NCBI GenBank assembly: GCA_963514005.1
Contig: OY740781.1
Location: 65,658,001 to 65,722,000, forward strand
Direction: 5' to 3'
Origin: Raja brachyura
Lineage: Eukaryota
Length of the DNA: 64,000 bases
Shown: positions 1 through 64,000 of the stretch, piece by piece
Layout of the letters: the number at the start of each line of letters is the position of its first letter
Position numbering within the stretch: position 1 is the first letter of the stretch
The notes under the pieces: model-generated
What the model was told of the DNA's origin: nothing
The model's input: only the letters and a program-made list of their open reading frames with translations
Database searches by the model: none
Position numbers and translations under genes: made by a program

Positions 1-547
1 CAAAGTAAACACTAAGTAATATAATATTAACTTTAATTGCACAGACACACTTGTACCTGTCCCGTCCATTGGACAACAGTACTTCATTAAACTAAATGCA
101 GTACCCCTATCTGGAGGAAATAAAGGAAATTTGTAAAGGAAAGAGGGAAGCTGTAAATATGTAAAGATCAGATAGCATATGCTGGACAGAAAATGAGTTA
201 ACTTTTCACGTCATTAACTTCTTATTTGAATTGGAAAAAGTTGGATATAACAAAGTTTTAAGATGTCAAGAAAATGAATGTAAAGTGGCTGAGAATCAGA
301 GAATTGCTGATTATCTGAAGTTGCTAAACTCCACATCCATTTAGAAGGCAATAATGATAAAATTAATGTGTCCGTTGAGATAAATTCAAAGCACAGCACC
401 ATGTGAAAGATTAAAAGCCAACATTTCTTCTGTAATGGTTATATAAGTTGCTGAGAAACAATAGGAGATATACTATAGGTATTACATAGAATTTTAAGCC
501 TATTTAGAAAATGTCGTAAAGAAGATGAACTACTGAACTCTCTAATC

Positions 548-963
548 TAGGAGTTGGCAACCTACGGCCCCCAGGCCGAATGTGGCCCGTAACCCAAAAT
601 CATCTGGCCCACCGAGCGCCCGCCCCGAGCGTGGCCGGGCTCTGGCTGCACCACATCCTGCGCAAAGCCGCCAGCATGGCCGTGTACCTTCTGTGAACAC
701 TTTTGAGAAAGAACTGCAGGTGTTGGAAAGATCGAAGGGAGACAAAAATGCTGGAGAAACTCAGCGGGTGAGACATGCAAGGATTGCATGAGGCTGCCTC
801 ACCCGCTGAGTTTCATCTGCATTTTTGTCTACCTTCTGTGAATACGTGATTTGATGCCTGACATCCAGGGCAGGACCCATGTGTACACGTGATAGATGTG
901 GCCCGCCATCCGCTCACAGACATGCATCCCGGCCCCTATGCAGAACATGGTTGCCGACCATTG
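548..963. mobile_element. Non-autonomous hAT (Charlie-like) MITE, interrupted by a Penelope pLTR hairpin
   Basis: Termini taggagttggcaacc ... ggttgccgaccattg form imperfect TIRs resembling caggggtcggcaacc. 8-bp TSD ctctaatc (540-547) / atctaatc (964-971). Subterminal ggccc repeats. Confidence 0.8.
701..836. mobile_element. Penelope-derived inverted pseudo-LTR hairpin insertion
   Basis: gacaaaaatgctggagaaactcagcgggtgag ... ctcacccgctgagtttcatctgcatttttgtc are inverted arms. Flanking direct repeat taccttctgtgaaYac at 685-700 and 830-845. Confidence 0.75.
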
Positions 964-1761
964 ATCTAATCTTCTAAACATTGAAACAAACACAAAAATT
1001 CTGGTTCTCTAATACAAAGTTTACTTCTATGCGGGCTTTATTTTGGAGGGAGTGTCCAGAATATATTCAGTCATGAAGTACACCATTAAACATAAAATTT
1101 TTCATGAATGTATGATCCTAGCATGTACTACATGCACAGAATTTGAGTAGGTGTTTTCAGATAGACTGACAATGAAACGGCCAGTGAAGCAAAGTTTGGA
1201 GAATAAACTGGTCCAGAGCAACTCTACAGCTTCCATTTTTATTATTCAAAGGACACAAGAATAAGCTGAAATTAATTCAAAATTTAAAAAAAAGTAACTT
1301 CCAATTTAACAAGAAAGATAAACATTTCATGTTTTATTTAGTTATTAATAATAAGTTATCTTTTAAATGTTTCTAAACTATAAATCAGGTGGAATATGCT
1401 GCCTTATGTTCAGAAGCTGAGAGAAACCTACTCTACCTTAACATTAAACATGAGAAACCAGAAGCAGTTCTACTGAACCATTAGACTCCTCATCCAAGAA
1501 ATGTTTTTGGATGATGCTGAGTATAGTTGACATTTGGGATTTGAAAGGTTTTATTATGCATATTTGATAAGCAAAGAGGGGTCTGTTGAAATTTACGTTT
1601 TATCAAGCCTCACTTGCACACTTTGACAATTACTCTCATTAACTACATTTGTCCTGCCACAAGCTATTACATTTATTTATTTAACACCATAGTCTCCAGT
1701 TAACATAATTTTCGGATGTGCATGGTACCTCAACCGTCAAGAAGTAAGTGTATTAAAATAA

Positions 1762-1852
1762 GTCGAAAGAAGGGTACCATCCCAGAATGTAGAGTCCGAA
1801 GAAGGGTCGTGACCTGATTTGTAAATCAGCATCTGCAGTTCCTTGTTTCTAC
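1762..1852 (+). mobile_element. Degraded Penelope pLTR fragment
   Basis: Two decayed gaagaagggtc..acc motifs followed by cagcatctgcagttccttgtttc, matching the pLTR end seen elsewhere in the window. Confidence 0.6.
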
Positions 1853-2318
1853 TTAAAATAATATTGTTTGGTACAATGTGCCACATTAGATTTTAATGCT
1901 CGATTGCCAGTTGAAATTTCACCTCAACAATCGTTTTCAAATTTTTGAATCATCAGTTGGATAAAATAGACATTTCTTTTCATTCCATGTAACATTCACT
2001 GCTTCCACTGTCTATAATCACTTCCTATCATCGGGAATTTGACCCCTCTCTTTGTAATCAACCTAAGCTGTATTTCCTATGTTAACAGCCAATGTCACCT
2101 GGTTCACAGTTTGCAACCATAGTCCCTGAGCAAGATATCGAAATGATGCTGAAGTATTGTTGAAGTCAGAAAGTGTGTAAAAATAATATGCATAGGGTTA
2201 AATTAAAAAAATTCAAATAGATAGTTACACAAAAGATTTCACTAGACATTGATTTCAAAAGCAAATTTGTGCAATAGATATTGGGTTCTGTACAAATAAT
2301 ACAGTTGACTACAAATGT

Positions 2319-2622
2319 GGGTGGCATGGTGGCACAGCGGTAGCATTGCTGCCTCACAGCTCCAGTGACCCAGGGTCGATCATGACTACGGGTGCTGCCT
2401 GTATGGAGTTTGTACATTCTTCCCGTGACCTGCGTGGGTTTTCTCCGGATGCTCTGGTTTCCTCCCACACTCCAAAGACGTACAGGTTTGTAGGTGAATT
2501 GGCTTGTGATAAAATTGTAAATTGTCCCCAGCATATGGAGGAAAAAGTTACTGTGCGGTGAACGCTGGTCAGCGTGGGCTGAAGGACCTGTTTTCTTGCT
2601 GTATCTCTAAAGTAACTAAAGT
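2319..2622 (+). mobile_element. tRNA-derived V-SINE (HE1-like)
   Basis: tRNA-like head ggtggcacagcggtag...ggtcgatc, V-domain tgcgtgggttttctccgg..gctctggtttcctcccacactccaaagac, CR1-like tail gctgtatctctaaa. Confidence 0.85.
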
Positions 2623-2632
2623 ACAACCTATG

Positions 2633-2765
2633 CTCTGAAGAAGGGTCTCGACCCGAAATGTCGCCTATCTCCTTCGCTCCTTAGATGCTGCTGCACCCGC
2701 TGAGTTTCTCCAGCTTTTTGTGTAACCCTCGATTCTCCAGCATCTGCAGTTCCTTCTTTAACACT
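2633..2765 (+). mobile_element. Solo Penelope pseudo-LTR with hammerhead motif and 3' tail
   Basis: Nearly identical to the 3' end of the Penelope copy (13650-13744), extended by the tail gattctccagcatctgcagttcct. Confidence 0.85.
2635..2662 (+). ncRNA. Minimal type I hammerhead ribozyme motif (Penelope-associated)
   Basis: CUGAAGA-A-GGGUC(UC)GACCC-GAAA-UGUC. Core and stem II are intact; the ACGU palindrome is changed to AUGU. Confidence 0.6.
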
Positions 2766-3518
2766 CCCTCTTTGTAGGTCTTTCAGCGCTGAACCTTATC
2801 ATTAATAAAAAGAACATACATTTGAAAACCTTTCCTTAGATATTCATTAATAAGCGTGACAAATATCACAGCTATTCATCCTACACTCAGGTGTGTTGCA
2901 TAGCAGTCACTCTTCATATTAAAGCTCCAACTGTTGCTGTGTACTGTACTTATCTCAGATGACCAATGATTCGTTAAATCAATATTCACATCATATCATC
3001 AACTAATATGGCGCTCTCCACCATTTGTATCATGTCTTTGCTCAGTTTCTTGTTGCAACTCAGTTTTCAAACCAGTCCAAAGTAGGATCTTTACCTCAAG
3101 CTGGGGTTTCACATTAAACAATCGAGAAAGGATGGCACAAGGAATACATAAGTCACACAACTTGCATATTTCTCCAATATTTGTCAATTAGGAAATGCAA
3201 TCGGTGCCAATCATTTACATTTAATCTCAAAACCAAACAATGTACATTACATAGCAAGGCCATTAGGTTCATTGTATCAATGCTAATGTTTTACTAGGGC
3301 AATCAAAAATTGAATATATCAAAACTAATCACATGATCCTGCTACTTTTTCTTCTTCAGCAGTCCCTCAGCACTGTGCATGATTTGTGCCCTCAACAATT
3401 CTCTGGTTCTGAAGTGAATAATGAGGCCCATGAGGAACTCACAGTGTCTGCAACAGAGGGACAGACAACCATCAGTTGGGAAAATAATTTGGAACGTGGT
3501 GACATCTTTTGTCATTTA

Positions 3519-5093
3519 CAGTGCATTCAGAAAGTATTCAGACCCCTTCACTTTTCCACATTTTGTTACGTTACAGCCTTATTTTAAAATGGATTAAATT
3601 CAATGTTTTTTATCATCAATCTACACACAAAACCCCAGAATGAAGAAGCAAAAACAGGTGTTTAAAATTTTTTGCAAAGTAATTAAAAATAAATAACTGA
3701 AATATCACATTTACATAAGTATTCAGACCCTTTGCTATGACACTCAAAATTGAGCTAAGATTCATCCTGTTTCCATTGATTATCCATGAGATGTTTCCAC
3801 AACTTGTTTGGAGTCCACCAGTGGTAAATTAAACTGATTGAACATGATTTGAAAAGGCACACACCTGTCTATATAAGGTCCCACAGTTGACAGTGCATGT
3901 CAGAGCAAAAACCAAGCCATGAAGATGAAGGAATTGTCCGTAAACCTCCAAGACAGGATTGTGTTGAGACACAGATCTGGGCAAGGGTATAAAACAATTT
4001 CTGCAGCATTGTCATTCTTAAATGGAAGAACTTTGGAACCATCAGGTCTCCATAGTGCTGGCCGCCCAGCCAAACTGAGCAATCGGGGGAGATCGGGGGA
4101 GAGGGTCTTGGTCAGGGAGGTGATAAGATGGTCACTCTGACATAGCTCCAGAGTTCCTATGTGGAGATGGGAAAACCTTCCAGACGGACAACTATATCTG
4201 CAGCATTCCACCAAACAGGCCTTTATGGTAGAGTGGCCAGACAGAAGACACTCCTCAGTAAAAGGCACATGACAGCCCGCTTGGAGTTTGCCAAAAGGCA
4301 CCTAAACAAGATGCTCTACTCTGATGAAACCAAGATTGAACTCTTTGGCTTGAATGTCAAGCGTCACGTCTGGAGGAAACCAGGCACCGCTCATCACCTG
4401 GCCAATGCCATACCTACGGTGAAGTAGGTGGGGATCATGCTGTGGGGATGTTTTACAACGTCTGTAACTGGGAGATTAGTCAGAATCAAGAGAAAGATGA
4501 ACGGAGCAAAGTACAGAGAGATCCTTGATGAAAACCTGCTCCAGAGCGTTCTGGACCTCAGACTGGGGCAGAGGTTCACCTTCCAACAGGACAACGACTC
4601 TAAGCACACAGCCAAGACAATGCAGGAGTGGCTTTGTGGCAAGTCTGTGAATGTCGTTGAGTGGCCCAGCCAGAGGCCAGACTTGAAACCCATCAAATAT
4701 CTCTGGAGGGATCTGAAAATAGCTGTGCATCGACGCTCCCCATCCAACCAGAGCTTGAGAGGATCTGCAGAGAAGAATGGGAGAAATTACCCAAATACAG
4801 GTGTGCCAAGTTTGTAGCGTCATTCCCAAGACGATTGAGGCTGTAATCGCTGCCAAAGGTGCCTCAACAAAGTACTGAGTAAAGGGTCTGAATACTTATA
4901 TAAAGGTGATATTTCAGTTATTTCTTTTTAATTACTTTGCAAACATTTTTAACACCTGTTTTTGCTTTTTTATTTTGGGGTATTGTGTGTAGAATCATGA
5001 TAAAAAAATGAATTTATTCAATTTTAGAATAAGGCAGTAACGTAACAAAATGTGGAAAAAGTGAAGAGGTCTGAATACTTTCTGAATGCACTG
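3519..5093 (+). mobile_element. Tc1-family (IR/DR type) DNA transposon, full length, frameshifted transposase
   Basis: TA-CAGTGCATTCAGAAAGTATTCAGACCCC ... GTCTGAATACTTTCTGAATGCACTG-TA, long TIRs with an internal direct repeat. Transposase pieces MKMKELSVNLQDRIV, GRPAKLS, SDETKIELFG, FQQDNDSKH, WPSQRPDLKPI. Confidence 0.97.
3919..4877 (+). pseudogene. Tc1 DD34E-type transposase pseudogene
   Basis: ORFs 3919-4140, 4161-4427, 4428-4817 and 4661-4846 are consecutive transposase segments broken by indels and stops. Confidence 0.93.
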
Positions 5094-5127
5094 TATGTTG
5101 GAACTGTGTGCTCCCAATGAATGACTA

Positions 5128-5468
5128 CAAAGTATGTAGAGGTGTTCAAAATCATGAGAGGAATAAATTGGGTAGATGCACAGTGTCTCATGCCCAGAGT
5201 AGGGGAATCTAGGACCAGAGGATATATGTTCAAGGTGAAGGAAAAAAGATTTAATAGGAATCTGAGGGGTAACTTTTTCACACAAAGCATGGTGGGTTTA
5301 TGGAACAAGCTGCCAGATGAGGTAGTTGAACCTGGGACTATCCCAACGTTTGGAGGGCTATGGACCAAGTGCTGGCAGGTGGGACTAGTGTAGCTGGGAT
5401 ATGTTGGTCGGGGTGGACATGTTGGGCCGAAGGGCCTGTTTGCACACTGTATCACTCTGTGACTCTGG
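5128..5468 (+). mobile_element. CR1 (HER1-like) LINE 3' fragment
   Basis: VFKIMRGINWVD..RTRG..FFTQSMVGLWNKLP C-terminus, plus the 3' UTR gggccgaagggcctgttt and (ctctgtga) tail. Confidence 0.9.
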
Positions 5469-5474
5469 CTCTAA

Positions 5475-6055
5475 AGGGCCTGATCCACTGCAGGGACCTA
5501 ATTTGCGAGTTTAGAAGAGTTTAGGACAGTTTAAAAGTGCCATGGTCTTGTTGATCGCCGAAGTAGAACACCTCCTATGACTTCCTTCGACTATGTAGAG
5601 AACCCCCTACGAATATGTAGAAGACCTCCTTCGAGTATGCAGAAGACCTCCTTCAATCTCCTTTGACCTCCTTCGACTATGTTGAAGACTAGCTTCAGGA
5701 AAATTGGACACCGAATAGTGGAGAGTGAAGATGACCACCTTTGACTACCTACGACTATACTAACACTATCTACGACTACCTTCGATTACCTTCGATTGCC
5801 TACGAATAACATGCCGACCTACTACGACCTACTTCGACTAAACCTACGAGTAAAAAAAGTATCGATTTTTTCCATGCTGACCAATTTTTACTCGCGGACA
5901 ATTTTCAGCATGCTAAAAAATACACCTTGACCAAACTGAGGCCTTGAGTATGCGGAAACTTCTCTCGAGCATGAAGGAGAGTTACATAGACCTCCTAGTT
6001 TGAGTCGAGCGCAAACTCGTCTAAACTCGCACATTAGGTCCCCTGGCCAGGCCCT
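5475..6055. mobile_element. PIF/Harbinger-type MITE with internal tandem repeats
   Basis: TIRs agggcctg ... caggccct, with subterminal gacctaatttgcgagtttaga / tctaaactcgcacattaggtc. TAA TSD at 5472-5474 and 6056-6058. Internal arrays of cctccttcgactatgtagaaga and cgactacctt. Confidence 0.8.
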
Positions 6056-6064
6056 TAAGTCTCT

Positions 6065-6380
6065 TTTAGTTTAATTTAGTTTAGAGATAAGGCATGGAAA
6101 CAGGTCCCTTTGGCCCACGGAGTCCACACAGACCATCAAATACCCGATCAGACTAGTTCTGTGTTATTCCACTTTCACATTCACGCACTACACTGGGGGC
6201 AATTTACAGCGGCCAATTTACTCAAAAAACTTGCACATCTTTGCCAGATGCCAAAACACAGGGAGGAAACCAATGTGATTACTGGAAGAACATGAAAACT
6301 CCACACAGACAGCACGCGAGGTCAGGATCTCTAGAACTATGAGATCGCAGCTCTGCCAACATGCCTCTTGTGCTGCCAAG
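6065..6380 (-). mobile_element. V-SINE, diverged
   Basis: Reverse complement of a V-SINE: tttagtttagagat tail, ggaaacagg..cc, aaactccacacagacagcac..gaggtcaggat. Confidence 0.75.
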
Positions 6381-6419
6381 GTTCTCATCCCTGTCATTCC
6401 TTATCTATTTTGGGTGGTC

Positions 6420-6800
6420 AAGGATGAGGGATACCCATCAATGATTGAAGATATTACATTTATTCCAAGGAGGATTTGAGAAAATCCTTGAATCCTAGAA
6501 TTACCTGTCCTCTTGCTGGAAGAACGTCAAAATAAAATATTAAGTGTGAGGTGATGAACATGTGAGGAACATTTGCTGCCCTTAGGAACATTTGCGTGTC
6601 ATGAGGGTCTATGGGAGAAGATACGGGTGTCAGATTACTTATCCTGCCAGTAGACATGGAGGACATTGTGGAAACCATGTTCGTGATACCTATCCAATGT
6701 ATTGTGGTGCTAGCAGTAGGTACGTTGGAAGCATTAAAGAGCAAATGCATCTTGAAATGGGAGAAAACATGCCGAGTGATACAAAATAGTATAAGCGATC
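6420..6800 (-). mobile_element. Ancient RTE-clade LINE remnant
   Basis: The minus-strand peptide LPARGQ..FKDFLKSSL resembles RTE GGQxKRFKDxLKASL. The segment ctactggcaggataag resembles the RTE IxWQD motif. Confidence 0.5.
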
Positions 6801-6969
6801 CAGCAAATTATAAATAAAGTCATACAAGACAGGAGGTTATGAAGGACACTGTTTTTAATTCCTTTCGCCAGATGTGCACCTTGTTAGAAATGTGCATGGA
6901 TTGTGCATCACTAACTGCAGTTGAGTGTCAAATTCACCGATGAATCTGGAGCTCTGTATTGAGTAGATT

Positions 6970-7122
6970 TCCTCAAATGAAGCACATCACTGGATCAAAA
7001 GCATGACAATCCTGTGGTCATCGTTAATACTGACTAATTATTTTTTTTAACTGAATTTAAATTCTACAGCTGTCATGTTGGGCTTTGAACTTCGTTCTCT
7101 GCATTATTCATCCAGGCCTCTA
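6970..7122 (-). mobile_element. Old tRNA-derived SINE fragment
   Basis: aactgaatttaaattctacagctgtcatgttgggctttgaact...tccaggcctc reads as a reverse B-box plus body similar to chondrichthyan SINEs (recalled). Confidence 0.5.
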
Positions 7123-7124
7123 AA

Positions 7125-7900
7125 TTCTGCTGGAGGAACTCAACGGATCAGGCAGTCTCAGTGGAGGGAAATGGACAGACAATGTTTTGGGTCAGAAGAA
7201 CTCTTCTTCAAAACTGGAATAGAAGGGAGAGAGCTGACAGAAAGAGGTGAGGGGAAGGGGTGCGACAACACCTGGTAAGATTAGGTGGATTTTATGTATA
7301 TCCTGGTAAGGAGAGGTTTGCAGATGAGTCAGGTGGGGGAGAGACGGATGGAGATGATCACACGGCCTACAGTTGACAAGTGGAGAAGACAAAAGACTGC
7401 AGAAGGGGGAATCTGAAGGAGAAATGTAGACCCAGAGGGAGGATTGTGCGCAGATGGGAAAGAGGATCATAGAGGCAATCAGTGTCATACAGAAGAACTG
7501 CGGGAACAGAGGAGGCACGAGGGAAGTCTCCATTTACGGCAGCAGGAGGGCCATGTTTACCGAAGAAAATGAACCAAGATTGGCCTAGAGTGGAAAGTCT
7601 TATCTTAAGAGTGGCTTCAGCGGAGAGGAAGAAATTATGAGAAAGAGAGAGGGTGCGAAAGGTATAGTCTAGGTCGCCCTTGGTGTCAGTGTGTTTGTAC
7701 CAGATGTGTGCGGATAGTCTGTCTCTTGAGATGCAGACAGAGATCGAGAAAGAGACAAAAAAGTGAATTTGAGGGCAGGGTGGAAGTTGGTGGGGAAGTT
7801 GATAAGATTGAGGTAGCACCAATGCAGCCGTTGATATAGTGGAGAACGAGTTGAGGAGTGGTGCCAGCATACGTTTGGAATAAGGAGTGTTCAACATAGC
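7125..7900 (-). mobile_element. Old Penelope-like element fragment (RT piece plus pLTR)
   Basis: Minus-strand GYVEHSLFQTYAGTTPQLVLHYINGCIGATS is the PLE RT YIDD region, degenerate. Reverse pLTR at 7125-7215. Confidence 0.75.
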
Positions 7901-8785
7901 CTTTCAGGGGCCTGAATACATGCACCTCCTCCAAAATTGTCTATTGCATTCTGTGCTCTCAATGTGGCCTCATCTACATCAGTCAGACTGACCATAGACT
8001 AGGCGACTGCTCCGCCAAATACCTGTGCTCTGATCACCAAGGCTATTGGAGTAGTTGGATGCAAGCCTCTTTAAATACTTTCCCTTCTCATGCCCACCTC
8101 TGTATCCTCAGCCCCCTCCACTGCCATTATGGGGCCACACGCAAAATGGAAGAACAGCATCTCATTTTGGGTATCCTATAACCCAATGGATGAATATTGA
8201 ATTCTCCAATTTCAAGAAACACCCTATCCCCTTCTTTTTCCTTCTGATATACCCCTGTCCTCTCATGCACACGTTTCATTCTGCTCCCCCCCCCCCCTCC
8301 CCCCCCCACTCTCATCACACCGTTCCTTTCCTATCCTCCACCTCCTACTTCAACCCGCAACACACCCCTTACAGGTCCCTTAATCCTGACTCCCACTTCC
8401 CCATTCCCATCTTTACACAGTTCCTCCCTTTAGTTCTGCATGTCACTCGTCACCATCCTTTCTTGTCAAATTCCACCAGCTGCCGCCTTCTGTCTTGTTG
8501 ACTTGTCATCTCAAGCCTTTCAGTACCTGCGCCTTTCTTTCCCCAACTTGACAACTAATTTGCCAATCAATCCAACATTACATGGATCCACCTATTAATC
8601 ACCACCTCTTGCCGCAACCCTTCCCCTAACTTCTTCCTACTAGCTCCAGTTTTGAAGAAGGGCCCCAGACCCAAAATATTCTCTACCAATTCCCTCCGTA
8701 GATGCTGCCTAACCAGCGAGTTTCTCCTGCAGTTTGTTTTTCTTTTGCTCAAAATTCCATCATCAGCAGTCTCTTGCATCTTCTC
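7900..8785 (+). mobile_element. Old Penelope-like element fragment (GIY-YIG, pyrimidine-rich UTR, pLTR)
   Basis: tgcacctcctccaaaattgtctattgcattctgtgctctcaatgtggcctcatctacatc aligns with TSSNLIYCIRCSRCQLIYIG of 12964-13428. Ends with ttgaagaagggccccagacccaaaa and catcagcagtctcttg. Confidence 0.8.
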
Positions 8786-9290
8786 CGCATTTTTAGTCTG
8801 GTAGCTACTTTGCTCTTATTGTAGAATATTACTTATCCTGGAGGAGAGCATAGCTTCACAACTTTCTAGCAGTTTCCTCTTTGATTATCGACAAAATCTT
8901 TTAATTCTAAATTGATATAAATCATTTGGATTAAAATCTTTGCTTCACAAGGGATTGAACTAATTCCTCAAGTCCAAACCTCTGGATTTTAATCTGCTAA
9001 ATTGCTTGCATGCTTCCACATTCAACCAATGTTCAGCCGAGCTGTTATTTTAAATTCATTGGAGGTCAGACAGGATGAATGGATTTGGCAAAATTAAAGA
9101 CATTTACTCACTAGAATGAGCTTGTGGTTACAGCTGTGGTGCCGGAGGCTTGTAAGGTTCCTAATGTGGTCCTGCTGTTTAAATAAGAAGAAAGGGATAC
9201 TCTACATCCACGCCAACCCGTCATTCTGATATCAGTAGTCTTTAACTTGTTGGATATATGAATTGAGGGTGCGTTAAAAAAGAACAGTCA

Positions 9291-9512
9291 AGGGCCTGGG
9301 CATCTTGGGCATCATTTGCGCGTAATTTACCAACTTCATTTACGCGTCACGATGCACGACACGACGCATTACACTTGGGTGGTGCGCATTACGCGCGCAT
9401 GGTTCATGGTGATGTAGGCAATGACGCACAGTTCCCCAGGATTTTGATATGTACAAAAACTTCAGGTGCCATCTGTGCGTCGCGCAAATGACGCCAAAGT
9501 GGGACAGGCCCT
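9291..9512. mobile_element. PIF/Harbinger-type MITE
   Basis: agggcctg..cttgggcatcatttgcgcg / cgcgcaaatgacgccaaagtgggacaggccct TIRs, 3-bp TSD tca on both sides. Related to 19652-20128. Confidence 0.8.
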
Positions 9513-9559
9513 TCAGATCGTGTCTGATAAAGTTAAAATGACGTAAAATGGCTGAAAAG

Positions 9560-10200
9560 GGCATCGTGGGTAGACTGAGTGGTAAAGAAGGCTTTTGGTA
9601 CTGAGTGCAGAAGTTGTGATGTTATGTTACAGTTATACAACATGTTGGCGAGGCTACATTGGGAATATTGTGTTCAGTATTGGTCACATTGCTGTAGGAA
9701 GGATGTAATTTAGCTAGAAACAATGCAAAGACTATTTACGGAATGTCGCTGGATCTTAAGCACTTGAGCTATGGGGAGATGCTGGGGAAGCTTGGACTTT
9801 ATTCCTTGGAGCGCAGGAGGTCGAGGGGTGACTTTATAGAGGTGTATAAAATCATGAGGGGAATAGATAGGGTGAATCTACAGAGTCTTTTATCCTGGGT
9901 AGGGAAATCAAATCCTAGAGGATGTAGGTTTAAGATGAGAGGAGCAAGAGTTAACAGAAATTTGAGGAACAATATTTTCCCTCATAGTGTGATGGGTATA
10001 CTGAAAGAGCTTCCAGAGGAGTTAGCTGAGGCACATACTATAACAGTATTTACAAAACACTGCCAGGTACATGCATAGGAAAGGTCAAAAGGGATGTGGG
10101 CCAAATGCAGATAAATGGGACCAGCGTAGATGGGCCATCTTGGTCAGCATGGACAAGTTAGGTCAAAGGGACTGTTTCTGTGCTGTGTGACTATGATCAA
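9560..10200 (+). mobile_element. CR1 LINE 3' fragment
   Basis: LSYGEMLGKLGLYSLERRRSRGDFIEVYKIMRGIDRV and a CR1 3' UTR. Confidence 0.88.
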
Positions 10201-10227
10201 TGAGTAACTGCAGAAGAGCATTGATTT

Positions 10228-10895
10228 TTGTGGTGCACGTCCACATGTCCTTGAGGGTAGCAGCACGTGTAGGGTAATTAAAATGCAATACTGGACATTT
10301 GCCTTCATTGTACACAACACGAGCAGGAAAGTCATGCTTGAACTGCACGAAACACTTGACATGCCATGGCCTGAATTATGTGTACATTTGAGGTTACCAC
10401 ACTGCAGAAAGGACGAGACAGGATTTGAGAGTATGTGGATGAGGTTTATGAGGATGTTGCCAAGGCTGGAGAATTATAGCATTGAGGAGAGACTCACTCG
10501 ACCACCGTAATTTTCATTTGAACAAAGGATATCAAGAGGCATTAAATTGAGGCGGAACAACTTCCCTGAACATAGGAATCAATAACTTGTGGATATTGGT
10601 GCACATTCATTGGTAGAAAGATTAGACAGGGAATTGGGGGAAAGAATGCTTCACTCAATGTGTACTGGGTGCCCAGAACTCACTATCAGAAAGACTGTTT
10701 TAGCAACATTAGCAAAATCTCTGACCACATCTTAAAAATACTGTACCTGCATATCCACTTGATTAGCCTTGTAATTCACAAAGCTAGAGCCCTAGATTTG
10801 GGAAATGGAATAAAGCCCAACTTAATTTTCAGTTGGCATGGATATGATTTGTCAAATTAGCCTCCTCCTGTGCTGCTAATATTTATGATTGTGCG
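10228..10895 (+). mobile_element. Degraded CR1 LINE 3' fragment
   Basis: AFI..SRKVMLELHETL..RFMRMLPRLENYSIEERL. Confidence 0.7.
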
Positions 10896-11214
10896 ATTAT
10901 AATAATCAGAATGTATCAATGAGCTTTATGTAGCTTTCATCTGTGAGGGAGAAGCAGAAGTGGCATTTTGCTGCTAATTACAGTTCTCAACCACACTCCT
11001 GTGATAAATAATGAAGCAGAAAAACATTGTTTTACTATCTTAGTGGAGGAAGTGCCTCTCCATATAAACAAATACTTCTCAGAACTTGTGTGAAGACTAG
11101 CTTCTGCAGAGCCAAAGACTTGGAATGCCTGCTTACGTCATGGAATGGGCTGGCCAAATGATTAAGAATAAAGCAAATAACTCATTATCACAGAAATCTA
11201 ACATGAAAATCTGG

Positions 11215-11355
11215 GACAAAGTGCTGGAGTAAAGTCAACAGGTCAGGCAGCATCTCTGGAGAATATTTGATAGGTGATGTTTCGGGTCAGGATTCTTCTG
11301 AAACGTCATCTATCCATATTCTCAAAAGGATTCCTTCCAACGTCATTTGTTATTT
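11215..11355. mobile_element. Degraded inverted Penelope pLTR pair
   Basis: gataggtgatgtttcgggtc ... gaaacgtcatctatc are inverted arms. Confidence 0.6.
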
Positions 11356-11439
11356 TAGAGTCATAGATTCAAAGAGAGATACAACACAGAAACAGTCCCT
11401 TCAGTTGTCCATGCAGACCATCAAACAATGATTTTAACT

Positions 11440-11562
11440 GATTTAAGTGTAAATTGTACCTAGTGTGTGTAGGCTTGTGTTAATGTGCGTGGATTGTTGG
11501 TCGGTGTGGACTCGGTAGGCCGAGGGCCCTGTTACTGCGCTGTATCTCTAAACTAAAACTAA
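11440..11562 (+). mobile_element. V-SINE 3' half
   Basis: gtaaattgtacctagtgtgt...gggccctgttactgcgctgtatctctaaactaaa. Confidence 0.7.
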
Positions 11563-11789
11563 CTACAGCTTCTCCCTATCTGTTTTCTGCGTAAACAATT
11601 GCCTCCAATAAGTGGAAGGAAGTTAAACAGATTCCATTTAGGTAGTGATTTGGATTGTGTGCTAAGTGCAAATGCAACTAACTTTTTTGTGGTGTCACAG
11701 GAACTGTAGAAGCAGTTGAAAGAATGTTAACTCGCTATAATTGAATAATTTATGAACACTGTTTCCAAATTTAGCCCCTTACTATACTC

Positions 11790-12455
11790 TCTATATAATC
11801 ACAACTGTGCAGCCAAATTCACTTTTAACTCCATTGACACTCCATTTTCTCCTGCACTTCTTTGGTAGCTTAGGGATCTTTTTCTTGCTCTTTTGTATTT
11901 TACTTTTTTTTTCTTCATTCTTTTCTTTCTTCTTGATTGTTGTCCTTTTTTTTCCTTTTTGTTTAATTTGGGTTATAAGCTTAAAAATGAAGCTGTACAA
12001 TAATTGTATAACTGCTAAGGCGGTCGTCTTATCCTTGTACAATTGCTTCTAATAAAATAAATTAAGAGCACTGCATTGACAAATTTGCAGATGACACCAC
12101 CTCAGTGGGCCAGATCTTGAACAATGACAAGTTGGAGTATGGGGAGCTTAATAACATGGAGTTAAAGAGCTTAGTAACATGGTATCAATACAACAACCTC
12201 ACCTTCAATGTCAGCAAGATGAAAGAGCTAGTCATTGACTTCAAGAAACACGGTGCAATACATGCTCCATCTGCATCAACAGTGCTGAAGTGGAGATGGT
12301 CAAAAGCTTCAGGTATCTGCGCATAAATATCACCAACAATTTGAACTGGTCCAACTACATTGATGCTATGGCCAAGAAAGCATACCGATGCTTGTACTTG
12401 CTCAGAAGACGATGGAAGTTTGGTATGCTTCTAATGACTGTTATCAACTTCTATA
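11790..12455 (+). mobile_element. Rex1/Babar LINE RT fragment, interrupted at 11840-12069
   Basis: KFADDTT, WYQYNNLTFNVSKMKELVIDF, SFRYLRINITNNLNWSNYID..KKAYRCLYLLRR. Confidence 0.8.
11840..12069 (+). mobile_element. Short T-rich retroposed 3' end (L1-like 3' UTR)
   Basis: 12-bp TSD actccattgaca (11828-11839) / actgcattgaca (12070-12081). AATAAA and an A-rich end. Confidence 0.65.
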
Positions 12456-12457
12456 TA

Positions 12458-24370: not shown

Positions 24371-24753
24371 TGAAAAGTGCCCTTTCGACGAGTCTCTGGA
24401 ATTACTCTGATCAATATAGTTTACCAGCTTCTTCCATAACACACTGTTCGCTGGTTGGACACTTCCGCTGTGGTATTGTCACAAATGCCAGCTCGACCTC
24501 TCCTACACTGCTTAAAAAAGCCTCTGTCTCAAAAGGAAAGTGTGTTGTAGGCACAATTTTGAGCAGATTTCAGTGAAGATGTTCTTAGTAAAAATGCAGG
24601 AATCACAAAATGTGGTCCTTGGTGGTATGGATGGAGAATTGCTCCTTGAGAGCCCTTCTTCCCCTTTTCTCATTTTTCCACTAGACTGCCTCCCTCTGCT
24701 TATTTTCCCAATCACACAATACAGTAATGAGAACAGCGGATATTATGCCCACA

Positions 24754-24885
24754 TGTAGGAAAGAACTGCAGATACTCGTTAACATTAAAGGTAGACACAA
24801 AATGCTGGAGTAACTCAGTGGGACAAGCAGTATCTCTGGAGAGAAGGAATGGGCGACGTTTTGGGTTGAGACCCTTCTTCAGTCT
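24754..24885 (-). mobile_element. Penelope pLTR with decayed hammerhead motif
   Basis: aggaaagaactgcagat...gtagacacaaaatgctggagtaactcag...gacgttttgggttgagacccttcttcag. Confidence 0.8.
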
Positions 24886-25314
24886 ACAAACAATATGAAC
24901 TTTGCACTACTATAGTTGCTCTATGTACTTGTGTTTCTCTTATGGTATCATGGTTGAGTTTAGAATAATTGATAATTTATTGTATATCCATTGCTGTTGC
25001 TGTTGCTTATAATGTGTTTGTAAACTACAACAAGTAAGGACTTAATAGTTCTAGTTCATATCTAGTGCAAATCTTCACCCTTTAGCTATACCACGCTTGG
25101 CTTCTTTGTAGCTTCAATCCTTTCAATGACACTGTTGAGTGAGTCTTCCTGCTACTGAACATGCATTATGTGCACAGAGTTACCACAGGTGCTAGGTACA
25201 AGTGACTTCTGTTGAATCAATGCTCATGACAACTGTGGAAACTGGAATCACATCTGCTGTTTGAAGTCTGTATGCTAATTCCCTTTATAATCTGGCCCAT
25301 CTGTGTAGCTCCTG

Positions 25315-25495
25315 TCTGAGAAGGTCGTTGATGCAGGTACAATAACAACATTTAAAAGATACTTCAATTGAGTAGGAAAGGTTTGGAGGGAAATGGACCA
25401 AATGTGGGCAAATGGGACTAACTTATAGATGGGGCATCTTGGTCAGCATGGACAAATTGGGTCAAAGGGCCTGTTTCCATGCTGTATGACTCTAA
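25315..25495 (+). mobile_element. CR1 3' end
   Basis: gatgcaggtacaataacaacatttaaaaga...gggcctgtttccatgctgtatgactct. Confidence 0.8.
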
Positions 25496-26364
25496 TAGCT
25501 TATTGCTTGCAATTACATTTCAATTGTTTTAACCTTTTACTCATGTCATCAATTAATCTTCACTACTAATTATATGCGTGCTCAATATTTAAGTTCAAAT
25601 CTAACTATGACCTTAACGTTAATGAACAATTGTTAATTCATGACCATGCTAGCGATCCTCAATAATTAAGGAGGTTTATGCACTCAGGTTTTTATGTAAA
25701 TGTTGAAGCTGCAAGCAGAAATGCAAATATAATCAAACTAGAGATTTAATGCTCGAGTTCAATAAGCAAATTTAAGCATCCTTAAATCGTTGGCACAGAA
25801 CTTCAAATATTCTCTTGACGAGGTTAAAGTGAAGGGGTTAACATTCCATGTGACATTTCAGCTAAGTGTTCGCATCATAGTATTGATCCTGGTGTTCCGG
25901 CACATTTAGTTTGTTTATTACTGGTTTAAAAATTAACAGCTTTAAAGGCATAATTAGTTTTAATTGCAAATGATCAAAATCGTACTTCATAATCTATTGC
26001 AGATCACATTTGTAAATTAGTCACTTGATAGGGAGACACCAACTGCTTTTCAAAATAACTATAGAGGCTGTATTTTCTATTAAAACTATCATAAAACAAT
26101 CAAATCATATCATATTTGTACAAGAAGCAAAGTACTGTAGAGGTTGGAAATCAAAATTGAAAATGTTAAAAAACACATTGTCGACAACACTATAAATGTG
26201 GAGACAGGACTTCACAGTCAAAGTTTCAGGTTGAATTAATCCGAAGCATTCACACAATCTTCCTCTCTCCAAATGCTGACCAAAATGCTGAAAGAATTGT
26301 TTGTGGTTCTTCCCATATTTGTTCATTTATCCAGTTTTGTTACTCTGACGTAAAGTCATACGGA

Positions 26365-26860
26365 AAATGAGTAGAATTAGGCCATTCAGCCCATCACATC
26401 TACTCTGCCATTCAATCATGGCTGATCTATCTCTCCCTCCTAACCCCATTCTCCTGCCTTCTCCCCATAACCTCTGACACAGGTACCAATCAGGAATCTA
26501 TCTATCTCTGTCTTAAAATATCCACTGTCTTGGCCCCCACAAGCCTTCTGGGACATAGAATTCCATAGATACACCACCTTCCGACTACAGAAATTTCTCC
26601 TCATCTCCTTCCTAAAAGAACATCCTTCAATTCTGAGGCAATGACCTCCAGTCCTAGACTCTTCCACAAGCGGAAACATCCTCTCCACATCCACTATATC
26701 CAAGCCTTTCACTATTCAGTGTGTTTCCATGAGGTCCCCCCTCATTCTTCTAAACTCCAGCGAAAACAGGCCCAGTGCTGACAAACGCTCATCATAGGCT
26801 AATCTACTCATTCCTGAGATCATTCTTGTAAACCTCCTCTGGACCCTCTCCAGAGCCTGA
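26365..26860 (-). mobile_element. CR1 3' fragment
   Basis: ALERVQRRFTRMI..LGLFSLEFRRMRGDL, KGLDIVDVERMFP..RGYGEKAGEWG. Confidence 0.9.
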
Positions 26861-29029
26861 ACAGATCGATCAGAGTGAACAAAATCTACTGTTGACAGCA
26901 ATAAGTTACTGCTGATGAGAAATGCTACCCAACCACGTGGTAAATTCCATAGTTCAATTACAGCAGAAACATTTTGAGAGAACAACTTTTAAAAAAGGAG
27001 AGGGGTGAGATCAGATCATAATAAGGTTAAATGAGGAACATTGAGAAAAAATCAAGTGAAGTCAGTTTTTCAGGTCAGTATCTCAGTATCGCAGTGTTAA
27101 AATTACACTACACGGTTGTCCCTATTTGTTACCCGTATTGATTTGTCAAGTAATTGCTGCATTTATTTCGAAATCAAGCTATTCTCTATTTCTCAATGAA
27201 AAGATTTAGGTTAAATAAGCACTAAGAAAAAGTGAATGTAGTTGCTTCATTCTGTTAAAGACAATAAGTTCTGATACTTAAGCATATGTTGAATGAAGGG
27301 CTGTGTAACATACTTGTACAAGCGATTAATCAGAATACACAGTGGAGGAAATCAATGTAAATTGCATCCAACGGTGTGCTCTGACACAGAAATCCAACGC
27401 CATCCAGTTGATTTAACATCCTTATTCACAAAGAAGTCAATAGATGTGAATGTTTAACTATAAATGTTTTATAGTGATAAGGATTTGGAACACTTGTATT
27501 TGAAGTTCAACATTTTATGCTCCAATGAAGCAATCGGAATAAAGCTGTCCAAACTAGTTAACCAGTCATTAAACACCATTTGCAGTACAGACAAAAAAAG
27601 ACTGTCTTGGTGCCATGCAATATATGATTTGTAGGCAATTTCAATTACAAAATAATCATATATGGTTATTTAAAGTTTTGTATTACTTGTAACATTCAAA
27701 AGTGTAGCACCGTGCATTTATGAATGCACCCGAGGTACACAATAACAAGGTCAATCTTTGTGCAAGGTTCATTTCACATCTGTCCTGACATATTAATATG
27801 TTTATATGCAGAGAATATACCTTATGAACATCATACAGGATAACCACCCTGGTGAACAGGGGAAGGCCAATGTTGCGAAAGTCATCCCCTTAATTACTTG
27901 CAAATTTACTTGGAATTGAGTTGGAAGAAAATTTGAAAGGCTGTGGCATGGTCTGGAATAGTCAAGACTGTGGAATTTGAGGTGATAGTTGCTGGTAATT
28001 TCTGGTTAAATGTGTATGTTTTAATGGTGTAGCTCTATGCTGATCAAGAGCAAGAAGAGATGTACTGAAAGCAAGGACCCCTTGCCTTTCCTGGTGAAGA
28101 GACAAATGAAGGCGTCGAAGATCGGTTATAGCCAAGAAGATATATATCCAAGGTGAAAAATTCATAAAGGCTAAGATTTCCAAAATAACTGATTCTTGAT
28201 GGACAAGGATCCCTGGATCCCAGAGTCTTTTCCCCGCATAAGATTTGTCACCAGCTGAGGCAGACCCTCCGCCATCAGCCTATGCTTGGATGCCTTTGCC
28301 TGCAGATATGATAGTCACAATGGTCCTGGAATTCACCTATGGATCACATGAGACAGCAGTGGTTAATATATGTAGCACCTCCAAGTTTTTAGTTACCTCG
28401 TACTGGGGACTGTTTATTCAAGGACTTTGTCGTATCTCCTTTATTAAAGCTTTAAGTTTTACCTGCATTGGTTCAGTAGGTGAAAGACATGGCAGACATG
28501 GTACTAAAGAAACCACCAACAAAAAAGGTTGCAACTCCCTGAATGTATAGATAGCGTTTTCATGTTAATACTGCCCTGCACCTGCAAAATTCATATCATG
28601 CATCCAGTCATTTCGAGGCAGTCTGCTATGCATGCCTATCATTCAACAGCTGCTGTACCAGACTGACTCACTTGGAGATAAGTGCTATCCTTGGCTCTTC
28701 ACTCATGCTAAAAGTCCTAAAGGGTATCATTAAACTCAGAATCCAAGGCCTTAGGACCATTGTAGAGTTGACATTCCGGGTATTCAGATGGGTGTAGCTG
28801 GGGTTGATGATAAAGATAAAGGAAGTAGAATGTAAGAGCTTTTAAAAAAGAGAGACCCTTTTAGTTCGGGCAGCCAGGATACGCCTTATTTTCGTACAGT
28901 TCAGACAATAATCCAACTCCAATGAACGACAGCTGGTTGAATGAGTCAGTTTATGCTGCCTTGCAGATGTAGTTCACCAAAGTTTGGATTTGGAAGGATA
29001 TATGCCAAGGCACTCTCACATTACACAAG

Positions 29030-29640
29030 TGCTGAGCAATTACTAAATCCAGCAAGAGGAATTCTGACAATTTCTCCCTGACATTTAATGGCATTGCCGT
29101 TGCCCATTCTGCAACAACTTGGGGGTTATTATTAACTAGAGATTGCCATGGATCGGGTGCTGCTCTTAATTACTCTGGCAGCAGGGATACATCAGATCCA
29201 GCATCTCCACATGGCAGTCAGGATTGCAAGAGAGGTACCAAGTAGAGTTATGAAGACATTAAAGGAGCTTGAATTGAGTTAGGACCGTTGAGAGGTGCCC
29301 CCATCCACCATTCTCAGCATTCACTACTGACTGCACCCAGCCATTTGCTGCTGCTTGTGACATCTGCTGAACGGATGTCAACAACAAGTTTCTTCAGCAG
29401 CACACTGTAAAGCTCAATCTCTAAGAGCCAGGAAAGCAACAGCAGGTATTACTTATGTACCTGAAGCACAAGATGATCTCAAATTCACACACTGTATGAG
29501 CTGAAAATTCATTCCTGTTCCTCTGTGGTTCTTTAGTTACAATCAGAGAGTTGTCAACATAACATCATTGCAGGAATTCTTGCTGGTAATAATCATTAAA
29601 TGCTGACCTTTCAGTGCCATCCACATCCCCTGCGTGATTA
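29030..29640 (+). mobile_element. Ancient, highly diverged LINE (CR1/L2 group) remnant
   Basis: ccctgacatttaatggcatt...cttgggggtta and ccccatccacc..cattcact resemble old chondrichthyan LINE RT C-terminal sequence (recalled). No ORF. Confidence 0.4.
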
Positions 29641-29834
29641 TGAATAGTCATCATTTTGTGATGACCCTCAAGTGACCCAGCTCCCAAGATGCCATCATTT
29701 CGTTGTTGATCATTTCATTTCAATGCAAATCATTAATATACAGTAAGCAACAAAATCAACCTACCAAACAATCTTATACACTCAATAACTAAGATATACA
29801 ATTGTTGACCAGTCATCTGTGTACATGACTAAAG

Positions 29835-30030
29835 TGTGGGAAGGAGCTGCAGATGCTGGCTTACACTTAAGATAGACACAAACTGCTGGAGTAACTCAGT
29901 TGGGACAGGCAGCATCTTTGGAGAGAAGGAATGAGTGAAAAAGGGTCTAAACCGGAAATGTCACTCATTCCTTCTATCCAGAGATGCTGCCTGTCCCACT
30001 GGTTTACACCAGCATTTTGGGTCTTTCGAC
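29835..30030. mobile_element. Inverted Penelope pLTR pair
   Basis: gggacaggcagcatctttggagagaaggaatgagtga ... tcactcattccttctatccagagatgctgcctgtccc form a hairpin around a decayed hammerhead core. Confidence 0.8.
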
Positions 30031-31210
30031 ATGACCAATGTACCTAGTTTCTGTATTGTTATGGCTGCCCCATTTCCTCTACACAGTGCTACCACAGCTT
30101 GGTGGCTCCCTTGCAGCAGAGGAGGTGGTGGATAGCTGTAAAGCTGGACCTTGAGCAGCTCTGGGCCTCCAGGCTGCTTCACGGCGTGGGCTGGCTGGTT
30201 CACAGGCTACAGCAAGGGTAACATCGGAGTGGAAATGGTGGGAGTATAAAAATAATCTTCCTGAGGTTAGTAGATCCTTCAGAGAACAGAAACTATAAAC
30301 CTAGTGGAATATCTCTCCACTAGTCCATAACTGCAGTCGGTTAAATTGCACAACCATCTCCAGAAAAATAGAGGCAAGTTATTAAAGTTAGTTAGTGAAG
30401 GTATTGCAATGTATCTGTGGGATGAAGCTAACATGGTTCAATGGCTGGACATGTCTAGGCAATGAAACATGCCTTTGACTTTGAGTTGTGGAAGACATGT
30501 GAGTGGGAAGTAGCTATACAGATTTTGAGCAGGAATGATGATCAATAGAAGCTGTTGATAGACAAATGTTGGATGTATTGGAGTAGTGTGCAAGGGAGTT
30601 GTGTCTTTTGATGCAGAGGATTTGTTGCCACATTCACTCACCTTGATCCTATTTGTGAAGTCATTAATCTCTTGCAATGCTGGAACTAGGTCTTTGGGCC
30701 ATTACTCCGAGCACCCCCAAAGGACACCTTCCCAATAACACTTAATTTCTAAGCTGGGGGTAGGGGGACATTATGGGCCCTTAAATAATGTTCAAGCTGC
30801 AAGGTCCACATTCCTTGCCTCGCCAAACATTGTGTACAGACTGCTTTGCAAGTTACACTGTGATTTCAAGGTGTAGTCACAGGTGTAAGCTTCATTCTGA
30901 GGGGAGGTAAGACAGGGTACCAAATAACAGGGGGGTTTATTTCATCATTGACATTTTATTTAGAGTCTGAGTCATAAGGGATGGTAAAAAACTCTTTGAT
31001 TAAAATCGTCCATGCCAACCAATTTTATAACTGAGGATGTCATATTTTTCTCTGTTTGCCACAATCCTTCTGATCCTTTCCTATCCATCTACTTCTCTAA
31101 ATGCTCTTTAAACATCACCTCTTGTCAACGTACTTGGCTGCAGTTAGCTGGCATACAGTATCAGGAAATTAATTCTCATAATACATAGAACATAGAACAT
31201 TGGAACAGTC

Positions 31211-33130
31211 TGTAATGAGTCGAGTCGTACACATGTCAAGATAGAACACATATTTATTAAAGCCCACTTATAGCATTGGACTGCAGGACATTACATTAAC
31301 TAGCAGCTACTCAGACTGAATTACATAAGCGAACTCCTGGTAATATAAATCGCATATTAGGCTGAGCTACTACTAACAAGCACTACAATTGGTTAGTAGG
31401 AAATAACCAATCTACATCTTTCCTTGTAGAAACAAAATAAAGCAGATACGTGGAAACATGGTGGCTAAACAATACAGCAGCCGAAACGTTAATAACGCTT
31501 ATGGGGAAGTATAGATGGTTACACAAAATCGCCGTATCTAATGGGTGGCCTGCTGACCCGTCCGGCACGTGTGCGGTACGAATCCGTATCTTCTCCTTTC
31601 ACTGGTGAAGTGACTGGAGCGGGGACCGGGGATGTGACCAGGGACGGCACCGGAGACCTGCTGGGTGGAGATGGTGAAATAGGCGAGCATGGCGCTGAAT
31701 GCCGTGGAGAGGCCGCGGAGGACACTGTCTCTGGCTGAGGAGAAGCCGGCCCGGGTTGTGTGAGGGTATACAAAATGCGAGAACTCTAGATATGGAGTCG
31801 CAGGATGCGGTTCCTTCACAGCAAGGAGATGTTGACGGGTGCGTCTGTAAATGGCCCCGTCCGCGCTAACCAGGTAGGAGCGTGGTTCTTTGGCAGGGCT
31901 GTGGATGTGACCCAGATGGCCATAGCCCTTGTTGGTCTGGAGGCGAACAACCTGTCCACTGGATTGAGGTTTAAGTGGCTTGCTGGACTTGTCAAAAAAA
32001 CGTTTTTCTGCATCATGCTTGAATTGTTGTTGTTTCTGGACTGCGGGCGGGCGGAAAATGGACCTGTGGCTGCAGAAGCTGTTGGGGTACAGGCAGGGCA
32101 GCGCGTGTTTGACGAGACATCAGTCGTTGGGCTGGGGAACCTAATATGGGATCCCTGGCAATGTTCCTTAAATTGAGCAGGTCTAGGTAGACGACAGATT
32201 TAGCAAGATAACAATGATCCATTAGTGGTTTTGCGCTTCCGACGTCCCTTTCTGCGACTCCGTTGGACTGCGGAACCTCAGGAATCTGCCGTTGTCGGAT
32301 TGAAGGCGTGCAGGGGAACCGTGCACGGAGAAATGGCATGGCAACTTCTGGATAACTGCTCCAGATGTGATGGTTTGGAGTAGATCAATGTCAAACCAGC
32401 CCGAATACGAGTCAACGAGAACCAGATAATGTTTCCCATGCCATTCGAATATGTCGGTAACTACGGTAGAGGAGGAACCGGGTGCGGCAGTAAGGGCTGC
32501 TTCCACTGGTGTGGCGCCAGGCTTTTGCAGTTGGCGCATACTTCAGTTTTGTCATGTATGTACTTGTTCACACCAGGACAGTAAACCATGCTCTGTGCCC
32601 ATTGTAAGGTTGCCACTGCACCGGGGTGGCCCCTGTGGATGGCACTTGTCCTGAACAACGGCTGGGACAACTGCTTTGTGACCCTTGACTATAATCCCAT
32701 CCTGTAACACCAGTTCATCACGAACCAGGAAGTATGGGCGGATCACGTGCGGGTGCTGTGTTGTTTATCCCGCCAGCCACGCTGGATGACTGCGGACAGC
32801 AATTGTAAAGTCTCGTCAGCAGCCGTGTGTTCTACCAGTGGGAACATACGATATCTTCATTACTGAGAACTGGTCCTGTTCAGAAGGCTGTTGTTCACTG
32901 GTTTTGCATGGGGCCCTTGATAGCTTGTTGGCTATGTGCATGTCCTTGCCTTTTTTGTAAACAATGTTGAAATCAAAATGCTGCAGCTGCATCATCATCC
33001 GTTGCAGGAGAGCCGGAGCAGCATGGATGGGTTTATTCAAGATAGTGACCAGCGGCTGGTGGTCTGTTTCTATAGTCCCAGACTTCCCAAAAATAAAGTC
33101 TTTGAATTTCGTGCAGGTGAAAAACTACGC
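31211..33130 (-). mobile_element. Gypsy/Ty3 LTR retrotransposon 3' remnant (RNase H-integrase plus 3' LTR)
   Basis: Minus-strand TDHQPLV..LNKPIHAAP..LQRMMMQLQ (RNase H), IHRGHPG..C..C (zinc-binding), DIFEWHGKHYLVLVDSYS, SDNG, PQSNGVAER, SPAQRLMSR, RTRAGRVSRPP. LTR TGTA...TACA at 31211-31416 with AATAAA on the minus strand and an adjacent PPT (tctttcctt on +). Confidence 0.9.
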
Positions 33131-34089
33131 CCTTAATGTTTGTGCTGAACATAATGTTAAGAGAAACTCTCATCTGCGCACTATGCATTCCCCTTCATTC
33201 GCAGCATGATAATGTACCATGCAAAGAAATATGCACAATTGGCACTACATAAATGCTAAAAATCATTGAAGAGGCGTGCACATGAATTTTAAGTAGAAGC
33301 AGCACGGCAACAAATGGGTCAGATGCAAACTGCTGTATTACCACATATAATTGAACGTTTTGGCAAATAATTCATAACCATAATAATCACAGAACGTCAA
33401 AATACTACAACCATTAAACCAGCCTAACTATCAAAGAGCAATGGCAAACTATATCAAATAGGAATTCTTATTAATGGAAAAATTCTTTGAGCTATAGAAC
33501 AGCTTTACACCATTGGTCACCGAAGCAGCATTTGCTATCTTCATACTGACACATTCTAATGTCACTTCTCATTGGTGTTAACATTCTTCATGGTTTAATA
33601 CAATTCAGCACAGATGTCCACGTTATTGCAAAATGGGTTGCCATTCATTCTAACTGCACTTTCATCATCAACCACTGCTTATGTAAGAAAAATCCTATGA
33701 CAATTAGTTTCAATTGAACGCGCACTCATTGTAATAAAAGTATAATGTAATCATAATAACCAGCTCATTACAAACAGAGTTAACCAAACAGATACCAGCT
33801 TGAGGATGCTTATCATTGCGATGTCTTTGACTCCTGCCCTAGGTTCCTCCCCCAAACTAGGTAGCCAGCTGCACTAACACTGAAACCTACAAAGGAATTG
33901 TGCCAGAAATGCCATCACGGAGTCTTCCATTCAAATAATTAAATATAACTAAAAACACAAGGCAAAACAAGGCACTCGGATAGTTAGTTCCAAACATTAT
34001 GGAATTAGGAAATTATATGTGCAATCGAAGCCAGTTGTGAAATTGCCCAATTAGTTTTCCCAATCGCAGCAGTTTCCCATTAAATACCT

Positions 34090-34716
34090 ACAAAAAACAT
34101 AATGGTTGAACTCCCAAAGATAGCTGTTATTGTGTGCAGTTTGTGTGAAGAAAAGCATTCTGTACACCTGCTTCTCCACCTTTCTATCTATGCTGCCACA
34201 TTGAGGGTTCTTTGGAACCTGTACACCAAGGATCACTATGATTGTACACAATTAACAATACCACCAATTATCTGTTCCCTGGAAGATCACTAATTATGTA
34301 TCCTGCATTAACAAAAAGCAAGGGTTCCAGCAGCACTCCCTGTAGTACACCGCTAGTCACAGGCTTCCAATCACAAGAGTGAAGTTCCACCATCATCCTC
34401 CCTTTCCTGTTATCAAACCAATTTGCCAACTTGCCTTGGAAATTCATGTCACTCCCATTAGCTGCATTGTCCCCATCAATATATTTCATTACCTCTTCAA
34501 AAAAAAATCAATGAATATAGTTGGAACAAGATTTGAAATTTTCATAGAATCATAGAAAATAGGTGCAGGAGTAGGCCATTCAGTCCTTCGAGCCTGCACT
34601 GCCCATTCAATATGATCATGGCTGATCATCCAACTCAGTATCCTGTACCTGCCTTCTCTCCATACCCCCTAATCCCTTTAGCCACAAGGGCCACATCTAG
34701 CTCCCTCTTAAATATA
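34090..34716 (-). mobile_element. Old CR1 RT fragment plus young CR1 3' end (34545-34716)
   Basis: WKPVTSGVLQGVLLEPLLF. 34545-34716 closely matches the reverse complement of about 18435-18610. Confidence 0.8.
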
Positions 34717-35726
34717 GTGGACCATTTTCTAACATTGTCCATTCTAATACCAATTTCATGGATATTTTATCAAGCAGCAGTTATTTTTATTTTTAGGAGT
34801 ATAAACATTAATGCAATTAAAGCAGATTGTTCATCGATTCAACATTGCTTTCTTGTAAACCGAGCATTTAAAATGCAAGGTTAAGGTACATATAATCAAA
34901 TGAGATTTCATTGTCACTATTTACATGAGTTAGCAGTCACATCTGACTCCTGATTTGTTCTGAAGTTCTTTATCTGGTCTGTTATACAATACTGTATGTA
35001 CATATTATAATCCTCTAAATATGTGCTTTCTCACTGAATACAAAGCATGCATATGGATACATACAATAGTCAATGTTGCTACAAGAAATAAATATAATAA
35101 TCAAGGTGATGAAAATCAAGATTAATGTGCGTTAAAGTAATGGTCTGTTGGGGGAATGCTGCAACTAAGCTGGAGCGGAACTAGGACACGGGTAATTAGA
35201 ATAAAATACTGAACCTCCTCAGCTTGTCTTTGTTTTTCACTTTGTAGTTCTTCTGGGATTTCAGAAGAGGAGGCGATTCTGAACCTCCCATCAATGTCTT
35301 CTCCATGTCATCTGGCAGAGATCCAGAATTAAAGGCATTTCCTGGAGGTTCAACCTATCTCCCTCCAAAGTTTTGGCAGTAGTTTGAAAGAACTAAGTTA
35401 AGAGATTGATACAGAAGTGGGGAAATTTAATTACCATGGCCTGGTTTGATGGAGAAGCTGATGGCACACCTGACTGCTGTGCTAGAACCAAATATAGATA
35501 TTTATAATCCTTAATTATATTGAATATAATTTAAAATATTATACTAGATTAGTTTTAACCTACCAATGTAGATCACCACTTGAAGGCCTCCATCTCAAGC
35601 TAAAAACTCAATCCTCATGACAGACTTCTGACACCAGTGGTCAACCTCAAAGCTGCCCTCAATCCCTTTGGTGTTTGAACATGTTACTAGTTTATCGATC
35701 AGACCAGTATAAGAAATCAAGATGTA

Positions 35727-38251
35727 CAGTGCATACAGAAAGTATTCAGACCCCTTCACCTTTTCCACATTTTGTTACATTGCAGCCTTATTTTAAAATG
35801 AATTATATTCATTTTTTTTTATCATCAATCTACATACAATACCCCAGAATGAAGAAGCAAAAACAGGTGTTTCGAAATGTTTGCAAAGTAGTTAAAAAAT
35901 AAATAACTGAAATATCACATTTCCATAAGTATTCAGACCCTTTGCTACGACATTCAAAGTTGAGCTTAGGTGCATCCTGTTTCCATTGATTATTCTTGAG
36001 ATGTTTCTGCAACATGATCGGAGTCCACCAGTGGTAAATTAAATTGATTGCACATGATTTAGAAAGGCACACACCTGTTCATATAAGGTACCACAGTTGA
36101 CAGTGCTTGTCAGAGCAAAAACCAAGCCATGAAGATGGAAGAATTGTCCGTAGCCTCTGAGACAGGGTTGTGTCTAGACACAGATCTGGGAAAGGTATAA
36201 AACAATTTCTGCAGCATTGCAGGTCCCGAAGAGCACAGTGGCCTCCATCATTCTTAAATGGAAGAACTTTGTAACCACCAGGACTCTTCATAGAGCTGGC
36301 CGCCCAGCCAAAATGAGCAATCGGGGGAGAAGGGCCTTGGTCATGGAAGTGACCGGGAACCCGATGGTCACTCTGACAGAACTCCAGGGTTCCTCTGTGG
36401 AGATGGGAGAACCTTCCAGAAGGACAACTATATCTGCAGCACCACCAATCAGGCCTTTATGGTAGTGTGGCCAGACGGAAGTCACTCCTCAGTAAAAGGC
36501 ACATGACAGCCCACTTGGAGTTTGCCAAAAGGCACTTAACGAACTCTCAGATCATAGTGCAAACTCCATCACCAAGTTCGCCAATGACACCACTGTGGTT
36601 GGATGAAACACAGATGGGAACGAGTCAGACTATAGAAGTGAGATCGACTGACTGACCAAATGGTGCCAGCACAACAACCTGGCTCTCAACATCAGTAAGA
36701 CCAAGGAACTGATTGTGGACTTTAGTAGGGAAGGATGAGGATCCACAACCCTGATTATATCAACGGGGTGATGGTGGAGAGGGTCAATAACTTCAAATTC
36801 CTGGGCGTGCATATATCAGAAGATCTTTCCTGGACCCAGCACACTGATGCAATTGTAAAGAAGGCACATCAGCTACTCTACTTCCTGAGAAGATTACATA
36901 GATTCGGCATGTCAAAGAGGATTCTCCTAAACTTCTACAGGTGCACGGTAGAGAGCATTCTGACTAGTTGCATCGTGGCCTGGTTCGGCAACTTGAACGC
37001 CCAGGAGCGAAAAAGACTACAAAAAGTTGTGACCACTGCCCAGTCCATCACCGGCTTTGACCTCTCCACCGTCTAAGGGATCTATCGTAGTCGCTGCCTC
37101 AAAAAGGCAGCCAAAATCATCAAGGAACTACACCATCCTGGCCACACATTCATTTCACCATTGCCATCAGGAAGAAGGTACAGGAGCCTGAAGACTGTAA
37201 CGTCCAGGTACAGGAACAGCTCCTTCCCCACAGCCATCAGGCTATTAAACACAATGAATCAGCTATGAGCTGCAAAAGACTATATTATTATTTGTGATTT
37301 GCACTATATTTGTTATTTATTGAACTTTTTCTTTTTTTCCCCGTTATGTACAATGTTTACATATTCACATATTCTGTTGTGCTGCAGCAAGTAAGAATTT
37401 CATTGTCCCGTCTGGGACATATGGCAATAAAACTCTCTTGACTTGACTATCTTAACTTGACATGAGAAACACGATTCTCTAGTCTGATGAAACCAAGATT
37501 GAACTCTTTGGCCTGAATGCCAAGCGTCACGTCTGGAGGAAACCGGGCACCACTCATCACCTGGCCTATACCATTCCTATGGTGATGGCAGCATCATGCT
37601 GTGGGGATGATTTTCAGCGGCAGGAACTGGGAGACCAGTCAGGATCGAGGGAAAGATGAACGGAACAAATTACAGAGAGATCCTTAATGAAAACCTGCTC
37701 CAGACCGTTCTGGACCTCAGACTGGGACGAGGTTCAACTTCCAACAGGACAGCGACCCTAAGCACACAGCCAAGACAACGCAGGGTGGCTTCGTGACAAC
37801 TCTGTGAATGTCCTTGAGTGGCCCAGCCAGACCCCGGAGTAGAACCCGATCAAACAATTCTGGAGGGATCTGAAAATAGCTGTGCATCGACGCTCCTCAT
37901 CCAACCTGAGAGAGCTTGAGAGGATCTGCAGAGAAGAATGGGAGAAATTACCCAAATACAGGTGTGCCAAGCTTGTAGCGTCACACCCAAGAAGACTTGA
38001 GGCTGTAATCGCTGCCAAAGGTGCCTCAACAAAGTACTGAGTAAAGGGTCTGACTACTTATGTAAATGTGATATTTCAGTTATTAATTACTTTGCAAACA
38101 TTTCTAAACATCTGTTTTCACTTTTTTAATTATTGGTTATTGTGTGTAGATTGATGATAACAAAAAATAATTTAATCCATTTTAAAATAAGGCTGTAACG
38201 TAACAAAATGCGGAAAAAGTGAAGGGGTCTGAATACTTTCTGAATGCATTG
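35727..38251 (+). mobile_element. Second copy of the same Tc1 family, interrupted by a Rex1 LINE
   Basis: TA-CAGTGCATACAGAAAGTATTCAGACCCC ... GGGGTCTGAATACTTTCTGAATGCATTG-TA. Transposase pieces VPKSTVASIILKWK, GRPAKMSNRGRR, SDETKIELFG. Confidence 0.96.
36556..37460 (+). mobile_element. Rex1/Babar LINE 3' fragment inside Tc1
   Basis: WCQHNNLALNISKTKELIVDF, FKFLGVHISEDLSW..KKAHQLLYFLRRL..FYRCTVESILT, (cttga)n tail. Tc1 resumes at catgagaaac. Confidence 0.92.
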
Positions 38252-38574
38252 TAGATACAAGGAACTGCAGATGCTGGTTTATAAAACAAATTACAAAGAA
38301 AACATTGTAATCGGGGCAAGGGCTACCCAGACCTCTTTACACTTTGATATAACTTGTATTGCTTGAAATGTGTTTTTCAATGTACTCTTTGCTTTGTTGG
38401 GCTGTTGATATTCAAGTCTACTGATATGTCCTGGTTGCCTTTATTCAAATCATTAACTATTTCTGCTCATGATTTCATGAAGGAATATTTTGCATGAATT
38501 TCAGCAAAGTTAAAATGAGGTCAAAAGAGGTCAAAAAATGAAACTTACAATTTCCAATTCCTTACAATTTTGGG

Positions 38575-38711
38575 TGGCTACAGGCGACAAATTCTACTGT
38601 TATAGGTTGTCGTAGGTGCTGTCGTAGGTTGTCGCCAGGTGTCATAGGTGAATTCCATTCAAACTAGTCCCTGGCAGTCGCCTAAAGAGTCGTCTAAGTG
38701 AGACAGGCCCA
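38575..38711. mobile_element. Harbinger-type MITE, one end only
   Basis: gtcgtagg repeats and terminus taagtgagacaggccc followed by attaa. Confidence 0.6.
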
Positions 38712-39562
38712 TTAAGGGTTAATTTAGTAACTTTTACAAGACAGGTTTTTATTCTGAGAAGAAAAAAAATGGAGTCCATTTATAGCAATCAATCACTGGA
38801 ATAATAGCATTTCGGTGTTACATTGGCACAGTACACCATCAAAAATTCAAAAGTGTGTTTCTCCTGATATCTTGCTATAACATCTGCAGAAAATCAGTGC
38901 AAAGCCTGGAGAAATCGCGTAAACAGCAATATACATTGTTCTTTTGAAGGCGTTGTCAATTTACCACAGAAGCTGCAGTGGAAGATTAGAAATAAGACCT
39001 GATAAAAGACCATTACAAGTTTCCCAGCTGTTTTACCACTTACACGGACACGTTTGTGTGAATGTGATTTACTGCTATAAACAATTACTGGTGCTATGCG
39101 AAAGTGTTAATAGTGGCCCAGGATTAATTTTTAGTCTAAAACAAGACCCCTGTGGGGAAAACCCAGCCTTTACCAGCTATCATCATGTGGATGTTAATTA
39201 CCAGCTTTAGCCTTAAGTCTTGAAACAGTGTGTGCAAAGCAATTTGTATTCAGCAAACCTCTTATTCGATAAATTTACTAGAATGTATTCAGAAGTGTTA
39301 CATTTTCCTCTTATGAAAAGCACAGGCCAACTGTCTGTAATTGCTTATTGAATCCTGAAGTGCAGCATTTCAACACCAAAAAGGCAAAAGAGCCTCCTTG
39401 TACTTGCCAGTCAATTTACGCTTAATTTCCCATCACAGTAAACCCTCATTTTAATTACCACTTTAAAACAGATTTTGGTAATAGTGGACAGTCCACCTCG
39501 GCTTGGATCGCCTACCCAGCCCCCGCTTTCAACGCCTCTCCCTGGTGGCAAGGAGCAGCAAG

Positions 39563-40062
39563 TAGCGAGTCCTGCTTCACCCACTGCACAGTCCATCTGA
39601 TATGGTTGTTGTTGCAGCTCATGTTGTAACCCCCGGCTTTCTTCAGGCCGCTGCTACGGTCAAGATATGCTTGGTCACTGTGGGGCTCCTTACCCTCTCA
39701 CCAGCTCACTGCTTTTTGTTGGCCATTGCTTTGTCCACTTGGCCTCTTTCCCCCCCTCTCCTCTTTCCCCCATCGCGCAGGCCACTCGGCCTCTCCCCCT
39801 CCCCGCCCCCGCTGCTTGCCGCCCACTCCTCCTCCTCCCCCAGAGTCGCCGACATACTTCACTTTGGAAGATGTCACTGATTACGAGGGAGAAGGGGGAG
39901 GAGGCAACAAGAGAGGTGACAGAACGACAAATGAGACAGGAGCAAGCCCTGCGATGAACGAGCACATCCTGTCAGTTGCGGCGGCCTGAAGAAAGCGCGT
40001 CCTGTCGGGGCTACTACGTGAGCCGCAACAACTGCCAAAAGAAATGGTGAAGAAGGGCTCGC
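39563..40062. repeat. Diverged GC-rich inverted repeat of unknown origin
   Basis: About 39563-39690 aligns, with gaps, to the reverse complement of about 39935-40062 (gctttcttcaggccgc, gttgttgcRgctcaYgt, gcgagYcctKcttcacc). Confidence 0.7.
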
Positions 40063-40102
40063 TGGTGCAAACCAGCAACATCGGCACCTAGTTTTACGGC
40101 AA

Positions 40103-40255
40103 AATAACACAGTGCTGGAGTAACTCAGCCAACTGAATCAGTCTGATGAAAGGTCCAGACATTGCCTATCCATTTTCCCAAAGATGCTGCCTGAATTACT
40201 CCAGCACTTTGTGCCCCTTTGTGTATTAACCACCATCTGCAGTTCTTTGTTTCAA
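40103..40255. mobile_element. Penelope pLTR inverted fragment
   Basis: acacagtgctggagtaactcag ... ctgatgaaaggtccagac ... ttactccagcactttgtg ... catctgcagttc. Confidence 0.7.
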
Positions 40256-40909
40256 CTACATACAGTTACACCATAATACCTTATTTGGTTATAGCGGACA
40301 ATCGTCAATAACAGATGGTTCATGGTCCATTATAATCAGGGTTTACTATGTTCTATACATCCATGTAAGTTCCTCTGTTTCTCTCCAATAGGAATGGTGC
40401 ACAAGGTACAGTATAATCAGCAACATTAAAACTGGCATCTATACTTTTGAAAATGAATATATTTTTTGACCAATGTACAGGTATATTACTGCTCATTTTA
40501 AACAAAGCTCACAGAAGTACAAAGGCTGAGGAGTCTTTGCTGCTTAGATATAGTTGGACTATACTTATAAGCATTTAGGCCATTTAAATGAACCTTTAAC
40601 ACTCTCTGCATATTGAGTCCTGATTGTGGAACCAATTATGAATACATCTTCTAGTCTTATATATTCTAGTATATACGCTTTCATTTTGTATTATTTTCTT
40701 ACTTGTTTTGCTAATAGCACGTCAATACAAGGTTTGCAGGGGATCAGAAGGGAAAAATGCAGACTATTTTGGCAACTGTTCATGTTCATTCCAAATGAAC
40801 AGCCATGCCCATTTAAGGTAGCTGTAATCTGGGAACTTGGGGAAAAAAACATCTCTTCCACAGTGCAATATATACAGTACAATATATGAGAGTCAAATAT
40901 ATATATTCA

Positions 40910-41235
40910 TAAGGTCATAAAACGGGAGAGATGAGGTAATTCAGCACATTTTGTTTGCTCTGCCATTCGATCATGGCTGATTTATCTTTTCCTCTCTACC
41001 ATATTCGCCTGCCTTCTCCCCCATAACATTGGATGCTTCCTTATTAAGACCCTATCAATGTCCACTTTAAATGTACCCAATGTCTGCAGAAATGAATTCC
41101 ACAGATTCACCACCTTGTGGCTAAATTCTAAAAGTATGTCCTTTTATTCTGATGCTGTGCCCTCTGGTACTGGACTCTCCCATTACTGTAAATATCCTCT
41201 CCGCGTACGCACTATCTGGGACTTTCATTATTCAG
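40910..41235 (-). mobile_element. CR1 3' fragment
   Basis: gccattcgatcatggctgat...gccttctccccc...gaattccacagattcaccacc. Confidence 0.8.
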
Positions 41236-41647
41236 TAGAAATATGGGATTTATTATTCCTTCATCGCTCCTGGCAAGGACACAAAACAATATATACAGAT
41301 TCTCCTTAACACTAATATGTTTAATCCTTGATCCCTGACCCTGCAATCTATTGCCCTATATCCAACCTCTGTTTCTCAGCTCAATCCATTGAAAGTGTTG
41401 TGATTCAAGTTCCATGTATGAATCATTCTTTCCGATCAGCCTCTGCTATGATACTGAAACAGTCATTAATGAGATTGAGACAAAGGTAACCTATTATACC
41501 TTGACCGCCCTGTCGTCTGTGGCTGTATTGATGACCCCATAGACATCCAGCCCCACTCCATCATCAGCCGGCAAGGTGAAAGTGGCAAAGTTTAAAGGAG
41601 ATATGCATTAGCAAGCTTTTTACACAGAAGGTAGTGTGTTTCATGTA

Positions 41648-41960
41648 CTTTAGTGTAGTTTAGAGATGTAGCACGGAAACAGCCCCTTTGGCCCATCCGA
41701 GTCCGCTCCGACCAGCGATCCCCGTACATTAACACTATCCTACACACACTAGGGACAATTTTACATTTACACCAAGCCAATTAATCTACAAACCTGTACG
41801 TCTTTGGAGTGTGGGAGGAAACCAAAGATCTCGGAGAAAACCCACGCAGGTCACGGGGAGAACGTACAAACTCCGTACAGACAAGCACCCATAATCAGGA
41901 TCGAACCAAGGTCTCTGGCGCTGTGAGGTAGTAGCTCTACCTCTATGTCACAATGCCGCC
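41648..41960 (-). mobile_element. V-SINE inserted into a CR1 3' end (about 41570-42165, +)
   Basis: Complete reverse V-SINE. The CR1 flanks tttttacacagaaggtagtg and gtggaagcggatatga...gcgctgtactgttctatg are colinear. Confidence 0.87.
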
Positions 41961-44169
41961 AACAACCTGCTGGCAGGGATGGTAGTGGAAGCGGATATGA
42001 GAGTGTTGTTTAAGAGGCTTTTTGGAAGGCACTTGGATATGCAGGGAATGGAGGAGTATGAATCATGAGCAGGCAGATGGGATTAGTTTAGTTAGGCCTC
42101 ATGTTCGGCACAGACATTATGGGCTGAAGAGTCTGTTCCTGCGCTGTACTGTTCTATGTTCCATGTAACAGGACACACCTATTTCCGTTCTTGTCAACCT
42201 AGTCACTGGCAAAAGGTTCCTACACTCAGACTGGTACCTCCAGTGTTCTCCAGAAAATTATAAGACACACCTATTGCTCATTCACATCACTACATGAGTT
42301 AGCATACCACTCTGGAAGCATACCATTATCTTGAGCTTGCATTTTGATTTACATCATCACCACTAATCTTTGCCTTGTCATTTCTCTAATTATCAGGTAG
42401 CTCGAAACCCAGGAATGAATGAAAGTGTGTACATTTTCTTCAATTCCATTGGGCCATTGGGCTCCCATTAGAAAATGTATACCACAATCACCTACATCCT
42501 TCTCACTGGCAACTAAAACTGCACCAAAATGTTTGCAACCTTGGCATATTTGATCTAAAGCAAAGATCATCTCATTAATGTTTTTAAATATAACTACAGA
42601 ATCTTATATACTTCTATTGTACAACCCCTAAGCACTGACAGTGTTTCCCTGTGGCAATATTATTGTGCCCTAGGCATAATGGGTACATATCGGATGAGGC
42701 CCTACAGTAAAGGCAATAAAAGAACCATACTCATTATAAAGCTCACAGTGCACCATGGACACAGTTATTGCAAACTCTACAGATATTATTTTTTAAAACT
42801 ACAACAATACAATAGATTGTGGCAAATCAGCTTTAACAGTAAATTTATAGAATAAAAGTGAAGGATTAAAGACGTTGTCACCACTTTTCAGTATTGTAGT
42901 AGAGTCGGAAGCCTGATTGGAAGGTCTGACTCAAATATGGAGAATGAATTACAACACTTTGAAAGGTTTAAGAAACAAATTGGACACAGGGAAATGGATT
43001 ACAAGGTCAGGAGATCAAGGATTAAACCTATTAGTATTAAGGAGCGCTCTCCAACCTCTCTTGTTCCATACATGGTTCTGTGTCCTTTCAGAAGCTGCTG
43101 AGGAATAATAAATCTAATTGTTCTAAAAAAATATTTGGCTTTCATATATTGAATTTCAGCCATGCCTCTATCTTCAACATGTCTTTTTTTAATCTCTGAT
43201 CTGTGAAGGAATGAGTGGTATCCATTTATGCTTGGTTTCCAAAGGCATTATTAAACCTTTGCAAAAAGCAGAATAATATGGCTGGATCTTCTTGTATCTT
43301 TTCAACAACAAAACAATTACATAATTTGTGCCACTTTTGGAATTTATTACCAGTTGTATTGGTTGCAAAACTAAACAACCACACCTCAGCCCAATTGCAA
43401 ACCTGTATAACCAGTAAATCTATCCGCTTTGATGAATTTCTTTACCAAGGATGTCACTACTCTTTCTTGAAAAACTGTTAGAAATAAAAAGAATGCTGAA
43501 AATAAAATGGCACAAAGAGTTTCGAAATGATTACCGACATCCGCACTATGGACATCCAATGGCTAACCCTTAACAAAATGAGTAAAGTGCAACAACATTT
43601 ACCAAACACTAACTCCAAAAAATGGATTAAAGTTTGGTCCAAGGGCATTGTTTTTCTTATATAATGTAATTTAAAAAATGAAAGATGCTCCAAATTTGAT
43701 TTCCTTTTAGACTTTCTGACATAAGCTTAAGATAACTGATCCCAAGAGATGGTTTATGTGGACAATTTCAAGCCTGAATTAAAGTGTGTAGTGCTTCCAG
43801 ATGTTTGACAATAATATAGATCTTAAGTTTTAGAGGATTCTTTGTAAAGTTCCTATGACTTTACAAATTACGGTTTCACAATTGGAGAAACCTTGTTTGC
43901 TAAGTCAAAATTGATGGTTCCCTGAAAATCAGCGGAAAATATTGTTCTCAACAATGAGTTTGAACTACTTTCATGCATTAGAAAAAGAGCCATTCCACAA
44001 ATCTGGATTTTGCTTACCCTCTTTCATTCAGTGACTGAAGTCCATATGTTCAAAAGTTCATAAATTCCCTGATAAATCTTTCAACATATTTCTAAAAGAC
44101 ATGATTTCATTCAGCAATTAAATGTCCTAAATTGACCAGAAACTTACCAAAAGAAATATTATCCAAAGT

Positions 44170-45490
44170 AGCAGTAACAGGATCGGTCCGAGTCAGCATG
44201 GATTTACGAAGGGGAAATCATGCTCGACTTATCTTCTGGAATTTTTTGAGGATGCAACTAGAAAAATGGACAAGGGAGAGCCAGTGGATGTAGTTTACCT
44301 GGCCTTTCAGAAAGCATTTGATAATGTCCCACATAGGAGATTAGTAGGCAAATTTAGGACACATGGTATTGGGGGTAGAGTGCTGACTTGGATAGAAAAT
44401 TGGTTGGCAGACAGGAAACAAAGAGTAGGGATTAACGGGTCCCTTTCAGAATGGCAGGCAGTGACTATTGGTGTACCACAAGGCTCGGTGCTAGTACCGC
44501 AGCTATTTACAATATACATCAATGATTTGGATGAAGGGATTCAAAGTAACATTAGCAAATTTGCAGATGACACAAAGCTGGGTGGCAGTGTGAACTGTGA
44601 GGAGGATTCTATGAGAATGCAGGGTGACTTGGACAGGTTGCGTGAGTGGGCAGATGCATGCATGGCAGATTAAGTTTAATGTGGATAAATGTGAGGTTAT
44701 CCACTTTGGTATAAAAAACAGGAAGGCAGACTACTATCCAAATGGCGTCAAGTTTGGAAAAGGGGAAAGATAATGGGATCTGGGGGTACATGTTCATCAG
44801 TCTATGAAGGTAAGCATGCAGGTACAGCAGGCAGTGAAGAAAGCGAATGCATGTTGGCCTTTATAACAAGAGGAGTCGAGTATAGGAGCAAAGATGTCCT
44901 TCTGCAGTTGTACAGGGCCCTAGTGAAACCACACCTGGAGTATTGTGTGCAGTTTTGGTCCCCTAATTTGAGGAAGGACATTCTTGCTATTGAGGGAATG
45001 CAGCATAGGTTTGCAAGGTTAATTCCTGGGATGGTGGGACTGTCATATGCTAAGAGAATGGGACGGCTGGGCTTGTACACTCTGGAGTTTAGAAGGATGA
45101 GAGGGGATCTTATTGAAACATTTAAGATTATTAAGGGTTTGGACACAGGCTAGAGGCAGGAAACATGTTCCCGATGTTGGGGGAGTCCAGGACCAGGGGC
45201 CACAGTTTAAGAATGAGGGGTAAGCCATTTACAACGGAGACGAGGAAACACTTTTTTTAACAGAGAGTTGTGAGTCTGTGGAATTATCTGCCTCAGAGGG
45301 CTTTGGAGGCCGGTTCTGTTGATAATTTCAAGGGAGAGCTAGTTAGTGCTCTTAAAGATAGCGGATTCAGGGGATATGGGGAGAAGGCAGGAACGAGGTA
45401 CTGATTGGGGATGATCAGCAATGATCGCATTGGATGGCGGTGCTGGCACGAAGGGCCGAATGGCCTACTCCTGCACCTATTTTCTATTGT
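44170..45490 (+). mobile_element. 5'-truncated CR1 LINE
   Basis: DKGEPVDVVYLAFQKAFD..GVPQGSVL..KFADDTKLGG with frameshifts; tail gcacctattttctattgtc. Same subfamily as 14401-17068. Confidence 0.93.
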
Positions 45491-45562
45491 CAAAGACAAT
45501 ATTAAACCAACATATCCACAAACTTGTCTCTAAAAATTAATGCGCAGAATTTATTTGCATGT

Positions 45563-45805
45563 TGTAGGAGCACCTAGTGGTGGCTCTGGTAATGTCAAAC
45601 CCTCGCTATTGGCTGGCATGGTCATGTGAGTGGGGGAGCATATTTTCACGGGCTTTCTGTAAAACCATTCATTCGAGCTCCACGCGGTTTGGGTGAGTAT
45701 TGTTTATTTTGGCTGTCAATATCGTCTCGGGTAATCACTTTATTTTTGTTTAAAAAATAAAGAACTTTGCTGTACCCGACTGTCTCGACTCGCCAGAATG
45801 TTACA
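45563..45805 (+). mobile_element. Probable solo LTR
   Basis: TGTA...TACA termini, flanks catgt (45558-45562) / cattt (45806-45810), AATAAA about 45 nt before the 3' end. Confidence 0.55.
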
Positions 45806-46037
45806 CATTTGCTGTGTGAACGGCCTACAAATAATTTGTTTGTGAGCACAACACTACAAAATTCATTATTGCATAAGTTCCAAACTCATAGGGATTAATG
45901 GGAAGCCAAGGCACGTACTTTATGTATGAACTGTATCTAGCATGGTGGGAATGAGTTTTTAGTGGCTCCACAGCAGAGGGAATGGAACCAGGATTGGCTT
46001 CTAAAGATCGCAAGTGGTTGGTGGAGAGTGACAAGAG

Positions 46038-46330
46038 GTTTAGTTTAGTTTAGAGATACAGTATGGAAACAGGCCCTTTGGCCCATCTTGACCAGCAATC
46101 TCAAAATACATTGGCTCTATCCTACATACTAAGAAGCCAATTAACCTATGAACCTGCATGTCTTTGGAGTGTGGGAGGAAACCGGAACACTCGGAGAAAA
46201 CCCACGCGGTCACAGGGAGAACGTACAAACTCTGTACAAACTCTGTACAGACAGCACCCAAGGTCAGGATGGAACTTGGGTCTCTGGCACTGTAAGGCAG
46301 CAACTCTACCACTGCACCACCATGCTGCCC
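46038..46330 (-). mobile_element. V-SINE
   Basis: (tttag)n tail, reverse V-domain ctttggagtgtgggaggaaaccgga, reverse tRNA head. Confidence 0.87.
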
Positions 46331-46639
46331 TTATTGGGTCTGGGTACTTGATTAGGGGTGGAGTAGGTCCTGCAACTAGTTAAGTACCCAAATCAGGGGA
46401 CTGTGAATGCTGTAACTGTGTTAGTAAAATGTTGAGGAGGGTGATTGGTTGGTAAGGGGGCGGTTTGTTGGCGCCAACGGTATTCTTGAATAGGTAGGTT
46501 TATGGTTGTGGGATGAGCTCAATAAAAAAAAAATAGGTGGAGGAGGGAGGCAACGTAGTGGGTGTGATTCGTGTCTTCTAGTTCAGTGGGATTGTCAGAT
46601 CAGGATAAAATTCCAGCGATAAAAAAACAAAATAAAAAT

Positions 46640-47095
46640 TATCTGAAGAAGGGTCCTGTTCAGAGACGTTGTTCGTCCACAAATGCTGCCTGACTGGCTG
46701 AGTTCCTCCAGCAGTTTGTTGTTTTGATCAGGTTTCCAGCATATGCAGTTTCCTGTGCTCCCAAAATGTTGTTGATGGTGGGGTGGAGCTCTGAATAAGA
46801 TCAGGTCAGTCTAAAAGGAATGGATTCCCAGTTTGAGCTACTCACATAGGTCCACTTCTTCTGAAGAAGGGTCTTGACCCGAAAAGTCACCTATTCCTTC
46901 ATAGTCGTAGAGTCATAGAGTGATAGTGCGGAAACAGACCCTTCAGCCCAACTTGCACACACCGGCCAACATGTCCCAGCTACACAAGTCCCACCTGCCT
47001 GTGTTTGGTCCATATCCCTCCAAACTGTCCTGTCCATTCTCCAGAGATGCTGCCTGGTCCTCTGAGTTACTCCAGGATTTTGTGCCTATCCACTT
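46640..47095 (+). mobile_element. Two Penelope pLTR fragments, the second split by a CR1 3' end (about 46901-47032, -)
   Basis: ctgaagaagggtc motifs at about 46643 and 46861; CR1 tail tcatagagtgatagtgcggaaacag. Confidence 0.7.
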
Positions 47096-47614
47096 TATGT
47101 CGCACAGAGATAGGCTTCGCAGGCACCGTGAATGGCTGCTTGAACAAGACTGGCCCCTGGTGGGTCATTCGTGCACCACATAAAATTTGCCACTTTGCTT
47201 TTCCCCTTCCCCATCCAAGCTAAGGTCAAGAAATTCACAATCCATGGTAATTTTACAATTTTCCTGATTGTTTCATTTCTCAATAATTGTATCCTGCACC
47301 CCTGCAAAACATAGTGCATCATGATGCAATTTCTTAGTACAAATATTCTTCCCTTTATATTTGCAGTAGGTGCAGCTGTAAAGAGAAGGCTGTGGTAAAA
47401 GGACATCTGGGACTATGGTGACCACAAGAACAAAATATAAGCTGACATCAAATTCTCCAAAAAAAATTTCACAATATGAAGGGATTTCATTTGTTTCTGG
47501 GTCAGATATATTGATGGGTACTTTTGATATCCTTTTATAAGATTAAGGACAGGTGCACATCATATAGCAATTTGTGTTAATTCAATATCGGATCCTTCCT
47601 CCCTTCTCCTGAAT

Positions 47615-47930
47615 GGGGCGGCATGGTGGAGTAGCAGTAGAGTTGCTGCCTTACAACGTTTGCAGCGCCAGAGACCCGGGTTCGATCCCGGCTACAGGTT
47701 CTTGTCTGTACGGAGTTTGTACATTCTCCCTGTGACCACGTGGGTTTTCTCCGAGATCTTCGGTTTCCTCCGACACTCCAAAGAAGTACACGTTTGTAGG
47801 TTAATTGGCTTGGTTAATGTAAAAATTGTCCTTCGTGTGTTGTATGTAGGATTGTGTTAATATGCGGGGATCGCTGGTCGGTGCGGACCTGGCGGGCCTG
47901 TTTCTACGCTGTATCTCTAAACTAAACTGC
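47615..47930 (+). mobile_element. V-SINE
   Basis: ggcggcatggtgg..., gacccgggttcgatcc, V-domain, ctgtatctctaaactaaact. Confidence 0.88.
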
Positions 47931-48109
47931 GCTGCATAAATGTTTTCAGTGTTGGGAATGAAGACACAGATGTGAGGGGAAATTAAAAGCATAAAGGCCT
48001 AGAAATTCCATAAACATGCTAAAATGCATTTGGTTCGAAAAAAATAAATCGCTAAAGGCAAGTAGGCATTCACCATCCGTTTGGAAAGCAACAATAAAGC
48101 TTCTGAATC

Positions 48110-48467
48110 CTTTCTCACATGGGAGAAATAGATCGGGTAGATGCACGGAGTCTCTTGCTCAGAGTAGGTGAATCGAGGACCAGAGGACATTGGTTTAAGG
48201 TGAAGGGGAAAAGAATTAATAGGAATCTGAGGATTTTTTAACACAAAGGGTGGTGGGTGGATGGAACAAGTTGCCAGTGGAGGTAGTTGAGGCTGGGACT
48301 ATCCCAACATTTAAGAAACAGTTAGACAGGTAAATGGATAGGACAGGTTTGGAGCGATATGGACCAAACGCGGACAGGTGGGACGGGTTTAGCTGGGGCA
48401 TGTTGGCCGGTGTGGGCAAGTTGGGCCGAAGGGTCTGTTTCCACATTTTATCACTCTATGACTATGG
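48110..48467 (+). mobile_element. CR1 3' fragment, same subfamily as 5128-5468
   Basis: gaggaccagaggacat..tttaaggtgaaggggaaaag...atcactctatgactatg. Confidence 0.88.
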
Positions 48468-49379
48468 AATGAAAGGACTGGACATATGCGGTGATGTTTG
48501 GTATCATGTGATACATGTTTGGACATCAGTTCTGTGAAATATTCCTTTGCTTGCTTAGTCCTTGATGGCATAGATCATTCATTGCTTCCATAATGAGTGA
48601 GGCATAGTTCTGCAAAAGTTAGATGGGACCTGCCAGTTCAGGTCCTAGGGGAAGGAACACTCCTATGAATAGGTCCTACTTATAGTCTTGCTCTGCACCA
48701 CAGCTCCTTTGTTAGCTCAACCCTGATCTCACTTATTATGCTGAAATCCCTCCCAAATTTTAATGTCCATCTTTTCTTCAGTGACCATGCTGCAAGTTGT
48801 TTTCCCCCATCTCTGACTACCACCTTGGATGTCATACATCAAAACATTTTTAATTTGGCCAATCACCCATTACACATTTAATGTCAATTTCCCAGCTCTT
48901 AAGTATTTCTCAGCTGAAGACTTTTTAAACGATTTAAAACTTTCCAGCCAATGGCAATATCCCAGAATCAATGCTGACCTCTGCAGGCCCATTTTGAAAT
49001 AGCAACATCATCTCCACTCATGACTGGGACTTGAAATCTAAAAGCCTGTGCTAACTTTTGGGATTGAACATGCACCCAACAAAATCAATGGCCACAGTGA
49101 ATTTTGCCTTGGAAGACTACTGGAAGAATTCACCTTGTATTATTGATTCAGTGGGCAAGAGTTGCTGCTAAATGCAACAAATGCAGCCAGTTTCAATGTA
49201 TGGCTCCTATGCCAGCAACATAGGCCTCATAAAATGGTGCCAATGCACATTTGATTTATTATGCTGTGCTCAGTTTAGAAAGGCATGGTAGAAGTAATCA
49301 TCAAGCACCTTTCCCAATGTGTAGTAACATAAGGAATCCTTGTTAACATAAAGATAAAGTTTCCAATTCATAATTTTAA

Positions 49380-49515
49380 TCTGTGTAGGAAGGAACTGCA
49401 GATGTTGGGTTACACCGAAGATAAGACACAAAATGTTGGAATAACTCAGCAGGACAGGCAGCGTCTCTGGAGAGTAGGAATGTGTGACATTTGGGTCTCT
49501 AGCTGAAACGTCACG
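49380..49515 (-). mobile_element. Penelope pLTR fragment
   Basis: ggaaggaactgcagatg...gacacaaaatgttgga...gtgacatttgggtc. Confidence 0.7.
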
Positions 49516-49772
49516 CATCATTTTAATCTGTTTAGTTGCATTAAACACCGATTCTCCCAATACTTCTGCGGATTGAGTTCATGGGAGTGGAATTACTTCA
49601 CAAAAGCATTTCCCTGTACCTCGGTACACGTGACAATAATAAACTAAACGTAATTTTCTTGCTCTGGAGTTTGCTACTGACTGATTTACCCTCGATGCAT
49701 CCAAATCAGAGGGCACAGCAGCAGCAGGCAAAGAACCAAAGACCTACATAGGCCGATGGAGTAAGGTGTGGA

Positions 49773-50555
49773 GGGTTACACAAAAAGCTGGAGAAACTCA
49801 GCGGGTGCAGCAGCATCTAAGGAGTGAAGGAGATAGGCGACGTTTCGGGTCGAGACCCTTCTTCAGACTGGTCAGGGATCGGGAAACGAGAGATATAGAC
49901 GGTGATGTGGAGAGATAAAGAACAATGAATGAAAGATATGAAAAAAAGTATCGATGATAAAGGAAACAGGCCATTGTAAGCTGTTTGTAGTGTGAAAATG
50001 AGAAGCTAGTGCGACTTGGGTGGGGGAGAGATAGAGAGAGAAGGAATGCCAGGGCCCGAGGGCTGAGGGAGAGGTGGGAAGGGGAGGAGACAGCCAAGGT
50101 TAACAGAATTGAGAAAATTCAATGTTTAAGCCCAGAGGATGCAGACTCCCCAAGCGGAATATGAGATGTTGTTCCTCCAACTTGCGGTGTTACTCACTCT
50201 GGCCGTGGAGGAGGCCCAGGACCGAGAGGTTGGATACGGAATGGGAGGGGGAGTTGAAGTGCTGAGCCACTGGGAGGTCGGGTTGGTTATTGTGGACCGA
50301 GCGGAGGTGTTCGGCGAAACGATCACCCAGCCTCCGCTTGGTCTCACCGATGTAGATCAGCTGGCATCTGGAGCAACGGATGCAGTAGATGCGGTTGGGG
50401 GACGTGCAGGTGAACCTCTGTCGGACTTGGAAGGACTGCTTGGGTCCCTGAAAGGAGTGGATGGGGGAGGTGAAGGGACAAGTGTAGCATCTCTTGCGGT
50501 TGCAAGGGAAAGTGCCCAGGGAAGGGGTGGAGCGGGAGGGAATGGAAGAAGGGAA
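49773..50555 (-). mobile_element. 5'-truncated Penelope (Neptune-type) element, sister of 12967-13744
   Basis: Reverse complement of the GIY-YIG/pLTR copy. Intact hammerhead motif at 49839-49866. Possible TSD gtgtgga (49766-49772) / gtgcgga (50556-50562). Confidence 0.94.
49839..49866 (-). ncRNA. Minimal hammerhead ribozyme motif, full consensus
   Basis: Minus strand reads CUGAAGA A GGGUC UC GACCC GAA ACGU C, with palindromic ACGU and a GUC cleavage triplet. Confidence 0.7.
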
Positions 50556-50833
50556 GTGCGGATATGCACAAGGTACGCATTCAGCAAAAAATCACATTCA
50601 AAACACACGGAAGATTGCTGGGGTTCAAGACAGTCACTTGCTGATGCCTTCTCCTGCAGTGACAGATGGATCTGAATGCTAGGACACACAATGCATAATT
50701 TGGAGTTACAGGTAATGCATGCCTGACTCCTTCAAAATTGTTTCTGGCATCATTGCAACATTAGTCAGTTCCTGAGCACACAGTGATCCAATAGGTCACT
50801 GATGCACTACTTGCAAGACAACTGTTCATCACC

Positions 50834-50930
50834 GGTAGACACAAAATGCTGGAGCAACTCAGAGGGACAGGCAGCATCTCTGGAGAGAAGGAATGGGTGA
50901 AGTTTCGGGTCGAGACCCTTCTTCAGACTG
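50834..50930 (-). mobile_element. Penelope pLTR with hammerhead-like core
   Basis: gtagacacaaaatgctggag...gtttcgggtcgagacccttcttcagactga. Confidence 0.8.
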
Positions 50931-51396
50931 ATCATCACTGCCTTCCGCACAGAAGCTTCTCCTTCACTCCTGTGGCTGCCAGTGATGCAGAACACGGACT
51001 TCAGTTTCACATTCAGGTCGTTCAACTGAAGAGTACTCGAATATAATCACAATAATGACTTTGCATTTGCAAACCTTTCTGAGTTTCCACCATCACACAC
51101 TGGGAGAATCATTTTTTTCCCCATTTGTGCACTTCGGGTGTGCAGTAAATTGCACAGCATGTGTAAATGCAACCTGCTAATTGCAATCACAAAGGACACT
51201 CCTGAGTTCAAGTGATGTTGATGTCCTGCTGGATGAGAATAGCTCTTTTCCCATAATTTGTGGAATTCCCTGAAGATTGTGCCAATGAATGGTATGGGAG
51301 CCTGTGTCAGGGGGTGAGGCAGGGAGGGGTTGGTCTTTTGCTGATGATGTACTGGTGATGTAAGTAGAAATTAAAAATAAGAAAGGGGTGATCACC

Positions 51397-51515
51397 GAGT
51401 TCAGTTCAGTTTTAGTTTATTGTCACGTACCGAGGTGCAATGAAAAGCTTTTTGTTGCGTGCCAACCAGTCGCTGAAAGACAATAGATGATTTATAATTG
51501 AGCCATTCACAGTGG
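51397..51515 (-). mobile_element. Short LINE 3' end (Rex1/L2 group); related copies at about 54588-54740 (-) and 49600-49650 (+)
   Basis: Shared tttagtttattgtcacgt.ccgaggtRcaRtgaaaagcttt...ttgcgtgc motif. Confidence 0.6.
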
Positions 51516-52214
51516 GATTATACTACAGCCTCCCCAAAAATCAGTGGGAATTAGAGGAGCAAACATAGGGAAATTGCAGATCAATGTTGGAATAGCAGGG
51601 TTGTAATGTCAGGTGATTTTAACTTTCCTAATATTGACTCGGGCTGCCATTGTGCTAAGCGATTAGATGAGGCAGAACTTATAAAGCATGTTCATTAAAG
51701 TTTTCTGAAGCAAATTGTGGATGGCCTTCCAAGAGAAGGGGACTACAGTTGACCTTCTCTTAGGTAATGAAACTGGAGAAGTGGCCCAAGTGTCAGTGTG
51801 GGAGCACTTTGGGACCAGGGACCTGTGACCATATTTAATCTCATGATAATTATAGAAAATATACTTTTCCCTTAAGTTAAAGCCCCAAATTGGTGTAAGA
51901 CTAATTTTAATGAAGTTAGAGAGAAACTTGCAAAGGTTGACGAGGAGTGCCTGTTAGCAGGTGAAGAGGCATTTGATAAGTGGGAGACTTTTACAAGTGG
52001 GATGGGGAAAGTTCAGAGCCAGCATGTTCCTGTTAGAGCAAAATCCAAGTCTGGCAGGAATGTGGTTGACAAGGATCTTGAGGCCAGGTCAGGAAAAAAA
52101 ATCATATGTCAGGTATAGGTAGCGAGAGTCAAGCAAATCCCTTGAGGAGTACAAAGAATAAAGGAGTTCACTTAATTAAATTATGAGGATATTAACAGGA
52201 CATGAGATATTCCT

Positions 52215-52387
52215 CATGACATGTCGCGGGGTGATGCCTGTTTGGTCCTGAGCAGTCGCCCAAAGAGTCGTACCTTTTTCTGGTCGCCGCTGGATTTTCA
52301 ATATTTTGACATTTTTCGGCGACTTGCCGCAACTATGTCGGGTGCTGGCAAGTTGCTGAAAAAAATCACGTAAGTGGTACAGGCCCA
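52215..52387. mobile_element. Harbinger-type MITE fragment
   Basis: gtcgcc repeats and terminus taagtggtacaggccc. Confidence 0.6.
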
Positions 52388-52541
52388 TACGGTAAAGCAA
52401 AGTTCTAAAGATATTAAGACCAAAAGTTCTCCTTAAGGATCAGGTTGGTCATGTATATGATGAGCCACAGAAGATGAGCGAGGTCTTATATGAATACCTC
52501 TCCTTGCATTTACCATGGAGAAGGACATGAAAACTAGTGAG

Positions 52542-52764
52542 GGTTACACAAAAAGCTGGAGAAACTCAGCGGGTGCAGCAGCATCTAAGGAGTGAAGGAG
52601 AAAGGTCATGTTTCGGGTCGAGACCCTTCTTCAGACTGAAGAAGGGTCTCGACCCGAAACGTCGCCTATCTCCTTCGCTCCTTAGATGCTGCTGCATCCG
52701 CTGAGTTTCTACAGCTTTTTGTGTCACCCTCGATTCTCCAGCATCTGCAGTTCCTCCTTTAACA
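52542..52764. mobile_element. Hairpin of two inverted Penelope pLTRs with back-to-back hammerhead motifs
   Basis: Arms of about 95 bp are symmetric about 52635 (cttcttcag-a-ctgaagaag). 17-bp TSD acatgaaaactagtgag (52525-52541 / 52765-52781). Confidence 0.92.
52636..52663 (+). ncRNA. Minimal hammerhead ribozyme motif, full consensus
   Basis: CUGAAGA A GGGUC UC GACCC GAA ACGU C. Confidence 0.7.
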
Positions 52765-55339
52765 ACATGAAAACTAGTGAGTTCAGGAAAGAAAACCATA
52801 TCGTCTTTGTGAAGGAGGAGGCATTGGCAGTTATGAAACATACAACGATGGATAAATTCCTGGGGCCTGGCCAGGTGTATCAACGTCCACAATGTTGTGC
52901 AAAACAAAGGAAATGTTTGTTAGGGCCCTGGACAAAATAAATTGTAGCTTCATCTTCATTAGCAACAGGTAAGGTACAGGAAGAGTAAAGGATGGATAAT
53001 GTTTTGCCTTTACTTCAGAAGGATTGCAAGGACAAGCAAGTTAACCACATACTATAACAATGGTGGGAACATTACTTGAGGGAATTCCGAGAAAAAGGAT
53101 ATATTTGCATCTGAAAAGGCAAGGCATGATTAACGATCGTCATTGTGGCTTTGTTCATGAGAGATTACATATACAAATTTGATTGAGTTATTTGAGGAGG
53201 TGGCTAACAGCATTGATGACAGCAGAGCAATAGACATTATCTACATGGATTTTGGCAGGCCTTTGACAGGGTCCACTTGGCTGGTTTCAGAAGGTGTGAA
53301 TATATGGGATCCAGAGCAAAGGAGTAAATTGGCAGTGGAGAAGTCGCATGTTGCATGTTGGGTGTGGCTTCTCCAATTGGATACTGCAAACAGAGAAATG
53401 TCACAGAGATTGGTGCTGGATTCTTTATTGTTCATCATATATATTCAACATTTGGAAGAAGTGGCATGATTATTGAGTTTGCAGGTGATACCAAACAGCA
53501 ATACAGGTGGTCTATTGGACTGTGAAAGATATTATCAAAGGTTACAAAAGGATCTAGGTCAACTGGAAAAATGGGCAAAGGAATGGAAGAAGGAATTTAA
53601 ATCGACCAAGAGCGAATTGATGCATTTCAGGAAGATAACCGAAGCCGAGTCATACACAGTTAATGATGGTGCCCTGCGGAGTGTTATTAAAGAAAAGCAA
53701 GACTTTGAGCTGCAAGTCTATAGTATGCTGAGGGGATAGGGCATGCCTGCCTTCATCCGCAAAGGAGTTACATAACAGTTGTATAAATTGCTGGATAGGC
53801 TGCACTTTAGAGTATTGTGTGCAGTTCTGGTCACAACACAATAGGAAGAATAAGATTAAGGGTGCTGAAATTATTCACTGTAATGCTGCCTGAACTGCAA
53901 AGCTTGAGATATAATGTGAAATTGGAGAGGCAGGGATTGTTTTCCCCAAGGCCAAGAAGGCTGAAGGGCGATGTTGCAGAGGATTATAAAATTTGAAGTG
54001 TGAAAAAACCCTTATTATTTATATCTAAACCTACAGAGCTGTGCTAAAGGACAAAACTACTGTGGCATGTTAAAGTATGCACACCATTTTTAAATTTCAA
54101 AACTTTTTTTTTGCAATAATGCTACATCTGCACATGTAGTCCACAATTGACCAATACATTAAAATTAGTTTTTATCAGTTTGACACAAAAAAGAAAGCAG
54201 CATAAATTAATAAGAAATGTAGTCATGTGGAAGCCATTTTATGCTGATATGAAAGTTAACCAGCTGGAGGACTTTGTCACAGGTTTAATTCAACCTTGGC
54301 ATTCACACCTAGTCTGAAAATCTGTTAGAAACATGGGAGCACAGCCTCTCCAGCCAGTACTCTCAGATTGCGAACGATTCCTGTCACAACTCCATTTGCC
54401 TTGCTTTCATCTTTGATGCCCCATCCCAGCAAAGGTTTGAAGATTTGATCTCCCAATCTTCAGAAGGACCAAGTTCCAAATTTTCCATGATGCATTCTGT
54501 GAAAAATTGCTCCTGGATTTCCCTTCTAAATTGTCCATCTCTGATTAAGCTTATGTTCCGTTATAATCTGATGAAGGAATCCAGTGCTCAGTTCAGTTTA
54601 GTTCATCGTCATGTGAACCTAGGTACAGTGAAAAGCTTTGGTTGCGTGCTAAGCAGTCAGCAGAAAGACAATACATGATTACAATCGAGCCATGTACAGT
54701 GTATAGATACATGATAAGTGAATAACGTTTAGTGCAAGAAGCCTTTAGGTACATGCTTTATAAAATTACTTTTAAATGCTTCAATTAGCTACTTCTTCAA
54801 CCGTATAATTTAATTTAACCCTCCTAAGACTGCATTTTCAAGACCAGTTATATTCCACGTTCAGTGACCAACATTTACACAAGAAATGCAATATAAAAGT
54901 ATGAAATGGGAACATGAACAGGTCATGTAGCTTCTCAAACCCAGTTTACAGTGCACCGAGGCCACGATTGATGCCGTGCTTCTGGTCCAACTATATACCT
55001 GAACCCATTGTTCCCGTCCTGTCCAAAAATCTATCAATCTCAGCTTTGGAACTTAACACATAAGCACACATTACCCCTTGGTGTAAAGCGTTCCAAGGAA
55101 TTAGAGGATTTCAAAAAAAGCTATGAGCAAAGGTCACAGCACACCGATAGAGTATATGAATGCCATTGTGTTACATACAGCATGTTTGCTCATGAATAAA
55201 TTGTGATCCTATGGGCAATAGGAAAGGACAATCATCCTTTCTGTCTAGTTGTCGTTATTGCATTTGAACAGTGGAATTCTTTCACTGCTCACTCGCTTAC
55301 CCTCTTCAGCAATTCTGCATTTCAAACAGCTCATTCCAA

Positions 55340-55950
55340 GTGGCACTTTCAACTTCAGGTCAGAAGATTGTGGATTCTTGCTCACAACAAAGACCAAAAT
55401 GGGAGTACAGTGTACTGTTAAAGCTGTGTTGTTCAGATGAAACATTAAACAGCAATCTTGAGGGAGCGCACATCAATTTTAAAATGTTCACTTGCATCAC
55501 TTAAAAATAATGCTTGCACACATGGTCAGAGTCTTCTCCATACCTATCTAGATTGACACAAAGTGCTGAAGTAACTCAGCAGGACAGGCACCCATCTCTG
55601 GATAGGTGACGTTTCAGGTTGGGTCTCTTTTTCAGACTGATCATGCCTCACCCGCTGAGTTACTCCAAAACTTTGTGTCTTTTTTTGTAAATCAGCACCT
55701 GCAATTTCTTGTTACTAGACAAAGATCTTGCCTGGGCTTTCAGATGGATCTAAATAATTCCATGGCACTATATCAAGAGCAGAAGAGTAACCTTCTATAA
55801 AGGCTCTGGCCATTATTTATCTCTTAACCATCATCACCAAACTAGATGATCTGGCCATTATCACATTGCTACTTAAGGGACATAGTTGGGTGCAAATTGA
55901 CTGTGTCATTTCTTACAAGATTGATTGCAATAAAAATAACATAATTGGAG
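55340..55950 (+). mobile_element. Ancient DeuSINE (SacSINE1/AmnSINE1-like), interrupted by a pLTR pair at about 55553-55715
   Basis: gtcagaagattgtgg, ttcagatgaaacattaaac, ccatggcactat..aagagcag, ctggccattatttatctc..aaccatcatcacc..gatctggccattatcacattgct, gcaaattgactg match the recalled Deu-domain consensus. Confidence 0.7.
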
Positions 55951-56089
55951 AAAGACAATGAATTGGTACAATATAAGAGGTCAACTACATTGTTCTCAAG
56001 GCTTTAAGAGAACAAGAGAGTAACCGTTTCAACGCTGTATGGTACTATGACTACATCTCATCAGAGAATCATCTTTGATTCTAATAACT

Positions 56090-57112
56090 CATATCAAGAA
56101 TATAAAGGAGGATAGTTAAAGCTTCTTTAGGTATGTGAAGAAGAAAACAATTGTTGATCATTTTCCAATGCTCGATGCTGGGACCGCAGCTATTTACAAT
56201 ATATATTAATTATATAAATGTAGGGATTACAAGTAACATTAGCAAATTTGCAGATGACACAAAGCTGGGTGGCAGTGTGAACTGTGAGGAGGATGCTATG
56301 AGAATGCAGGGTGACTTGGACAGGTTGGGTAGGTGGGCAGATGCATGGCAGATGCAGTTTAATGTGGATAAATGTGAGGTTACCCACTTTGGTAACAAAA
56401 ACAGGAAGGAAGATTATTATCTAAATGTTGTCAAGTTGGGAAAAGGGGAAGTACAATGAGATCTGGGGGTCCTTGTTCATCAGTCAATGAAAGTAAACGT
56501 GCAGGTACAGAGGGCAGTGAAGAAAGCGAACGGCATGTTGGCCTTAATAACAAGAGAAGTTGAGTATAGGAGCAAACAGGTCCTTCTGCAGTTGTACAGG
56601 GCCCTAATGAGACCATACCTTGCTATTGAGGGAGTGCAGCGTAGATTCACAAGGTTAATTCCCAAGATGGCGGGACTGTCATATGCTGAGAGAATGGAGC
56701 GGCTGGGCTTGTATACACTGGAATTTAGGATGAGAGGGAATATTATTGCAACATATAAGATTAATAAGGGTTTGGACACGCTAGAGGCTGGAATCATGTT
56801 CCCGATGTTGGGGGAGTCCAGAACCAGGGGCCACAGTTTCAGAATAAGGAGAAAGCCATTTTGAAAAGAGATGAGGAAATACATTTTCACACAGAAAGTT
56901 GTGAGCCTGTAGAATTCTCTGTCTCAGAGGGCGGAGGAGGCTGGTTCTCTGGATACTTTCAAGAGAGAGCTAAATGGGGCTCTTGAAGATAGCAGTCAGG
57001 GAATATGGGGAGAAGGCAGGAATGGGGTACTGATTGTGGATGATCAGCCATGATCACATTGAATGGCGGTGCTGGCTCAAAGGGCCGTATGGCCTACTCC
57101 TGCACCTATTGA
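56090..57112 (+). mobile_element. CR1 LINE fragment with internal deletions
   Basis: LGPQLFTIYIN..KFADDTKLGG, KKANGMLALITREVEYRSK, 3' UTR ggcctactcctgcacctat. Confidence 0.92.
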
Positions 57113-57664
57113 CCATCAGAAAATCTATGATGTTACCTAATTTGAGCCCATTTAGTTCTCTAAATGAGCTATCTAATTTAACATTTGAAGCAAATACAAG
57201 AACAAAAGATATCCATGGCATATGAGCGAGCTCCATGACATGGTAAAAACATTACAGGATAAATCTATAATCGGTGAAGGAGCGCACACTCAATTTTAGA
57301 GAGTGCACTTGCATAATTTAAATAGAATATTTGCACAGATGGTTATGGTCTTCTTGGCATCTACCTAGATTACTTTCAGCCACCAATGATAAGGAATTAC
57401 ATAGATTGGGCTTGTTTAAAGCACAGGCAATTCAAGCTTATGTCCCCAGAAATGTGTTTAAGAAATTCTTGTTTTGTGGACCCATTCGAGTCACTTATTT
57501 CTAACGCTCAGAGCCAGAATCATGGCAGTTGTTCCCACTGAAGAATAATCCCAGAAGAGTAAATATTCTTAAATCATTTTGTGGAAATCATTTTGAGTAT
57601 ATGTGCTTGTGATGCTGTTGCAATTAAGATTTCCATTGTACCCGCACCTCATCATATTTGATAA

Positions 57665-58012
57665 TAGACAATAGACAATATGTGCAGGTGTAGTCCATTT
57701 GGCCCTTCGAGCCACCACCGCCATTCAATGTGATCATGGCTGATCATCCCCAATCAGTACCCCGTTCCTGCCTTCTCCCCATATCCCCTGACTCCGCTAT
57801 CTTTAAGAGCCCTATCTAGCGCTCTCCTGGAAGCATCCAGAGAACCTGCCTCCACCGCCCTCTGAGACAGAGAATTCCACAGTCACCACTCTCTGTGATA
57901 AAAAGCGTTTCCTTGTCTCCGTTCTAAATGGCCTACCCCTTATTCTCAAACTGTGACCCCTGGTTCTGGACTCCCCCAACATCGGGAACATGTTTCCTGC
58001 CTCTAGTGTGTC
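57665..58012 (-). mobile_element. CR1 3' fragment
   Basis: (tagacaa)n tail and 3' UTR; closely similar to 14401-14745. Confidence 0.9.
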
Positions 58013-58069
58013 CTTTCCTGCCTCTAGTGTGTTCTTTCCTGCCTCTAGTGTGTCCGCAGCTAGTGTGTC
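57993..58069. repeat. 21-bp tandem triplication at the CR1 truncation point
   Basis: tttcctgcctctagtgtgt x3, plus a partial ctagtgtgtc. Confidence 0.85.
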
Positions 58070-59479
58070 TCAAGCAAGGGAGCATAATTTGTGCATTGCG
58101 TATTTGTGCAGGACAATACACTTGACTTGATTTGAAGCAGGATCAGTTGAGGGAATGCCTCTCAGGACAATCTCCCTGCACTGGATCTATTCAGACTCTG
58201 CTGGAGAGTCAAAGAAATTCAAGGCCCACAACTGCTATAAACCGTGACTTTAATAACAAACATATACCCCAATTTTTTTTTAACGAAACGTAATAAATGA
58301 CATTTCAGTCATGAATTCATTTATACATTTGCAATGAGGTATACACTTGGAGTCCAGAAAAACAAAAGCTGCCTGATGAACACGAAGGTATGAATCAAAA
58401 AATCCTAAAAGATAAAATGACTTAAACCTGTCATCTATTAATGGATCAAATCATTATGAGAAAATACCAATAACCTGGTTCATGTCGGTTCCCATTAATG
58501 AATGTTATTAGTTCTATTTCTATTAAATTATTTATCATTTAAATTAGATAGCATATAAACTTGAGCAAAATCCATTTAATTAAAAAATATTTAATTTTAA
58601 GTCATTGCAAAGAATTAATTTACTATCTACTTGGAACTAAATATTAATGTGTGTTGGATAAGTGTAAAAATGTTCATTACAGTGATCAAGGTTACTGTAA
58701 ACTTAAAAAGAAACGTGTTTTTCTTTTAAAAGCAATCCTTTTAATCATTCAGTTCATGCAACCCACACAAAAACATAATTAGTTAATAAGCTACTGTCCC
58801 TACAGGGGAACATATTTTCCTATTAGGTAATACCCGCGTAGGTTGCCTTCCTACAGTTTTTAATTAGCTCCACTATGTGCAGCTGATTTCTGTAATAGCA
58901 TGTTGATTTGACCAGCGTCATAAACGCACCATCCATATGGAGCTACCAAGACCAAAACATTAGTAGCTTATCTGCTTCTCTGTGGAAGCCAGTAGCACTA
59001 CAGTATGAAATAAATTCCAAATTCAAATTACATTCCTGGAATAAAACTATTTTATTTTCAGAATGAATAAATAGGGAGAGCGCAACTAGTTGGATTTGAA
59101 TGGCCTATCAGTCTGAGGCCACAAAGGAATTTACAGCCAGAAATTAGCTGATGAAAACAAGCTGCTGCATTCCCATGAGCCCAAATGTTTTTGTTAGATT
59201 ATATCTCCCCTTCTGATGACATCAACAAGAGCGTAATAACAAGCCGGGAATACTGCTCATGTCTGTGCTGTGATAAGCTGCCTTGCACTACAACAACAGT
59301 TCATTCACTTTGATATTTTAAACATCCATCACCGAGCAAGGGAGCATCATTAAACTGATGGCTTTAGGTCAGTGATGCTCAAAATTATGCAGCAAGAAAA
59401 TCAACTCCAAGGTAAGGCAGCATATGAGAGAGGCAAAGGGATAGCCTACACCCTGCATTTCGACTGATATTACAAAGAT

Positions 59480-60290
59480 GAGGTAGTCATTGTGAGGAGT
59501 TGAGGGGATATGGTGAGGCCGGTACTGGCGAGCAATAGGTGGATGCAGATAAGCTGCGGGATGAAGGGCAGATGGAGCAGATAGCAGAGGGGAGGATAGT
59601 GGCAGAAATAGATGGGAGACAACAAAGGTCTGAAGATTCTGGAAACTGTCAAGATAATAAGTGGAACCAGACGAGGGCAGAGGATAGGGGAGCCAGTGGC
59701 ATACGTTTGTGGGTGATTGACGGAGAGAACCGGGTAAGTGAAGTGGAAAGAGACTGGGTGGTGGGGGCTGGGAGAAAGCTATTAGAAAGAAGGAGGGGGA
59801 GGGGGGATGGGGGTGGGTGTTGAGAACCTGGGGAGAGGATGGGGAGAGAAAGGAACAGAGGGGTAAGCATCACCTGAAAATGGAAAACACTATGGCTTTT
59901 TGGACAATTGAGATGTGGACTGTACCTGCTGGACTTCCAGTTTGCCTTCAGCCTCACCATTCCAGTGAAGAAGTCTGAGGACATACAGGTGGAAATGTGA
60001 AGAGGAGTCGAAATGGCATGCAAATGGGAACTCAAGATAACTATAGCGGACCGAGTGCAAGTGCTCGGCAAAGCGGTCACTTACATTATGCTTGATCTTG
60101 TTGATTTAGAGGAAAACATGCCCACTCCCCAACTGGTTCCATCTGCCCACCGTGCCTTCCTTATCAGATTCTACTTGTCACCTTCCTTACTTCAACTATC
60201 TCTATGCCTTCACAGATGCTGACCTGCTGTGTTCCTTCAGCAGTTTGCTTTTACTCCAGATTCCAGCATCTGTGGTCTCTTGTGCCTCCA
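59480..60290 (-). mobile_element. Old Penelope remnant (GIY-YIG trace and purine-rich UTR), with a + strand pLTR piece at about 60175-60290
   Basis: Minus strand gtgaccgctttgccgagcacttgcactcggtc encodes DRFAEHLHSV. cagatgctgacctgctg...ccagcatctgtggtctc. Confidence 0.6.
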
Positions 60291-60987
60291 TGGTCAGAAT
60301 TATACCTTCATCAGACATGTAGATTCCTCCCTCACCGTCCCATGATCCCACCAGTCCCGTTGGTAGGAATAGCTCATGATGGCATATTGTCAGGTGAGTG
60401 AAACCCTCACAGTTGTTAGCATTCACTTTCGATTCTATGATATCAAACAACATCTTCAAATGCCACATTCCATTAATTCACCTCCCTTGGTTTAATGCGT
60501 TAAGTACCTAAACTTCCTTGCCAAGATCTTAGATCCTTCATTCACATCCTCCACTTCATTGTTCCATACTTTGTACTAGTCCAGGCATCATACTCACAAA
60601 GATGATACAAGGATGTCAATTCCTTTTATATTGCCCAAACATTTTAGATGCACTAACGCATATTTCTCTGATAAGTTACAAACACCCCCACAATGATTTC
60701 CACCATCTTGTGTATTTAAGCTGCAGAAGAGTTTCCAACTAGGTTTTGGGCAACTACACCAATCCAACTCGACAACCATCAGGCTATTTCATTTCGGAGT
60801 CACGTGAGTGACTTCATGAAGAACCCGCCAGCACGCATGCGCGACATATCGTCGCTCGCATTTGCAGTCGACGGCTGGAGGTGGAGCGCGGCTCACCACC
60901 AGCCCTTCATAAGGGCCACTCAGGTAAGTATAGACAACCTTGAGCTGGTTGTTCCTTGTTTGAATATTTTTCTCTCCAAACAGGGTC

Positions 60988-62550
60988 ATGGACAAGAGGA
61001 GTAAGGGCCGCAGGACATCCGGAAGGAGTTGCCGGCCACCTATCCCGGAGCTCCCGTCTACAGCACCCGCTGGACGGGCCGGGAAAAAGGCACGTAAATC
61101 GGGGAGCCCTGTAGTCACAGGACCCGAATCACCGACACAGCTGAGCACTAGCGGGGTTCCCGCAGAGCAAGAAGTCGGTACAGCGCCGGAGCAGGTAGAC
61201 CCTGACTCCATTTCTTTATCGCCAACAGGATCGTTGGCAGAGGCGTGCAAAATGGGTTCACGTGCTGCTGCACGGCCCTTCTCCCTGAGCCCTCATGGAG
61301 GAGCCAGGGATAGAGCTCGACAACCTAGCCCTTTTCGGGCTGAGGTTTCACCAGGAGCCGCTAGATTGCGGCCTGGTGAATCAGCGAGACCCGAGTCCAC
61401 TGGTAGACCAGGAAGGGCCAGTGGAGACTCACCACCTAGTTGGACCAGGAGGAGTCACACAGGTGGAGTCTCGCCACGGTCACCACTTCCCCCGCTGGGG
61501 GCGGGTCGGGACCGTACGCCGTCTGGGTCCAGGAAAAGGACAGTCGGCAAGCCCGCGCGGATGTCGGGTCACCACGCTGCGGCGTTGGGTGCCGACTTCT
61601 CACCGCATATGTCCTCAGAGGCAGCCGGATTTAGCTCAGCCAAAAGAAGGCGTATGAGCAGATCCGCGCGGGAGTCGTTCAGTTTCGCTGAGGCGGCTGG
61701 TAGCGACTTATCGTCACGGCACCGATATTACCTCGACGAGGTACGGGCCGATGATAGGAGCCTCAGAGATTCCTTCGGGCATGAGGACTCTGACCGCCCA
61801 CTCACGCACGATGAAGGGCGCATACATCGGATGGAGAGGATTATGGAACAAATCCTGCTTAATCAAAGACAGGAGACACACAGTTCCAGGGGACTCATGA
61901 ACATATCCCCATCATCTATGGATAGCATGAGGCCAGAGGAAGAGGAAATCTTGGTACATGCTCCAGTAGCACCTGAGGTTCCCCAGGAAGAGCTCCTGGA
62001 CGTGGCAGCCAAGTTTGGATTACCCATATCATCGGGACAACCCCTCAATACCAAGCTGGCTGCTACCATAGATTTCCTCACCAACCATCAGCTACAGGAG
62101 GAGGTCCTTGCAAAGGCCATGGATAGACACAAGGCACCGGGCAATTGCAATTCGCTCAATGTGCCTATTGTCAACATGCCTATTTGGGGCAATATCAGCC
62201 CGGGCATCAGAACTCAGGAAGTAAAATTACAAAGAATCCTGAAATTACTTACATCTGGGATTACCGCGTTTGCGAGGTCGGTGGATGGAGTGGACTTGAA
62301 CACTGAACAGGAGGATGCTCTGGCGCTACTTTGCAACACGCAATATGAGATCAATGCTTTTAGGAAAAGCATCATCAAGCCTACATCGAGGACCTACATT
62401 CCGGCGCCTCCTCTATACCAACAGCCTCAACAGCCCAGGCCTTTTTTAGGGCTAGGCCCTCAACGGCCAGCATGGAAAATGCGGTTTCCACATTATCAGC
62501 GCAACCCAGCACCTCCACGTCCCACCAAACACCCCAGGGACCACCGATAA
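60988..62550 (+). CDS. DIRS ORF1 (gag-like), 520 aa
   Basis: Long open frame: low-complexity Ser/Arg/Pro N-half, then PGNCNSLNVPIVNMPIW..KLQRI..ALALL..EINAFRK..IKP, with RPFLG near the C-terminus. Confidence 0.8.
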   Translation: MDKRSKGRRTSGRSCRPPIPELPSTAPAGRAGKKARKSGSPVVTGPESPTQLSTSGVPAEQEVGTAPEQVDPDSISLSPTGSLAEACKMGSRAAARPFSLSPHGGARDRARQPSPFRAEVSPGAARLRPGESARPESTGRPGRASGDSPPSWTRRSHTGGVSPRSPLPPLGAGRDRTPSGSRKRTVGKPARMSGHHAAALGADFSPHMSSEAAGFSSAKRRRMSRSARESFSFAEAAGSDLSSRHRYYLDEVRADDRSLRDSFGHEDSDRPLTHDEGRIHRMERIMEQILLNQRQETHSSRGLMNISPSSMDSMRPEEEEILVHAPVAPEVPQEELLDVAAKFGLPISSGQPLNTKLAATIDFLTNHQLQEEVLAKAMDRHKAPGNCNSLNVPIVNMPIWGNISPGIRTQEVKLQRILKLLTSGITAFARSVDGVDLNTEQEDALALLCNTQYEINAFRKSIIKPTSRTYIPAPPLYQQPQQPRPFLGLGPQRPAWKMRFPHYQRNPAPPRPTKHPRDHR

Positions 62551-62562
62551 CCATGAAGGTAA

Positions 62563-64000
62563 GGCGGTCTGGTTTTTCATGCACTTGCATGTCTAACCTC
62601 ACATGTTGGGGGTAGACTACGGAAGTTTAAGGAGGCATGGGAAACCATCACCTCAGATGAGTTTATCTTACAAAGTATTCAGGGCTATGAGATTGAGTTC
62701 ATAAATGGCCAAATTCCTCCACCTCAGCATATGCCGAATCGCAGATTTGCACTTTCCAGGAAGGAAACAGCAGTAGGCTATGCTGAAATCTTGAGACTAC
62801 AAGAGAAAGGTGTGATAGAAAGAACCACACATGAACCAAATGAATTTGTATCTAACATATTTACAAAAACCAAAAAATATGGTGGATGTCGGGTCATTAT
62901 AGATCTAACCCATTTGAATACCTTTGTAAAATATACCCATTTCAAAATGGACACGTTCGAAACAGCCAAATCTTTGATTTCTGTGGGCTGCTTCATGGCA
63001 TGCATTGATTTAAAAGATGCATACTATTCAGTATCCATTCAGAAACACCACAGGAAGTTCTTGAAATTTACCTGGATGGATCAACTTTGGCAATACAAAG
63101 CTTTGCCCAATGGGCTTACCACAGCCCCCAGACTGTTCACTAAATTACTCAAGCCAGTGCTAGCGACACTGAGGAGGAAAAATCACATGGTCATGGCTTA
63201 TCTGGATGATATCCTAATTATTGGGCATACACTGGAATCAGCGAAATTGGCAGTTTCAGCCACTGTGGAAATATTTCAAAAAATGGGATTTATTATCCAT
63301 CCAAATAAATCAAAGTTCTGTCCTTCACAGACCATGGACTATCTGGGGTTCACGATAGATTCCAATCACATGATTGCCACCATACCAACTAACAAAGTTG
63401 GGGATGTCATTCAAGCATGCAAGAACCTGGTCTGCGCCAGTATACCATCAATCAGACAAACTGCTAAGGTAATTGGGAAAATCGTAGCAGTCTTTCCAGC
63501 TGCTCAATTCGGACCTTTACATTATCAAAATTTACAAAGATCCAAGATTTCAGCGTTAAAATTGAATGCTGGACACTTTGATAGACCTATGCAGCTGCCA
63601 CTTAAGGCAAAAATTGAGTTACAATGGTGGATTGACAATATCCATAACTCATTTAAACCCATCGTTGTGCCTCGTCCGGTGGTATACTTACAAACAGATG
63701 CAAGCTCCCATGGCTGGGGAGCTACGGACAACAACACCAGTTGTGGGGGCAGATGGGACTCACTTGAATCTACCCTTTTGTTAGCACAAGGGATAAATTA
63801 TTTGGAGATGCTTGGGGCATTCCACGGACTTAGAGCTTATTGTTCAAACTTTACTGACACTCATGTCCGTCTCCAAATAGACAACACCACTGCGGTGGCA
63901 TATCTAAATCATATGGGCGGCACCAGGTCAATTTCATGTGATGAATTGGCTAATACAATTTGGCTCTGGTGCATACAACGGAATATTTGGATTTCAGCTA
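62563..64000 (+). CDS. DIRS ORF2 reverse transcriptase-RNase H (partial, open to the window end)
   Basis: Manual translation of frame 1 from 62563 found no stop up to 64000: VGGRLRKFKEAWETIT...YLDDILII...YLGF...TDAS...WCIQRNIWISA. Missing from the ORF track, probably because it has no stop in the window. Confidence 0.9.

Follow-up and report, generated by a model that had tools for sequence, protein, structure and literature searches.

Structure of the insert and its target site

The window, by which we mean the whole stretch of 64,000 nucleotides analyzed here, contains an insert of 223 bases (52542-52764) that lies between perfect 17-nt direct repeats and is composed of two end repeats (pLTRs) of a Penelope-like element (PLE) in head-to-head orientation. 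The features of the locus are listed below, and pLTR positions are numbered from +1, the C of CTGAAG.

52430..53600, + strand: old CR1-like LINE hosting the insertion (from alignment; bounds approximate)
52525..52541, + strand: target-site duplication, left copy, 17 nt
52542..52634, - strand: tail-less arm, pLTR +1 to about +94 (from inverted-repeat comparison and end distribution)
52632..52638, no strand: junction CAG-A-CTG, the modal junction of the family (from sequence)
52636..52663, + strand: minimal type I hammerhead core, CUGAAGA, stem II, GAAAC-GUC (from sequence; motif class as described in PMC4209133)
52636..52764, + strand: tailed arm, pLTR +1 to +94 plus a 35-nt tail to +129 (from end distribution)
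52765..52781, + strand: target-site duplication, right copy, 17 nt

The inverted arms (52539-52634 and 52636-52731) are each 96 nt long, 92% complementary and 1 nt apart, and the base between them (52635) is A, where the template of the element has T. The tail of the right arm ends at 52764. The outer end of the tail-less arm coincides with the inner of two putative reverse transcriptase (RT) start sites, and that of the tailed arm with the outer one (+129). A short stem in this region (52684-52746), formed by AGAUGCUG and CAGCAUCU, encloses a hairpin plus the +94 end point and is a candidate RT start signal.

The first-pass annotation, made from the letters alone, had described a perfect 17-bp target-site duplication (TSD), two inverted arms of about 95 bp joined by one nucleotide, an extra tail of about 30 nt on one arm (35 nt here, on the right arm), the full minimal core in the right arm (CTGAAGA-stem II-GAAACGTC, at 52636-52663) and a left arm that has lost its cleavage triplet (GAAACATGA), and we recovered all of these details. 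Its view that the unit was inserted in one event is supported by the single TSD that spans the whole unit. The placement of the insertion within a CR1 also stands as far as the host repeat is concerned: a repeat copy in locus L201 aligns with the empty site across the junction (60%, E 2.5e-53), and the CR1-type RT of the window was matched by the downstream part of this site (tblastn E 1.6e-13). The family name CR1 itself is presumed from motifs. The five other hairpins that the annotation pointed out in the window do exist, but they are older relatives, 72-85% similar, with other centres and arm lengths. A clear TSD (13 nt) was found only for the one at 701-836, an older hairpin that lacks the hammerhead core and has an unrelated short palindrome at its centre.

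The hammerhead motif

Five positions of the left arm (+26, +28, +29, +33 and +42) differ from a sister copy free of mutations, three of them by G>A changes at CpG, and the right arm differs at four. The core is kept in both arms of sister hairpins. The damage to the left-arm hammerhead (+26/+28/+29) is private to the window copy and is ordinary decay, mostly at CpG.

The right arm contains CUGANGA, stem II, GAAA, the palindromic 15.2-16.2 and the cleavage triplet. According to the criteria described for minimal type I hammerheads, the motif also includes a helix I of 4-5 bp (PMC4209133). This helix is absent from the hairpin, in which the 5′ strand of stem I is missing; in the parent element, only 2 bp adjoin the core, and no 6-nt partner with at most one mismatch occurs within 300 nt upstream. 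Folding of the parent pLTR region formed no hammerhead (z 0.04). The predicted RNA fold of the hairpin (-167.3 kcal/mol, z -24) was equalled by none of 200 shuffles, and the hammerhead core is buried inside its duplex. An Rfam scan of the window matched no hammerhead family, and four weak matches of hairpins to plant and animal miRNA families, all below the gathering score, were rejected as driven by the fold. Hammerhead cleavage as the origin of the 5′ ends was likewise rejected: there is no excess at +29, where 2 of 215 copies start. On these folding models, the hairpin unit is predicted to be unable to present a folded ribozyme, and the hammerhead is a passenger here.

The parent element

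Two truncated copies in the window link the arm of the hairpin to the end of a GIY-YIG open reading frame, and a solo copy belongs to the same subfamily.

2635..2763, + strand: solo pLTR plus tail, same young subfamily, identical 5′ stop point
12928..13745, + strand: 5′-truncated parent copy with the GIY-YIG ORF end, 3′ UTR and tail-less pLTR
49771..50591, - strand: second 5′-truncated parent copy with the ORF end and tail-less pLTR

Tandem units of 3.93, 3.98 and 4.04 kb that carry the same pLTR were found in 3 of 20 stretches, which were reached through a tail read-through pattern with 571 matches; the tail represents the stretch next to the pLTR in the direction of the ORF start. The parent copies L177 and L194 match RVT_1 and GIY-YIG with E-values of 4e-4 to 4e-3, below the Pfam curated cut-offs. 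A 774-aa piece of the parent ORF, whose matches to RVT_1 (E 4e-4) and GIY-YIG (E 9e-4) are also both below the Pfam cut-offs, has the motifs DKG, YIDD, C-x4-C-x2-C and YIG. In the parent protein P0001, C-x4-C-x2-C lies at residue 641, and a CX2-5CxxC linker before the endonuclease has been described as a trait of Neptune and Nematis (PMC8557442). The parent shows these traits of an endonuclease-bearing (EN+) PLE: an RT followed by a C-terminal GIY-YIG endonuclease (by sub-cut-off matches plus motifs), the partial-tandem organization of pLTRs (tandem units) and the optional 30-40-bp tail with an inverted pLTR (a 35-nt tail, bimodal ends and pairs). Judged by these motifs, the parent is a putative EN+ PLE of about 4 kb with a Neptune-type Cys linker, a feature that does not separate Neptune from Nematis. 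The Penelope pLTR origin given in the first-pass annotation is borne out, as the arms are the pLTR of this RT/GIY-YIG element.

Several other structures were observed. At locus L046 (G000:C1:1475401-1478428), an inverted 5′ ORF piece lies beside a direct piece of the same family without overlap, which is an L1-style inversion. Thirteen loci (L116, L119-L123, L127, L128, L133, L136, L137, L144 and L145) contain short tandems in which the pLTR, the tail and 60-110 nt of the ORF start are followed by a jump back to (C)CAGTCTGAAG; these tandems suggest that the RT, on reaching the RNA 5′ end, jumps to a template in the region of the ORF start. The window also contains, at 60964-63999 on the + strand, ORFs of 528 aa and then 479 aa (RVT_1 E 4e-22) in a young-looking element that runs off the window end and that we take, from its motifs, to be DIRS-like.

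Ends, junctions and arms across the genome

In the searched genome (2.70 Gb, 1,647 contigs), whose repeats would suit a cartilaginous fish, exact matches numbered 48,810 for the pLTR core and 21,778 for the tail, and 3,372 hairpin centres with 0-12 bases between the arms were counted, a figure that covers all subfamilies with that motif. Ends were determined for 215 distinct arm copies at loci not picked by their 5′ end, some of them from older subfamilies. The 3′ ends are bimodal, with 112 at +89..100, 99 at +121..135 and 4 that read on; 107 of the 5′ starts fall at -5..+4, and 39 copies reach more than 60 nt upstream. Solo arms, tailed and tail-less alike, share the 5′ hot spot, and many have TSDs. 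Because tail-less solos have TSDs of their own, we regard +94 as a genuine start point. Most centres that contain inserts have the sequence TCAGACT-(0-2 nt)-AGTCTGA, and therefore both arms reach about the A of CCAGTCT; template-jump inserts are present at some centres.

A tail-anchored census of pairs covered 126 events in contig C1 (0.27-5.3 Mb), so that the main sample is the first 5.3 Mb of one contig. Head-to-head pairs made up 24 of the 126 events, and 4 of these 24 have the modal junction; the 40-nt rule of the census scored a few wider-spaced pairs as singles. A second junction, at +16, occurs in 240 copies. Longer inverted forms that contain ORF sequence also occur in the genome. Independent hairpins with A and T centres (L238, L260, L288 and L115) lie at nearly one site of a host repeat, a possible target hot spot, and three groups of loci (L067-L069, L022/L023/L026 and L160-L162) each trace to one insertion that was copied by segmental or tandem duplication.

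The arms of the pairs follow countable rules. In 53 pairs, 47 have one tailed and one tail-less arm, 1 is double-tailed and 5 have an unclassed arm. Exactly one tail was found in 24 of 26 hairpins chosen by centre only, in all 27 classifiable hairpins with the +16 junction and in 60 of 60 modal hairpins (30 of the 121 with centre A and 30 of the 103 with centre T). The same 60 modal hairpins all have a TSD of 14-20 nt (at most one mismatch) around the whole unit, whereas none of 870 mismatched flank pairs used as a control reach 14, and the tail-less arm ends at +90..96 in 55 of them. Among hairpins genome-wide with a mutation-free tailed arm, the centre base is A in 121 and T in 103, the template base being T. 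At the +16 junction, the complete arm is the tail-less one in 22 hairpins and the tailed one in 5, with 3 unclassed (p 0.0015); 2 of these 30 hairpins were also in the earlier census, in which the complete arm is tail-less in 12 pairs and tailed in 3. Because completeness at the +16 junction splits 22:5, neither arm merely copies the other. The bias of the centre base (54%) and that of completeness (81%) are unequal (Fisher p 0.007), and therefore one simple parameter does not account for both.

The two arms of one hairpin nevertheless resemble each other: 25 variants are common to both arms, as opposed to 4.3 ± 1.8 after shuffling (maximum 12 in 5,000 shuffles), and none of the three common subfamily variants was found on any of the 60 partners of a variant-free tailed arm (p 6e-9 under random drawing). 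These comparisons indicate that both arms of one insert probably derive from the same source, although later conversion between arms could also raise the concordance. Among the 14 hairpins that have 44C or 81C, six have the variant on a single arm, and the two arms of L233 carry different variants. At L171/L172 (G000:C4:40445055-40445216), the arms share two rare variants, one at a frequency of 0.26%, which may reflect either a minor source element or arm-to-arm conversion.

Formation of the hairpin

The insert is two head-to-head end repeats of a 4-kb PLE, and we consider it probable that it is a dead end, made anew at each insertion when the two nicked strands of the target both prime reverse transcription of the element's RNA. 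The alternative of an extreme truncation/inversion product, which the first-pass annotation had offered, is supported in substance; its wording is too weak, because the position of the preferred inner end is constant, as are those of the outer ends, and this constancy suggests a mode of integration.

A different route to the same structure, which we regard as unlikely, would be self-copying of a folded-back antisense RNA or single primed cDNA, after which the endonuclease would trim one end to leave the one-sided tail; published readings close to this one invoke self-priming, with an antisense template (PMC3846280), and resolution mediated by the EN (PMC8557442). Fold-back accounts directly for the concordance of the arms, the +16 junction is the exact outcome of a 3′ GAC folding onto an internal GTC, and the template-jump inserts show an RT prone to such moves. 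However, if the tailed cDNA were primary, the centre should always be T, and it is A in 121 and T in 103; the tailed arm should also always be complete, and the 22:5 split runs the opposite way. If the tail-less cDNA were primary, it would offer nothing from which the tail could be copied. Solo arms that lack the tail but have TSDs are also common. In the only version that remains, which is the main rival of two-strand priming, the endonuclease would trim either end of a free palindrome with two tails. That solo insertions arose independently and were then joined, or that the locus was rearranged later, with homogenization by conversion, is scarcely credible. Solo arms are very abundant and palindromes are unstable, but this origin is at odds with the single TSD around all 60 units (against none of the 870 controls) and with the strict one-tail rule, and later deletion would not predict the 22:5 polarity.

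It is also very improbable that the hairpin replicates as a non-autonomous retroposon with a ribozyme, similar to a retrozyme or a SINE, and that the Penelope protein copies it as a unit, which was the other alternative offered by the first-pass annotation. At first glance, such a family is suggested by the 40 candidates scored out of 2,520, all of which match nearly the full 223 bp at 91-100%, by the frequency of the modal junction among the 3,372 centre matches and by a C>A change that about 13 of the top 30 matches share, on the tailed arm only. This change cannot serve as a lineage mark, and we rejected it as an effect of ascertainment because the top matches were picked by the query's own mutations. 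The change occurs 126 times against 48,810 (0.26%), and among 30 loci with the change, 14 are solos, 5 are ORF-linked and 11 are inverted pairs with the change on either arm. The arms were compared by variant tables instead of trees because arms of 89 nt with 0-5 changes carry too little tree signal. In the table of 53 pairs, from which L001-030 and L146-175 were excluded as ascertained and older subfamilies, short arms and duplicates were filtered out, no variant separates tailed from tail-less arms, and 42A, 44C and 81C are found in 151 copies outside hairpins just as they are within hairpins. Each of the two centre bases is seen on three subfamily backgrounds, the junction differs between copies, and 1 of 1,770 flank pairs is alike. 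The unit is not tandem, unlike retrozymes, and the ribozyme is predicted not to fold within it. Copying of a hairpin RNA should also leave ragged left ends, and 55 of 60 lie at +90..96. The annotation had itself held that varying centres without shared diagnostic mutations would mark independent products, and this is the pattern found: centres vary, and no diagnostic mutation is exclusive to hairpins. The replicating-family reading is largely refuted, as the hairpins have neither the fixed unit nor the master-copy mutations of a SINE- or MITE-like family.

Under two-strand priming, the endonuclease would cut both target strands with a stagger of about 15 bp; one target 3′ end would prime at +129 and the other at +94, and both cDNAs would extend to a common stop, likely the RNA 5′ end at AGTCTG (within the initiator-like CCAGTCT). 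The cDNAs would then join through the near-palindrome CAG-A-CTG or through micro-homologies of 1-4 nt, where the two 3′ ends might anneal and form an A.A mismatch or one of the two cDNAs might fold back; the template could be one RNA or two RNAs from the same source locus. Each end would need its own RNA-templated start because fold-back of the tailed cDNA gives no centre A and fold-back of the tail-less cDNA gives no tail. We infer this mechanism wholly from its end products. The outer ends of the hairpins fall at the same two points at which solo copies end, and these points correspond to the RT start sites known from the anole. The PLE of the anole, as described in vitro, cleaves and extends both strands and starts reverse transcription at two sites that bound the tail, with a start site that is alike on the top and bottom strands (PMC11167929). 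Because the anole start site shows no strand difference, the one-tail rule would need an asymmetry unseen in vitro.

The common 5′ stop fits an initiator and hence may be the RNA 5′ end; it also resembles a 3′ splice site and might be a barrier to RT. An internal Inr-type promoter has been described in Drosophila Penelope (PMC2377424), and an intron of D. virilis Penelope is described as ending at helix I (PMC4209133). In the parent copy L194 (5260-5328), a pyrimidine tract, CTGAC and CAG lie just before the hammerhead core, like a branch point and a 3′ splice site. The base before AGTCTG, where a cap-derived G was sought, is C in 25, G in 8, A in 6 and T in 1 of 40 singles. The family is present in RNA contigs of other organisms, several of guessed type, and many of these contigs break at the same 5′ point; they are blind to start, strand and splicing, and none of the 15 joints listed from them, with 177 more beyond these, is a GT..AG joint.

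As a tentative extension, to which we give somewhat less than even credence, PLEs may integrate by obligate asymmetric twin priming, in which one protein dimer would use one RNA at both target nicks. The inner site would be the start for the leading RT, the tail end would be that for the trailing one, and the overlapping cDNAs would join at the RNA 5′ end. If true, this mode would account for the start of the second strand, for the inverted 5′ pLTR and for the tail on one side only across the PLE class.

Significance and comparison with known systems

As an element, the insert is ordinary, real and the product of a single event; it is the shortest form of the published PLE layout and not a new ribozyme retroposon. 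What deserves attention is its formation, since the origin of inverted ends and of the one-sided tail in the telomerase-related PLEs is an open step in print. Thousands of young copies yield countable rules (one tail per pair, a centre base near 50:50, the tail-less arm complete first and arms of the same source) that are directly testable in the existing in vitro system. In our literature search, outside of which lay subscription papers and Repbase, we found no paper that proposes twin priming for PLEs or describes the present shark-type hairpins. For annotation, such hairpins should be filed as by-products of PLEs and not as miRNA precursors, MITEs or retrozymes.

In the twin priming of L1 that Ostertag and Kazazian reportedly described in 2001, both strands prime, and an inverted piece is joined by micro-homology within one TSD. 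The L1 pieces, however, are reported not to overlap, whereas here both cDNAs cover the same 94 nt from fixed internal starts.

Similar to the non-LTR retrozymes as described (bioRxiv 10.64898/2026.07.22.740005; see also PMC7229834), the hairpin is protein-free, has a type I hammerhead motif and is related to a pLTR. Those elements are head-to-tail tandems in which each unit has an intact hammerhead; the window unit, in contrast, is a single head-to-head hairpin whose motif is sequestered and incomplete.

Poseidon_Ac, the element of the in vitro study (PMC11167929), offers the same two RT start sites bounding the tail and the same cleavage and extension of both strands, and unlike it, the present element has a Neptune-type linker. 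The hammerhead of Poseidon_Ac was reported to be dispensable for insertion, and a dimer was predicted (PMC11167929). The main text of that report draws no connection between the two sites and inverted structures, and it gives no strand difference in the start site.

The closest likeness is to the insertion units of EN+ PLEs such as Pen2a_Av, described as an inverted 5′-truncated pLTR, a direct pLTR, a 30-40-bp tail at one end and a TSD (PMC3846280; PMC8557442). The hairpin shares with them the head-to-head, tail-less inverted pLTR, a palindrome at the junction, the one-sided tail (35 nt) and the TSD around the whole unit, and it differs in having no ORF between the arms and in being the shortest form, with thousands of copies and a preferred junction. 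These units have been explained in print by antisense self-priming or by EN resolution; the present counts favour priming at both ends of the target.
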